Source: Phyllosticta citribraziliensis (Eukaryota). Taken from it: a stretch of DNA of 64,000 bases. Every line of letters starts with the position of its first letter. Within the stretch, counting starts at the first letter, position 1. Positions 1 to 64,000 of the stretch are shown in pieces. The stretch lies in the NCBI RefSeq assembly GCF_038025025.1, contig NW_027117351.1, forward strand, positions 434,001-498,000. Direction: 5' to 3'. The notes beneath the pieces were generated by a model. The model saw nothing but the letters and a program-made list of their open reading frames with translations, did no database searches and was not told where the DNA came from. Position numbers and translations under genes: made by a program.

Positions 1-904
1 CTTCCAGACGCTGTTCAACTACGTGCTGCTGTTCGCCGTGTACACGCCGTACACCATCTACCGGCTGGGGTGGCGCGAATGGGCCCGCGGCGTCATCCTC
101 AAGGACGGGTGGCGGTACATCTTGCTCAGTTTCTTGGACGTCGAGGGCAACTACTTCACCGTGCTGGGCTACCGCTACGCGACCATCCTGTCGCTGCAGC
201 TCATCAACTTCTGCGCCATCCTGTCCGTCGTCGTGCTGTCGACGCTGCTGCTGCGCGTGCGCTACCACGTCGCGCAGTACGCCGGCATCGTCATCTGCAT
301 CGGCGGCATGGGCCTGCTGCTGGCATCCGACCACATCACGGGGAGCAGCAGCGGCGCCGCCAGCAACCAGCTCAAGGGCGACCTGTTCGCGCTGCTGGGC
401 GCCCTCATCTACGGCGCCACCAACGTCTACGAGGAGTGGTTCGTGTCCAAGCGGCCCGTCTACGCCGTGCTGTCGTCCATGGGCCTGTGGGGCACCCTCA
501 TCAACGGCACGCAGGCCGCCATCTTCGACCGCGCCTCCTTCTCCACCGCGACCTGGAACGCCCCCGTCGCCGGCTACCTGACCGGCTACACGCTCGTCCT
601 CTTCCTCTTCTACAGCCTGGCCCCCCTCGTCTTCCGCATCGCCAGCGCCGCCTTCATGAACATCAGCCTGCTGACCGGCAACTTCTGGGGCGTCGTCATC
701 GGCATCCGCGTCTTCCACTACTCCATCCATTGGATGTATCCCATTGCCTTTGTGCTGATTCTGTTCGGCCTCTTTGTCTATTTCTTGAGCGAGAGCGTCT
801 TTGGCGAGGCCAAGAAGCCGTGGTTGGGCGAGCGCCAGGAGGAGGGCGTTGATGGCGTTGGCACGGCCAAGCGGATGGTCCAGCATCCCGAGGCGCTGGT
901 TTGA
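1..904 (+). CDS. SLC35F/DUF914-type solute carrier (drug/metabolite transporter superfamily), 5'-truncated by the window edge
   Basis: The frame is open from the window start (FQTLFNYVLL...). It has multiple TM helices, the motifs DVEGNYF, GDLFAL..A..YG.TNV.EE and SAAFMNISLLT, strong GC3 bias, and a stop at 904. Confidence 0.85.
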   Translation, partial: FQTLFNYVLLFAVYTPYTIYRLGWREWARGVILKDGWRYILLSFLDVEGNYFTVLGYRYATILSLQLINFCAILSVVVLSTLLLRVRYHVAQYAGIVICIGGMGLLLASDHITGSSSGAASNQLKGDLFALLGALIYGATNVYEEWFVSKRPVYAVLSSMGLWGTLINGTQAAIFDRASFSTATWNAPVAGYLTGYTLVLFLFYSLAPLVFRIASAAFMNISLLTGNFWGVVIGIRVFHYSIHWMYPIAFVLILFGLFVYFLSESVFGEAKKPWLGERQEEGVDGVGTAKRMVQHPEALV

Positions 905-1195
905 GGGGGGGGGGAAGGAGTTTGGAGAGGGCGTCCGACTGCTTGGTCCTTATACCCGTAGACGGAACGCTTGTATTGCTAGACAACGTCACAGCTTGAC
1001 TATGCACAGTGCCCCGAAACTCGCGTGGATCAGATTGCGTGAGTGTGGATTACATGAGTTGATTCAGCAGATCACGGCAAGAGTTATGGCATGGAAAGAT
1101 GGAGAATGAGCCCCTTCTTGATACAATCAGTCGACCCGATATCGAGACGCCCTATCCCAATCCCAACCACTCCCACCCACCCAGCCACCGAGGCC

Positions 1196-1366
1196 ACAGT
1201 GGGAATCGGGAAAATCCCGGATCTGGCTGTAGCAATGAACGACTGCTTCTTAAGCGTGGCCACAGCGGTGTATGAATGCTCCCTAAATATAGCTATAGCA
1301 GTGCATGAATGCTCCCTAGACGCACTCATACTACTGCCAGGCCTCATTTCTTCCGACTCCCACTGT
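1196..1366. mobile_element. MITE-like element, family A, complete copy
   Basis: Imperfect TIRs ACAGTGGGAATCGGGAAAAT / ATTTCTTCCGACTCCCACTGT. Direct repeat GAGGCC on both flanks (1190-1195, 1367-1372). Internal TGAATGCTCCCT cores 33 bp apart. Homologous to 63854-64000 and 50357-50469. Confidence 0.75.
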
Positions 1367-1379
1367 GAGGCCGTCACCG

Positions 1380-3602
1380 TCACAGTTTACTCTCCCTCGG
1401 TCTCCCCTCCTCCACACCACTCATAACACGCGCAGGACCCAACGCCCCACTCATCTCAAACCGCTCAGCCTTTGCCTCGTCGTCACCATCGCCAAAGAGC
1501 ACCCTCTCGCGCCCGCCCCGCGTCGACCACCACGCCACAGCCACAAGACTGCGCTCGGGGTCCATCTCGCCGCCCACCAGCACCTCCCAGAAGCGGCGGC
1601 GCACGACGTCGCGCAGCGGCTCGTCCGCGATGGCGTTGACGAGGTCGGCGCAGAGCGGGAGCCACTCCTCGAGCAGCGGGACTGGCAGCAGAGGGAGGGC
1701 GTCGAGCAGCGTGAGCGCGAGGACTGCCTGCTCTGACAGTGCGGCCTCACCCGGCGCCAGCGTCTCGGCGCCCGGTGGTGGCGGCGAGGGCGTGACGGCC
1801 GTGGGCAGCGGGGTTGCGGGCGCCGACAGCGCGCGATGGTGGACCAGTTCGCAAAGGGTGGCGGGGAGGTCGGGCTGCGACGACGACAGCGGCGAGGGCG
1901 GCGTCGTCACTTGCATCAGCGTCTTGAAGGCGAGCCGGAACTGTCGCGGCGACAGGTTCGCAGGGAAGGCGGCAAACAGGCTTGACACGTAAAAGGGGAG
2001 GTGCCGGCCGGCGAGTGCGGGCCCGGACGTTCGCGACGAGAAGACGGAGAGCATGACCGAGTGCGCGGCTTCGAAGATGGGGAGGAGGTGGCGGGAGCCG
2101 CCGACCCCAAGATACGGCGTGGATGCGGTAACAAGGAGCTCTTCGGCCGTCTGCGGGGAGAGGATGGGCGCAAAGTGTTCGGCTGTGTTGAGGAAGAAGA
2201 GGTCCTGAACGCGGTCGAGAGGGTGGCGAGGGATTTGTCCGAGGGTTGCGGGTCGTATGGCTTTGAGAAGTGCATCTGCTTGCATGGGGTATTGCGAAAG
2301 GATATCAAGAGAAGTCAGATAGGAAAAAGTGTATTGAGAAAGCGAATTGGCACCCAGCCGCGAGCTGATGAAGTAGAGGTTTCTCAGCGTGTGGAGGGAG
2401 TGAGTGACGAGAATTGGTGCAACTGCTAAAATCAGTAGATGGCCTCCAGTTGGATGAATCGACATACCTCCATCTGCCGCAAGAGTTCCGTCTCCAAGAA
2501 TCCTGCCTAGTGCCCCGCGGAGTATTATCACTATGGCAAACAAGGCCGATTTCAGAGTTTTCCAAAGCAAAGGCAGAGTACTCTTAATCGTCTCCTGGGA
2601 AAGATGGGCAGCCTCCTCTGACTGGTCAATCTCAGACAGCTTGTTCTGGCGCCACTGGAGATTCAACGTCCGGGCGAACCCCGCAATGTCGTCAATCATG
2701 GTCTGTATGAGTCCTGAATTCTGGACATTCTCGACGGTGTGAGCTACAAGCCTCGAGAAAGGCCCCATGTACGTCATCAGAGGGCGGGACATGATGCGTT
2801 GGAGCTGGTGGTACGAGGTTGATCTAGCTGACCAGCCCAACTTTTGCCCGGGGACTTCGACGACGTCCAGGTCAATGGTTCCGAGGAAGTATGCCGAGTG
2901 AAAGCCTTCGTTCGAAAAGAATGCTGATCCGATCAACACTGGCAACAAATGGTCGTAGTCCAGCTGCGCCCTCTCCGTTTCTGAAAGGACGGGGAAAACG
3001 TGGTTCAGCACCATGGCGATGCACTGTCCTCCAAAGTCGTCTTCCCTCGCCTCTTCCAGGGCCATGTTTGTTGCCTCTACAAATGCTCTCTGTAGAGATG
3101 ATTGCAGACTCTTTGAAAAGGTGCAATCTTCTTCTTGATTTGAACCTAACAGTAGACCAGCGAGGATCAAAATGTGCTTCCATCGCGGAGATCTCTCATC
3201 GGCTCCCTTTGCAACCGCCCGCGCCCACTCCTCGGGGATCATTCCACCCCCAACCGGTATTTGGCCAGGCAGAGGCGGCTTCGCAGTGCCTTCCCTGACG
3301 TCGCGATCATGTTTGAGAAAGGTGTAGGTCGCAGAGTGGAAGAGACTCATGAAGCGCTGACAAGTGCGCAGGCCGTCCGGACGTTCCCATATTGCAGGCG
3401 CAAAGAGTAGCTGGCCAGTGAGGAGCTGGATGTTGAGAGGATTCGTAAGAGTCGTGAGAAGCGATGCTGCTGTAGCAAGAAGCCTGTGATGATGAGCGGA
3501 GATAAACATGTGGACGCGCGCGGCTTACCTCGGGGTATCCTGCTGGTCAGTCCATATCTGGAGTGATCTCAGCAGGGTCTCTAGCAGCCTATCTGCTGGC
3601 AT
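1380..3602 (-). CDS. PEX8: Peroxin Pex8 (fungal Pex8/Pex17 type) with C-terminal PTS1
   Basis: Exon 1 reads MPADRLLETLLRSLQ; introns at ~3484-3528 and ~2426-2467. Motifs LTNPLNI.LLT.QLL.APAIW and FEAAHSVML; the protein ends -SKL. Confidence 0.85.
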
Positions 3603-3816
3603 TGCGCGAGACAGAGTGCGGTATCCGCGCCGTCATGTCAAGGTCGAGGCGATGGTGTTGAGCTGCGGTCGGCGGCGCTGGGCCGAGGCATACATCATCC
3701 GTGGCAGGGCAGGGATCACCTCAGTCGGACCGAAAGTCAATGTCCGGGGAAGCATCGCACTCGGTCAACCACTCACAGGCGTCGCAGCATAAGGCGAATT
3801 CCGACAACAAGCTTTC

Positions 3817-4354
3817 ATGAGGTACCGCTCCAAATGTCTATCCCCATTTCACTAAACATGCGCTCATGGGTGCCGTTCCCAGTGTCGTCTACCGCTACAA
3901 CAGCGTCCCGCGCGACTACACGACGCCCCCTTTCCCGTCGCTGTATTGGCCTTTTCCCGTCCGCGGCCACCAGGCCTACTACCTCTACGATGCCGGCGAC
4001 ATTTGGCGCTTTACCCTGACCTGGACGCTCCTCTTCTTCGGTGCCGTTCACCTCGCAACCTCCGGCTATGCGGTCATCGTCCAATGGCGCAACTGGAAGG
4101 TCATTTGGATAGTGCCCGTCATATACTGCGTTATTGGCGGCATAGAAGCATTAATAGCTGGAAGCATCGTGGGAGGACTGTACGTACGATGTACCCCTTT
4201 GAAGATACACCGCTAACGCGCTATCTGACGCAGGCTGGGTGGCGTTTACAGCTCCGGCTACTACAGCATGTCCACCTGGATGCCGTTTGTCTGGGCCTTT
4301 ATCAACACTCTGGTCCTCATCTTGTCTTCGTTCGCCATTCAGGGCAGTCTATGA
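3817..4354 (+). CDS. TMEM170-like small integral membrane protein
   Basis: PFPSLYWP...YLY...DIWRFTL.WTL, intron ~4180-4233, last exon GGVYSSGYYSMSTWMPFVWAFINTLVLILSSFAIQGSL*. Start uncertain (ATG 3817 plus an intron, or ATG 3866). Divergent from PEX8. Confidence 0.75.
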
Positions 4355-5703
4355 TTGGCACAGAGGATACATCACGGCCTGGAAGAAATGGCTCGGCTTG
4401 CCTCCCGCTCGATGCACGAAGAGACCGTTCACTCGTTGGAATCCGGGGAAGAGCAAGGTGCCGTGCCGCTCCGACATCAGCGTCTGTAGAACCTGTTGTT
4501 ATCTGGATCCCCCGCCGAGCATCTCAAGGCGACATTGCTCTACAGATGGGAAAGGCTGTCGCCAGCTGCTCCACTGCCCGTTACGCAGCTCAAACATTCC
4601 GAAAGAAAAGCAGAAGCAGAATTTCTGCGTAACGATAAGCGTGTCAAAATCACGGCCACCGCTCTTTCAGTCGAAGCTCAGTGGTGGCTAGCTCCATGCG
4701 CAAGACTGCCTTTTTCGCGGCTTTCCACATTTAGCAACTTCAAACGTCGCAAAGATGCGATATCGGCAGGCTCCATTTCTAGCGTCCCGCAAGTAGGAGC
4801 TCAGCCTGGCCTGTGCGCCTGGGGTTTGTGGAGAAGACACCACATGTCGATGATGCAGCCACTACGCAGCAGCTTGGTCTGTAATCGGGCCCCTACAATC
4901 ATGCTGTCGATTGTCCCTGCTTCGACTTGGTTTTCCGGCTACCTGGTTTGGTGTTGGCAGGTAAATGTCATCTGTCATCCCCAAACCAACATGCTAGCAC
5001 ACCACAAACGCTTTTGAGATTGTAGCACACGTTGGATTACTCCAACTTCTGTTGTGATCTGTTTTATATCGGCATTGCCCAGTCGCCTCTCCCTGAACGC
5101 CGCGATCCCGGGCCTGGAGACTCAGATACTCGCCCAATAACAAATTACGCATCTGTCTCTGACCTGTCTCTGTACATTTTGATTGAAAAGGATCCCGATG
5201 CTTGAAATACTTCAAGGGTACTTTGGCCTTTTTCCCTGGGCTGTCCGTGCTCAGCCCCCGGTGTTTTCTCGCCTAGTGTCAATTCAGGCGGTCTTAGGCA
5301 CGCACATGACGATGATGCTTCATGACGAACCAGCACCAAATTTCAGGGGTCCTACTGAACCACGTTCTTGTATGCGTCTGGTTCTTCGCGTGGAAGTCTC
5401 GCGCAGTTGTTGTTGGTTTCCTGCATTGTTTTGACCCCACAACACCACATACATACATACGTTCTCTGCAAGGCTGAGCGCTCACTCTCGCCATCACCTT
5501 ACCGACCACGACTTCGTACTACAACAATTGGACATCTCTGCTTTGTCTGCTGTGCTGGTCAGTCTTCGAATCGTGCCACGACCAACCATCTCAAGGCCCC
5601 CAGCGCCACCAGTGCACTCGGCTGAAGCCAACCAACATACGCATAAAAAGCAACTTTCGGGGGGTCACATATGTAGGCTCAGCCGCCTCTCAGACGGACT
5701 CAG

Positions 5704-6486
5704 ATGCTAATAGGAAGTAGAATTGCAGCGCTCAGATTGCTGTCGAGGATGATGCAGAGGAGGAGACTATCCAAACCTGCCCCGCTGGGCCAGACCGTCA
5801 AATCCCGAAGTCGCACCAGCCTCGAAGACAATGAAGTTTCTACATTGCTGCTAGACGAGCATCATACTTTTCCGCACCGCTTTTTCCGTTCTCACACCAC
5901 TCCAACCACCAACACTGCTGCGTCTCCCAGTGTCCGTCGAAACAAGAGTGCTCCGTCTTGCTTCCAGGTCTTGCCACCTGCTCGCTCAGCAGTATCAATC
6001 TACGAGGAATCGTCGGCTTTTGCAGCTCGCACAACTTCCAAGAAGTTGCAGAAGAAACAGCCTCTGGGCGAGGAAGACGGCAACGCTGGGGAGCGCTCCA
6101 GCACAGATCCTACCGCGAAACAGACGGCAATTGAAGAAGCACGTTCTCTCCTTGGTTTCGGACCCCGCGAGACTACCTTCGCTGTCAATGACAAGAACAA
6201 ATCGATACCTCATCCACCTTCATCTTTTGCTGTCAACGCGAGCTCTCCAGCCGTCACCAGCAACTACCACCCGCCACAGCCCTCAGGTCACAGCATCCAA
6301 CATCCAATCAACGTGGTTCATCAAAAGCCTTGTCCGCTGATTCGCAGAGGCACAATACAGCCTCTGAGGCGTTGGAAGTGTTGCAACTGCGGTGTCAAGA
6401 CCAACTACGATTTCCATGTTTGCTCGAGGCTTGCGTGTGGTCATGAGCGTTGCGAGGGTGCTTGTGTCACTTTTGAGCCTACTTGA
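5704..6486 (+). CDS. Hypothetical protein with C-terminal Cys/His zinc-binding motif (paralog 1 of 4)
   Basis: Low-complexity Ser/Pro body; C-terminus WKCCNCGVKTNYDFHVCSRLACGHERCEGAC. The true start may be ATG ~5749 after a 5' intron. Confidence 0.75.
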   Translation: MLIGSRIAALRLLSRMMQRRRLSKPAPLGQTVKSRSRTSLEDNEVSTLLLDEHHTFPHRFFRSHTTPTTNTAASPSVRRNKSAPSCFQVLPPARSAVSIYEESSAFAARTTSKKLQKKQPLGEEDGNAGERSSTDPTAKQTAIEEARSLLGFGPRETTFAVNDKNKSIPHPPSSFAVNASSPAVTSNYHPPQPSGHSIQHPINVVHQKPCPLIRRGTIQPLRRWKCCNCGVKTNYDFHVCSRLACGHERCEGACVTFEPT

Positions 6487-7065
6487 GAAGCTCTCTTGTC
6501 TGTTTTATGGACTTGGGTCAAGATACTCGACACTTTCGCGCCGGGCGGGTGCTGCGGTTGAAATATATCTCACATTGCTTTCTCCAATTTATACATGGTG
6601 TATCGGTAGTTGTTCTCTCTTAGTATACCGTCAACATCTGAGCAACTTCAAGTAAGGCAGGACGAGAAAACTTCCTTTGATTTTGGGGTACGCAAAGTTG
6701 CAACTTGGCTGGGGAAACAAAGCCATAACAGCTGGTCGCTTGCCCGCTTGCAGGACTGTTTCCAGAAGCCCCAGCGTACTGCTTGTTGTGGGGACGCTCT
6801 ACTGCAAACTCCACTGCTGCGTGTACCCAATTTCCACCAACACTGCACCCAATCAATCATCCCGACCGCTCTTCTCTCGCCAGACTCTCCTTCCAACACG
6901 AAAGGGAGCTGTCCATCCTGCTTATCCCTTCCAACCTCTACTTCATGGTTTCGTCTTCTGGGCAGTCTCTTCTATATACATGTAAGTCTCCATGGTCTCT
7001 GCCACAGCACTTTAGACCGAAGCTTACGAAGATTCGAATACAAGGTTTCTGGAGACTACGGCACA

Positions 7066-7691
7066 ATGAAGACCGGAAAGGAGCTCCGAAACAAACTCAA
7101 GAAGCACAAAGGCTTGGGTGCTGCCTCTCGACGCAATGTCGATACGCAAGACCACAGGCACGCCGAGATGCTTGATTCCGAGCGTAAGTTCAGCGGAATT
7201 GTAGCGCCTTGAGACGAAGACGTTGACTCCATACAGCGAAGGAACCTGCGCGGCTGTCTACTGATGCTAGCGGCCAAACCTTGTCCCCAATTTCCAACAA
7301 CATCCCTACTGATGTTAATGCCGCGACCCTCCTGCCTCATGAGCAGATGGGCTCTTCTGCCCGCGATTCGATTTCCTCGAGAAGCAGCTGGGACCGCGCG
7401 GTCCTCGCCGAGTTTACACCTGAGCTGTGCACTGCCACCAAGCAGACCGACGACACTCTCGTCGCCTCGCGCACTCATTCGCAGAACGCCGACGAGATTG
7501 AGCATCCATTCAAAGTATACTACCAGAGAGCCCGTTCAGGACTTGCAGGAGGGCTGATCCACGCGTGGAAGAAATGGGAATGCTGCCATTGCGGCTCGGT
7601 GACGCACTACGAGAACCATTTCTGCTCGCGTCTGCCGTGCTGCCACAAGCGCTGCGAGGCGCAGTGCACGACTCTTGAAGCTTCTGGCTAG
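7066..7691 (+). CDS. Hypothetical protein with C-terminal zinc-binding motif (paralog 2 of 4)
   Basis: Lys-rich exon 1 (MKTGKELRNKLKK). The phase-1 intron 7184-7236 (GTAAGT..TTGAC..CAG) joins in frame to WECCHCGSVTHYENHFCSRLPCCHKRCEAQC. Confidence 0.75.
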
Positions 7692-8474
7692 GCAAAGGCA
7701 AAGGCCAGACGATCTTTCTGGCCACTTCGGAGAGTATTTGGGCGGATGGCGTGTGGGCTTGACTGGAGTGATTGGAATAAAGGCTGGTTATAGACGAGAA
7801 GGCGAGCCCGGCCGATTTCGTGCGCGACTGGAAAGAGGGCGTACCTCAAAAACAACTTGCTTTTCAAATCGCCCTTGAGAGTCCCAATTGGCGACGTTCT
7901 CTCTGAAGCGCGTCCAAGTTTTACTGATCTTTGGGTGCCATTCGTAGTGGGGAGGACGCGACGGTGGACAACTTCCTCAGTCTTTATTCCCAGTTTTTGG
8001 CGCGCTGGGGCATCTCATGAAATTAACACCAGCGCAGTGGTATTACCAGTCCGGCCCACGGCAGCTGCACCCACGCTCTGCTGGGCCAAATTCGGCAGTC
8101 TATTGTTGACATTGTTCACACTATTCACTTTGGTGTGCTCGGGGCCTGCCGGGTCTACTTTCACAGTCTGTTGGCATTGTTTACATGGGTTTTGAACATT
8201 TGGGGTGTCCGGCTGCACTCGACTGTATTCACTTTAGTTCACAATGCTCTTGGGAAGGCCGTGCAATAAGAATGCCCACCTACCTCTGTGCGCCCGTCTT
8301 CATCTTCCTCTCTCTCCTCTAACATCTTCAAACCTCTACATCGCGGACCTTGACTGCGACGTTTCCTTCAAGCATCCTTACAAGCGCCATTCACTACGTA
8401 TGCTGCCATCCTCTTCGCATTCGATGCTCCTGCTGATCAAGACGAGACAGAAGAAACAACTCCAAGGTCTCAAA

Positions 8475-9123
8475 ATGGAGGCATACAACAGATCTCGCAA
8501 AAAGGTCTCGAAGTTTGCAAAGCCCAAGAATGGCGACAAGTCGACCATTCGCCGCCGCCGCGCTGCTCGCCACTCTGAGCGTAGGAACGCTGAGGCCTCA
8601 CGTTCTGACGGTAAGTTCGCCCGAACCTCAAAAGCTGCGATACCCTGAGAACAAGACCCTGACTGAGAATGCAGAGAGCAATTCTTCAGGCTCGACCCGT
8701 GGATTCTTTGCCCGCTTTCGCAAGCGTCAAGCCTCGCCCACCGGAGACAACCCAACCAAGAAGACCGTCTTCTCGCCCTTCAAGACGTTCGCCAACAAAA
8801 AGATCTCCGCACTCAAGGCACGCTTCGCAACTCGCATGCCGACGATCGCAACTCTCTTCGCCGGACTCCTCAAGCCCAAGTCGAGCACAAGCACCCCGGT
8901 GACTTTGACGCCTGAACCACAGGTCGCCGAAGAAGAGGAGGATTACCAACACGACACTCGCCAGCAGCTGCCGCGTCCTCCATCCGGTGGACTCCTCAGC
9001 GCTGTGAGGTCATGGGAGTGCTGCAGCTGCGGCGGCACAACCGGCTACAACAATTACTTCTGCCCGGAGTGTGGCAAGAAGCGCTGTGGCAGCTGTTCTA
9101 CGACCCACGAGCCTTACGTCTGA
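8475..9123 (+). CDS. Hypothetical protein with C-terminal zinc-binding motif (paralog 3 of 4)
   Basis: Basic exon 1 (MEAYNRSRKKVSK, good AAAATGG context). The phase-1 intron 8611-8674 joins in frame to WECCSCGGTTGYNNYFCPECGKKRCGSC. Confidence 0.7.
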
Positions 9124-9960
9124 ACAAGAAGACTTTGACGGTTCGGTGAAGGATCGGGCTCCGTCAAAGAAGGCTCTGTATCATTCTTCTCTCTTTTGGG
9201 TTTCATTTGCTATAAAGGATATCGACTTGGGTGGGATGGGATACGATGCGGAGTTCAGGCAAATTGGGCGTACAGGGCAGATAGCCGGTGTTAATTGGCG
9301 ATGGAGTCTTTTCTGGTGTCTCTTTGAATCCCTTTGTTTCAGCTCGTGGTTTTCTACTGCTGCCTCCCTTCTGAGGCAATACAAATTAAAACCTGGGGCT
9401 TTCCACGGTGCATGCTCCACCTTCAGGGTTCGTGATCGTGACAAAGTGTAAAGGAAGATGGTTGATTTGACGGAAGCTTGGAACGACTTGTAGGTGAATG
9501 TAATGTCCTTCTCCCAGCAGCAAGGTGGCTTGCAGAACTGAAAGCAACTTTTCCCGTGTCCATCACTGCTCTTGATGCTTTCCTGCAATGCCGCCTGTTT
9601 GACCACCCTAGCCGTTTTGGGCTGTTCGTGGTAAGCGAGGTTGCGTAAACACCGATATTGACCGCGTCCTCCTCCAAATTCTTGCACAACAGAGCCTAGC
9701 CAGCTGTTGATTCAACCCCGGTTTGAATCATCTGGCTCGCTGTCGCGCGTTGGGAGCTTTCTTCCGTTTGCTTCTTTTCTCGTCAGTCCTCCCCCTTCAG
9801 GTGTTTGTCTTTGCATGAGAACTCACCTCTTCTCACAGCCCCAGGTAACAAAACCTCGCCCAAACCAAGGCCGCCCAAGTAAGAATCTTCCCGTGGTGAA
9901 GGCTGGACCTGGTGCTAACCAAGAGGCCAGGTAACACTGCTATTAGAACCTCGCGTCACG

Positions 9961-10980
9961 ATGTCTGCGCCCGCTGCGCCCGCCGCTGTGGAGCAGGAGG
10001 TAAGAGCAGGCTCCGGAACCTCCTAGACTTGCGCCGAGAAGACTCATTAACGACATCATCAGGGTGCGCCGCTCTCGGCGTCGAGCCCTGAGCATAAAAG
10101 GGCGGAGACGGAAGCCCCGTCTCCTTCTTCCTCGAACCTTGACCTCGAGGAAGACGACGCCGACGACGAAGCCCCTCTGCTCCCACACGAGCGGATCGAC
10201 CCCCCGGCGCCCTCTCCCTCTCCCTCACCCTCCCCCTCCCCATCCCCCGAGAGCCCAGGCTCTCCCGACACCATGCGCCGCAGCAACAGCGCTCCGGCCT
10301 CGTCCTCCTCGTCGTCGTCGGGTCTCGCCGCCCTGACGCGCGCCACGGCTCGCCGCCTCCAAAGGAGGTCGTCCTCCAAGGCGAAGACCGGCGGCGACGA
10401 GGCTGGTCAGGCCGGCCCGCCTGCGGCCAACAGAGAAGACCTCATTCGTGAGGCACAGGCTGCCCTGGACCTGGGACCGCGGGACCCCACGCTGTCCACC
10501 ATCGTGTCGGCCATGTTGTCGGCACCTCAGCGCGCCACCACCACCACCACCGCCGCCGCCCCATCCTCCTCCTCCGCCGCCGCCGCTGCCGGCACCTCCA
10601 CCCGGGACTTTGCGCCCGTCCAGCAGCTCTCCAGCCTCCGCGTGGCCAGCGACGAGGCCGACGACGAAGCCGGCGCTCTCGAGGCCGACATGGCGAGCTA
10701 CATCAACGCGCCCTCGCCCCAGCCAGCCCAGCCCGCCGCCCAGGAGTGGGTCGCGCCCAACGACGACGACGACGTCGTCCACCACCCGCGCCACGTCGTG
10801 TACATGCGGCCCGTCAAGACCATCGGCCCGTTCGGCATGTGGCTGGAGGAGTTCAAGCGCTGGCAGTGCTGCCACTGCGGCTGCAAGACGCACTACGAGA
10901 ACCACGTCTGCTCCAACCTCTCTTGCATGCACCGTCGCTGCTACGAGCATTGCTGCACCTGTCTGCCTGCCAACGGTTAG
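9961..10980 (+). CDS. Hypothetical protein with C-terminal zinc-binding motif (paralog 4 of 4)
   Basis: Exon 1 MSAPAAPAAVEQE, intron 10000-10062, in frame with ORF 10273-10980 ending WQCCHCGCKTHYENHVCSNLSCMHRRCYEHCCTCLPANG*. High GC3. Confidence 0.8.
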
Positions 10981-11721
10981 CGTGGCCTACCATTTCAGCC
11001 GCCCAGTCAGTTAGTTGGTCGGGCTTCTTCCTTCTCTTACGTTGAATTGAAGGAAGCGTTGAAGATGGATAGCGAAAGGTCAGTCAACTCACCTGCCTCG
11101 ACACTTGATGAGTACAAGACTAACTGGCCCTCAGGTTTTACGAGAGTTGCTGCGCGTGTTTGCCTGCCAACGCTCAGCCGTTTGAGGTCCCCATCGGTCG
11201 GGTGGGCTTCTTCCTTCTCTTACGTGAATTGAAGGAAGACTTGAAGATGACGTCGCCAAAGGTCAGTCAACTCACCTGTCTCCACGCTCAATGAGTACAA
11301 GACTAACTGGCCCCCAGGTTCTATGAGCATTGCTGCGCCTGTTTGCCTGCCGACATTGAGCGTCGCGTACCGTCTGGGCCATTCAGTCACTCGGGCTTCT
11401 TCCTTCTTTTACGTTGAACTGAAGGGAGTTGAATACAGCCTAGCGAAAGGTCAGTCAGCCCATGCGCCTCCTCACTTGATGAGACAAGACTGACTGGCCT
11501 TCAGGTTCCATGAGCATTGCTGTACCCGTTTTCCCTGGCGACATCAAGCGTCGCGTACCGTCACCTACAGTGTGGACCACTCAGCCCGCCCCTCAAACAG
11601 CCAGGCCTCTTCCTTCTTTTACGTTGAACTGAAGGAAGACTCAAAGACAGCACAGCGACAGGTCAGCCCGCTCACCCTTCTCCCCACTCATTGCATACAA
11701 TACTGACTGTCCTTCAGGTTT
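10942..11721 (+). repeat. Tandem repeat, 4 diverged units of ~183-212 bp, each containing a 55-56 nt intron-like segment
   Basis: Units start ~10942, 11139, 11322, 11509. Shared blocks: YAYGAGCATTGCTG, GGCTTCTTCCTTCTYTTACGT, AAGGTCAG, ACTRACTG..CAGGTT. Confidence 0.9.
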
Positions 11722-12611
11722 TCAGGTTTCAGATTTTCCGACGGTTGGATGGACGCACTTCAGGATCTCGATCGGCCAGAGTGTTTTCCCGCACACATAC
11801 CCGTCACTCCCCACGTCGGCATGAGACGCTTTGTCTTGCCTTCCCCTTACACCTTGCACTCTGTAGACCACGATACCCCACTCCCCTCTCGTAGCTAGCC
11901 GCACGTGTTAGCTTTGCACAATCCAGCTTTCAGGATGGTTCGTTTTCTTGTTGTTTGTGTTGGCGGGACGTACATCGCGAGCCTGCCTCCCCCATCGTCT
12001 ATGTGCAGTTTGTGCGTCCCATCTCTTTGTGTACCAGGTACACGATTTCGAGTGGTCTGGAGAAACCAATCTGCTTCGAAAATCAGCACTGCCTCATCTG
12101 CGTCTTCCTAACACGCGCAACCGCGACGCATTAGGCCCTTCAACCCACAGAATCTGCCTCCATGGCTGTGTCCTCGCTCCACTGGAGCCAGTTCCTCCCT
12201 CTCCCGCCATCGCCAATGCACCGCCGTCCATTGCAGAAGCCATAGTCACGCCCCTCACACCCAACCCCATGCCCACCGACACCGAATTCCGTTCCGTCCT
12301 ATGCCACCCAGCCCAGCCAACCCATGCATCCCAGCCACGCACTACAAGCAGTGCGACCAAAGAAAGAGGAGCCAACAGCGCCAGAGCGAGGGAAAAGGTA
12401 TCAGAGGAGCCATTGACCGCAAAAGGAAGCACCGCGTTGCTGTGTCTTCCATCTCGTCTCGTGTGTCGTGTCTACACCTCGCGCTCTTGCGGGACAGATA
12501 TGCTTGGACCTGGCTGGTGATGATTGGAGATCTGAGTATGTACGCATGTGTGTTCGGGAGGAAAAGGTGGGAAAGAGAGGGATAGATGGGGTGGATGGGA
12601 TAGGATAGGAA

Positions 12612-12688
12612 GTCGCAAGGAATAAGACTCCCTTGATCTGGCTGCGGCGGCAGTGGATGACTGCTTCCTAAGCGTGACTGTAGTAGCT
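12612..12688. mobile_element. Partial MITE family A fragment
   Basis: GTCGCAAGGAATAAGACTCCCTTGATCTGGCTGCGGC matches the reverse complement of ~50425-50460. GACTGCTTCCTAAGCGTG matches 1241-1258. Confidence 0.6.
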
Positions 12689-13059
12689 ACGAAGAAGACA
12701 GGCGGATTGCTAGTCTGGTCGGGGTGGATACACTTGGGCTGAAAGAAAGTTTATGCATACGTGTTGTGTAAGTGATGGCTGCGAGCACGTAGGGCACTGC
12801 GTTGTTGCGAGAAGCTTACGCAGAAAGAGATGATGGCTTTTGAAGAGCGAGGGATGAAAGATCGGAAAATGGGCAAGTCTGTTTAGCGTGCCTGTAAGTG
12901 TCTGAGGGAATTGCAAGGTCCAGCGGGATGAAGGAGACCGGACGCTTACCCAGCAAACGCATCATTGACCCTCAAGAACCGCGGGCAAAGAGTCTCTGCT
13001 CCAAGAGGGTTGGGCATATCCATTCGATTTTCCGAGCCACCACACCAACACCCGCCAAC

Positions 13060-13827
13060 CTACCACTCTCCCACCCTCTCAAACAAGCGGAACTCAAACT
13101 CGACCTCCTCGACCCCCTCTTCCGCCTTGACAACCTCCTTCACACACCCCTCGGGCACATCCTCCCCCACGAATGCGCTCAACTCATGATTGCTCTTCCT
13201 CGTCCACCCCTCGCCCTCGACGTTAACCGGGAAGAATGTGTCGCACTCCCAATCGCGCTGAATCCGCGTCAGGAGCACCGTCCGCGCATTCGGCGTCTCG
13301 AGCGCGGCCTTGTACAGCGCTGCACCGCCAATGACGAAGAGGCGCCCCAGACCGGCGAGCGGCTCGCCTCCCACGAGAGTCTGTTCCTGAGTATTGTGGT
13401 CCTCATCAGCCAGCCGATTCGATGATATGGCGTCAAGCTTCTCCAGCGCAGCAGGCAGAGACGAGGCAGTAATAACGGTATCGCCCTTTGCCGCGGCGTC
13501 GGCGACGCCAGCGATGGACGAGGCGGGCGAGCGCGATATGACGACGTTGAGCCTGTCCTTGAGCGGCCGGAAGCGCGGCGGGATCGAGTCCCAGGTCTTT
13601 CGGCCCATGACTACGGCGTTGCAGATGTGTGGAAGAGAAGAGGTCGTAGCAGAGGTGGGCGAGGGCACGCGCTTGGTGACGCGCGCGAAGTATGCCATTT
13701 CTTTCTTGAGCATTGGCCATGGCAGGCCGCCGCCTTTGCCGATGCCGAGGGACGGCGTTGTTGCGACGATGAGCGTCAGCGGGAGGCGCGAGGTCAGTGG
13801 CGGAGGCATGGTTGCGTCGTCGGGCAT
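13060..13827 (-). CDS. DFR1: Dihydrofolate reductase
   Basis: LIVA...GIGK.GGLPWP.LKKEMAYF.RVT, NAVVMGRKTWDSIP..FRPLKDRLNVVIS, FVIGGA.LY, CDTFFP. Intronless. Confidence 0.95.
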   Translation of the reverse strand: MPDDATMPPPLTSRLPLTLIVATTPSLGIGKGGGLPWPMLKKEMAYFARVTKRVPSPTSATTSSLPHICNAVVMGRKTWDSIPPRFRPLKDRLNVVISRSPASSIAGVADAAAKGDTVITASSLPAALEKLDAISSNRLADEDHNTQEQTLVGGEPLAGLGRLFVIGGAALYKAALETPNARTVLLTRIQRDWECDTFFPVNVEGEGWTRKSNHELSAFVGEDVPEGCVKEVVKAEEGVEEVEFEFRLFERVGEW

Positions 13828-13897
13828 TGTGGTTGTAAATTTGGCGGCGTCTTGGTCGTTGTGGTCGTGATGGCGGGGGAGAGCAAAAGTGCGGGAG

Positions 13898-13920
13898 ACG
13901 CGTTAATTGGCACGACGCGT
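13898..13920. promoter_or_regulatory. Two MCB boxes (ACGCGT) upstream of DHFR
   Basis: ACGCGT at 13898-13903 and 13915-13920, 70-95 bp upstream of the DHFR ATG. Confidence 0.6.
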
Positions 13921-14120
13921 CCGAGCCCGCTCGCAGGAAAAGTGGTTGCCGGTGCCATTGGAATCCGAATTTGCAAGCCCGTGGAAAAGATCTTGTCAAG
14001 CGCCATTCCATTTGTCTAAACACCTCGCCGTCATCAGCCTGTCGTGTGTGTGTCCCTGGGTATCATTTAGTTTCCGCGTCTCACAACGCCGCTCCCACCA
14101 GCCAGCCAGCCGGCCAGCGC

Positions 14121-14720
14121 CTAGAGCATCTCCTTAGCCAGCTGCTCCACCGCCGCCGCAATAGCGCGCGCATCATCTTCCACCTGCGATATCTCCTTCG
14201 CTTTGCCGTCCTTGTCGAGGGTATTGAGCTGGCCAAAAAGCCACAGCTCCTGCATTTGGCGCGTGAGGGTGAGGATGTCTTCGGTTGCGCGGATCTGAGA
14301 CTGCGTAAGCCGGTGCGCTCCAAGTATCTAGCTCATCCCTAGTCCCGATGACCGCTGCCATGTCTTTCGGAACATGGGGTCCTGGCATTCGAATGCCCAA
14401 GGCGGGCGGAAGGGCTCAATGTGCGTACCAAGGCGGCCGTCTCCACCTCCATTTGGAACTTTTTGCTCGCGGTTGTGTTGAAGTCTTTGGCATCGGGCTG
14501 TGCGATTGGGTCCGGTCAGCAGGTATATCGCGATCGAATTGCCGTGTCGGCATTGGGTGACAGTCGTACGGAAGCAAGAGCGACAATGTTCTCGAATCTC
14601 TTGACGAGCGCCGTGGCGAGCTTCATGACACGCTCTGGCTCGACGTTAGCATATGGAAACAATCTCGAGGGAGATGTTTCAACCTTGAAGAGCGGCGGCA
14701 TTACGTTGAGAAACCTCCAT
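14121..14720 (-). CDS. MED22: Mediator subunit Med22 (Srb6/Surf5 family)
   Basis: Four exons splice to MEVSQ..RVMKLATALVKRFENIVALAS/PDAKDFNTTASKKFQMEVETAAL/IRATEDILTLTRQMQELWLFGQL...KEML*. Not recovered by the ORF track. Confidence 0.8.
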
Positions 14721-15117
14721 TGTCAGTTGCAAAGTAATTGTGGAAGAGGATCCGCCAGAAGTCGCAAGTTGTAGAGCACTATCGATAAGCCGAGCTCAAC
14801 AGCTCCGTTTGACGGGGAAGGTTTCGCGAGCCAGCCGCAGCCTCATGCAAGTCATTGTGACGGGACCGTGCAGGTCTCGTCCCCGACATTTTCACATGCA
14901 GGTCACGGTACACAATCTGTTTTGAGAGGGAGATATTTGGACTACCGAGAAACTACTGGCGTAGGGATTCCACCGACAGCAGAAACATAAGGAGCGGAGT
15001 TGTGCAGGAGCAGAGAAAAGCCAACGACAGCACACCTAGCAATTTGGAATAAGAAACCACTTTTGAACCCATGATCATTCCCTCAAGCCACAGCTTGCAA
15101 AACGCATCAAAAGGCAA

Positions 15118-16426
15118 TCACTCATCGTCCGAGTCCTCATCGCTCTCGGCATTCTCAAGCCACTCGATGAACTGCTCAGCCGACTGGCGGACCTTCCTGC
15201 TGGTGGCCAGGTCGACGTACTTCTTGCTGGCCTTGCGGCCCCAAGCCTTGAGAGTCTCCTCCGCGATGAGGTCATTGTCATAGAGCTTCATGAGAATGGC
15301 CGAGACGGAGCGGATGAGGTTTGGCTTCTCAATGCCGACGAAGCGCTCGATGCCACCGAGGAAAGCCTTTTCGTGCTTGTCCGAGGTAATCATCTTCTTG
15401 AGCATGGCGGCACGTCCGTCAATCTGCTTGAGAATGTTGTCGTCAAAGATGGTCTGAGCCAAGACGGCGAGCGTCTTGTACTTGGTCTCAACGCCCAGTT
15501 CCTTGGCCTTTAGGTAAATCTCGACGTCCTCGAGCTTGGAGACGCCGCCCTTTTCTCCGGCCGTCTGCTGGATCCAGGTGCCCAGCTGGTCGTAGACGCT
15601 AGGGCCGTCTTCGCCCTCATCCTCACCCTCAATGACGAGAGCACGCTTGAGGTCATCAGGAAGGTCCTTGGCACGAGCCTTGACGGCCTCCTCGGAGGTG
15701 TCGACGGACCACTGAACCTCCTTGGGCTCAGCAGCTTCAATGTCCTTGGCCTCGGCCTTGATGCGTCGGGTGAGCTCATCATCGCTGCCGGCGTCAACCT
15801 CGTAGTCGCCGTTCTCGGGAGAATCGTCATTGCCGCTGTCTCCGTTGCTGCCGCTGTGATCCTCGCCGTCGCCGTTGCGTCCAGCTTCCTTCTTGGCCTT
15901 GCGTTCAGCCTTCTTGGTCGACTTGTCCTTCTTGCCCTTCTTGGGCTGGTTCTTCAAGATGAACGAACTGAGCTTGAGGGCGAGGTCAACGTCAGTGCGC
16001 TGACCGCAGGCCTTGCAATCGAGGATGATGCGGCCATCCTTGATGTTGACTTCGGTTTCCGGGTTCTTGCACTTCTTGCAAAGAACGAACCTCTGGATGA
16101 AACCGTCGAGATAGTCCTGGAGCTTGGAGGCTTCGTGGGCGCCGTTGATGATCCAGCGGTCGTCGCTGGGGTTGATGTTGGTCTGGGCACCGAGCTCGAA
16201 ACCGAAGTACTTGATGACATCTAGGGAAATGATCAGCTAGTGGTGGGTAGAGCAGAGGGGAAGACATACAGGCAGGGGGACGCGCTAGCTGCTGGGCGAC
16301 GTTGCTCAAGTTGACAATGACGGTCTTGATGCCGTTGCCCTTGCCCTCAATCTTGGACTGAAGGCGCTCCATCTTGTAGCGGTAGAAGGGGTCGGTGACA
16401 TCGCGACGGACGTTGAGGTTGGCCAT
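15118..16426 (-). CDS. TIF5: Translation initiation factor eIF5
   Basis: [30 protein letters not shown], intron ~16222-16269, [10 protein letters not shown], Zn ribbon CKKCKNPET...CKACG, and an acidic W2 domain ending [17 protein letters not shown]. Confidence 0.95.
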
Positions 16427-16452
16427 GATGACGGCGGGGTGTCGGAGACAAC

Positions 16453-16524
16453 TTAGCGGAAGTGGCGGGAGACGGGGTGAGTGGTGCGGGGATGGCGAGG
16501 CCTGGTGGAAGCCGACAAAGACAT
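16453..16524 (-). promoter_or_regulatory. eIF5 uORF2 (23 codons, poor AUG context)
   Basis: TGC-ATG-T start; [23 protein letters not shown]; stops 26 nt before the main ATC-ATG-G. Confidence 0.65.
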
Positions 16525-16603
16525 GCAGCGGACGCAAGTCTTTGGAGGGTAAAGTTTGGCGGTGATGGTCGGAATGGTGGCAGTTTGCTGTGGTTTCTGC
16601 GGG

Positions 16604-16711
16604 CTAGCCGTTGGTCGAGTGGAATTCGCTACACGGCTTTCGTATGTCGCGAAATGATTGCAGCTTGGGCGGAGGTTCCTGTCTGAAGGCGTTGTCACGG
16701 GGCGAATACAT
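16604..16711 (-). promoter_or_regulatory. eIF5 uORF1 (35 codons, poor AUG context)
   Basis: TAT-ATG-T start; MYSPRDNAFRQEPPPKLQSFRDIRKPCSEFHSTNG*. Confidence 0.6.
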
Positions 16712-17585
16712 ATACAGCCGCTGTGTCGAGATTTCTGGGCTGGTGGCTTTGTGGGGTCCCTCGGGCAGAAGTTGACGGACGGGAGCGGTTCAGAGGAGCG
16801 GTAACTCCTGGCGGGCGATTGTGGCGGTCGACGTTTGCTGTCCGAGTTTGATGTCGCAAGCCTTGACGAGGGCTAGAGACGGCGGCGTGCGAAGATGGTG
16901 GAGGCAGATGGGGTTGTGGCGAGGACGAGTGTGAGTTGTGGTTAAGTAGGTAAGAGAATTTGAGCGCCGGGCCCTCTTCCTTAATAATCTCAGCCGGGCG
17001 CCGAGCGGCCGAGTCGACGGGAACCCTCTCAGACCTCACCCGCCTGACACGCCCATCCTTTGACCACGGCCGGTTCTTTGACCACCCTGCCTCCACTTTT
17101 TATTTTTTCTTCTCCTCCTACTGAAAGCCCTATACAACAATTGCTCCGACTCAGGCGCCTCCTCCGCAAACCGGCCCCCTCTGAACAAGTTGCCTTTGTC
17201 CCATCGACCGATCCACTCGTCGCCGTACCAGTCAGCGCTAGCCTCCTACTCGACAACTGCACGTGGAAAGTTATGGGGTAGCTTCGCGCGCCGTTGCTGC
17301 ATCAAACGTCATACAACCACTTGCTCGCGGCTGGACGCGGTAGTCATGCAGTTTGAAAAGAGCTTAGGAGCAAACCAATCACGATGCATCTTTAGCACAC
17401 GCGGAATCCGCAAGAATTGCTTGTATTTTCTAGACTCTCGTTGATGCGACGGCATTGAACCACACAGTCAAGCCCAGCACCCCCGCATAACCCCTCTTTT
17501 CCTATTCCGAATTCTGAAGAATCGTGTACATCGTCAGCTTCTCCGCCACTCTCTCGGGCCCTGCATTGAACTAGGCGTGCTTCCG

Positions 17586-18191
17586 TCATCCAGCCGTCGG
17601 TAGGGCCGCAAGTCTTTCCAGCAGCTTGGCTGCAATCCAAGGATGGTACGTTGGCGGGGAGTTGTTGGGGGAGTGAACGCGGTTGGGGCTGGTATCCATG
17701 GTCGCTGAACTCTCGCCGTCGTCATCGGTCCACGTGAAGCTTGGAGTAGAGGGACGCGTCGAAGGCGCTGACTTGTCCTCGCAAAGCTCCTCGTCGTCTG
17801 CATCGTAGGGGTCGTCGTAGTCGACTTGGTTCTCCATGACGATGCACTCGGTCTCGATATCCGGAAACTCGTCTTCTGCAGTGAGCTCGCAAATGCGCTG
17901 AACGAGGCGGTTGTATTCTTCCATTGCAAGGGTCTGGCGGTGCTGCACCATGTCTTTATACTGCTTGAGCGCCAGCGTCAGCTCGGCGTCGTCGTCGCCT
18001 GCGACCTTGCCATGTTGGCCATCCCCCGGCGTGGTTTCCAGGACTGCGCCGGTCTGATCAGCCAGTGTCGTTGCGATGGAATGCTCCCAGAGCTTACCCT
18101 GACCGTCTTCAGGCTGGCTGACAACTGGCACAACACGCAACCGGATCCAGCGGCTCTGAAAGTCGTCCAGCGATTGGTAAAGGTGCTCCAT
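17586..18191 (-). CDS. Hypothetical acidic protein
   Basis: ORF from MEHLYQSLDDF (GCCATGG context) with coding-like codon use, a helical middle and an acidic D/E tract. No recognised family. Confidence 0.55.
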   Translation of the reverse strand: MEHLYQSLDDFQSRWIRLRVVPVVSQPEDGQGKLWEHSIATTLADQTGAVLETTPGDGQHGKVAGDDDAELTLALKQYKDMVQHRQTLAMEEYNRLVQRICELTAEDEFPDIETECIVMENQVDYDDPYDADDEELCEDKSAPSTRPSTPSFTWTDDDGESSATMDTSPNRVHSPNNSPPTYHPWIAAKLLERLAALPTAG

Positions 18192-19958
18192 GGCCAGCGA
18201 GGATGAAGTGGTGAGGATGCGAAGGGTGGGGCGCGCCGAACGGAGTTGAACGGCGGTACTGATTATAGAAGCGATGGGCGATATATGATGCCAATTCACA
18301 CTCGACACCGCAAAGTGAAGTAGTGTGACGGGCGTTACTCGTAAGCAATGTGAACTGTTGCGAAGGGAGACATTTGAAAGAGGCCGGCTAATTCAACAGT
18401 AGGATATCGCAGGCGCAGCTTCCTGTATATTCGAGTCCTGCTCAAAGGTCGAGACTTCCCTTCGCCTGTGGGGGCTTCCCTGCGCATGTCTTGCACTGTC
18501 GAATCGCGGTGTCTGAGTCGCTGACGCATTCTCTGCTTAAGTGTCTCAGACCTCCGTTAGGGACAAAGAGTGGTGTTTGTCAGGCAGAGCTTGGGCAGAA
18601 GCTTGTAAGAGCAGTTGTTTGAACCACAACATTGTCCTGTTGGGGTTATCGCTATGTTGTCGTTCCTGGATGCCGCCTGAGAGCAACCGTTGTCGGAATC
18701 GTGGGTCGCCTCGGCCATTAATGCATCATCTTGATTCAAAGGACTGCGGACAAGACTACGTATTATGGAAATGGAAGATGAAGGCATGGAAGGTTGTTTT
18801 GATTAGGTGTCGCGCCCATGGGCGGCCGAACGGACGTCCAGGTCACCTGGCTAACTACTTCTACTCTGCGGGCGCTCAGGCACTCAGGCTCGATTCCGCA
18901 ACACTACGGATATTTGCCGCGTCTTCTCCTCGCCGAGCGGTATTGCCGTCTTGCTCTGCGTATGTACTGGTCGGTCGTCTCCTCATCATCCAGTCCGTGG
19001 CTCGCTCCAACGGTCATTGCCCTGGAGCTACCATGGGACTCAACATTCAACGCCCGGTTATGAAAGTCATGGCACGCACGAAAATAAGAGCAGAGAAACG
19101 GTCTCGCCAACCAGGGAGCATTCATTCATTGCTCTCCGTAATGAAAAAAGAAAACCTAATGGGGAGCATCGACCGAGAGTTGGGGCAAACAAGAATGACA
19201 AAACAGTTCAGGCACGGCTAGGCCGTGCCCTACATCTGCGTCCGGCCCGAGGGTCGAACTCATAACCGCCAGCTTACCGGGTGCGCCTGGCAGAATCATT
19301 CACAGTCGAGGAGCGTCATACTGCGCCGCGGCGCCCCAACTCACTGGCGGTTATGGAGGAATGACCGCGTTTTTGACATATATACCAAGACTTTTGCTAC
19401 CAAGCGTAGGAAATGGTTTGAAACTGGAATACTAGATTCTGAGCCACCTGGTCATTGACCGGATGGTAATCTTCAGGAGCCATTCCATGGCTTTCAAACC
19501 GGTGCCGTCTGTTGGGGCAAAATGGGTGCCGAAAGAAACAAGACCTCCTGGCACTACGACTGCGGCTGCGGAGTATTCATTCAACAGCTATGCCTAAGGA
19601 GCACCGTATACTGCCATAGCCACGCTCAACAAGTTGCTGTTTATTACTACAGCCAGCCGCAGGAGTCTCGTCTCTTTCGACACCTACTGTGATGGCTGTC
19701 CATACCACCCTACTACAACAGAAAAAGCTATCTGAACATTGTTGAACTTGTACCATTGGTCCATTCCCCCAACATACACGCCGTCCCAAGGTCCCACGAT
19801 CTCACACCGTTCCACGATCTCGGTGTCGCAACGCAGTCAGTATTAATACCCAGACTCCGCTTCGCTCCGCTGGGGAAAATCCACTCCAAGGCAAAATGCT
19901 CCCGGCTCTCCTCCCTCTCCTCCCGCCCCACTTCAATAAGTACCACCGCAGAAGTACC

Positions 19959-20902
19959 ATGGCCTCCCCATCTTCCAGTGGAAAGGCGAATGCGTGAGTC
20001 TACTCAGTCAAGTAAGTGTGTGATGGCAAAGCTGACAAGAAGTAGCCAAACCCCGAGCGAGTCGTTGGACACCGAGAGCGCGTCTGTCCCCGCTTCTGAG
20101 AATGAGACTGTTGTCAAAGGTACCTCCAGGACTCCTGGCGTCGCTTTTTCATTTGCTGACGATCGACTATGAAGACGCGAGCAGCACGGCGCTTGGCTTG
20201 TTGGCCCTGCCCGCTGAGCTCAGGCAGAAAATCCTGGGCGAGGTGGTCAGCATTTGCAACATTGACGCCACGGCGGCCGAGGCCATGCTTCAGCTTCCAA
20301 GAGACCCAGTGGCGAAGCTCAAGGAGCTCAAGGAGCTCAAGAGAACCGACGTCATCTCCGACCAGGACAAGAAGGAGTACGCCCAGCTGCGTCCGCTTTT
20401 TGGCATTTGCTCGACCATTCGCGAAGACATGGGATTCGTTGAGAGAGAATGGCTGCGGAAACGCCCCATGAATCTCGCCGAATTTGAGCATTGGTTGGAC
20501 AATCCCACCGAAATCGACAGCATTTTCCTCTCCATCAACTCGGAGTCCTTCTTACGCTCTCCTCCGGCGGACTACGAGAATCTCGTGGAGCATCACAAGT
20601 TGGAGATTTCCTGTAAGCCGGTGGTCAGCCCACGACAAGTTGACCGGGCCTACTACAAGCGCTGGTCGGACGCGATCCGCCGCCTGCCTCTCCGCCGCTT
20701 CGGTCACATCGAGCTGTACGACTTGGACGAAGTACGTTGGAAGAATGTGAAGCAAGACGTCCGGGTGCGCTATTTCCAATCCGACGTTGCAGACCGTTTT
20801 CGAACGTATCTCCTGTTGAGGACCAGGTCCCGCAAGATCAGCTCGGTCGTTGTCGTCCGCGATCCCGGACAGAATAATCCATGCGGAGCACAATGCCAGT
20901 GA
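19959..20902 (+). CDS. Hypothetical protein with F-box-like N-terminal motif
   Basis: LLALPAELRQKIL motif in the long exon. Probable short 5' exons from ATG 19959, with introns near 19994-20045 and 20120-20174 (approximate). Confidence 0.6.
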
Positions 20903-21105
20903 CCATGCTGTTGAAGCACGATGCCCGTTCAAAAACGATGTTGGACTTGGAAACAACGTTGGCCCCCGCCTTGTTCGGCTTCGGCTCTGAACATATTTTG
21001 ATTTGAGGGATATTGAAAGCTGGAGAGACACTGGAGTAAAAAGAAGCAAGAAGGCGGTCTTTGGACATGAGTCCCAAAAGGTTGATTGGAACGGAGAACC
21101 TCTAC

Positions 21106-22073
21106 TCAATTGATCACATACCTGATCTCACGATTAGTTCTGTCCCGACTCTCAGCGTGAATCACTTACCCTCCGTCGACAGTCATGGCGTGACCCTGCA
21201 CAAAACTCGCCTTGGTCGAGCACAGAAACAGCGCTGCATCAGCCACCTCGTACGGCTGCCCCATCCGCTTCATAGGAGCAATGTTAGCAAACGGCAAAAT
21301 CGCTTGCTTATCCTCCTCCCTGGTCATGATGAATGGAGTTTCGATGACCCCAGGGCAGATGCAATTGACTCTGATTGCGTGGGCAGAGTAATCAATCGCA
21401 TCAGAGCGCGTCAGCCCTATGACAGCGGCTTTGGATGCGCAGTACGCCGCTAGAAGACTGTTAGCATCTAATTGGGGCATTCGATGGAGAGTGTGGTGCT
21501 CACCAGCGTTTGGCCGTCCCACAATGCCCAGCTGGCTAGCAATGTTGACAATCGCGCCTCGCTGCGCCGGCCTCAAGCCGTCGTGGCTAGCCAGCGGCTC
21601 CTGGTCCACCATCGTCTTGAGCTGGGCCCTGCTCGTCAGCCAGCAGCCGCGGTAGTTGACGGCATTGACGCGGTCGAATTCCTCAATCGACGTCGTGGTC
21701 GAGTCTTTGCCTGGTCCAAGTACACCCGCACAATTCACGCAGTAGTCGAGACGGCTGAATTTCTGCACAACTTGTGCGATGAAGTTGTCGACAAACTCTG
21801 ACGAGCTGATGTCGCCGGCCAGGGCGAAGACTTGGGACTTGGGAAACTTTTCCTCGACGGACTTTTTGGTGCTCTCCAGCGTTGTTGGGTTGATGTCGGT
21901 AATGGCGATCCTCGTGCAACCTGCTTCCGCGAAAGCGTGCGCGGTCGCGTTGCCAATGCCTTGTAGATCATGAGCAGCCGTCCATAGCAGAAAGAACACG
22001 GTAGTGACTTGCCAGATCCCGCTGCTCCCGTGACGAGAGCAACACCGGGGAAAAGAGTTTGTGATGCCGCCAT
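21106..22073 (-). CDS. Classical short-chain dehydrogenase/reductase
   Basis: TGAAGSGIG (across GC-AG intron 21960-22012), NCAG, IVNIAS, YCASK, IRVNCICPG, VDGG, and a last micro-exon YVIN*. Confidence 0.9.
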
Positions 22074-23998
22074 TGGCCAGGTTTCTTGAATTTCTGATAA
22101 TGTGAATCGCAAAGACAGGGAGAGACTTGAGGTGCAGTTGGGAAACGAACGCGAAAGCCACCAAACTGCCCAAGGCAATATTAATACGAGCCTAAACTAT
22201 CATCATTATGAGATAGCGGGAGTGGGGTTGACCATCCCGCGCCGACGCGACCCGTGTCGAGGTCTGTGAGATAGGTGTGGAGACGGCATCCCGCTTTCTC
22301 GTGAGGTCCCGATCTCAACACCAAACAAACAACAACCATCGGCTCGCAATTCCGTCTCCCGCAACTTTTCTGGTCTGAAGAGGGCATGCTGCATCGTGGT
22401 TTGTCGTGGCCGATGAATCGCGCCAACGCACAGGAATGGAAAGAAGAATCGACGAACACCGAGGCTGTATCCACTCGCGCTGTTCCGCGTGACAGACGAG
22501 CGGAAGCTAGGACGCAGCGCAAGAGCAAGGCAACACTTGAATTCCCCCATCGTCGTCTGTCGCTCGACACCAGCGCTGCTGCGAAACACGGCTCGAGGGT
22601 GAGAAGCCTTCACGTCGTCCTCGGTAAACCGGAATACGAAAATTTGACCTGCGTCGCCAACACGTCGAACCACGTGGACAACGAAAAGGTGACGCGTCGA
22701 AGTAGTCAAAACAGACGAGTGACAGAAGAATCCGTATGACCGCCAAAGCAGCGACCGGATGGGTTCCTGAAGGCGCAATGCTGTCGCGTTGGGCCGAGGA
22801 CGTTGTGCAACACCAATACCTGCTGTTGGCTGCGTTGCGTGCGTACTCCTACTCCAACCACAAAAGCGTAGCTCCCATTAGCCGCGGCGGCACACGGGCA
22901 GTCGACCATGGCTCAGCGGAGGAGGGCTGTGCCAGGTAACCGGCTAAGCCTGCTTTCCAACCGCCCGCCTGCGAGCAGAGTAGGACGACGGCGGCGACGA
23001 CAGTGGCGACGTGGACATGACTTTCTAGCTGTAAGGAGTGAGGCAGTCGTCGTGGGCTCGACGCAGCCAAGCTCAAAACAGTAAGGCAACGGGGGGGCCA
23101 CGCTGACAGCCACTAGCGTTCCTGGAATGCCGTAGCTCGCGGGCTGGCCAGACCGGCCCGGACGTACAATCAGGCCATGTACACACAGAACGGACGCAGT
23201 TGTGCGGTTTCACATGTCATGCTGGATGACAGAGAGGTTGCTGACTGCTATAGGCATTTTGGTGGTGGGAAAAGCACGGGGATTTCGCTGTGTGGCCTTG
23301 CCAACGGGCCCGGTGTTTGAAAGCCTCGAAGTTGTACAGCACGCACATTCCTCAGCGTTCCCCCTGGAAATTTTACAATGGCGTTTCATGTGCGGCCGTT
23401 CTCGCTGGCTGGCTGGCCGGCTGTGCTGTGACTAGGTGAGTGAATACTTGGACAAGGCCGAGCGCAAACATGGTGTGGATTGAGAGCTGGATCGAGCAAT
23501 CTGGGCCCTTTGACCTCTCCCTACGCCGAACAGCGCTTGGAATGTTTCAGCTTGGTCGGCAGGATCTCCTATTACCCTTTTCGGTTGGACTGGTCAGCTT
23601 AAAGTACATGACCTTCCTTGGTCTATCTTTTACTTCCCCTTCTCCGTCCTTCTTTTTCTTCTACCGGCATCACGACTCTACAAGGAAAGAAAGAGAAAAA
23701 AAGTCAAAAGACCAACCAAACTCAGCCAACCCTCGTTGAAGCGTCAGACGCTACATCTCCTACTCAGCCCTATCAGACATCCCAGCAGCGTAGGTGCCTG
23801 TCAAATCCGTCGACAGCTCCCATGCTGATGAGCTGTGCTGTATCAGGCTTGTTTCCACGGCCCACACCAAACCCAAAACACTAAAGGCCCCAACACCCAA
23901 TCCACCAAACGCGCTCGCCATCATAGCGGCCTCTCTGCTCTTCTCTCTCCTCCCAAGGCAGGTCCTCAAGGAGACGACGAATCGACCAGCACCCGACC

Positions 23999-24406
23999 AT
24001 GTGCTACAACACGATCCGGCACGCATGCGGGTCACGCATCCGCCGCCAGTCGCTGTCCTGCTCGTGCGGCACCAACGGCGGCGACCGCGAGTGCAGTCTG
24101 CGCTGCGGGACATGCCATCAATGCGGTCACGCTGCCGGCGGCGTCGCCCCCATGACGCGAATCACGACCAACACTGCCGCGACTGAAACGTCCAAACCGG
24201 ACCCTGACGACGCTTCTGCGTCTGACGCCGCCGGATCGGCTTCCACCACGGCGACGACTAGCCCCACTGCCTCGTCGCCTACTGCTGCTGCTACTGGGAT
24301 GCCCAAGCTCTTCCCGGTCTCGGGTGTAGCGGCGGCCGCAGCGGCAATGGCATCGTCGGGGCCCGCGAAGGTTAGGAGTGCCGACGCCCGGTACAGCTAT
24401 CCCTGA
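23999..24406 (+). CDS. Small hypothetical protein with Cys/His-rich N-terminus
   Basis: ACCATG context; MCYNTIRHACG..SCSCG..CSLRCGTCHQCGH followed by an Ala/Ser/Thr-rich tail. Confidence 0.5.
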   Translation: MCYNTIRHACGSRIRRQSLSCSCGTNGGDRECSLRCGTCHQCGHAAGGVAPMTRITTNTAATETSKPDPDDASASDAAGSASTTATTSPTASSPTAAATGMPKLFPVSGVAAAAAAMASSGPAKVRSADARYSYP

Positions 24407-24527
24407 GGGATGTGCTGCCGCCGTGTGCTGTGAGCGTCGTTGCATGGAGTAGCTTGCTCTCCGCAAAACTCTTCGATTCGATGCACCAACTTAACTTCTT
24501 TGAGCGAGCTCAAGACTTTTCACTATC

Positions 24528-24575
24528 TCTCGTTCTACTTCTCGTTCTACTTCTCGTTCTCCTTCTCGTTCTCCT
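24528..24575. repeat. 12-bp tandem repeat (TCTCGTTCTMCT)x4
   Basis: Directly visible in the sequence. Confidence 0.8.
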
Positions 24576-26682
24576 TCTTTTTAGAAATTATTTCGTCGGT
24601 TCTCCTCCCTGACTCCTGTATCTCCTTTCCTCATCATCCCCGAAGTCTTCACGACAGAATGAGTACAAGCATGAGCATCACGTTTTACGCCTCCACGATT
24701 TTATTTTTTGTTACGCTGAAGAGCTCAGCCAGCCTGTTACAGCCAGTCGTCGCAGCCAGCTGCAGACGACCGAGCAAGTGCGCTGCGCCTGGGCCCCGAG
24801 CGAGAACGAGAGACGAGAGATACCAGACGGACGGCCAGAGAGGCGCATATGTGTTCAAGACACTGCGACCCAGAGCCAGGCAGGAGCCGAAAAAGAGATA
24901 CCAGATTGCTCGAGCTACGATGGGCTGAGTTGTTCGGCCAGACGCGCAAGAGGCAGCCCACTTGCGGTGCTTAGATTAGATCGAATCGCACCAGAAAGAA
25001 TGCAGACATAGCAATTTCTAATCGTTCATGCAAACAGTGCTGTCGAGTTTACAGTGAACACGCGCAAAGCATATGACTTACAAAGCTCTCGTGGAACTTT
25101 CCTCACGTCTCTCCCCCGCCCCGCCCAGTCCCCACCCCAATACTCTCGCTCATCGTCCTCCTCCTTTACCCTCACCCTCACCCTTCCACTTCCCCAACAT
25201 CGACGATGCCGTCACCCCGTCCGTCCACAATATCATGGACCCTGACGCCCCATCTTGACGCCCCATCCATCGCCTCATACGCCTCCAACGCCTCTGACGC
25301 CGCATCGCCACCACCACAACGCCGCCGCCATCAAACTGCCGCACCGCCGCCGCAGACGCCACAGCAACTGTAAATCGCCGCAAGGAATGTGGCGGATGTG
25401 GTGGTCATCAGCCACGTCTGCCGTTTGCCGCGATGACGATATGCTGTGCTCTGCTAAGTAGGTGGGATTGGAGGTGGGAGATCGGAGTGGTGGGAGAGTA
25501 GCATCCACACGCTCCAACTTGTGGATGCTACATCTGTATGGCATGCCTTGAGTGCCTCGCAAAGAAGTAACTGCGAGCCCGTAGACCACCATGGTTGCAG
25601 GTTGGTTGGTTGTGCGCATGCCAGGCGTGCCCAAAAATGGTGGCAGTAGCTGTGTATGCAGAGGCAAGACGGTACCTTGGGGGTGTAGACGTGTGGATCA
25701 TGGGGTGGATGATGCATGTTCTTGAAGAGCGCGCCGCGTATTGCTACATGTCTGTATATCACCCAAAACACAAGCGTGCTGGACGGGCGAGCTGGAGATC
25801 AGACAGCGTGGCCACGACGAGCTCTACTGGAGGTGATTGGGAAAAGATGGCGCCTTTTAGGGCACGCATGTAGAGCAGGGAGAGGAATGAACGATGAATT
25901 GAACAGCAGTAACAAAAAAACAGGGATCCTCCACAAATACCCAAGGCCATTCCCATACGCACCAAACAACCACCCCAGCCCACGCATAGCACACAATTCA
26001 TTCAATCATTCAACACAACCAGCGCTCATTCATTCATTTGGTATAAAGTTATAAAGCAGACTCGCCCGAGCCCAAAAAGCAGCACCTCGCCGAGTCAAAA
26101 AAGTTCCTCCAAAGCCTGCATGCATGCAAGGCAGCAGACGCGAAAGCAACGAGACCGCCCAACCAAACGACAAGCAAGATACCACCAACGCCAATCAAAA
26201 ACAGAGCTGGCGGGCTCTCGCACAGGAAGGGGGGGAAGGGGGCATTATGAGCAAGAAAGTAAACATCATCCGTCGCCGAGCGCAGCATCCAAGTTTTCGT
26301 CCCGCAGTCTGCATTACATACAACGCTCGCTTGTTTATAAAGATCCAAAGAACGGTGGGAGCATGCTGCCATGTTTGAGTGACAGCGTCAAAAGAGAAGC
26401 CATGAGACGATGCGACCGGCCCGGTAAAACGGACGGGTGGACTGACGCGCCGATGGTGCGATGGCTGCTGCGTGCCAGACGCACTCACCACGCACCCTCT
26501 GTTTCGAAACGGGAGCCATCAACAAGCGCAAGAATTGGCCAAGGCGCGCCGGCACGTCTGACAGGGCAGTCGGTGCGTGGAGCAAGAACGCTCCCAGCGC
26601 AGGCAGAGACGTGTATGCGTGCTTTTTGTTTTGCGTGTGCGTTTTTTCGTTTCCGCTTTGTCGTTTACGTTGTATGCTTACC

Positions 26683-28586
26683 TTAGCGGCGCCTTCTGCG
26701 CCTAAGCTCCCACGCGCCGGTGGCGTCTACGTCGTCCTCCTCTTCCTTGCGGTCGTCATCGTCGTCGTCGTCGACGTCGTCGTTGTCGCTGTCGTCTTCG
26801 CGATCCTCCGTCCTGCTCTCGAATCCCCAGTCCAACGGGCCCTCGACGTCAAGCTCCTCTATCGTGCTGACCTTGGCTAGCGTTGGGCCCGTCTGCGCGA
26901 TGCCCTCCTTTTGCGGCGGCGGCGTGGCTGCGGATTCGCCGTCATCCGACTGCAGACCCAGCTCACCCAAGAAGAAGCGGCCGAGGTAGAGCACGGCATC
27001 GAGAATTTCCTTGCCGGTGGGAACAATGTGCTCCTTGGGCAGCAAAAAGCCATAGCTCCCCGTGTCCCGCAGCTTGATCTGGTAGCTGTAGCGCACGCCG
27101 AGCTCGTGGTAAAAGTAGTCGAGCGCCGCGCCGCCGCCCGTTTCGATGCGCGGCAACACCGTTGGCGCGCCGTTTGGCGTTGTCGCCGCGACGACGTTAC
27201 CCCGACACGCGGACTCGGATTTGTACACGTGCCCAGTCTTACTGATGCGAATAGCTTTGGCGAGGCCCATGCCAACTTCCTCGAGGTTTTCTAGAGTTGG
27301 CGGCGTGGCGTCACACGAGTAGCTGTATGGGTACAATACTTGTTGCGAATACGAGTGCAGATCCAGGAATGCGACGAACTCGACATTGTTGTCGGAGGTT
27401 TGATTCCTGGCCCACTCGGCGAAACGCTTTGACTCGACACCCTCGAAAGGAGTCTCTCCAGCATAAGACTCGGAGCATGGGTTTCCGCGCGTGGCATCCG
27501 CGTCCCAGTGAAACGGATACGAGCGGTCGAGGTCGATTCCGCGGCAAAAGCGGAGAGATGTCGGCTGACGGTTCTTTCTCCAGAGGCGATCCGTCTCCCA
27601 GGTGTAAACATAGCCGTCTGGGTTCAGCGTCGGGATGAAGATCCAGTCGTACGCTTCGAGGAGGGCGGTCGTCAGGGACGATTTTCCGTAGCTGGTGATT
27701 AGGCTGTAGGCCAGATAGTTGACCGTGGTGGTGCTGATCCATTCCCGAGCGTGGATGCCGCCAGAGACGAGAATGGTTTTGCGCGGAGCCGCATTGCTGG
27801 CCGTGTCCTTGTTGTTGGGGTGGACGCCAACGCGCAGAGCTGGGATGTCACGGCCTTCGTAGGTTATGCCAACGTTGATGAGCCGCACGTGGGTGGTAAA
27901 GAGCGATTCCATGAGCTTCATCCAAGGAGTAATGACGGAAAGCGGCTGGTAGTCGCGGAAAAAAAGGTTGGTCTGAGCATTCTGGGTGGAGCGGACCTCG
28001 TGCGAAAAGGGCTCGCGAGAGGGGATGGCGGAAGGGTCGGTTGCAGGGTAAGAGTCGAAGATTGCTTGGGCGAGGTCGTGGTCGCGCATCAATGGGGCAT
28101 GGGCGTCTTGGAGAGAGGGCGGGAGGAGTCCGAGCAACGAGGGCACCTGAAGAATTCCGATTGTGAGCAAATGCGCGACGGACGCATGTGGACCAGACTC
28201 ACAACGTCCTTGGCGACGCGAATGTCGACCCAGTTGTCATTGAACTCCCACACGTCGAGGAACAAGGTCGCCGAGGCATCGGCAAGCTTGCGGGCCTCGT
28301 ACTCGGTGGTTAGGTTGAACCTAAGCACCATGTCGTCGCCATAGCGTGCTAGGACCTTGGGCGGCGGGGCGACTCGACCCTTGGACGGCTTCGATGGGGT
28401 GCCAGTGTTGAGCGGCTCCGAGGTCCGCCAGAGCGATTGGATGACGAAATCGGACAGTTTGCGCCATGGCGGGCGGGCGTCGCGGGGCTCAGAGGGCGAG
28501 TAGGAATAGCGGTCGTAGTGCTGGGGACTTGCGAGAGCGAGAGAGTTGACGGCGAGGGCGAGGGCTGCGTATGTGGTGGCACGCAT
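26683..28586 (-). CDS. ECM14: Ecm14-type M14 metallocarboxypeptidase (probable pseudoenzyme)
   Basis: Signal peptide [13 protein letters not shown] and prodomain, intron ~28149-28201, HAREW, NPDGY, WRKNR, LDLHSY. YQIKLRD has Lys at the catalytic Glu position. Confidence 0.9.
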
Positions 28587-29306
28587 GATGATGTCGGGTG
28601 GAGGAGTGCGACGACGAGGACATGAGAGTGCCGGTGGGTGTTGACGTTGACTGATGAAGCTCTGACATGACTGAGCAACAGAACTGGGGCCAAGCACCAC
28701 TACAGGTACCCAAAAGTCACTCGCGGTATAAGCTGATGTGGTCTTCGGGTGCAACGCTGCCCGAGAGGCGGAATCGCTTTAGCGGATGCTGATGCTGATG
28801 AATTGCTAATGCTAATGTATCTGCCGTCTCGACTGGACTGTACATGCTACTCGCTCCCTTCCCTTCCCTTCCCTTCCCTTTCCTCTCCTCTACCTCACCA
28901 TACATACACCCACCTCCCGCCCAACTCGACACTCTCTGCTACATCCCGTACACCGTACACACTCGTCGTCCACCGCCGTCGCTCGTTGGGTCAACAGCCT
29001 CACTCCGCCTGTCCCGACTCCGACTCCGACTCGCGACCACGCGCTCCCCTGCCCCCGCTGTTCCGCTCCTGGTTCTGCCCCCCTGAAGCGCTGGCCGCGT
29101 TGCATCACCGACTCAGCACTCAGCCTTACGGGGCCCACAGCCTGGCTTGACAGATCCCAATTCGCACGCGGTCCCCTGGTTTCGCACCTCACTCCTCGTC
29201 GACAATCCGCCTCCTCGACACTACCCGCCGCCTCCGCACTCGTCGTGCTACCGTGCCAATGCCGCCGACCTGACCCTGCGACCCTCCATCCTCTGCCGCC
29301 ATCGCC

Positions 29307-32300
29307 ATGCCGCTGCGAGGCCTACGCCCGGGCAAGAGCGAAAAGGACCTCAAGCGCCGCAGTACCCTCGACCCAGCTTCTCTCTTCAAACGCTCCGACC
29401 CCGCCTCGCGCATCCACTCGGCCGAAAACCTCCCCTCGTCTGATCGTGGCATCAAGTCCAGCGATGGCATCCGCCCTGCCCTCCACCCGCGCCCTTCGCT
29501 GCCCGAAGGCGAAGTCCAACGCCCCATTTCGCCGCCTGTCCAGGACCACAACCCCATGACGCGCCGCTTCAGCATGCTGAGGTCTCGCCATGCCTCAGAC
29601 CCGCAATTGCGCCAAAAGGCCAAAGACCACAAGGCCGCTGCACAAGCTACCGACGTCCCCCCGGTTCCCCCGGTCCCTCCCTTGCCAGCAGGTATGCCAG
29701 CGCGTGCTAGCCACATGGAAACAAACTAACAGCCTTGTCCTCAACAGCTCCGGCAATCATCACCACCGCACCCACCGTGGACATGAATCCGGATCCTCCG
29801 CCCAAGAAGAAGACCAAGTTCCCCACGTTCAAATCGCGCCTATCGACCTTCGACGTCATACCTGGCGCGTCTCCGCGAAAGTCGCTCGAGCGCAAACGCA
29901 GTGCCGAGTTTGCTCGCGGCGAACAACACCACTCACGACCCAGCCACGATGATCCGCGAAGGCTATCGACTTCGAGGGCCCGAGATGCTCCTGCAACGAA
30001 TGGCGACGACACACACGCTGGAAAGGGGACCGGGTCTGCGGGCAGGCTGTCGGACTCGTCGCGTTCTGACGGGAGCTACGGAGACCATGGCCCATTCGGA
30101 TTTGGCAAAAGACCACAGCTGACCTCGACGTCGAGCATCTTCAGATTACCAAGAAGAAACAAGGACCAAAATCGGAAGTCTCTTTTCCCGCTGCCAGTCA
30201 AGATTCCCGCGCCGCCCGAGTTTCCGGACACTGCCCCTGCGACTCCGCGCGCATCCACAAGCGGCGCTAGCTATCGATCTCTGCACCACTCTCCCAACGG
30301 GACGTACAGCCCTCCATTGACCGCCGTGCATCGATCCAACACTGATGGGAGCGCTCATCCCGGCCAATCCCCTTCGCATTCCGCGCTCGCTTCTGTGGTC
30401 AATGCCAGCGAACAAACGCTGAATCGTAATGATTCGACCACGTCAGCGCGCTCTGCCAGGTCGTCACCTTCATTGGCCCCACCTGCGCGATTGAATCGTC
30501 GTGGACGTTCGTCGACAATGGGGTCGCTAGGAGGTAAGTCTGATGGGGACGACTCTCCCACGCCGCCATTGGGCCAGACCGGACGAAGTTCTACGTCTAC
30601 CACCGGGCGCACTAGCTTCAGCAACCTCTTCAGTCTTGGCAAACTTCGACACAACACCGAACCACACTCACCACGCCATGGATCACCAGGTCATCACGGT
30701 CCCTCCGGAAGAGGTTCTCACTCGACGTCCCTCAATATCAGCCGAGAAGCCCTGGATATCCCCCCTCGCGAAGAAGGCGAAGCGCCAGGAAGATATCTCG
30801 AACGCCTCGAACAGCGGATAGATCGAAGTTTGATAGCTGCCATCATGGCCCAGAGTGGAGACGAATTCTCGTCTGCGGTTCTGCGCAGCTATATGCGGAG
30901 ATTCATGTTCTTCGGGGACCCCATTGACATGGCACTGAGAAAACTCCTCATGGAAGTGACGTTGCCAAAGGAAACGCAGCAAATTGACAGGGTGCTTCAA
31001 GGATTTGCTGACAGATATCACGAATGCAACCCTGGCATCTTCGTCTCTCCGGGTAAGCTTCAGTGCAGCAATTCATTGAGCATTGCTAACCTACTATGCG
31101 CAGAGGAGGCATATTTCATCTCGTTTTCGATCGTCCTCCTCAACTCAGACTTTTTCAACCCAAATAACAAGCGCAAGATGCAAAAGCTCGACTACATCAA
31201 GAATTGCAACGGTTCAAACGCTTCCGAAGTCAACGAGGACGTCCTTGCCACGCTATACGACAACATTGTTTACACCCAATTTATTCACATTGATGACGAG
31301 GTCGACCTACGGAGCTTGGCGACGCGGAGAAACAAGAAAAATCTTATCAAGCACGCAGTTCAAGACCCGGTCAAAAAGGCGCAAAAAGAACCAATTGATC
31401 CATACACGCTCATCTTCGAAAACAAGTTAGACGTGTTGCGACCACCCATCAAGGACGTCATGCAGTTCGAAGATCCCTACAGTTACCGGGGGACAGCTCA
31501 GACGTTGGACCTCAAAATGCTTCACAGGACCTTTGCAAGATATGGCGTTATTCAAATCATGTCGGCCAGATCACGGCCCGATGCCTTTATGTCACCGACA
31601 ACGATTGAAAATCCGGACGGAGCTCAGGCTGGTGTCGTAGAGATGCCAGTCACAAAAGTCGGCATTCTGTGGCGAAAAGACACGAAGAGGAGAGCAGCAA
31701 GGTCACCATGGCAAGAATGGGGAGCCGTCCTGACAAGATCCGGTCTTTCATTTTTCAAAAACGCAGCATGGGCAAAGAGTTTGATCCACCAGCACGAGGC
31801 GCACGAGCAAAAGAGCCAAGGCGGTGCTCCCGTCATCTTCAAGCCGCCCGTTCCCGAGTTCAAGGCCGATTTTGCCATCCCGATGGACCAGTGTGTAGCC
31901 GCCCTCGACAATAGTTACAGGAAGCACAAGCACGCTTTCGCCATCTTCGCTAAGGGCGGGGCGGAGGAGGTCTTTTTGGCTGACAACGAGGCGGAGATGA
32001 ATGACTGGCTGGCGAAACTAAACTACACGGCAGCTTTTGAAACAGCTGGGATCCGGCCGCGAGTGCTGACTGGTAGCAACTACGAAGGACAAAGGGCGCG
32101 AGCAATCCGCTCGTCTCATTCGTCAATAGGCCTGCAGACACCCACAGGAGACGTTACTATTACGAGCGGGAAGATTGATAACCAGTTCGCACAAGAGATT
32201 GCCAAAGCAAGGAGAGTCAACATCCAACGCAAGGTCGAAGAAACGGAAGACAAGCTAGGAGCAGCAGTGAAGCAACTCGACAACCGTCTCCGAGACGCGC

Positions 32301-33718
32301 GGCACCTGCAGGTCATGGCACCCATTCAGCCAAGGACGAGGGAACATGTCATGCATGCCGCTAGCAAAATGTCGGCGAAGCTCAAGTGGATCCGCATCGA
32401 GATTTGTCGCATGAAGGCACATCGGGACATATTGATCATGGACTTGGACGAAGAGAAGCGGTCTGCGGGAGAACCTGCACCTCAGGAAGTCGTTCCTGCA
32501 GCGCCAAACTCGTCTGGCTCGTCACCGACAATACAAGGCCCGAAACCAATACAAACCGGACTCAAACGGCTTGGCTCCAGAGCAAGTGCCTCGACAACTA
32601 GACCGATTTCGCCTTCGAATTTGCGCCCCGGCACTGCTGGATCGGAGCAAAACGACGACGATGTCTTCACCACGCCTCCAGAAACATCTCAAAATAGCTC
32701 AGGCTTCCCGCAGAACGGGTGGGGAATCCCAGCCATAAGCCTCGACGTTCCCCCTGCAGACCAGACCAACGGCCTCGAGCACCGACCATCTGTTTCCACA
32801 ATTGATGATGAGCGATCAGAGCTGTCGTCAGATACGGGGTCAAGGCATCGCCGCCCCAGTACATCCGATGCCGATAAGCACGGCTTGGATGGTGCTAGAC
32901 CGTCGACTCCGAACCCCAACGCCGAAACTCCCCAGAGACCCACTACTTCTGGCACACCCGAGTCTCGCAACAAAGTGCGCCGATCTCTTCACCGGACGCT
33001 CCGCGACACGCACAGTAGCTCGAACACTCCCGGCCACCGGCGGTCTGGCAAAGGCAAAGACTCTTCTTCCACCATCATGTCTGACGACACGTCGGCCACC
33101 TCACCCACTTCCCCCGAAGTCCTCCCTCGCGCGCACCACTCGTTTACAGTCCATGGGAAAAAGGCCTCAGTCGTTACGTTTGGGGCTGAGTGGCAGAATT
33201 TGTCTGCCGAAGAACGCCTCAAGCTGCGGAAAGCCACGCTGGAAGACGGTACGATGAGCGGTGGTAGCGGACGGGCCGTTGGCTCCGAAGGGCGAAGCGG
33301 AAGCAGCGGGACGGGCTTCCGCCAGCGTGCTGCCAGCACCAACTCAGCTGCCGACACCATCCGCAACCAGCTCGTCCGAGAACGCAGTCTGAGCGAAACC
33401 ATGGCCGAAGCCGACGCTCCCGCAGGTGTGGCGATCAAGCCATTGCCGTCGGACATTAGGTGGAACGAGGACGCCGTCTCAAAAGGCATGACGGACTCGG
33501 GCATGGGTGGCGAAGAGGATAGTCTCAGTCCGACAGCGACAGCGGACTCTGTCAAAGAGCGAAAAAGACGCGAGAAGGAGTGGGAGAGGGCAATTGAGGC
33601 GAGCGGAGACGAAGACGAGGATGAAGATTGCGGCAGGCCTGGGTGTCACGATCCCAAGGCAGAGCAGAATCAGCAGCAGAGCCAGGCACCTCAGGTCGTT
33701 CTTGCTGGCGAGGCGTAG
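29307..33718 (+). CDS. Sec7 + PH domain Arf guanine-nucleotide exchange factor (Syt1-like)
   Basis: Sec7 motif ALRKLL..V.LPKETQQIDRVL..FA.RY..CNP, LLNSDFFN; PH domain GILWRK...WQEWGAVLT...EMNDWLAKLN. Introns 29692-29747 and ~31053-31103. Confidence 0.9.
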
Positions 33719-33861
33719 CGTGTCGATTGCTCGTGCTATTTCGGCGCTCTGGCCAAATTCTTTCTTTTGTGCTTTGGGGATTTTTCCACGGCAGGCGTTT
33801 TGATTTTTCTCTCTTGGTCGTATTATCATTCCCCTTTGTTGCTCATCTCTACTGTCTAGGC

Positions 33862-33885
33862 TTTTTTTTTTTTTTTTTTTTTTTT
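33862..33885. repeat. Poly-T tract in the 3' region of the Arf-GEF gene
   Basis: About 24 consecutive T. Confidence 0.85.
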
Positions 33886-35740
33886 CATTACCTTCGGCTC
33901 TCCCTCTACTCAAACGTCGTCTGATGCTGCTGGCTTTCTTTTGTCGTCGGATTGGTTGGACCGGGATGGACTGGACTGGTTGGGGCGGAACTGATTGCCC
34001 GAATTGGGGCCCTCTCTTACACGTCTCTTGTCTTTTATTCGCGCGCAGAGGGCACTGGAAGCATTGCTGGCTTTGTTGCCAGCCGGGTTGGACGCGACGG
34101 GGGGCTGGGATCAAGATACCTGGAAGCAGCGTGGTTGGTGGTTGGGGGGTTTTTAGGCTTTCTCTTTTGATTCTTTTGATGGCTTCACAAGGGGGAGGAG
34201 GAGTGGTTTAGCAGGCCAGGCGGTGACTGGCACTCTCTTTTTCCGTCGTCCACCTACCTACTGGTGCTACTACGTTTTATACCTTACTCTTGAGTAGATG
34301 GAGTCTGCTTCTATTGTCTCAGATTGGCTCGGCATTTGATGGTGATGAATGCGAAGGTAGAATAGCTGGTTGTAGACTCGTCGTTGTCGTCGGGAGAGAT
34401 CGGGCCAGAGGAAGCAGAAAAGGCCAAGGCGGCGGATGCGGGGCAGCTCAAGCCCAGGAAGCCCGCCTCAGATCCGGGGACAGCGTCCGTGCATTTTCCT
34501 CACAACAGCCAGACGTCATCTTCACATGTCGACCTCACTGCACTCGTTCAACCGTCAGGGCGTCAACATTCTTCCTCCATTCGTCTCTGCATCGCCGAGA
34601 AGAGCCCATTGCCATGCTGCTCTGCCACCACCGAGTCAGACGACACCTCTTTGCTCACGAGCCACGAACTTGCGGCTTGGGCGTTGAGCCGGCAGACATG
34701 GCTTTTCGGGAAGACGGACGGAGCCGGCAGTAGTGCTTCAGTTCCGTCTGGGATGCTTCTCGGTCAGGTCCATGTGGGGACCAAGGACCTGATGAATCAC
34801 TGATTGACATCCGCTCGTCCATTTGACTCAACATGGTGGACAGAGTCGAGCGTCGACTGCGTTGGTGGAGTCAGGTCAAGCTCCCGCTGAAGACCTCTCC
34901 TTTGCCGAACGCAGCTCCATTGCTGTTTAGCTCGATCCGTCGTCCGTCAATTCACCATCCAACCAACCACCATCTCGACGTCCCGCAGGTGTATCAGGTT
35001 AGGCTTGGTCTTGGTATGGCCCAGGACCACGCCCATCCCAGCACGCGCGCGTGCCCACGCTCGCCGAGGCCGACCGAGGCTCTTCGTCCCCCTCCAACCT
35101 ACCCACCCGCCCAGCCAGAAGCGGCGCTGCCGCGCTCTGCCCTGGGATTGGCGCGCTCGGTCTAAGGGTAAGGTTTGAGAGGACCTGACCTGGCTGGCTC
35201 AGAGCCTCGCGCGTCCCCCGGCCGGCCGGCTACTCCCTCAGCCCAGCTCTCTTGTCGGCCGTCCGTTTTTTTCGGCTTGCTTCCCATGGTCGAGGGGCTG
35301 AGGCTGACACTTCTGCAACTCCTTTTCTCTGTTTAGTACTTTTCGTCCCTGTTACTCTTCTTCAACAACGCTCACTCTCGCCGGGAGAAGCTTTCCTGTT
35401 GCGCTGCTTGTTTGAATCGACGGCTAAGACCAAAGTATACCGCCCCACGTACCTTAACCGTGCCAAGCTCTAGCTTGTGATCCTACGCGCGACCTACCTA
35501 CCGAGCCAAGGGGGGGAGCAGGAAACAAAGAGCACTCGAGCCCAAGCGAGCATTCTGGAAAGAGAATCGCAAACCGCAAAAGCTTTCTACGGCGGTCTTC
35601 GAACATTATCCTGGTGTCGAGCACGACGAGCGCGTCAGCCTAGCATCTGCGGCTAGCAAGCAACCCACTTACTTCCTCACCGCGCGGAGCACGACCAAGG
35701 CCATATCAAGGAGGCTGTCTGGCATACGCGACTGGCAAAC

Positions 35741-37189
35741 ATGTCAGCAAAGAATGTGAAGGGGCCAAACGGCAAGAAGCCGTCGGCGGCGACCAACTTG
35801 ATCGGTATGCTCACTTAGTTGAAGAACTGGGGAATATCTGCAGAATGGAGGGCTGATGTTTGGACACAGCGGGCGGTGGAGCAGGCATGATGGAGGCGCT
35901 TGCATGTCATCCTCTTGGTAAGTGGGAAAGCTTTCTGTTTGCCGGAAAATACAACTGATGGCCATACAGACACGATCAAAGTGCGCATGCAGCTCTCGCG
36001 AAGAGGAAGAGCTCCAGGGGTGAGTGTTGCCCAAGTTTCCAGTCAAGCATTTTCCCAGAGTCCTTCTCTTGGAGGCTCCACCAAAAGCCGTGCCCAAGTT
36101 CCCCTGAACAGCACACTCCAACTTCAACAAATCCATCCAGTCAGTGTCCGGAGAACCATACTGAATTCTACTTTTGCTAGACGAAAGCTCGCGGCTTCCT
36201 CCGCACCGGTGCCGACATTGTCAAGCGGGAAACGCCCCTCGGTCTGTACAAGGGTCTCGGTGCCGTCCTGACGGGCATCGTTCCCAAAATGGCGATTCGC
36301 TTCACCAGCTACGAATGGTACAAGCAGCTGCTCGCGGGCAAAGACGGCTCCGTCAGCGGACAGGCGACGTTCATCGGTACGTGCAGTCCCAAAGCCCCTC
36401 CACATCAAAGCAAAAGGGAAGAAAAAGGGAAAAGAATGGACAAAAAAGCTAACTCGCACGCCTGCACCAGCCGGCCTCTCCGCCGGCGTCACCGAAGCCG
36501 TCGCCGTCGTCACGCCCATGGAAGTCGTCAAAATCCGGCTGCAGGCCCAACACCACAGCATGGCGGACCCGCTCGACATACCCAAGTACCGCAACGCGGC
36601 GCACGCGCTGTACACGGTGGTGCGCGAGGAGGGCGCGGCGGCGCTGTACCGCGGCGTGTCGCTGACGGCGCTGCGCCAGGGCTCCAACCAGGCTGTCAAC
36701 TTCACCGCCTACTCCGAGTTCCGCGCCGCGCTGCAGAGCTGGCAGGGCAAGACCGACCTGCCCGGCTGGCAGACGGCCGCCATTGGCCTCGTCAGCGGCG
36801 CCATGGGCCCCCTGAGCAATGCCCCGATCGATACGATTAAGACGCGTTTGCAGAAGACGCCGGCGGAGGAGGGCGAGACGGCGCTTGGCCGCATTGTCAA
36901 GATTGGGAAGTATGTGCTTGACCGCTTGATTGTTTCCCCCTCCCTCCCTCCCTCCCTCCCTCCATCCTCTGTGTAGTCTTGTGTGCTTCGCGGACATTTG
37001 GCTGACGACGTCGTCGCGCGCAGGGACATGTGGAAGCAAGAAGGCACGCGCTCCTTCTACAAGGGCATCACGCCGCGCATCATGCGCGTGGCGCCGGGCC
37101 AGGCCGTCACGTTCACCGTGTACGAGTATCTCAAGAACATCCTCGAGCGCGGGAGGGACTACATTCCCGGCGGGAGCTACGAGGAGTGA
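35741..37189 (+). CDS. SFC1: Mitochondrial succinate/fumarate carrier
   Basis: Six exons: NLIAGGGAGMMEALACHPLDTIKVRMQLS, IVPKMAIRF, TPMEVVKIRLQAQHHSMADPLDIPKYRNA, RQGSNQA, RVAPGQAVTF. Three PxD/ExxKxR carrier signatures. Confidence 0.92.
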
Positions 37190-37822
37190 GGAGGTGGTGA
37201 GGAAGCACTGGGAAAGGTGGTCAGGGGAGGGGCGAGGGCGAATGTGGCTGTGGTAGAGGGGGTGGGAGGATGGAGGATAGGTGTAGGCGCGGCGCTTGTT
37301 GTGGTACGTGCCATGGGTGCTTGAGAGAGTGGCAGGAGTACCTACAGTACTAGCATTGAAGCGGAACAGAGCAGAGCAGAGCGAGAGATGCAAGTGCCTT
37401 CTAATTTCCTTCGCGCCGGAGCAGCAGCATATGTCGTGGGTGCGTATGTAGATAGATACTTTCAGGTGCTTTAAGGGGCCAGAGAGCGCGCAGCAACATG
37501 CTGCCACGCGTTTGAAGCTTCCCATCTTTTCTCTCGTCTCTTGTGCCTCTGTTGGCGTCATCTGTCTCTGCTATCTCAGAGATTCTTCTTTCTTCGTCTC
37601 GTTTGATGGCGGTCTCCTTGCCACTCCTGCGTGTCTGACGGCGAGTCCAAATTCAAACCCTGGTCCCGGCGGCGTCTTCATCCGCATTCAAAAGCCTGCT
37701 TCATTTGCAGATCTACAACTCTGCCGCGCTTCCCTGCACCAGAAAAAGATCCGCCTTTGCGCCATGCTGTACTCACTGCTGCCCCGGTTCAGGCCACGGC
37801 GCGAGAAAGTGAGAGGTCTACC

Positions 37823-39023
37823 TTAGCGCCTGCCCGGCCTCTTCGGCTTAGCAAAGCCCGTCTTCTTCTCCTCTTTGGGCGCAAACTCCTCGTCGATGGC
37901 CTCGGGGCCAATATCCTCGGGACTGGTGAACTCGAGCTAGACACGCGCGTGCTCGTCAGCCGCCGACAATGCAGCATTACAAAACAAGATGGGAGAAACT
38001 CACGCGTTTGGCAATCGGCAGCTCCGCCGTCGTTTCCGCGAGCGAGACGACGAAGCCGCGCGATGCGGCGTAGACCATGCGTTCTTTGACCTTGGACGTG
38101 CCCGGGCAGGTGTAGATGAAGAGAATGGGCGCCGCGCCCGAGTCGGTCTTGTGCCGGTAGAAGGAGTAGCGCGGCTCGTCGGCGGCGATGGACGTGGAGA
38201 GGGCGGCGGCGGTGCAGCCGGCTGTTGCGGACACGAGCGTGATGGTTTCGGTAGGCACGTCGATTTTCTGTCAGGGGTAATCGTGTGAGTGAGGTCTGCG
38301 TGTGGCCGCGGTCTCCTGGTTGGCAGTCCCGCGTCAGGGGTAGGTGGAGGAGTACGCACCAATTGCACCAGGTTTTCGTCCTTGCCCTCGTCCTTGAGCC
38401 CCTCGAGCGCTTCCACAACCCCCTCGTCGACCCGCATGCTCAGATGCCCACTCGTCTGGACCCGCCGCGCCCCCGTGCCGCCGCTCTCCTGCGCCTCGGC
38501 CTCCTTGATGCCCTGCAAGTCCTGCTCCTCCTGCGTCAGCGGCTGCTCGCCCGCAACGTGCGCCTCGTGGCGCTGCCAGCCCTCGGCCGTCAGCTCCTCC
38601 GCTGTCGTCGCGAAGACCTGCTCCTCGAACTTTTCGCTGCCCAGCTCGCGCACCAGCGTCAGCCGCGTGCTGGCGAAGAGCATCTTCTGCCGCACCGGCG
38701 CCGCGTCGGGCACATAGGTTACGGCGACGAAGCGCGAGGGCGAGCGCCGCAGCAGAATGTAGAGCGCCGCGTTGGGCTTGAGGTGCGGCGCCAGCAGCGC
38801 CAGGTCGGCGTGGAAGTCGGACGGCGATTGCGAGGCGATGGTGTCGAGGGGGACCAGCGATTCGTCGGCGATGGTGGCCAGCAGGAAGCGCGAGGACTCG
38901 TCGTTGACGAGCGTCTGGAAGGCGCTGTGGAGCTCGGTGGAGGCTGTTGGTCATCGTGGTGGTTAGCGGGGCAGAACAATGGGATGGAGGTGTGCGGTAT
39001 TGACCTGAGATTCCGGACTGCAT
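37823..39023 (-). CDS. TWF1: Twinfilin (two ADF-H domains)
   Basis: MQSGIS/AS.EL, YVPDAAPVRQKMLFASTRLTLVRELG, EPRYSFY, FIYTCP..SKVKERMVYAAS, tail GFAKPKRPGRR*. Three introns. Confidence 0.92.
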
Positions 39024-39559
39024 GATGAAACTTGGTAAGAGGTGTGGAAGACGATTGATGGGAGAAGCCCGGGGATTGGGCTGTGGTAGTGGTTGTTTAT
39101 GTAGGTGGGTTGTTGTAGCTCCTGATGCCTGCGCTGACGTCGCGGGGCGCCCCGCTGCCGCTGACGAGGGGCAGAGCTCCGCAGCCTCGACACCACATTC
39201 GTAGACTTCACACCTTCAACACTCTGCAACTACATCCACCAGGCAACCAAATCAACACTTCCGTCACTGGTCATCACGTCTCTCTCATTGCGCAATGCAA
39301 TTTGAAATTCATCTTCAAGTTTTCTTTCATTAAGCACACGCTGCAAGACACGCCGGCCTTTTTCCTGAACGAGCCGAGGATGCACGAAGAACAAGACATC
39401 TTGAGATTGCATGAAGAGACAGAAGATTGTTCGAATCCCTGGAGGCCGCGTGTCAAACGCTCGTTCGGAATCCCTTGCCAACGCCTTCCTGTCCCAAAGG
39501 AACCATTCGGGGACGGAAACTCCATTGCTGAGTATTACTCGTTCCGCCAACTCGAGAGA

Positions 39560-40152
39560 TTACTCGCGCAAAGGATAGCTGCAAATTCATCAGCATTGTT
39601 GCCTCGAAATAGACTTTCAACGTTCGACAAGACTTACAGAAACAGCCAATGCATACTACCGTAGAAATGCACCAAAATCATCGCATGCATGCCAGAATCA
39701 AGGCTTTCGATCCAGAAAGACCAGTCGCCACTGTCCATGAGGACCCTAACATAGAGGATGAATGTGGTCCAGATGTAAGACGCGGTGGCCATCTCTTTGC
39801 CAAGGGTATTTCTGCTCTTTCCTGGCGGTGGGAATTCGGTGATGTATATTTGGGCGGCCACCAAAAGTAAAGAGCAAAGTAGGAGAAGAGAGCGGAAGAT
39901 GATCTTGTTCCTTCTAGCCCGTCTTTCCTCTCTTTCGATCTTCGCATCCAGGAGTTCCCTTGCCGTGTTCACGACGGGCCGGCGTTGGGACATTCGCTTT
40001 CGGAGTGCGGGCGGAGGCGCTGCAGGCGATGGTCTGGTGAGTTCAATGTCGCACCACTTGCCAGATTCGAGATCCCCGGGGGTCGCAGAGTTTGGCGCTG
40101 GATTGTGGCCGTCGATGGCCTGGGCCTTCCTCGCGGGAGAAAAGAAGCGCAT
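39560..40152 (-). CDS. Hypothetical membrane protein
   Basis: MRFFSPARK..DLESG, a basic stretch, then 2-3 hydrophobic segments. A GTAAGT donor at 39637 suggests a short last exon, so the 3' end is uncertain. Confidence 0.45.
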
Positions 40153-40703
40153 TTCGAAAACGCGGTCTTGAGACGAAGTGTGAGACCGAGGCCAAAGGAG
40201 GGATATGAGAGAAAGAAAAGAGGAGGGCACAGCCTGGGGCGGCATATAAGTTTGTCCTTTGGCTCGTTGACCTTTGGAAGTGAGGGGTCTACACAGGTTT
40301 CCCCATTGCACTGTACCAGCAAATGCGACTTCGCTGGAGACGATGTCGAACAGAGGATGGATGCCAGGGACCATGATTGAGGATGCCGAGCTTTCAGCGC
40401 AAAAAAACTCACCGAGAAAGAACGATCCAACGAGAAACACAACAAGGCTTGTGGTCAGTCATCAGAAGAAGGTTGAGACATCGATGGTTGACACTTTGAT
40501 AGGAAACCTCACAGAAGAATCGACAAGGACAACAGACATCAAGGGGTTGCCTGAACCGAAAATCAACGTTCCCCATGCTGTTCCACGTTTGGGTCAAACC
40601 GCCCTGTCATCTCCTGGTTTCCACTCCATTCCCTTCTGCTGGTGCCAAACAGCAAAACCGAACGATGATGGATCATGGAGCCTCCCAAGGAGCACGAGGA
40701 GCA

Positions 40704-40785
40704 TGAATGCTTGTGATATCATGTCACGGTGCCACGTGAATGCTCCCTGCGCGTCATAGCGTGTCCACTCGAGTGCTCCTCGTGC
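40704..40785. repeat. Degenerate 33-bp-period GAATGCTCC array (MITE remnant)
   Basis: ATGAATGCTTG / GTGAATGCTCCC / TCGAGTGCTCC at 33-bp spacing. Confidence 0.5.
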
Positions 40786-41668
40786 AGAATGGAAGGGCAC
40801 TGTCCCTTAGGCATGTGTCATAGCGTCTTCACGTGGATGCTGCCTGTGCGCTCACTTTCTCTTATAAAAGAAGGGCAAAGTCCTTCTTCTCAATCTCTAA
40901 TTCCGGCGTTCGACGGCGCTGCCAAGGAAGGGTCTGCCTTTTTGACACTTTCCTTGGGAATTATTATGTATTCTTTTGTACTTTCTGCCTCTTGTTTGGG
41001 GTTTGGATTGGATCTTGTCAAGTGGCTTTTATGTTGCTCTGCCTACCTGAAGGATAGCAGTGCAGAGTGATGATGGTGGCTCAAAATGATGACAGCGTGA
41101 ATATGTCTATGAGAAGACTTGAAAGAGAGACTGCCAAAGTTCTCGCCACTTGCAATTTGTTTACAGAGGAGAAACAAAGACCAGGAGACGAGTATGCGGA
41201 AATCTGATGGTTTGGGCACAGTGTGGACGCAGTCGCGTCCCATTTCATCTTCTCAACTTCCGCCCTTCCTTTTCCGCTTACAATTTCAGATTTCACCCAA
41301 CCCCAACACCTCTTGATTGATAGAACTGCACCACACCGAGCGTCTCCATTCAAGAATGACGGCGTTCGCCATTCTCAATACTTGTGAGCATTTGAAAGGG
41401 ATGGATCCTGTAAGTCTGACGTATTAATTGCTTGCCAAAGCGAGAAGGCAAGCAGCAGTGTCATCTTTGATGGATGGCCCTCCTGTGACACCTCAACCAT
41501 TAAGAGATTTTGAAAGCACGGTAGGCGCCATCTGTCGGCCTTCCTAAGTATAACACAATGCCTGAGCGTTTGGACTAATGCCACCTTATGAGCGAAATCA
41601 CGTTTAAGTCGCCGTGCATCGCCTGGGTACGGAATCACATGTTGCTTTCCTACGTCAACGGCATCTAA

Positions 41669-41887
41669 GGCTTGGTTATAAAAGTCGTGGCGCACATAAG
41701 CGGAGTCAGTCTCGTCCACAGGGAGCATTCGTACTCGGTACTGGCGACTGATTAGGAGCATCCATATACCATGCCAGGTGACTGATCGGGAGCATTCATA
41801 CGCTGTATGGACGACTAAGAGGGAGCATTCAAGCATCGAGCATAGTGATTGGGGAGTTGCGTGTGTCACGACTTTTGCTACCAAGCC
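41669..41887. mobile_element. MITE-like element, family B, complete copy
   Basis: ~27-bp TIRs GGCTTGGTTATAAAAGTCGTGGCGCAC / GTGTGTCACGACTTTTGCTACCAAGCC, flanked by TAA and TCA. Four internal GGAGCATYC units at 33-34 bp spacing. Confidence 0.75.
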
Positions 41888-42133
41888 TCAGTCATTGAGC
41901 GCATGGAGCATGCTAAAGGGGGAATTCTGACTGAAGTCCATGAATTCAACATCGGGAGTTGTATACTACAAGAAGACTCCCAGAGAAACCAACCATCAAA
42001 CGCCGTGCCATCCCTACCTACGTACCCAACTACAGGTATGTATGCCAAATCCCAACCTAATGCCGAACAGAAAACATTCAACAGAACCACCAAAAGCCTC
42101 CTTCCATGACGGCCAGCCACAGCAGCAGCCTCA

Positions 42134-45100
42134 TCACGACCCCATAGCCTTGAGTGCAAACGCAAACAGACTATCCATCTGGACCCACTGGCGGCCGTTC
42201 CGGTCCAGATAGCCCTTGACGACGTTCCTCCACGTGTCGAACCTGTCGCGATTGACCTCGGCCAAGACGACAACCTTTTCTTCGACTTCCTTCTCCACTC
42301 CTTTGATCATGCTGCGTTCGTGCTGGATCTTCTGCTTGGCCTTGTCCACGTCGAACAGCGACGCCAGGTACAGCAGCTGGTTGTACATTTGCTTCTCCGT
42401 GTACTCGTAGCTCATCCTGCCGCCGCAGCCGAGGCCGCGCCCTTGAGGCCCCAGGCACCTGTGTCCGTAGACGCTCATCTGCCGCGTCCGCGCGCCGCAG
42501 GCGGGGTCGTCGCATACAAGCCAGCCGGCGTAGTAGCGGGCGGTATGTTGGCGGATTTGCGCTTCGAGTTGGGACGAGATGCTCAGGGTGCTGATGGACT
42601 TTTCGCAAGAGGGGTTTCGGCAGCGCATGCCGTCGTGGTTTATCATGTCGGAGTTGGCAGCGAGGCCACGGAATGCACACTGGTGTTTACAGCTAGGGCA
42701 GCGAACGATGAGAGGCTGAGAATGCTTGAAGCGAACTTCGTCGGGGATTTGGGATTCAAGGGGGGAGATCTCGTTTTCGAGTGAGTTGGAAGAGACGGTG
42801 CTGACGCGATATTTCGATGTGTCGAGGCCAAGGCACTCCGCAAGGCGGGTCACGTTGGTACCGGCAACTGGGGCGCAAAGACGCTCCACGGGGGGCAGTA
42901 TTTGCTTGTGGAGATAATAGTCGATGTCTATGCTTGTCAGTGGCTAACCATGAACTTTGAGAGCACGACACTTACCGGGTTTGAGACCAGAGTCTCCCTT
43001 GATGACTTCATCCAATGTGAAAGCGTTTTTTGCGGCTGTCTCGGCGGAGCCGCCGCTCTCGCCCGTAATGATGAAGGACATGACGTCCTTGGCCCTCACC
43101 TGCTTGCCCTTGGCGAGAAGACGAAGGGCGACCTGTACAGAGGGCATGCTGTTGCCGTTGGGATACTCCTTGGGGTCCTTTCCGAGCTGGGTAAAGATGG
43201 TGTACTTTTGGACTGGAACCTTAAAGCCCCTCATCTTCTGAGCCAGTTCTCGCAGGTGCTCGTGGATACGCTCAACGACGACCTCTGGGTCTTCTCCAGA
43301 GAGGAGGAAGTTAAGGAGTTGGGACGATGTCTCCTTGGAGAGCGCGCAGTATTCCCTACGTCTCATGTCCAGACCCTTGACTTCCAATTTTTCCATCCAC
43401 TTGCCGTCCTTTTCAATCATGTTGATTGCAGCGTACTTTTTCTTGGCGTGCAAAAGAAGACGGCGGAACACATTGTCAATGTCGATTTCAAGCAGCTTGT
43501 AGCTGTCATTGACTTCTCTCTTAAACTCGTTGCCGACCTTGATGGCATCGAGAATGTTGTCCATGTTGGTGTTGATCATGACGGAATCAGTGTCACCATA
43601 AATGACACGCAGCATCTTGCTTTCTGCCATGTCCTTGGTGCGCCTGAGAATTTCACGGCCCTTGTAGGTCGTGAGCATGGCGAGCGGCCGAGCGTAGAAG
43701 CGAGACTTTGTGTATCCAAGACAGCCGTACATCGAGTTGGCAGTCAGCTTGAGCGCCATTTGCTTAATGTCCCAAGTGGCGAGCTGGTCAGTGGTGGCGT
43801 CGCGGTTCTTCATGAGTTTCTTGACCTCTCTTCTGCGGTTGACAAGAGTTGCAATCAGCCGGGGCAGGATGCCTTGTTCCTGTGATGCAGATGGCACCTC
43901 AGGCACCTTTTCGTCTTCTTCGGCAAATTCCGCTCGTTCAACGGTGGTGAAGCAAATGTTGAACTCTTGGATGATACTGGGGTACAAGGAGTTGAAATCC
44001 ATGACCAGGATGAAGCGGTCATACAGACCCTTTTCAGGTTCAAAGACGAGACCACCCTTGAACTTGTCCTTCTTCTTTGCGTCGGCGCCTTCTTCTGCCT
44101 CTGCAGCCTCGTCGCCAGACTTTGGCTTGCCTTTGGTGTAAAATTTGTCGGGGCAGATGTACTTGTTCTTGTGAAACTCGTGAAGAAGAATAAACTCGTT
44201 TCGTTCCGCCCTTGTTCCGCTCAATGTACGGCCCCAGGAGTTGCCAGCCAAGTTGGTGAGGACCTTGGTCAGAGGCAGCATTTGGACCTTGATGGAGATG
44301 GCGGCGATGAAGTAAGTGTCGGCTTCGCAATGCCTCATGTAGTTCCAGAGGCCCTCGCGTTTTGCAGCCCACGTGTTCAGCGCAGCCTCATTGTCGATCT
44401 CCTGGCGCCTGTCGCTGAGGACAAGCTCGCACATTTCATTCAGACTCCAGGACTGGCACTTGGTCATAAGGGATTTGCCCAGGTCGTTTGCCAAGTCACA
44501 AAGTAAGCGGCCGGTTGCGAGCTGCCTTTCGGCGAAGAAGCTTCCACCCACTCGGGAGACGTTTTTGGGCCATTCGCTTCGCTTGAGACGGCCGATTCTG
44601 TGCCATCCGGGAGTCTTCTTTTCACGCATGCGACTGAGAAGAAGGCTGTAGTCCACATCATCAAGCCTGTGGCCCATCAAGACGTCCGGATCCATCTTGG
44701 CGAGAATAGCCATGAATATGCTGAGCAGGCCATGTTCATTGCGCTCCATCTTGATGACACCTCGATGATTCCCATTCTTTTGTTGAGTCTCAACCTCGTG
44801 CTTGAATCCGGTGGGATAATTGTCGCCGTTCGGCCGCATGACCGTAAAGGTCTTGCAAGGCAGCTTTTCTGGTGGAGTCGTGTCGGTGAGAGAGATGTTT
44901 TCGTAGACTCTTGCGCTAGCGATAAGAATCTCTTGCTTGTTGTCCTTGGCGTTGAAAGTTGTCCTAAGGGCAATACTCATAAGCGTGAGTGGTGGGGCTT
45001 CCAAGTTGTCAGTCTCGCCCAAGGGCGTGATATTGTTGGGCTTTTCGACCTGAGCCTCAAGCTTGCACCAAGACGCGTTGGTGACGGCATTAAAGTCGGC

Positions 45101-46661
45101 ACCTTCAATTTTGAGCCAGCATGGTCCCATAATGTTCTTCCAAAGGACAAATTGCTCAAACAAGGCTGTGTTCGTGCCAAAGACGTGCGAGAAGGTCTCG
45201 CCTGTTGCGGTAGCAGACAGCGTCGGCTTGTCGTAAGGGTAGAGCAGCTTCAGATATTCACCTTGTCGGGGGATGTCTTGAAGCTCGAACGCGTATTTCC
45301 TGGTGCAGGGCTTGATCTTGTGCATGCCAACGCGGTTTCTGGACATCAAGGAATCGACTTCCTCGTACACGTCCGAGAATTCCACTTCTTCGTCAGTGTC
45401 CTTTCCATTCCTTTGGCGGTATTCTCGAGGAAGGAAGAAAAGCTTTCGAAGAATGTTGTCGATTTTGACAAAGCAACTCACGAAGTTGCCAGTGCTCTTA
45501 TCCTTGACCTTGCCAAAAAGGCAGAGGCTGCCATTGATCTCGGTGTAATCAATCCAGAAGAATCGCAGACTGCCATCTTGCTCTAACGCATGTTCTGGCT
45601 TAAGCTTCCCCATGTGGTGCGAGTTTTCGGGCGCCGGGCTGCTCAAGACATTCAGCTTGCTAGTGACGCTATTCCAGGTCGAGGCATCGATCCCAGTCTC
45701 AGGAGGGGCCCGAGTTGGTGACGAACTATCCGGTGTAGGATATGCCTCCTTTTGCTTAATCTTTGGCGCAGGTCGGCTTCCAGTCATATTAACGCCAGCT
45801 GAATTACCACCCGAGTGACCAACAGCCTGCTCAACCTCCATGAGATCGTCGTCATCTTCTTCCTCGGCCTTGACGTTGACCTTGGAGAACTTCCGTTCCA
45901 TGGCCTTTGTGACTGGTGAAGAGGGGAGTGGCGGGTCGCTCATGGCCACATCGTCTTCGATCGCGGGACCGAATTCGTCGTCGTCGTCCAGTCCATTTGT
46001 GGCGGGCGGAGTGTCTGCCATGGCCGAATGCTCCTCGGCATTTTGACGCGGCTTTGACTTGGGGCGCGACGTATCGATGGGCGGGGAGAGAACGCGTGTT
46101 TTGCGTCGAGTTTCGCTCTTGACGGGCTTCATTCGTGGACGGCTGGGCACGCTTGTGTCTACCTCGCCGAGCAGGTCGGCCATGAAGGCCTCGTCTTCAG
46201 CGGTCCTGGCCACCTTTTGCTTCGGGGCTGTTGTGACGGGATTCGTGCTGAAATATTTATTAATGCCATTTTTGACCTTCTCCCTCTTCTTCTCTTCCTC
46301 CTCGCGCTTCCTTTTGGCTATTCGTGGATATCAGCTGGCTGCTGCGTCAAAAGCAGGATTCATGCTGACCTGCTTTACCCCTTACTGGTTGCTCTTCATC
46401 GCTTTCGCTCTCATACTGATTGTATTGCTCCGTTTCCCAATCCTCTCTACCGTCGTCCGCATAGCCCTCGCCATTGTCGTCGACAACGAAGTCGTCCTGG
46501 TCGAGACGGCTGCGAACGACCTTTTTATAACCTTCCTCGTCGACTTCTTCATACAGAGACGTCTCCTCTTCGACTTGGTAAGTATCGGCGCGTGTCTTTC
46601 CAGCTGCGCGGAGGGCGCGATACTCGGCAAGTCGAGCTGCGCGTGCGGCGGTCGACGACAT
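42134..46661 (-). CDS. POL1: DNA polymerase alpha catalytic subunit
   Basis: [15 protein letters not shown]-terminus, [30 protein letters not shown], and C-terminal Zn fingers. Introns 46318-46369 and 42928-42975. Confidence 0.97.
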
Positions 46662-46815
46662 AGTGTGCCGAGAGAGAGGATGACTCGAAGGGTATTGGTT
46701 TACGAGGGTACCATGTAGGAAGGCTGAAGGCGATAAAGAGGCGAAAAGGCGTTGTTGGGTTGTTGCGGGGAAAAGCAGAGAGTGGACGGGGAGAAGTTGT
46801 AGGTCGTGCGTCGGA

Positions 46816-46856
46816 GCGCGTCGCGCGTTTTGCCAAGGCGTCGAAGCGCGTTAATT
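46816..46856. promoter_or_regulatory. MCB-like (CGCGT) cluster in the POL1/REX2 bidirectional promoter
   Basis: GCGCGTCGCGCGT at 46816-46828 and GCGCGTTAATT at 46846-46856 (ACGCG on the POL1 strand). Confidence 0.55.
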
Positions 46857-46897
46857 GTGGCAGGGATTAGGAGCGAGGCGATCCAACCAGACCGGCT

Positions 46898-47645
46898 ATG
46901 TTACTGCGCACCGCACACCTCGCTCAGCTGAGACTATCACGCCAACTCTTTACGACTTTCAGGTCTCAACTGTACAGATCCTATTGCGCAACCATGCCGG
47001 AGCAAGTCTCCCGAGAGCCTCTAGTATGGATCGACTGCGAGGTACTGTACACGCCCCGGGTCTTCACTATTCTTGCAAAAGCTCACCACCTCTCAGATGA
47101 CGGGTCTCGACTACGACAATGACACCATCATGTCGATTTCTTGCTTCGTCACCGACTATGATCTCAACCTCCTCGACGACAAGGGATATGAGGCCATCAT
47201 CCACCACGAAAAGGAAGTCCTCGACAAGATGGACGCATGGTGTACCAAGACCCACCAAAAGTCCGGCCTCACTGCTGCCACCATAGCTTCTACCACTACC
47301 GCCGAGGACGCTGCAGAGGGAATGCTTTCATACATCAAACAATTCGCGCCCACACCGAAGAAGGCGCTGCTTGCAGGAAACACGGTCCACGCCGACAGGG
47401 CATTTCTGAGAAAGGAGCCGTACAAAAAGGTGACCAAGCACCTTCACCACCGGATCCTTGATGTCAGCGCTCTCAAAGAGGCAGCGAGAAGATGGGCACC
47501 CGTGGAAGTCATCAAAGCGTCGCCACAGAAGCGCGCGTTGCACGAGGCGCGGTCGGATATTCTCGAGAGCATTGCGGAGGCCAGGTTCTACCGTGACGTC
47601 TTTTTCAGGCCCAGTAAAGTCGTCGATACCAATCAAGCGCCTTGA
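46898..47645 (+). CDS. REX2: Oligoribonuclease (DEDDh), with presequence-like N-terminal extension
   Basis: PLVWIDCE|MTGLD across intron ~47042-47096, WCTKTH.KSGL, LAGNTVHADRAFL, HHRILDVS, HEARSDILESI. Confidence 0.93.
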
Positions 47646-47939
47646 TTCAAGTTGCAAATTGAAAGCTGGAACGGTCGTGTCGTCGGTCTCCTTACCAAAC
47701 TATCCAACTTCCCCATTCGGACACCGCTAGCGCTGTTCCTCGCCGCGAGGGCTACCACCCAACGATGTGCCTACCTTACTTGAATGCCGCGAAAGAGTCA
47801 CTCCTTGTGTTCTTCAACACAATTATGTATAAGGCAGACATCCCCACCCGCTCGTGACAGTCTACCATCCTTTGAACCTTTACAGACACTAGACAGACAG
47901 GCCACAAGAGAACAACCAAGACCCCAACCAACGCGAAAC

Positions 47940-48756
47940 ATGGCCGACGACCACAGAGGGACGCTCTATTTCTTCCGCGAATTCGAGGAACCATACGGCT
48001 TTCTATCGCAATGGTACGAGCGGCCATTCGTCGTCGAGGGCACACCGTACAAGTGCGCCGAGATGTGGATGATGGCGCAAAAGGCCGCATGCTTTGGCGA
48101 CGAGGTACGTAGCCTCACCCCCCGCCCCTCTCCCGTCTCATCAGTGGAACTGACTTTGTTTTACAGCCCTCCCGCCGGGCCATTCTGCGCGCCCCGACGC
48201 CCCGCAAGCAAAAGAGCCTCGGGCGCAAGGTGGAAAATTTTGACTTCGAGGTATGGGAGCAACGCAAGTACGACGTCGTGGTGCAGGGAAATATGCACAA
48301 GTTTGGCCAGGCGCCGGATTTGGGGAGAAGGCTACTCGAGACGGGCGAGAGGGAGCTTGCTGAGGTGCGTTTGTCTCATCTGCCTTTCTCCGGGGTTTCG
48401 TGATTTCTCCCTGGTGGAGGGGGAATTGGGCCCGGAAGTGTGGCTAACATGGAACTCTACAGGCGTCTCCATTCGATCGCGTCTGGGGAATAGGATATGA
48501 CGCTGCGCACGCAAAGGGCAATCGAGAGTCTTGGGGCGAGAACCTGCTCGGCAAGGCGCTCATGGAGGTGCGGAAGAAACTGCGAGAGGAGGACGAGACT
48601 GCTGCTGCTGCTGCTGCTGCTGCTGATGGCGGCAGCAATCCTTCTCAGTTGGTGGCTAGTCTGCAACGGCATCCGCCGGCCAATTCGACTGCGACCTCAA
48701 GCGCGAGAGAGAGCGAGCCAGACGGAAAGAAGAAGGGCAAGATTGTTGGAGGTTGA
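47940..48756 (+). CDS. NADAR/YbiA (DUF1768) family protein
   Basis: Three exons: YGFLSQWY..PF, AEMWMMAQKAACFGD, QKSLGRKVENFD..VW, GNMHKF, LLETGERELAE|ASPFDRVWGIG, WGENLLGKALMEVR. Confidence 0.9.
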
Positions 48757-48813
48757 GTATTGTTTCTAGAAGATATTTGCCTCAGGGCAGCGTGAAATCA
48801 AGTGGCCTTGCAA

Positions 48814-48992
48814 GGCTCGGTCACAACAGTCGTCGCACACACAACAAGAGTAGGGAATCAGTGTCGTCAATCAGGGAGCATTCATACTGTAACCGATGAC
48901 TGATTGGGAGCGTTCATACCCTGTGCCGATGACTAACAGGGAGCATTCAAGTGTCTGAGTGTTGTTGGATGATTGGACGACTTTCTCAGCCC
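48814..48992. mobile_element. MITE-like element, family B, degenerate copy
   Basis: Left end GGCTCGGTCACAACAGTCGTCGCACAC matches the family B TIR. Three GGGAGCRTTCA units are colinear with the 41669 copy. Right end GGACGACTTTCTCAGCC. Confidence 0.65.
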
Positions 48993-49127
48993 TAGTTCCG
49001 TAAGCGCCTAGGTACCCGCCGCATACCCCTCCCACTCTCACAAAGCCCAAGTCTGTCCATCAACACACATGTTGACCCAAACACCTGCTCGTTGAAAAAT
49101 TCATCAGTATCTCCATGAAACGCGCTC

Positions 49128-50237
49128 ATGGACCAGGCTCTCAAACAAAATAATGATGTCGTTTCGCTCAACGACCTCTCCGCTGATCATGTTGATCCTC
49201 TCAAAAGCACCGTAGAACGCATTCTAGCGACTCCAGTTGCTAGGCAAACCTTCGCACAAATCATTGACGGGCTTCCGCTCTATGAAGAACGCCGAGAATA
49301 TCCTCCACCTGCAACGCATCCCCTTGTTGACGGCAGGCGCGATGTTTGCCCAGAAGCATACCAGGCTCTGGATACTTTCCGCGACAACTTCTCATTCGAC
49401 ATGCTCCATTTTGACACCAAGGTCTGTAAGGGCACAAGGAGCCATTCTCTCCCTCGCCCTCCTACGCAAGTTCTAGACGGAATCTGACTTGCGTCAAGAA
49501 GGCACAAGCGTACCAAAATACTGCAGTGGACAGCGACAATTTCACCAAGCATCTATTGGAGATGACAGCGCTCGCCTTACACAACATCGGGGCGGATCTA
49601 TTTCTTCGAGCAGACGGAGGCTTGCATCAACACAAGCAGGAACCTGGACCCTACTGTCAAAGCGCCTCACTTTTCTATCATGAGCGGTATCAAGAGTGGA
49701 CTCAGTATCCTCAGGGGGCGGCAGATTGTGCTGGATACTGGGCTGAGGTCAAAATTCTTGGTGGCGTTGTAGTCTTTAACCGCGGCGAGTCCAATCTTGA
49801 AGTGAGTAGTGCTCAATCCATTGCATCATTGCAGGCATTGACTAGCCACTCAGTATGGACGGGTGTACCTTCATCCGTTTCCAAGGGCCCTGCTATTTTC
49901 ACTTATGCCCTTTCAACTCGCTGCATTTGTCGACTTTGGAACCAACCCGCAGCGCGAGGGCCATCCGCCACTTCCAATGAAGCCCAAGCTTGGGGCAGAC
50001 AGAGTCGAAAATTTTGACTCACTTGACCGGCACATCTTTCGAGATCAGTATGAACGCCTGCCACGACCACAAGACTACAGATTTTCTTGCTACACGCGCT
50101 CTCTGGATGATGATCTGGAATTTTTGGCAGAGTTGCGGGAAGCGATGAACTCGGGCTTGTTGCCTTCGGCCCCTAAGTCTTCGGATCTCTTTGCTCCACT
50201 TGACGACGAAGACGGCGCGCCGCCCCGTCAGCTATAG
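49128..50237 (+). CDS. Hypothetical fungal protein
   Basis: Three ORF segments with GT/AG boundaries (~49422-49500, ~49802-49853): TFAQIIDGLP, LFYHERY..W.QYP.G.AD.AGYWAE.KILGGVVVFNRG, YLHP. Confidence 0.7.
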
Positions 50238-50356
50238 TGAACAGCAGCTTCGCCTGTGACTGGAGAGTCATCCGAATTACCTGCTTGGATACGATGCCAC
50301 TCTCGGCAAGTGTCAGCTCCAGATCTGCATATATGGTCCGCACGAGTTTTGGTGCG

Positions 50357-50469
50357 ACAGTAGGCGTTGAAAGAAATGAGACCTTCTGGCAAGATGTGTG
50401 CATCTAGGGAGCATTCATTCACTGCCGCAGCCAGATCAAGGGGTTCTTATTCTTTGCGACACCCAATGT
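50357..50469. mobile_element. MITE-like element, family A, short complete copy
   Basis: Ends ACAGTAGGCGTTGAAAGAAAT / ATTCTTTGCGACACCCAATGT. Perfect flanking direct repeat GGTGCG (50351-50356, 50470-50475). One GGGAGCATTCA core. Confidence 0.75.
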
Positions 50470-51064
50470 GGTGCGAATTTCCCCTCTCATCCACGACAGG
50501 AAACCACAAAGACGGCCGAGAACTCAGCCATCAGTTTTCAGCCAATCCTATTAATGGGGTCAGTTTGTCCTGGCAGCAGACACATTCACCAACAAACCAC
50601 AGGATTTGCCTTTTGCCTCTTGACTGATGACACTAGTGCGAAGGACTGGCGCCTTCTACCGCGTATATGAATTCTGCTGTCTGGAGACTCAAGGCATGAT
50701 CTCAGTCCAGAGTGTACCGCAGCAGATGGCGAGCTCCAAGGGCGGACATGACCGACCTCTAAGGGCTCGAGTGTCGGCAGACAAAGAGCTAGCTGAACAT
50801 GAGTGACTGGGTGTAGATAGCAAGGCGTGGACTAATAACGAGGTACGATGACAAAACATCAACACAGCATCCATGCGTAGTGTTAAACAATCAAAGTTGT
50901 GAGTTCATCTATCATATTCTCATTCCCGTGAATCTTTTGGCTGCTATTAAGAGATATGGGCAATTCGCTGCTTGCCATGCGCCTTGCCAATGACGCCAAC
51001 AACATAAGGGCAGAAGAAGAAGTTGAGAGGATTTCCCTTCCGAAGATATGCGCACTGCTTCTAC

Positions 51065-53476
51065 TCAGGCTTGGGCCTGCCACTGAGCGTGTTGATGAGG
51101 TCCTCGAGACCCAGCCAGAACTCGTTCTTGGGACGACGGTTCTTCCAGTCCGTGTCCTCGGCCTCGACCTTGGCCATGGGGGAGAACTTGACCTTGGCGC
51201 CGACGATGCCGATGACGGCTGCGCTCATGGGGTCGTTGGAGATCTCCTCCTGGGACTTGCCTAAATGAGAGGGTTAGCGTTGTGTTCAAAGAAAAGTCTA
51301 CTCAACAATGATGCTTACCTGCAAAGCTTTCAAGATGCTGCATGGTCCTGAAACCAAACCTGGTAGCCCTCATCCTGTCCATGGGTGAGGGCTTACCACC
51401 CTGCTGGAAGTGGCCCGGCACACCATGACGGGACTCGAAACGACCCTTGCCCTCCTCACGGATAATGTCGGCAATGAGCTCGGTGCTGTACGTCTCAGAG
51501 GCCTTTTCGTTGCGGAGGATGATCTTTCCACCGCCGCTGTTGCCCTTGTCCTTGGCGAAGCTCTGGCGGAGGAAGTCAATGTCGTGGGAAAGCATCTTCA
51601 GGTTGATGCCCTTTTCAGGGGTATAGACCGCGAGCGCACCGATGGACACACCGGCAATGGTGGCAATGTAGCCAGACGCGCCACCTTGAGTCTCGACAAC
51701 GAAGACGCGACGACGCGACGCGGACGCGGATTGCCTCATGACGTCACAGTACTGGATCAGAGCGTTCAAGCAAGTGTCGCTGCCAAGAGAGTACTCGGTT
51801 CCCGGGACGTTGTTGGAGACGGTCGCAGGGAGCACAGCCATGGGAATTCTCAGAGCAGCGTAGTAATCCCTGGCCTTTCTGATCTGGCTCACCGCCGTGA
51901 ATGCCTCAAAGCCACCAACGACGAAGAGGGCCTGAATCTTGTACTGATCAAAGATCTTTGCGACGCCCTCGAGACCGCACGCCTCGTCGGCAGGGAGACC
52001 ACGGTTGGTGCCGATTTCTGAACCACCCTTGCTGACCCAGCCCTCGGCTTCAAGCCAGTTGATTTCGTGGACAGCGCCATCAGCGTGGTGTCTGCACAAG
52101 CCAGGGAAACCGTTCATCAGAGCAACAGGGGTATGGCCCCTGGCCAGACAGTACGCTACGGCCGCGCGCGAGGCAGCGTTCATACCACCGGCCGGTGCTC
52201 CGACGTGGATAATACCGACACGCAAGCGCTGTTTTGTCGTCAGCCCACATTCCATTCAATTTGGGAATATTCCTACCTTGTTCTCTGGCGCAAGAGTGTG
52301 AGGAAGCTTGGCGGAGGTCGTGGTTTGGTAAGCATTGTAGTACTCGGCGAACTCGTGATCACGCAGGCCCATGGCCTTTTCAAAGTCTTTGACCTTGATG
52401 GCTTCGGCCACGGATTGGGTCTGCCTGACGGCCTCCATCAGGGGGCGACGACAGATCTTGTTCTCGACGATGCAAATGACAGGGCTTTCGGTCTCCGGGG
52501 TAGCCTCCAAGACGGCGTTAACGGCCTCAGCACCCTGTTGTGTGGCAAGCATACGGTCGTAAGCGCAGGCCTCTCCACCTCTCTGGACGTGTCCGAGAGT
52601 GGTGATTCTCGTGTCAAGCTTGAGCTTGTTGGCCAGCAGATCCTTGACGATTGTGGGGGTGATGGGCTTCAGGTTGCTGTCGTGGGCACCTTCGGCGACG
52701 ATGACCATGGTCTTTCTCTTGCCCTCGTCACGGTGCTTGGTGACAATCTTGGACATTTCCTCCTCCCAGTTCTCTCCAGGCGGCTTCTCCGGGATGAAGA
52801 CAAAGTCGGCGCCGCTGGCAACACCAGCCATGAGGGCCAGCCAGCCGCAGTGTCTGCCCATGACTTCAATGACAAAGGCTCTCTGGTGGGAGGTTGCAGT
52901 CGAGTCGAGCTTGTCAATGGCTTCGCAAATGACGCCGAGCGAGGTGTAGGCGCCAATGGTGGCATCGGTGCCAGCCAGGTCGTTGTCGATGGAGCCGACG
53001 AGACCGACAATGTTGAGGTGTCTAAAGGGCTTGACCTGGGCTTCGGTGAGCTCCTTCTTCTCGACGAGCTCGTCCATCAAGCTGGGCCATTCGGATCGGA
53101 AGAGGTCGGCGCCAGTGAGACTGCCGTCACCACCGCAGATGACGAGGGCGTCAATTCCCTTGAGAATCATGTTCTTGGCGGCCTGCAGACGGCCGGGCCT
53201 CTCGCGGAAGGCAGCGCAGCGAGCAGTACCGATCAGAGTACCGCCCTCTGAGAGCCAGCCGCGGACATCCTCCCACTTCATAGCTCTTATCATGTCGCCG
53301 CCCTGGACCAGACCTTCGTAACCTTCGTAAATGGCGTATGGCTCGCAGCCCTTGGCGAGAGCCATGCGGACGACAGCTCGGACGGCGCCGTTCATACCAG
53401 GGGCATCACCACCAGAGGTCATGACACCAATGCGGCGCTGCTTGCCCTCGAGGGGCGGGGGAGGCTCGACGGGCAT
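51065..53476 (-). CDS. pfkA: ATP-dependent 6-phosphofructokinase (eukaryotic tandem type)
   Basis: [42 protein letters not shown]; second half [29 protein letters not shown]. Introns ~52229-52276 and ~51262-51318. Confidence 0.97.
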
Positions 53477-55084
53477 GTTGGAGGTGGTGGATTGAGAATG
53501 GCAAAGGGTCGTAGGGGTATCTAGAGGATGGGAGAGAGAAGAAGAATTGGGGCAAAGAGGCACAGGAGCGGGAGGTAGCTGAAGAGGTGAAGAGAGAGGA
53601 GCTTCGTGTCGCGGGAGGGCGCTGAAGTCACTGGGGTGCTGCACTGTTTTCTGTCCTGCTGCTGCCCCACGTTCAACGTCATAAATGACGGCCCGACAGG
53701 GTTCAACGCTGACTCAACACAACGTTTTACACCCACTGCATTCCCTCCGCCTGCCTGCTCGGCTTCAATTGCTCGACGCCTCTCCATTCGCAATTTTTCT
53801 TTCGTCCATCCAGTCCACTTCGCCATCAAGCGGGCTCCTCCAGAGCTTTTCACCGTCCGTCCCTGACCGTTGAGCCGACTTGAAACGGCGCGCCTAGCGA
53901 AGAAAGCGTACCAGACCACCACAACCAAGTGGAATCCATCCATCGTAATGAAACACCATCTTTGGCTGCACGACACATGTCTCGCGCCTTCTCGTGATGA
54001 GCTGACCTAAGTCTTTGCTGTGGCCGTTGCCGGCAGCAACAGCGCACCACCTCACGCCGAGACTCCACAGCTCATCTCGATGCCCTCCGTCGTCCGTTTT
54101 GTAACGACGTGCAGCTCGTCTTGGACCGTCGACTTGGCGTCGTATGAGCAAGCCGAAGCTGCCGCCAATGCCTAGGGTGCTACATGGCTGATTTGATCGC
54201 AGACTCTCACTAGTTGTGTCGCTTCGGGCTGGGCTCAATCATCGTTGACGCAGAAACTTCCATCGGACTCCGACAACCTCCCGCCTGCCTCTGTGTCTCC
54301 GATGCCATCCGGTCCAGTCTCCAGCTCCCCGGACTACATCACCTGACATCATGAACTGACCTTTCCTTGCGCCTGCAATATCAGCCTGTCAGTCTGCTGT
54401 GCGACCTGTTGTGCAGGAGGCTTTGCTCATCACCCGTTGTTCAACGCCCAAGTCTCGTTACGGACCTGCAGCCCCGCCGATTCTCCGATGACATTTTGCC
54501 AAGTTTGATAGGCTCTCTGGAGCTTGCCGCTCATCTTTGCCTTGCCCAGCAGCTGGATCGGCACGTTGCCTGCATTAGAGGTGCAGCTGCGACTTTGTTG
54601 ACCTCTCTGGCCTCTGCATTTTCCCCCGTGCTCCACCACGCCCAAGCTATCGGTCAATTGCTGCCGCATGCAGTCAAGCCCTTGGGCGACCTCCATCCTT
54701 TGCGGAGCGGAAAGAAAAATTTCCCGTGGCCCTCGACGACCTCCGATAGCGCAGTAGCAGTCCAGGCTGTGCGAAGCCAGCTGTTGTCCTAGTGCCGCTG
54801 GTGTTCAATCGATACCGTTCTCAACAGTCGTCTGGCGGAATGCCATTCACAATAGGCACAAACCAGATTGTCGACAAAGCCATGGAAATACATGCATTCC
54901 TCGCGGAACAAGGGATTGTGCATCGACGGTTTTGAACAACTCCTGGTATATTGAAAAGAGCAACGACTAAGCACCATCACCGGCTCCTGTGAGATGGGAA
55001 GAAAAAAACAATATGCAACCAAACGCCTTCCCTCCTATTCCTCCCCACCCCCCTTCTTCGCTATGATCCCATCCCATCTCTCCA

Positions 55085-58000
55085 TCAAAATCCACCCAAC
55101 CGCGGCCCAAACGCCTCCCCCGACTGCAGCGGCTTCAACACGCACGGGCTCCTTGGATCCTCGCAGCCCTCGCGCGAGATGCGATTGCCCCACCACGAAG
55201 CAGGCAGCGCGACGCCAGGGTACTGGAGGGTGAAGAAGATGACGATGGCGGAGATGGCGACGCCGGCGCTGAGCGCGGCCGACGTGACGTAGTTGTACTG
55301 TACACGGTGATGAGTATATGAGTGGCGCAGGGAAGAGGATGAGGTGGGTTGGGGGGAGTCGACGCACTTTGCTCCAGAAGCCTAGGAATCGCGTTTTGAG
55401 GTACACCATAGATAGCCAGGCGATGGGGACGTGTGGCCAGTAGTAGCTCAGATTGTACTGCGGACGCGGAGTCAGTATGTCACTTTTCCCCATCTCCTAA
55501 CCAATCGTCCACTGCTTTTTTGTTTCGCACTCTCATCCCGGCTGCCATTCGTGGGTTGGAAAGATCAGACTCACCGGCGCCCACCTCGACGCGCCATGCA
55601 AAAGCACCACGACATTGACGTAGCGCAGCCACTTGCGGGCAGGGTATCTGCGCTGGACGAAGTGCACGACTGTATTGGTCAGTACAACTCCTTGTGGAAT
55701 GATACCTGCTTGTCTGCAGACAAAACTTCAAGCCGAGACCGCAAAGACCGGACGGAACTGACCAAAAGGCAAAACGAAGCCGATCGGAAAAGCAATCAGC
55801 AAAATCCGATACTGCCCGTCTTTGCCAAACAGCTTGCGGGGCCCAATCGTGCCCCAAATGACGGTTGCTTTTCGCTATCAGCATGGGCTTCTGTGTCTGC
55901 CGGGTAGCTGGTGGGGAGGAAAAGGGGGTCAAGCGTACCCGTGAAAAACGTGTTGATATTCGGACAGGTAAAGCCGCTTTTCTGGTCCCTACAAACCACC
56001 AAACGCATCGATCAGCCCTCCATTCACATCCCTCTTCCCGCCCTCACTTTCTGGGCATGTATGCATGGAACGCACTCTCGACACACATCCGGGATGCCGC
56101 GCATCTGGAAATTCATGACGGCCGTACAGACAAACGTCGACGCGACGCAGGCGACGAGCTGCGCCACGAAGACTGGCCTCGGCGGCAGCTTGACGTAGTG
56201 TGCTAGCTTGAGCGAGTGCGAGAAGCGCAGCGCGTGGGAGCAGGTGATGCAGCTGTCCGGGGGACCGTGTCAGCATAGGAGGAAGACGGACCGGGGCGTA
56301 AGTTGTTCAGAGAACGAGGTTTGGTTGACTGACCCGAAGCCTTTGAAGTAGTTAACGGCTAGCGCGTTGCCGCTAACAATCAAGCCGCCGATGAATTCGG
56401 CGAGGACGCTGCGGCGAACGATGTGTTAGTTGGATGGTGCTGGTGATGGCGGTATGAAGTCTGAGGAAGAGGGCTCACAAGAGCGACACTTGCATGCCTG
56501 TCACGGCCTGTATGATGCCAATCGGAATGACGAACACAAGGCACAAGGCCATGCCGTAGAAGATGACGGCCGGCGAAGTCTATCCGCGCAGTCAGTCAGA
56601 AGCGTACAGCGCAGTTGAATGGGTGCACAGTGGATGTCAGAAGGAAATGGCAGTCCTGGACGCAGCTGTGATGGCAAAACAACAGCTTCTCAACACCATC
56701 CGCGGCTGTGGATGAATGCTCCCTGAATGCTGCCACGATCCAGGGATTCACTTCTTTTGATGTCCAATACAGGCGCAACACTTACGTAGGTGGGCCATCC
56801 GGTAATGCCAGCGACGGCACAAGCAATGGCGAAGAAGAGGACGGCCACATACCACCGAATCGGCACTGAAGACAGCGTCAGTTCAAGATGTCAAGCACTG
56901 AGATGGGAATTGGCGAATCTGACCCTCCGGATACGCCGCCATCAAGCGGTTATGCACGTCCTTGTAAAGCACCTCGGACTTGCGCAAGCGCAAACCACGC
57001 AGCCCCTGCCAAATCTCATGGCGATGGTACAAGAACGCATACGAAATAGTTGCAGCGTATAGCGCAAAGTACATCATGTAATTGACCAGGTAGCTGGCGC
57101 CGAGGTAGGTGGGCGAGTACGCCTCAAACTTTGCGCGGTCGAACATGCCGCGGGCGTCGATGGCGCGCGAGACGTTGTAGTGGCGGCCGAAGCGGTCGAA
57201 GACGCGCTGCGAGTTGATGGGCAGGTGCGCCGTGTGGAACGCGTTGGTGTACCACAGCGCCAGCACGCCGAAGCTTGACATGAACATGCCGAGGAAGCCG
57301 TTGATGCTGTTGAAGAAGGGCACCACGAGCGGCGACGTGTAGTGGAAGGACAGGATGTTCCAGTCGAAGGTCGGCAGCGGGTTGAAGCCCAGCCCGTTGC
57401 GCATGCCCGTGATGGCGTTCAGGTGTACCGAGTTGGGCGCGATCCAGGTTGGCCAGTTGAAGAAGCTGAGCGCTTGGATGAGGTAGTTGGGGAACCAGAA
57501 GTAGCTACATGCCGGTATCAGAGAGCTTTCTAGTGAAAGGGGGCCCTAGACACGTACATGAACATGCCAACAAATACCACGGTAAACCATCTCAGCCGTG
57601 AAGCAGTATAGATACGCTTCTTAGGCCCGATCACTGCCGGATTTCCACCTGAAAACATAGTTAGTTGCTCGTTTCTCTTTGAGAGTAAGGACAGGAGTAT
57701 TGTCAAACCACTGTGAAAAGACTCATTCAGAGCTATCGCCACCAACGACGTGGGCCAGACGCAGTACGTCGGATAGACCAGGAAACGCCTGAGGAAGCCG
57801 GCAATGCCGTAGCCCATGAAGTTTGTCCCGAGCGCGACCAAAACCTGGTACCCGAACTGCCCCGCGTATCCCTGATTGAAGTACTGCGGGAGATATTGAG
57901 AAAAGACTGGACAAAATCGGTTCAGCTCGCCAAGTTCAACACGAAAGATAGATAACACTTACTGATAAATGTAGTGAAGGGAATATCGAGCGCATTTGAA

Positions 58001-59306
58001 GCCATGATGGCTATGAGCATGTGCTCCTTTTTGTTGAACGGGCCCGGATTAAGGCTGACATGGTGGCCCAGGACGCTGAATTTCCAAAGCGGAAGATATT
58101 TCGCGGCTGCCTTTCCCATTGGCCCTAGAAGATTGTCTTAGCCCAAGTAGAGTTGCGCTGTCTTGATTTTCATGGCGCTCACAAGCCAGTAACTGCGCGA
58201 CATTTGCTTCAATTGCAATCGACGGCTGCCGGATATCAAAGAGCGAGTTAATAGCGGCGCCAACAATGACGAGGAACAGTCCGATCACCCACGCACGAAC
58301 GGTAGACTGTGTAATCTTGTCAGAGCATTTCGACAAGGCGCGTGTTGACTACTCACACACGGAATTGTCGGGTCGTCCGTATTGCTCACAACTGCTCTGA
58401 CCTCAGCATACGGGCTATCATTCGTGATCAACGCCGCCTCGATTTTCATCTCGTGAATGAAAACGAAGTGGTTCTGCGGACACGCAAACACGTCGTCGTT
58501 GGAAAGAAAGTCGCGGACTTTGTCCAGAACGTCGTCAGGGAAGTTGGGGTCCATCTCGTGCATGCGGAGCACGTTTTCTAAAATCTGTGATAACGGCACA
58601 TGAGGACAGGTTGTGGCGAAGTGGAGGAAGCATTACGTCTTTTGTTTCTTCAAGCGTCAGGTTGCTTGCGAATTCTTCGGCGATGGTGAGCGTGTCGTCT
58701 GTCACTCCGAGGTCTCTGTCTCCGCAAAAGGTTTCAGCATCCGCCGCGGTGGAAGCGCAGTAGGCGTCGAAAGAAATGAGACGTTGTTCGCTGCCATGGT
58801 TGCGTCTAGGGGCAGTCATCTGCAATTACAGCGACACCCAAGGAGCAGTCATCTGCTGTGACAGTAACACCTAAGGAGTAGTCGCCGTCCATCGCAAATG
58901 CGCACAGGGAGCTGCGGTTTGTTGCTGCAGCTAGACCTGGAGAGTCTCATTTCTTTCGACACCACTGTGGAAGGCTGGAGATTTAGGGGTCTTTGACACG
59001 TACGACTCGATCTTTTCAGGTGGTACCGTCTCGCTCTGTCCATTCTGCAGCCAGAAAATTCAGCCTCTCATCTCGAAAACCCCTGAGAGTACGAAAGAAC
59101 CTGGGGCGAAGATCTTTCAGGGTTTCCCCCCGCCATTCCCTACATACCTGTGAAATCTTCTCCTCGGATACCGACGCATCCACACTTTCTGGCTTGGTCC
59201 TCGTCGACGCGGTACGTAGTATGGGATCCAAATCGTCGACAGAAGAAAAAGACGGCCCGCTGGCCGAAGACGGCCGCGCCGTTCCCTCAGCCATGGCTTG
59301 CGTCAT
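55085..59306 (-). CDS. OPT family oligopeptide transporter, many introns
   Basis: DSPYAEVRAVVSNTDDP, TVRAWVIG, LNPGPFNKKEHMLI, GLGFNPLPTFDWN, DVHNRLMAAYPE, KLAHYVKLPPR, WGTIGPRKLFG, YNYVTSAALSAG, WWGN. The start (MTQAMAEG) is uncertain. Confidence 0.88.
56627..56770. mobile_element. MITE family A copy inside an OPT intron
   Basis: Ends ACAGTGGATGTCAGAAGGAAAT / ACTTCTTTTGATGTCCAATAC, core TGAATGCTCCCT, flanks GGGTGC / AGGCGC. Confidence 0.6.
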
Positions 59307-61232
59307 GGAGGAGCACAGTGAAATATCTTTCACGACCACGGCTGATTCTCATGGAAAGACCTCCAGGAATTGAACAAAGGCCAAAGAGAGAATAATTGGT
59401 ATTTGTGACGAAAGGTCAGGATGCCCCTTCATCTTTTAACGCACGCCGTCGATGTATTCGCTATGCTCAAGCTTGGCATGGCAGACTAGAAGTGGGATGG
59501 TGGTCTGAGGGTCTGAGCCAGCGGCTGCAGTAGTCTTGACAGTGACAGGCGCCGGGAGCAGAAGGGACCGGCTGGGCTGTATGGCAGGAAATGCGCGTCG
59601 CATGTGCAAACATGCCACCAACAAGGGCCGCGAGTTGTCTTCTTCTGGGATAGTGGTCGCCAACAAGGGCGACCCTTCGCGCGGATATTTCTCGTTTAGT
59701 AGGTCTAGCTCAGACGACCAGCGCTGGCAGAGCGCTGTCTTGCCGAGTGGGCAGCTGGAAATCGCTTGATCGAGACGTTGAAGCCAACTGCTGCTCTTTC
59801 ATGACCTGCTTTGCTCTGCTCTGCACTGCATCACACGCACCTACGTGCGTCGGGAAGAACGGCAAGAACTGCAGGAAACGCGCTAGCAAATTGGAATCGT
59901 CTTGGTGAATGGCATGTCTCGGTCTCGGTCTCGGCAGCTCACAGCTGTAGCTCCACTGCGAGGTAACGGCACTAGATGTGAGAAAAGTTAGGTGGGTTGG
60001 CTAAACGACGAGGATGGGAATGAGCTGCAGTAAGTGAAGGAGGGTAGCTGGCAAACAGACTGATTCATTAACCGGACCGCTGTCTTTCTTTCGCGCGTGC
60101 AATTTCGAGCGACTACAGAGTTCTGTTTCGAGGATCCTGCGCATGTCCTCAAGACATGACAATGGCGCAACAGGAAGCAGACCAAGAGCACGCCGCAGGC
60201 CACAAGCCAAGTGACTGCAAAAGCCACCCTAATGAACCCCTCGTACAGCCAGACTGCAGGAAATGATGGATGCGGGGTAGAAACAAACGCTGGCAGCAGG
60301 TCTTGTAACGGTTGATCAACGCACCTTTCTATTCACCTTACCGCTACGCTCCCTCATCCTTCCCGCGCAAGCGTCGTTCCATGCCAACCACATTAGGAAT
60401 CTGCCAACGTCGCGACGGCAGAAGCGAGCGGCATTCTTGGTGCGAACCCAATGCTTGCGCCTCAACACCAAGGTTTGCAGACCGGTTATGTGATGGAAGT
60501 TCGCTCAGCCACACTCGGCGACTGGCTGCTGCGCCTGATCAGCGTTGTGGGGCGCAATGGCTTGTCTTATTGACTCGGACGGAGTAAGGAGTGGACTCAC
60601 CGCATCATGTCGTTAGCGGCGGATATTGACGGATTGTGGCTGTGTGGGTGTATTTCCGGAATTTGGTTGGTTGTTGTGGGAGTGACGGGAAAAAGGCTGA
60701 AGCCGCGGTTGTTGTGTTGTGTGGGAGAGGACGCGCGCAAAGACGCGTCAAAACTACCTTGCTCAGGTACCGTGCCAGTCACCGTTGAAATCACCTGCAA
60801 CTGAAGCCAGCGGAGCACAGGCCTTCCTGTGTATCATCCATCAGGGGTTTCTCAAGAAGGACAAGGAAACCCACGGGGAGAGTGGAACACTGTTGACGAG
60901 TGAGCGGAGTTTTTGCCTGCGCATTGTGTCGCTCCTTTTCTGGGATTGATGAAGAAGTCAGTTGCGAGCAACGCCGGCGACCTGATTCTTCTGGCCTTGA
61001 AAGCGGTACTTGGAGATGCTCTCTACCTCGAGCCTCATTTGCAACCTTCGCACAACATCACCATCCACCCACTGTGCCCCTCGACGCAGCCTCCACTCCT
61101 CGACCCATCTCCATCCCATCCCGCCTTCACGTCTAGACCTTGGAATGGACGAACCGCTAGCGACGTGTTTCCTAGGCGTATTGAAGCGAAGACATATACT
61201 CCGTCGCTGCCACCGCCAGCTCGTCTCTTGCT

Positions 61233-61607
61233 TTGCTTATTGATGATTGGAAGTCGTGCGCGGAAACGGAAACATCAAGGTTGGGACATCGCTGTAGGTG
61301 GCCAGACAAGGGCCTTGACAGCAGAACGATCTCACCAGCTCCGAGCCTGCCCGATGAAACGGCCGCGGAAAGCGATGCAGAGGAAGACCAGAATGCAGAG
61401 AACGAAGAAGAAGTCGAGAGCTTCATCAAGAAGCTGGTGGACCAGATTGCACCAAAGCGATCGATGGACGACCTGCTTGCAGACGTAAAGGCGTCGACTT
61501 GGGGAAGTACGAAGCCAGAGAAATCCCGCGCCATGGAGGCCAAGTTGCAAGGAGGCAAAGGCCAAGCTCATTCAGCTATGGGTCGACGCAATGAAAATCG
61601 ATTATGA
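61233..61607 (+). CDS. Possible small acidic hypothetical protein (3' exon)
   Basis: Acidic helical stretch ESDAEEDQNAENEEEVESFIKKLVDQ. The start and 5' exons are unresolved. Confidence 0.3.
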   Translation: MLIDDWKSCAETETSRLGHRCRWPDKGLDSRTISPAPSLPDETAAESDAEEDQNAENEEEVESFIKKLVDQIAPKRSMDDLLADVKASTWGSTKPEKSRAMEAKLQGGKGQAHSAMGRRNENRL

Positions 61608-61724
61608 ACCCCCTGGCAGGTATGTCCCACGAATTTTTCTGACCCAATGTTAAGGCCGCTGAATAACTGACCCCCTATTTTGAGTAACTGACACCCCTAC
61701 CTAATTGGAAGTAGTCTGCGCCTG

Positions 61725-61818
61725 ACTGCTTGCTTGACTGCGCGCTGCCATATGGAAGAATGCTCCCTGAGTGCACTCACATTGCCAGGATGTGTTGCAT
61801 TCCTTTTGACACCCACTG
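61725..61818. mobile_element. Partial MITE family A copy
   Basis: GAATGCTCCCTGAGTGCACTCACATTGCCAGG...TTTTGACACCCACTG matches the right half of the 1196 copy. Confidence 0.6.
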
Positions 61819-62147
61819 GGTGCAGTCTGTCTTTTCTTTGGAATCACAACTCCAACGCCAGACCGGCGCCTCAGATGCGCAATCCCACTTACAGTCTCCA
61901 CTCTTTTCCGCAGCTCTTTTTATGATCGTCTTGAACCGTAAAGATGGATCATCAACCGATCTGGGACAGTCTGAACAATTTTTTGGACAAACTAAAAGGC
62001 CAGAGAGAAAGGAAAAGGCTCCATACAACCAAAGAACAGCATGGGACAAGAATGACAAATGAGGGTAAGACGGTGACCCAAACACACTCGCTCGCGCAAC
62101 TTTTTCAACCCATCCAAATGCAAAACACCGTAACGACGAGACCAAAC

Positions 62148-63117
62148 TCAAATAAGCGAATCTTTTCCAACCATGGCGACCTTGTGCTCCATCCACTCGA
62201 GTACGTTTGCGATAATGCCTTCCTCGATGCTGGCCGGGCATTTCCCCATCTCGACGTGCTGCACCAGAGCATGAAACTTGGCAAACTTGGAGCCGCAGCC
62301 CAGGCCGGGGCACAGGAAGGGCTGGGGGTTCTCACGCTTGTAGACGCTCGCGAGGTCGATTCCCAGCCTGAGATCTTCGCGGTAGGCCGGGTCGACGTAG
62401 GCCCACGAGGGATAGAACGAGGCAGCGATGGAGTTGAGGTGGAACGAGTCGATTCCCGATGGGCAGTTGCCCTGTTCGAGATGGAGGAGCACGTCGCAGA
62501 TGCGGGGCAAGGGTTTGGAGCAGGCCCAGCAGGGAATGTCGTGCGGCCTGTGCGTAATCATGTGCTGTCGCGGAGAGGGTTTTCAGTGCACGAGTAGCCA
62601 GGGGGTGCTCGAGGGACACGTTGAATTGAGATAGTTTAGCGGCGAGAGAACATACCTGCTGCACCTCATGTTCGCTGCTGTGGTGCTGCTGGCACTCTTC
62701 GCATGCAAAGACTTCGTCAAGATGGCTCATGTAGACCTTGAAGTCGACAAAGACCTGCAGACAGCCCCGGCACGAATGGAACTCGTGGGCTGCCAGGTAG
62801 TGGTTGAGCAACTGTTCAATGCTCTCGCCGTCAAAGGTGCAGCGCTGGCCATTGGCATGCAGGGCCAGACAGATGAAGTGATTGCTCGAGTCTTCCCAAT
62901 GTGCTTCGCGTGCCGAGCGACTGACAAACATGCGCTGGCACCGCTTACATTCGAAGGCATCGAAAACGGATGATTCGAGTTTGGGCCCGCCAGCCGTCGA
63001 GCCTGCAGAAAAGTCGAGATTGAAGTACGGCGAAGAGTACTCTATTGGATGGTTTCCCAGGTATGGAGGGGGTGGAGAAAAGATCGACGGCAGAGACGCT
63101 GATTCGACGGCGAACAT
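62148..63117 (-). CDS. C2H2-type zinc finger protein
   Basis: FECKRCQRMF....AREAHWEDS.NH, CRGC, CEEC..H, intron ~62567-62655, CWAC...LHLEQGNC, FLCPGLGCGSKF....ALVQHVE...C. Confidence 0.8.
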
Positions 63118-63853
63118 GGTGAATGCTGACTATCCACGTCTTGGATTGGAATGGAAGGTTTGGAAAGCTGAACAAGACGATGCGGGACGGACTTGATTTC
63201 TTGAGTTTTGAATCTGATTGTGCCGTCTTGGAGCAAGGGAAGCAGGTCTGCAGTGGGCCGCGGAGCTGCAGTGTCGACCTTACCTTGTGCTGTACCTGCG
63301 TTATCGCCCAGTTAGAGTGCTTGGAAAAAAGAGAACAAGACATGCATTTGCATGTGGTATGGATGAAGCAGAGGGCAGCAAAGGCTGCCAGACAGTCGCC
63401 AAAGTGGGTCGCTTTTTGAAAATAGCGGAGGACGCGCCGAAAACTTAAAGTCAACGCGACCCCAGTAGAGCGAACCCTTGTCGTGTCGCGCGTCCACCCG
63501 GAAACTGCAATGATAGACCGGTGGTACCTCCGACTCGCCCAAAGTCGCCTACGATGGACGTTCCGGACAGAAGAGAGAGGTTCGCGACTGTCGAATCAGT
63601 CGTCGATGCTCGTCGTGCTGTTGGACGGGTCTCTAAAAGCCCCCCGCCGCCTGTCGCTAGAGCTCCGCAATGCTTTTGAACTCTTGTCGTTTGGAACCAG
63701 GGAGCTTGGATCCCCACATGTACGCAGCAGCTAGTCCCCGTTGTGGTATACCTTGAGGTCTGCTACGTCATAGATCGCAGCCCACCTGCATAAGGTAGTG
63801 CGTGTCAAAAGACTCTGTCCGTGATTGCAAACGGCGGCTCCCAGGGCGCGGCC

Positions 63854-64000
63854 ACAGTGGGTGTCGAAAGAAATTACAACTCCTGGCAATACAAGCGTGT
63901 CTAGGGAGCGTTCATTTGCTGCTTCGCCTGCGCTTAAGGAGCATTCATTTACTGCTCCGCCTATGTTTAAGGAGCATTCATACACCTGTACATGCGCTTA
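63854..64000. mobile_element. MITE family A copy, truncated by the window end
   Basis: TIR ACAGTGGGTGTCGAAAGAAAT preceded by GCGGCC. Three GGAGCRTTCA cores 33 bp apart. The reverse complement aligns with 1251-1366. Confidence 0.75.

What the first reader, a model, noticed from the sequence alone, without database searches (positions are those of the whole stretch)
5704..10980. Tandem array of four diverged paralogs with an unnamed C-terminal WxCCxCG..C..C.H.RC..C zinc module
Seen: four consecutive + strand genes between TMEM170 and DHFR all end in W-x-C-C-x-C-G-x2-T-x-Y-x2-(H/Y)-x-C-x(2-4)-C-x-(H/K)-x-R-C-x(2-3)-C after a low-complexity body. Their DNA has diverged strongly, yet short linear motifs persist in order. 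RRNKSAP/RRSNSAP, ARTTSKKLQKK/TRATARRLQRR and IEEARSLLGFGPRETT/IREAQAALDLGPRDPT are shared by paralogs 1 and 4. HPINVV/HPFKVY/HPRHVV and an LL(P)HE-type motif are shared by paralogs 1, 2 and 4. Paralogs 2 and 3 share a basic first exon and a phase-1 intron. Inference: an old, selectively maintained family of two-zinc adaptor or nucleic-acid-binding proteins with basophilic kinase-like sites (RRxxS). Tandem paralog clusters are unusual in filamentous ascomycetes, and I cannot assign this one to a characterised family.
Basis: partly seen in the sequence, partly recalled or inferred. Interest (0 to 1): 0.8.

Follow-up and report, generated by a model that had tools for sequence, protein, structure and literature searches.

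The report
Fungal zinc-finger adaptor gene cluster
A citrus-associated Phyllosticta fungus carries four side-by-side, diverged copies of an unstudied gene that related fungi seem to keep as one copy; each encodes a floppy protein ending in a small zinc-finger-like module with no curated family match in the library searched, and its job is inferred rather than shown.

Summary
Four + strand genes end in the stated Cys/His module (4 hits, 0 in 100 shuffles), and no other copy was found in this genome. The module has no Pfam match in the local copy. It marks an undescribed Dothideomycete family (about 250-550 aa S/P/R/K-rich body plus C-terminal module; also 52-57 aa mini-proteins) under purifying selection (module dN/dS 0-0.34). 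Other genera gave one type per species; Phyllosticta species hold changing sets of paralogs. The AlphaFold model (pLDDT 84) resembles RanBP2/NZF zinc ribbons, weakly (Z up to 4). Four extra conserved ligands suggest a second zinc. The NZF ubiquitin TF motif and the RanBP2 signature are absent (0 of 45). Best reading: a phospho-regulated disordered adaptor whose module binds a protein partner. Many non-Phyllosticta members carry SKIP/SRIP, an EB1-type motif that the four paralogs lack. PF26652 membership could not be tested. Real and undescribed, but an ordinary kind of lineage expansion.

The parts
   Evidence: GT..AG joint 5672>5721 in RNA contig of run X1; branch site GCTAAT
5749..6486 (+). 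paralog 1 CDS, 245 aa, single exon; RRLSK, RRNKSAP, KKLQKK, LGFGPR, HPINV motifs
   Evidence: P. capitalensis counterpart P0066 has 39% body and 54% module identity
6373..6465 (+). zinc module of p1
6982..7044 (+). p2 5'-UTR intron
   Evidence: GT..AG joint in runs X1 and X2
7066..7691 (+). paralog 2 CDS, 190 aa; exons 7066-7183 and 7237-7691, phase-1 intron 7184-7236
   Evidence: joint 7183>7237 in runs X1 and X2; same as public protein P0006
7575..7667 (+). zinc module of p2 (the one modelled)
8398..8450 (+). predicted p3 5'-UTR intron (donor GTATGC; acceptor 8441, 8450 or 8453 not resolved)
   Evidence: sequence signals; the aligned piece of the X1 contig stops at 8397 with 17 letters left over; inferred
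8475..9123 (+). paralog 3 CDS, 194 aa; exons 8475-8610 and 8675-9123, phase-1 intron; fast-evolving, His ligand replaced by Lys
   Evidence: P0008; donor at 8611 used in the related organism B; long branch near p2
9013..9096 (+). zinc module of p3 (CxxC spacer, no His)
9771..9826 (-). intron of an antisense transcript over the p3-p4 spacer and p4 promoter
   Evidence: CT..AC joint in run X1 and in run X3 of another organism; GTGAGT donor, ACTGAC branch, AG on - strand
9961..10980 (+). paralog 4 CDS, 318 aa as modelled; exons 9961-9999 and 10063-10980; LLPHER, RRSNSAP, RRLQRR, LDLGPR, HPRHV motifs
   Evidence: exon 1 matches the start of the P. citriasiana protein P0012; sense splicing not among the listed joints
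10861..10953 (+). zinc module of p4
   Evidence: 39 of 39 residues identical in P. citrichinensis P0005
10941..11720 (+). about four tandem ~185-bp units (last codons of p4 + 3'-UTR + intron-like GTCAG..CAG)
3817..4354 (+). flanking TMEM170 gene
   Evidence: PF10190; two introns spliced in RNA contigs
13060..13827 (-). flanking DHFR gene, convergent with the cluster
   Evidence: PF00186; DHFR also beside the family gene in L047 and L048

Best explanation
A Dothideomycete gene, seen as one type per species outside Phyllosticta, encodes a largely disordered S/P/R/K-rich adaptor ending in a ~35-residue zinc module. It was tandemly duplicated in the lineage leading to Phyllosticta and has turned over since: p1/p4-type keep the ancestral motifs, p2-type lost several, p3 diverged fastest. 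SHOWN: genes, motif, p2 splicing, family range, purifying selection. PREDICTED: a RanBP2/NZF-like ribbon (W-x-C-x2-C-x3-T-x6-C-x2/4-C) binds one zinc. INFERRED: the second Cys of CC plus H-x-R-C-x2/3-C binds a second zinc; the folded module with its invariant T-x-(Y/W/V)-E and Arg face docks a conserved protein partner, not ubiquitin through a TF motif; and short motifs in the tail ((K/R)L(S/T/Q)K, LLPHER, LDLGPR, RRxxSAP, ancestrally SKIP) set location and respond to phosphorylation. The copies act as differently targeted or differently timed versions of one adaptor.
For: Family: 47 of 52 hits at E<=0.001 carry the module or a variant of it, nearly always at the C-terminus; 5 are compositional false hits. 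All named members are Dothideomycetes (five lineages looked up, the rest from recall). One full copy in each of 14 metagenome loci. Module pN<pS in 45 of 45 ortholog pairs, dN/dS 0-0.34 in the 17 pairs with dS<1; bodies 0.39-0.55 in three alignable pairs. Module more conserved than body in 5 of 5 Phyllosticta ortholog pairs with an intact module. Ligand columns in 45 rows: core four Cys and W invariant, second Cys 44, His 40, Arg 40, next Cys 43. Model pLDDT 83.6; 20 of the 50 best structural matches are RanBP2/NZF-type by title and recall, with TAB2, Npl4 and RBM5 fingers aligned over their whole 30-31 residues at 1.7-2.1 A. Tail motifs above shuffle: (K/R)L(S/T/Q)K in 20 of 55 proteins vs 2.4, S(K/R)IP in 11 vs 1.2, LLPHE in 10 vs 0, with no such excess for the first two in background ORFs. 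A RanBP2-type finger without TF acting as a protein-docking surface is proposed for HOIP (PMC11372445, passages).
Against: No structural match reaches Z 5 and the top row is ribosomal eL40, so the fold assignment is weak; Foldseek E>=1.6. Zinc number and ligands were not measured. No partner is identified. Motif counts are over related proteins, so they are not independent. Phyllosticta monophyly is unresolved: 40% of bootstrap trees with an outgroup, AU p 0.49, so duplication before the family split with loss in Botryosphaeriaceae is possible. 'One per species' rests on word-based and clustered searches. Paralog-pair dN/dS is noisy, 0.15-0.91 over about 39 codons. Sense splicing of p4's first intron is not seen, and organism B's contig crosses that intron unspliced.
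Confidence: 0.5

Rival explanations
1. RNA-binding regulators: the module binds single-stranded RNA like the ZRANB2/FUS/RBM5 fingers, and the R/S-rich basic tail adds affinity and drives granule formation.
For: RBM5, FUS, RBM10 and ZRANB2 fingers are among the structural matches (Z 2.9-3.7). A conserved aromatic (Y/W in 25 of 45) and Arg (40 of 45) are present. Tails are R/S-rich, and a TRS..RR / RRxER motif occurs in 22 of 55 proteins vs 0.5 expected.
Against: The signature W-X-C-X(2,4)-C-X3-N-X6-C-X2-C (10.1101/2025.06.19.660640, passage) matches 0 of 45, with Thr in place of Asn in 43. The aromatic becomes Val in 18 of 45. The module is barely basic. The TRS/RRxER motif is absent from all 10 Phyllosticta bodies tested.
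Confidence: 0.2
2. Microtubule plus-end (EB1) cargo adaptor: the ancestral protein tracks plus ends through SKIP and links them to a target through the zinc module. The Phyllosticta copies lost SxIP and became untethered modulators.
For: S(K/R)IP in 11 of 47 non-Phyllosticta proteins vs 1.0 expected (max 4), at lineage-conserved sites in basic S/P-rich sequence; 0 in 9,450 aa of background disordered segments and 4 vs 2.8 in all background ORFs. The EBH domain binds SxIP (PMC8441410, passages).
Against: The 11 reduce to about 2-3 independent sites. 36 of 47 lack it, as do 3 of 5 full metagenome ORFs and all 10 Phyllosticta bodies tested, including the four here. It therefore cannot explain why the paralogs are kept.
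Confidence: 0.12
3. Ubiquitin- or Ran-binding NZF/nucleoporin-type reader.
For: TAB2 and Npl4 NZF rank 2 and 3 by structure; the Nup153 finger is the best PDB sequence hit, E 0.83.
Against: The TF motif that defines NZF ubiquitin binding (PMC11372445, passages) is absent in 45 of 45, and Asn is absent in 43 of 45. The sequence hit is not significant.
Confidence: 0.08
4. Mostly a decaying duplication: one or two copies do the ancestral job and the rest drift, with some silenced by antisense RNA from the DHFR side.
For: Organism B's RNA contig joins 4840 to about 7169 at non-GT ends, consistent with deletion of p1 and of p2's start. A spliced antisense RNA covers p4's promoter. The P. citriasiana p4 model loses the module's second half. 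p3 lost a His ligand.
Against: All four ORFs are intact. p2, p3 and p4 each have orthologs in other species with module identity of 82-100% against 46-98% for bodies, and p1 has one with 54% against 39%. All 6 paralog-pair dN/dS values are below 1.
Confidence: 0.1

Closest known systems
RanBP2-type zinc fingers, including the NZF subgroup (TAB2 7e62, Npl4 1q5w, RBM5 2lk1, Nup153)
   Same: Trp before the first Cys, C-x2-C-x10-C spacing, and a predicted two-hairpin ribbon aligning over 30-31 residues at 1.7-2.1 A. Two mini-protein members keep the Asn.
   Different: Thr for Asn in 43 of 45; second knuckle C-x4-C in 42 of 45; no TF motif; an extra Cys inside the first knuckle and an H-x-R-C-x2/3-C tail as a likely second site; no PF00641 match.
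Pfam PF26652 Zn_ribbon_double ('probable double zinc ribbon', ascomycete proteins of unknown function)
   Same: Nearest named cluster by language-model features: score 0.80 and 0.78, 119 and 114 of 256 features; Ascomycota.
   Different: Scores are below the tool's lead threshold of 0.9, and shuffled proteins reach 0.8 a third of the time. Three unnamed 54-58 aa ascomycete clusters with no common Pfam family score higher (0.86-0.87). The HMM is not in the local library.
IBR/Rcat (RING2) domains of RBR ligases; B-box, AN1 and FYVE two-zinc domains
   Same: The C-x2/4-C-x-H-x2-C-x2-C spacing recalls these (from memory). Parkin RING2 and RNF216 appear at Z 2.5; B-box E 0.36-0.84 for p3-type members.
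   Different: All matches are far below significance. The module is shorter, stands alone at the end of a disordered protein, and has no RING1.
Disordered septal-pore-associated (SPA) proteins of Pezizomycotina
   Same: Lineage-restricted proteins with disordered S/P/R-rich bodies (recalled; PMC10023807 seen only as a search listing with the start of its abstract).
   Different: No sequence link was tested or found; the resemblance is compositional only.

Membership tests
RanBP2-type zinc finger (PF00641) | Signature W-X-C-X(2,4)-C-X3-N-X6-C-X2-C | tested here: not met
   0 of 45 module sequences; signature from a passage of 10.1101/2025.06.19.660640
RanBP2-type zinc finger (PF00641) | Trp before first Cys and four Cys with x2, x10, x2-4 spacing | tested here: met
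   45 of 45
RanBP2-type zinc finger (PF00641) | Pfam HMM match | tested here: not met
   no PF00641 row for any of 45 members at E<=1
RanBP2-type zinc finger (PF00641) | Zinc-ribbon fold | tested here: inconclusive
   Z 3.7-3.9, rmsd 1.7-2.1 A over whole fingers, tied with eL40 and MCM ribbons; no Z>=5
NZF ubiquitin-binding domain | Thr-(Phe/Tyr) motif after the second Cys | tested here: not met
   0 of 45. The motif is from passages of PMC11372445; its position right after the second Cys is recalled
NZF ubiquitin-binding domain | Binds the ubiquitin Ile44 patch | not testable with these tools
   needs a binding assay
PF26652 Zn_ribbon_double | HMM score above gathering threshold | not testable with these tools
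   family absent from the local Pfam copy
PF26652 Zn_ribbon_double | Language-model feature similarity at family level | tested here: inconclusive
   0.78-0.80, 114-119 shared features; lead only
IBR / B-box / RING two-zinc domains | Pfam HMM match above cut-off | tested here: not met
   best B-box E 0.36 (2 of 45), RING_2 E 0.029 (1 of 45)
Two-zinc module (any) | Two Zn bound per domain | not testable with these tools
SxIP-type EB1 cargo (+TIP) | SxIP in a basic S/P-rich disordered region | tested here: not met
   0 S(K/R)IP in the four paralogs and six other Phyllosticta bodies; present in 11 of 47 other members

The most novel reading that the evidence does not exclude
The module is an undescribed two-zinc elaboration of the RanBP2/NZF ribbon with its own ligand. 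It defines a Dothideomycete-specific adaptor that ancestrally rides microtubule plus ends via SKIP. In Phyllosticta it was split into a tandem set of SxIP-less paralogs with re-wired targeting (p3 possibly replacing its lost His with a downstream His), switched by a conserved spliced antisense RNA from the DHFR side, for example during spore or sexual development.
Probability: 0.1. Interest if true: 0.7.

Novelty: new variant of a known kind. Interest (0 to 1): 0.36.

Why it matters
It adds an undescribed, class-wide fungal protein family with a compact, well-predicted zinc module related to a fold whose known members read ubiquitin, Ran or RNA, yet lacking the ubiquitin motif and the family signature, so a new ligand is likely. 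A gene apparently kept single in many plant-associated Dothideomycetes but multiplied and turned over in Phyllosticta, a genus with both endophytes and citrus pathogens, gives a small, tractable case of paralog specialisation. Nothing here ties it to lifestyle or disease, and it does not open a long-standing question.

Tried and rejected
Pfam scans of the paralogs, 45 homologs and 45 module sequences gave nothing significant for the module. PDB sequence searches gave E>=0.21. Foldseek against PDB and viral models gave no E<=0.001. The first AlphaFold run (10 sequences) was poor, pLDDT 62, and was not used. A single-sequence search with p1 residues 180-245 found only itself. The DNA pattern for WxCCxC in the genome was too loose to use (316 matches vs 164 for the control). 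Protein searches of the genome and an HMM over 490 kb of sampled genome found no further copy; these are lower bounds. A complex prediction of the p2 module with ubiquitin and two zinc ions returned no verdict. No run was on record as RNA; the three laid runs are contigs that show splicing but cannot rank expression. A family-wide 14-3-3 site (RxxS/TxP) was rejected: 26 of 55 vs 25.2 expected, although RRxxSxP recurs in the p1/p4 type (5 vs 0.2 in 10 related Phyllosticta bodies). The minus-strand transcript spliced downstream of DHFR has no convincing long ORF. The bacterial promoter scan was uninformative. Loci L049 and L050 were false bacterial hits and were dropped. Literature: no paper held six ortholog locus tags or PF26652 / Zn_ribbon_double / IPR058253 / 'probable double zinc ribbon'. 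Searches showed nothing on this family in their listings, and PMC9073689 has no 'zinc', 'tandem' or 'paralog' in its main text. Supplements were not read; expression tables there could bear on it.


Full report
OBSERVATION. A six-frame scan of the 64 kb window finds W-x-C-C-x-C-G four times, all on the + strand (6373, 7575, 9013, 10861), each near the end of an ORF. The flanking genes are TMEM170 and a convergent DHFR. Proteins identical to my p2 and p3 models are labelled Phyllosticta citribraziliensis in public sources, a Botryosphaeriales Dothideomycete. Four protein searches of the 31 Mb genome hit only this cluster significantly, and an HMM over 490 kb of sampled genome found no other copy. 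Both are lower bounds.

GENE MODELS. Three public runs, held as contigs and not recorded as RNA, show GT..AG joints. p2's introns 6982-7044 (5'-UTR) and 7184-7236 (phase 1) are spliced in X1 and X2. For p3, an X1 contig piece ends at 8397, the base before a GTATGC donor, and organism B uses the donor at 8611; start 8475 agrees with public model P0008. p4's first exon is supported by the P. citriasiana protein P0012, but its intron is not among the listed joints (7 joints were not shown) and organism B's contig crosses it unspliced. All four genes have a shown or predicted intron 14-28 nt before the ATG, a shared layout. A minus-strand intron at 9771-9826 is spliced in two organisms, and three more lie 3' of DHFR, so spliced antisense RNA reaches the p4 region. 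Contigs cannot rank expression.

FAMILY. Pfam (24,736 models) has no significant match for the paralogs, for the module of any homolog, or for 45 module sequences. A profile of 10 modules against 1.84 billion representatives gave 52 hits. Five are compositional false hits (P0024, P0026, P0033, P0035, P0055) and were dropped; the other 47 carry the module or a variant. A second profile gave 38 hits among 441 candidates. Named members are Macrophomina, Diplodia, Lasiodiplodia, Neofusicoccum, Coniosporium, Mytilinidion, Lepidopterella, Pseudocercospora, Zasmidium, Fulvia, Cladosporium, Neophaeotheca, Oleoguttula, Vermiconidia and Rachicladosporium. Five lineages were looked up as Dothideomycetes; the rest I recall as such. 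The usual layout is a 250-550 aa S/P/T/R/K-rich body with one C-terminal module; 52-57 aa mini-proteins consist of little else. Outside Phyllosticta each named species gave one type, and each of 14 metagenome loci holds one full copy (2 of the 16 loci were false hits). DHFR lies about 350 bp downstream in L047 and L048 (near-identical, so one case; same strand rather than convergent). L047 also carries a mitochondrial carrier 74% identical to the one at window 36272-36970. TMEM170 was not seen in any locus, most of which are short upstream. This supports orthology with shuffled local order.

EXPANSION. P. capitalensis has four types: one p1-like and three p2-like, with near-consecutive accessions and one fused gene model spanning two of them. 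P. citricarpa has a fused p2+p3 model in the same order as here, P. citriasiana gave p2 and p4, and P. citrichinensis gave p3 and p4. Organism B's contig joins 4840 to about 7169 at non-splice ends, which fits a deletion of p1 and p2's start. Trees on 68-70 columns group Botryosphaeriales (89/95), make the three capitalensis p2-like copies a clade (93/89) and put p3 on a long branch near p2. Phyllosticta monophyly is neither shown (40% of bootstrap trees with an outgroup) nor rejected (AU p 0.49). The picture is birth-and-death at one locus, with the date of the first duplication open.

SELECTION. Among 10 metagenome orthologs the module has pN<pS in 45 of 45 pairs, and dN/dS is 0-0.34 in the 17 pairs with dS<1; three alignable bodies give 0.39-0.55. 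Between the four paralogs dN/dS is 0.15-0.91 over about 39 codons. The two highest values involve p4, whose GC3 of 0.84 may compress dS. Ortholog identity, body vs module: p1 39/54, p2 46/90, p3 59/82 and 59/85, p4 98/100; the P. citriasiana p4 model, which lacks the module's second half, gives 70/69.

THE MODULE. In 45 rows, W and four Cys are invariant with x2, x10 and x2-4 spacing; the extra Cys (44), His (40), Arg (40) and following Cys (43) are nearly so. AlphaFold2 with this alignment gives pLDDT 83.6, pTM 0.61 and three short strands. Against 48,161 chains no match reaches Z 5. The best are eL40 (Z 4.0), TAB2 NZF (3.9, 2.1 A, 30 of 30), Npl4 NZF (3.8, 1.7 A, 31 of 31) and RBM5 (3.7, 1.7 A, 30 of 30); 20 of the 50 rows are RanBP2/NZF-type by title and recall. 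It works like a RanBP2-type ribbon in shape but is not a member by signature: 0 of 45 match, Thr replaces Asn in 43, and there is no TF motif (definitions from passages of 10.1101/2025.06.19.660640 and PMC11372445). The two mini-proteins in the alignment keep the Asn and bridge to the classic pattern. The remaining Cys, His, Cys, Cys most simply bind a second zinc (inference). All three p3-type proteins seen have Lys for His and a His three residues after the last Cys, a possible compensation (speculation). The nearest named Atlas cluster is PF26652 Zn_ribbon_double at 0.78-0.80, a lead only; unnamed 54-58 aa ascomycete clusters score higher. That HMM is not held here, so membership stays open.

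THE TAIL. Bodies are 34-50% S/P/T/A and 16-21% hydrophobic. In 55 family proteins (strain duplicates, mini-proteins and false hits left out), against 300 shuffles: (K/R)L(S/T/Q)K 20 vs 2.4, S(K/R)IP 11 vs 1.2, TRS..RR/RRxER 22 vs 0.5, LLPHE 10 vs 0, RRxS/T 39 vs 28 (max 37), RxxS/TxP 26 vs 25. Background ORFs show no excess of the first two. These are related sequences and the patterns were chosen after seeing them, so the counts show conservation and not independent gains. The Botryosphaeriaceae proteins carry KLQKK, RRxER, LLPHER, SKIP, LDLGPR and HP-x-x-V in order. p1 and p4 keep the C-terminal set minus SKIP and add RRxxSAP; p2 keeps LLPHE and HP; p3 keeps none of LLPHE, LGPR or HP-x-x-V.

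MECHANISM. Most likely (0.5) these are disordered adaptors: the zinc module docks a conserved protein partner, linear motifs set location and phospho-control, and the paralogs are differently targeted versions. Rivals are an RNA reader (0.2), an EB1 cargo whose Phyllosticta copies lost SxIP (0.12; SxIP-EBH binding per passages of PMC8441410), a decaying duplication (0.1) and a ubiquitin/Ran reader (0.08). No partner is shown.

NOVELTY. The searches named in Tried and rejected found no paper on the family; the library misses most subscription journals, and supplements were not read. The scan's own index has no sequence match but lists a similar kind of finding, a fungal zinc-finger array in another genome. 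The claim that tandem paralog clusters are rare in filamentous ascomycetes was not verified (one search listed one paper, not read). Verdict: a real, undescribed, conserved family with a variant zinc ribbon and an ordinary lineage-specific expansion. New variant of a known kind; interest 0.36.

Noticed in passing
window 10941-11720: About four tandem ~185-bp units, each holding p4's last codons, 3'-UTR and an intron-like GTCAG..ACTRAC..CAG element; mean column identity 79%. Splicing was not among the listed joints.
   Followed up: partly
L043:2025-2384: An unrelated Dothideomycete locus also has a partial duplicate of the module's 3' half just after the stop codon.
   Followed up: partly
window 9771-9826, 11895-11973, 12071-12148, 12879-12949 (- strand): Four spliced minus-strand introns: a long DHFR 3'-UTR or antisense RNA running toward and over p4; the 9771-9826 intron is shared with organism B. 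No convincing ORF.
   Followed up: partly
window 6945-7255: After splicing, a 55-codon upstream ORF from ATG 6945 overlaps p2's start out of frame; possible translational damping.
   Followed up: no
window 3908-8397: One RNA contig runs through TMEM170, p1 and p2, and organism B's runs from TMEM170 to p4's start: overlapping UTRs or read-through; contigs cannot tell.
   Followed up: no
window 4841-7168: This stretch (p1 and the start of p2) is missing from organism B's contig at non-splice ends, a likely genomic deletion.
   Followed up: partly
window 12612-12687 and about 1220-1330: A short dispersed repeat: contigs from elsewhere match 12612-12687 and run on into sequence like that at 1220-1330.
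   Followed up: no
window 1380-3524 (- strand): Long ORF ending in SKL (peroxisomal targeting signal, recalled) with no Pfam hit here; resembles fungal Pex8 from memory, untested.
   Followed up: no
proteins P0041, P0043, P0076-P0082: 52-57 aa mini-proteins that are little more than the module and keep the RanBP2 Asn; a good construct for structure work.
   Followed up: partly

Follow-up and report, generated by a model that had tools for sequence, protein, structure and literature searches.

A cassette of about 190 bp stands in four tandem copies at the 3' end of a Cys-rich gene within the 64,000-nucleotide stretch of Phyllosticta citribraziliensis DNA analyzed here (hereafter the window). 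In the reading that we favor, with a probability of about 0.58, this duplicated cassette is spliced on both strands, mainly in the antisense direction in the RNA as assembled. RNA contigs show transcription of the array region, and the product that they document best is an antisense RNA that runs through the whole gene and from which 126 and 112 nt are spliced out of units 1 and 2. The contigs also show that one splice of the sense type, that of intron 2, takes place. Contigs reveal neither absence nor levels, and "mainly antisense" therefore describes the assembled RNA and is not a measured ratio.

A Cys-rich gene and the tandem array at its 3' end

The sense gene, named paralog 4, lies on the plus strand at positions 9962-10980, with a predicted CDS composed of 9962-9999 and 10063-10980. 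Its ORF extends from 10051 to 10980 and ends with a TAG stop codon at 10978-10980. The spliced N-terminus that results from the predicted CDS intron (10000-10062, plus strand) is supported by a protein sharing 61% identity, and a contig of run X1 (9827-10185) runs unspliced through this intron. A Phyllosticta protein with 92% identity has the same terminus (...CLPANG) as paralog 4. The Cys motif of paralog 4 is also present in the paralogs ending at 6486, 7691 and 9123. Homologues from two Phyllosticta species and from Neofusicoccum share the C-terminal Cys motif, which identifies the sense strand as the coding one. Pfam searches with the four paralogs, at E values up to 1, returned no family.

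The initial annotation had described a cassette of about 190 bp in four tandem copies, each opening with a copy of the gene's terminal codons, and both claims are borne out. Tandem Repeats Finder detected an array at 11019-11562 (period 183, 2.9 copies, 78% matches, score 594), and a repeat search identified the four-copy families D3, D4 and D5 with spacings of 183-212. The unit boundaries are our own choice and give units of 183-213 bp. Unit 1 (10941-11137, 197 bp) contains the genuine end of the coding sequence with its stop codon, and also the first intron-like element. It is followed by unit 2 (11138-11320, 183 bp), unit 3 (11321-11507, 187 bp) and unit 4 (11508-11720, 213 bp), all three defined by repeat search and alignment, the last being the most divergent. 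The alignment of the four units comprises 213 columns with a mean column identity of 79%, and identities between pairs of units range from 0.68 to 0.84. Translation of the unit starts gave YEHCCTCLPANG followed by the stop codon in unit 1, YESCCACLPAN in unit 2, YEHCCACLPAD in unit 3 and HEHCCTRFP in unit 4. A 35-nt core and a 28-nt intron end have no other occurrence in the 64 kb, and shuffled sequences led us to expect 0. A search for related DNA gave 40 pattern matches in metagenome contigs when guided by protein, none of which was confirmed, and no match with a DNA pattern.

The best-conserved block of the array (11022-11056) belongs to a sense "exon" and, on the other strand, to an antisense intron. 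It could form a weak hairpin (CTTCCTTC and GAAGGAAG, separated by 14 nt) and has copies in units 2-4, the copy of unit 2 carrying a 1-nt deletion. In the corresponding part of the alignment (15-column bin from column 106), 13 of the 14 ungapped columns are invariant. A conserved RNA structure at this block found no support: six folds gave z values between -0.10 and -1.70, and 14-90 of 200 shuffles folded equally well. RIP was considered as the source of divergence between the units and was rejected because the ratio of transitions to transversions is about 2:1 in all six unit pairs (18:12 to 39:19).

Minus-strand RNA antisense to paralog 4

Public RNA contigs from runs X1, X2, X4 and X6 were aligned to the locus, X4 being an RNA library from another study and from a relative with about 95% similarity. 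The contigs carry no strand, and the strand was therefore assigned from splice-site letters alone. Run X2 gave no cover of the array and X6 none at 11505-12506; no weight was placed on either. The joints detected within the array come from units 1 and 2, with units 3 and 4 having no joint on either strand.

Two joints found in X1, from 10965 to 11092 and from 11162 to 11275, have CT..AC ends and therefore correspond to minus-strand introns; the same two were found in X4 within the stated ambiguity. The intron of unit 1 occupies 10967-11092 (126 nt), with a depth of 58.6 in X1 and an X4 contig without letters in between. Its GTGAGT donor reads ACTCAC on the plus strand (11087-11092), its GCTAAC branch point corresponds in reverse complement to the sense stop-codon region, and its acceptor is CAG. 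The intron of unit 2 (11164-11275, 112 nt, GTGAGT..CAG) sits at the homologous position and was joined in X1 (depth 33.5) and in X4. Both introns have canonical ends and joints in two runs from two studies, which places them among U2-type introns. Between them, an antisense exon of 71 nt (11093-11163) spans the boundary of units 1 and 2 and consists of most of the sense "intron 1" together with the copied codons of unit 2. This exon is carried by one X4 contig of 228 nt, which joins three antisense exons (10852-10967, 11094-11167 and 11280-11317).

Minus-strand (CT..AC) introns are not limited to the array and occur in X1 and X2 contigs over a stretch from 9392 to 12878. Those outside the array lie at 9771-9826, 11895-11973, 12071-12148 and, at the upper edge, 12879-12949, and were found in X1, X2 or X4. 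Canonical GT..AG ends are found in each of the six minus-strand introns, and a CTRAC-type branch point is visible in four of them. Contigs with CT..AC introns span 9392-10185 and 10603-11317 and so overlap the CDS at 9962-10980 in the antisense direction. The product is best documented as a long multi-intron RNA antisense to paralog 4, or as overlapping RNAs merged in the contigs.

We also looked for coding capacity on the minus strand, where nine ORFs of at least 50 aa start with ATG. At 241 aa, the longest of them shadows the sense CDS; the second longest has 95 aa. Six minus-strand ORFs were searched against Pfam at E values up to 0.1; five matched no family and one gave a sub-threshold match (E 0.043). 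The minus-strand RNA is apparently non-coding, with no credible ORF, and could still encode small peptides. As a separate hint, a "mirror" minus-strand intron predicted at 11440-11494 (GTCAGT..GCTGAC..TAG) has borders that coincide exactly with the end of one X1 contig (11439) and the start of another (11494); no joint was listed there, and no weight was placed on the coincidence.

Intron-like elements on the sense strand

Four intron-like elements with donor, branch point and acceptor had been annotated on the sense strand, and inspection of the sequence confirmed them at 11079-11134 (intron 1, 56 nt, GTCAGT..ACTAAC..CAG), 11262-11317 (intron 2, 56 nt), 11450-11504 (intron 3, 55 nt, predicted from its splice signals in the sequence only) and 11662-11717 (intron 4, 56 nt, with a GTCAGC donor). 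AG/GTCAG, ACTRAC and CAG/G are present in all four. These elements fit U2-type signals, and their length of 55-56 nt matches that of the verified 56-nt intron at 9771-9826. Loose intron-like patterns occur in the window at 0.27 per kb per strand, compared with an average of 9.3 matches on a 64-kb strand after shuffling (about 0.15 per kb), and 5 of the 15 plus-strand matches of the window fall within the 780 bp of the array.

The proposal that all four sense introns are spliced held in part when confronted with RNA junctions. Among the RNA contigs, which cannot prove absence, a GT..AG joint was found for intron 2 only, exactly as predicted, while the acceptor junction of intron 1 is crossed unspliced by the X4 piece 11094-11167 and the whole of intron 4 by the X1 contig 11494-11894; intron 3 is bridged by no contig. 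The joint of intron 2 leads from 11259 to 11316, skips 56 nt with GT..AG ends (cut +2), and was seen in one contig of run X1 at a depth of 25.3, with a shorter side of 30 letters. It is ambiguous by 4 nt and, as read from the letters, no placement within this ambiguity yields CT..AC. The sense splice thus comes from one contig of one run, and we infer from the spliced contigs of X1 that this run is RNA.

Selection or passive copying of the splice signals

Introns of conserved length had been contrasted with indel-rich exons, a contrast that is not significant. About 10 indel events separate the units, one of them in the intron (P = 0.22), and invariant columns make up 33 of 55 in the "intron" and 71 of 119 in the "exon", a fraction of 0.60 in both. 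The indels are concentrated in alignment columns 42-90 instead of being spread over the entire exon part, and the indel-rich "exon" parts of the sense reading are the same DNA as the antisense introns. Selection on sense splicing had been derived from this contrast. The splice signals themselves are better conserved than the average: 12 of the 13 plus-strand splice-signal positions are invariant (binomial P = 0.013), a conservation matched by 2 of 213 slid placements, in a test that was post hoc. The plus-strand signals are intact in all four units; on the minus strand the acceptor is intact in all four and the donor in three. Plus-strand signals kept better than background argue for selection on sense splicing over passive carriage.

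These signals are also an argument for a different reading of the locus, in which the four elements are functional 3'UTR introns of the sense gene, selected to tune the stability of paralog 4 mRNA through EJC-dependent NMD or to tune its 3' ends, and the antisense RNA is incidental. This explanation, which we consider possible yet unlikely, would account for the exact splicing of intron 2, for signals that stay invariant although the units share only 68-84% identity, and for unit 3, which lost the minus-strand donor and kept all plus-strand signals. The first sense junction would fall 98 nt downstream of the stop codon. In Neurospora, 3'UTR introns trigger NMD via the EJC (Zhang and Sachs 2015, cited in PMC7746235). 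The scarcity of sense RNA in the contigs would suit an NMD target. Against it, the contigs provide no joint for introns 1, 3 and 4 and show the acceptor junction of intron 1 and the entire intron 4 unspliced. Conservation is equal in "intron" and "exon", and the indel contrast does not reach significance. Moreover, candidate 3'UTR introns are absent from paralogs 1 and 3, and paralog 2 has a single loose candidate of 128 nt at another place.

Proposed origin of the array

The Cys-rich gene of the Phyllosticta lineage would be the source of the duplicated segment. In the favored reading, in which both strands of the cassette are spliced, this segment measured about 190 bp, reached from 39 nt before the stop codon to 3-5 nt beyond the 56-nt intron-like element, and would have been tandemly duplicated to four copies, probably by unequal crossing-over or replication slippage. 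The ancestral segment would have borne full splice signals on both strands, so that each copy would have added a sense 3'UTR intron candidate and an antisense intron. The introns of the two strands overlap and share one 15-nt stretch, in which GGTCAGT (sense) and GTGAGT (antisense) stand back to back as donors, with the antisense donor placed 8-13 nt inside the sense "intron" and the antisense CAG acceptor inside the copied codons. Since every intron lies wholly within one unit, the introns were probably copied along with the units and not created. Both kinds of splicing would then be largely a passive result of the copied signals. Any sense transcripts with splicing downstream of the stop codon would be potential targets of EJC-dependent NMD, and expression of the sense gene might be damped by the antisense RNA.

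A more elaborate scenario, which we hold to be quite doubtful, is that a "two-faced" cassette was amplified by tandem duplication and put to use. Selection would have kept the four sense introns, giving the mRNA as many as four exon junctions downstream of its stop codon; NMD would lower this mRNA, an antisense lncRNA made from the same units would mask those splice sites or compete for them, and the copy number would set expression of the gene.

Alternative explanations of the joints and of the array

It is improbable that the antisense RNA alone is real and that the joint at 11262-11317 is an artefact, produced by template switching at the repeated AGGT or by a contig chimera, the sense elements being pseudo-introns. 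Such an artefact would be in keeping with a joint that was seen in one contig of one run, with 30 letters on its shorter side and 4 letters common to both of its ends. Given the density of loose patterns in the window (0.27 per kb per strand), one ancestral pseudo-intron would be unremarkable. In addition, no X1 contig lies over the sense stop-codon region 10966-11091, a hole that proves nothing. However, the position of the joint coincides exactly with a canonical GT..AG pair that has a branch point, and the 56 nt that it skips equal the length of the verified intron 9771-9826. Within the array, template switching should link homologous points, at distances of 183-212 nt instead of 56 nt, and the plus-strand signals are better kept than chance.

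The units could also serve as alternative 3' exons with coding function, spliced through the CAG acceptors ahead of the YE.CC codons to a donor within the CDS and yielding variant C-termini. An acceptor stands immediately ahead of each codon copy, and the YE.CC frame is open in the "exons" of unit 2 (41 codons) and unit 4 (51 codons). Coding repeats were nevertheless rejected because the reading frames are inconsistent between units: the frame of the conserved block differs among them, and unit 3 has two stops. No contig joins the CDS to any unit, no good donor was found just upstream of 10941, the ortholog terminates at ...CLPANG, and splicing of unit 2 to unit 3 leads to a stop after two codons, which together make this explanation very improbable.

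Mis-assembly is common in tandem repeats, and only the boundary of units 1 and 2 is bridged with at least 31 letters on both sides (X4 and X6 contigs), but an array or a copy number created by the assembler is hardly credible, since the 16-32% divergence of the units is far too large for collapse or expansion, X1 contigs match unit-specific sequence with 0 other letters at 11316-11439 (units 2-3) and at 11494-11894 (units 3-4 and beyond), and parts of the array are also present in the relatives X4 and X6.

Significance and comparison with known systems

If the reading of a duplicated cassette spliced on both strands is true, the locus is a clean natural example of an ordinary kind of mutation, local tandem duplication, that raised intron numbers on the two strands simultaneously and with no transposon, and that supplied sense 3'UTR introns as well as the exons and introns of an antisense RNA. 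The four-copy series would let research on intron gain compare splice signals, and the locus is a simple test bed for the interplay of 3'UTR introns, NMD and antisense transcription in a filamentous fungus. RNA evidence that is blind to strand is easily assigned wrongly at such loci. What counts as "exon" on one strand is intron on the opposite one, and gene models and lncRNA calls therefore need stranded data here.

In the duplication-gain model, an exonic segment containing AGGT is duplicated, and the new intron is the duplicated exon sequence between the copies. Intron gain via tandem or segmental genomic duplication has been described by Hellsten et al. 2011 (PMC3265369) and in the potato RdRp case (PMC4974935). 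As in these systems, a local tandem duplication would add introns in one step and without a transposon. Unlike in that model, each unit of the array already contains a complete intron with donor, branch point and acceptor, the array introns lie behind the stop codon, and the units supply introns of the opposite strand too. An intron spanning the junction between copies was not found: the sense elements and both verified antisense introns lie within single units, and the unit boundary is located 3-5 nt past the sense acceptor.

For human genes, Zhuo et al. reportedly described in 2007 introns that derive from tandem arrays. Judged by the title of that work, the likeness lies in repeat units with splice sites that give rise to several alternatively used introns. 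The present array, by contrast, is fungal and lies in a 3' region; its four units, each of about 190 bp, are old and divergent, and splicing affects both of its strands. Introner-like elements are known in fungi. Introners of Micromonas are described in PMC3488318, and the array resembles them in having several similar introns of recent common origin. Introners are dispersed in unrelated genes, whereas the copies of the array are adjacent and part of a larger unit; within the 64-kb window, no copies of the array elements were found outside the array.

EJC-dependent NMD by 3'UTR introns in filamentous fungi was reported by Zhang and Sachs 2015, cited in PMC7746235. The arrangement of a spliced intron behind the stop codon would be the same here, with the first junction of the array 98 nt away. 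The array differs in that only one of four introns was seen spliced, and a serial array of such introns is not known to be part of that work. Searches of the literature for Phyllosticta and antisense gave nothing relevant to the locus by title or abstract among the matches listed, and those for UTR introns with tandem repeats, intron gain and fungi gave nothing on this locus. Fungi are known to produce natural antisense transcripts as well as spliced lncRNAs. Like them, the minus-strand RNA has canonical introns and no credible ORF, and covers a coding gene end to end. Unlike them, it has two introns and one exon built from the copied last codons and 3' region of the very sense gene that it overlaps.

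A four-unit tandem array at the end of a cysteine-rich gene

The plus-strand ORF ending at 10980 is the last of four tandem paralogs within 5677-10980 (ends at 6486, 7691, 9123 and 10980), all of which share a C-terminal Cys-rich motif (W.CC.CG..T.Y....C..L.C.H.RC) after low-complexity N-terminal parts. No Pfam family was found for the four paralogs, and the only homologues found, all of them hypothetical proteins, come from two Phyllosticta species (92% and 61% identity) and from Neofusicoccum parvum. These matches, together with the C-terminus ...CLPANG being identical in the closest homologue, identify the plus strand as the coding strand and place the start of the array within the true last codons. 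No candidate 3'UTR intron was found in paralogs 1 and 3, and paralog 2 has only a loose one of 128 nt, located elsewhere.

The four-fold tandem duplication proposed in the initial annotation was confirmed by repeat finding and by alignment of the four units (10941-11137, 11138-11320, 11321-11507 and 11508-11720). Tandem Repeats Finder reported an array at 11019-11562 (period 183, 2.9 copies, 78% matches), and a repeat search of the window gave four-copy families spaced by 183-212 nt. Mean column identity was 79% over 213 columns, with pairwise identities of 0.68-0.84 between units; no further copies were found elsewhere in the 64-kb window. The final codons of the ORF are repeated at the start of each unit, as had been claimed; translation of units 1 to 4 gave YEHCCTCLPANG followed by a stop, YESCCACLPAN, YEHCCACLPAD and HEHCCTRFP. 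The best-conserved block of the unit, 11022-11056, with copies in units 2-4, is not a splice signal. It is an inverted repeat (CTTCCTTC-14 nt-GAAGGAAG) in which 13 of the 14 ungapped columns of the 15-column bin from column 106 are invariant; its folding energy was no better than that of shuffles.

The annotated ortholog of a second Phyllosticta species, P0002, matches the window protein (10861-10980) up to ...CKTHYENH, after which unrelated residues replace the remainder of the Cys motif; either the gene model is doubtful or the 3' end has really changed, exactly where the array starts here. Just 3' of the paralog 3 stop, a contig of X6 (organism C, run kind unknown) skips 425 nt (9127->9553) with the non-intron ends GA..TT, probably a presence/absence difference between relatives.

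Antisense RNA is spliced in units 1 and 2 of the array

The public runs were compared as contigs, which are evidence of presence but tell nothing of absence, strand or level. X1 and X2 carry the label "RNA?"; they were treated as RNA, since short segments bounded by canonical intron ends are missing from their contigs. X4, an RNA library from another study, comes from a relative that is 90-99% alike. Three joints fall in the array, two with CT..AC and one with GT..AG ends. The former, 10965->11092 (126 nt) and 11162->11275 (112 nt), each present in X1 and X4, are minus-strand introns, and both start with GTGAGT and end with CAG when read on that strand. The unit 1 intron uses the branch point GCTAAC, which is formed by the sense stop-codon region read on the opposite strand. 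A 228-nt X4 contig joins 10852-10967, 11094-11167 and 11280-11317, so both introns were removed from one molecule. Further minus-strand introns with CT..AC joints lie at 9771-9826, 11895-11973, 12071-12148 and 12879-12949, and canonical GT..AG ends were found in all six. An X1 contig (9392-9770 joined to 9827-10185) lacks the 56-nt intron 9771-9826 and traverses the predicted sense intron 10000-10062 unspliced, so that antisense RNA covers the gene's 5' end.

The joined antisense exons contain nine ORFs of at least 50 aa from an ATG, of which the longest, with 241 aa, shadows the GC-rich sense CDS; the second longest has 95 aa. Five of the six minus-strand ORFs tested gave no Pfam family and the sixth a single sub-threshold hit; the neighbouring DHFR gene served as positive control (E 2.9e-23). 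We interpret these contigs as one long, spliced and apparently non-coding antisense transcript or as overlapping ones; contigs cannot prove a single molecule.

The 71-nt intron 12879-12949, spliced in X1, X2 and X4, lies some 110 nt past the stop codon of DHFR (13060-13902, minus strand) and is spanned by an 80-aa ORF (12713-13023, minus strand), whose second exon has a sub-threshold match to Pfam Ribosomal_L32p (E 0.043; 14.4 bits against a cut-off of 21.3). It belongs either to the DHFR 3'UTR or to a small unrecognised gene. At 12612-12648, high-depth contigs of X1, X2 and X6 fit a 37-nt piece only, with flanks unlike the window on both sides, and their loose ends hold the reverse complement of the motif GGAGCATTCAT..ACTG. 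This motif matches the window eight times, where 0.02 would be expected (1266-1315, 19115, 41789, 50408, 56706, 63905-63954), partly in 33-nt tandem arrays (Tandem Repeats Finder arrays at 48872, 58808 and 63905). Motif and piece look like a small dispersed repeat family.

Sense splicing and conservation of the units

Every unit also carries a plus-strand intron-like element of 55-56 nt (11079-11134, 11262-11317, 11450-11504 and 11662-11717) with the signals AG/GTCAG, ACTRAC and CAG/G. The initial annotation took them for four selected 3'UTR introns to be sought as RNA junctions. The four elements are present, and the second is spliced: one X1 contig (depth 25.3) has a 56-nt GT..AG joint, 11259->11316, that matches it exactly, and this is a plus-strand splice, since no placement within the 4-nt ambiguity yields minus-strand ends. 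For introns 1, 3 and 4 no joint was listed among contigs, which cannot show absence; an X1 contig (11494-11894) crosses the whole of intron 4 unspliced, and an X4 contig the acceptor junction of intron 1. That the joint is an artefact, given its single contig, we consider improbable.

The proposed selection on splicing found partial support. Invariant columns make up 0.60 of both "intron" (33/55) and "exon" (71/119), and of about ten indel events one lies within the intron (P = 0.22). On the other hand, 12 of 13 plus-strand splice-signal positions are invariant, the remaining one being an A/G change permitted by CTRAC (binomial P = 0.013; of 213 placements obtained by sliding this geometry, 2 were as well conserved, in a post hoc test). 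This is real, if post hoc, evidence that the plus-strand signals may matter, or else they were lucky. Overall, a sense-only use of selected introns appears unlikely, though less so than an artefactual joint. Transitions outnumber transversions between units by about 2:1, and RIP was therefore rejected as the source of divergence.

Splice signals of both strands lie in the same unit. The antisense donor lies 8-13 nt inside the sense "intron" and the acceptor inside the copied codons, so that the indel-rich "exon" is also antisense intron interior; the indels are concentrated in columns 42-90, and 37 of 39 gap columns fall in that interior. The indel pattern is compatible with a sense or an antisense partition alike and cannot decide between them. 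Correspondingly, the 71-nt antisense exon 11093-11163 consists of the length-conserved "intron" and a codon copy. The minus-strand acceptor is intact in all four units and the donor in three, being lost in unit 3 and GTGAGC in unit 4. On the opposite strand the sense branch point ACTGAC reads GTCAGT, a donor sequence, and a pattern scan therefore predicts in unit 3 a minus-strand "mirror" intron (11440-11494); one X1 contig stops and another begins at precisely these limits, yet no joint was listed, and we gave it no weight.

Origin of the array and relation to known systems

We favour a cassette that was duplicated in tandem and is spliced on either strand (probability about 0.6), with antisense use documented in units 1 and 2 and sense use in unit 2. 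Units serving as alternative coding 3' exons, or an array created by misassembly, are both very improbable; parts of the array also occur in the relatives X4 and X6. Each intron is contained within a single unit, whose right boundary lies 3-5 nt past the sense acceptor, and the sequence 3' of unit 4 starts like units 2-4 do. In the simplest history, a single-copy 3' region already holding an intron-like element would have been tandemly duplicated to four copies; the unit divergence of 16-32% suggests that the duplications are old.

Nothing in these data demonstrates a function, and sense splicing has thin support. If spliced, sense transcripts would have junctions at least 98 nt behind the stop and would be candidates for EJC-dependent NMD, which a passage of PMC7746235 describes for Neurospora with reference to Zhang and Sachs 2015. 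The sense gene might also be subject to interference from the antisense RNA.

The duplication model of intron gain is treated in Hellsten 2011 (PMC3265369) and PMC4974935. Introns arising by tandem duplication, introns in 3'UTRs and antisense RNAs in fungi are all known singly; a series of copied 3'UTR introns in which the units also contribute introns and exons to an antisense RNA is apparently undescribed. Within limited literature collections, nothing on the array appeared by title or abstract among the matches listed for Phyllosticta antisense RNA, and nothing relevant to it among work on UTR introns, tandem repeats and intron gain in fungi. In the published duplication model, duplicated exon sequence lying between two AGGT sites reportedly becomes a new intron; here, in contrast, the intron-like element would already have been in the unit and have been copied with it.
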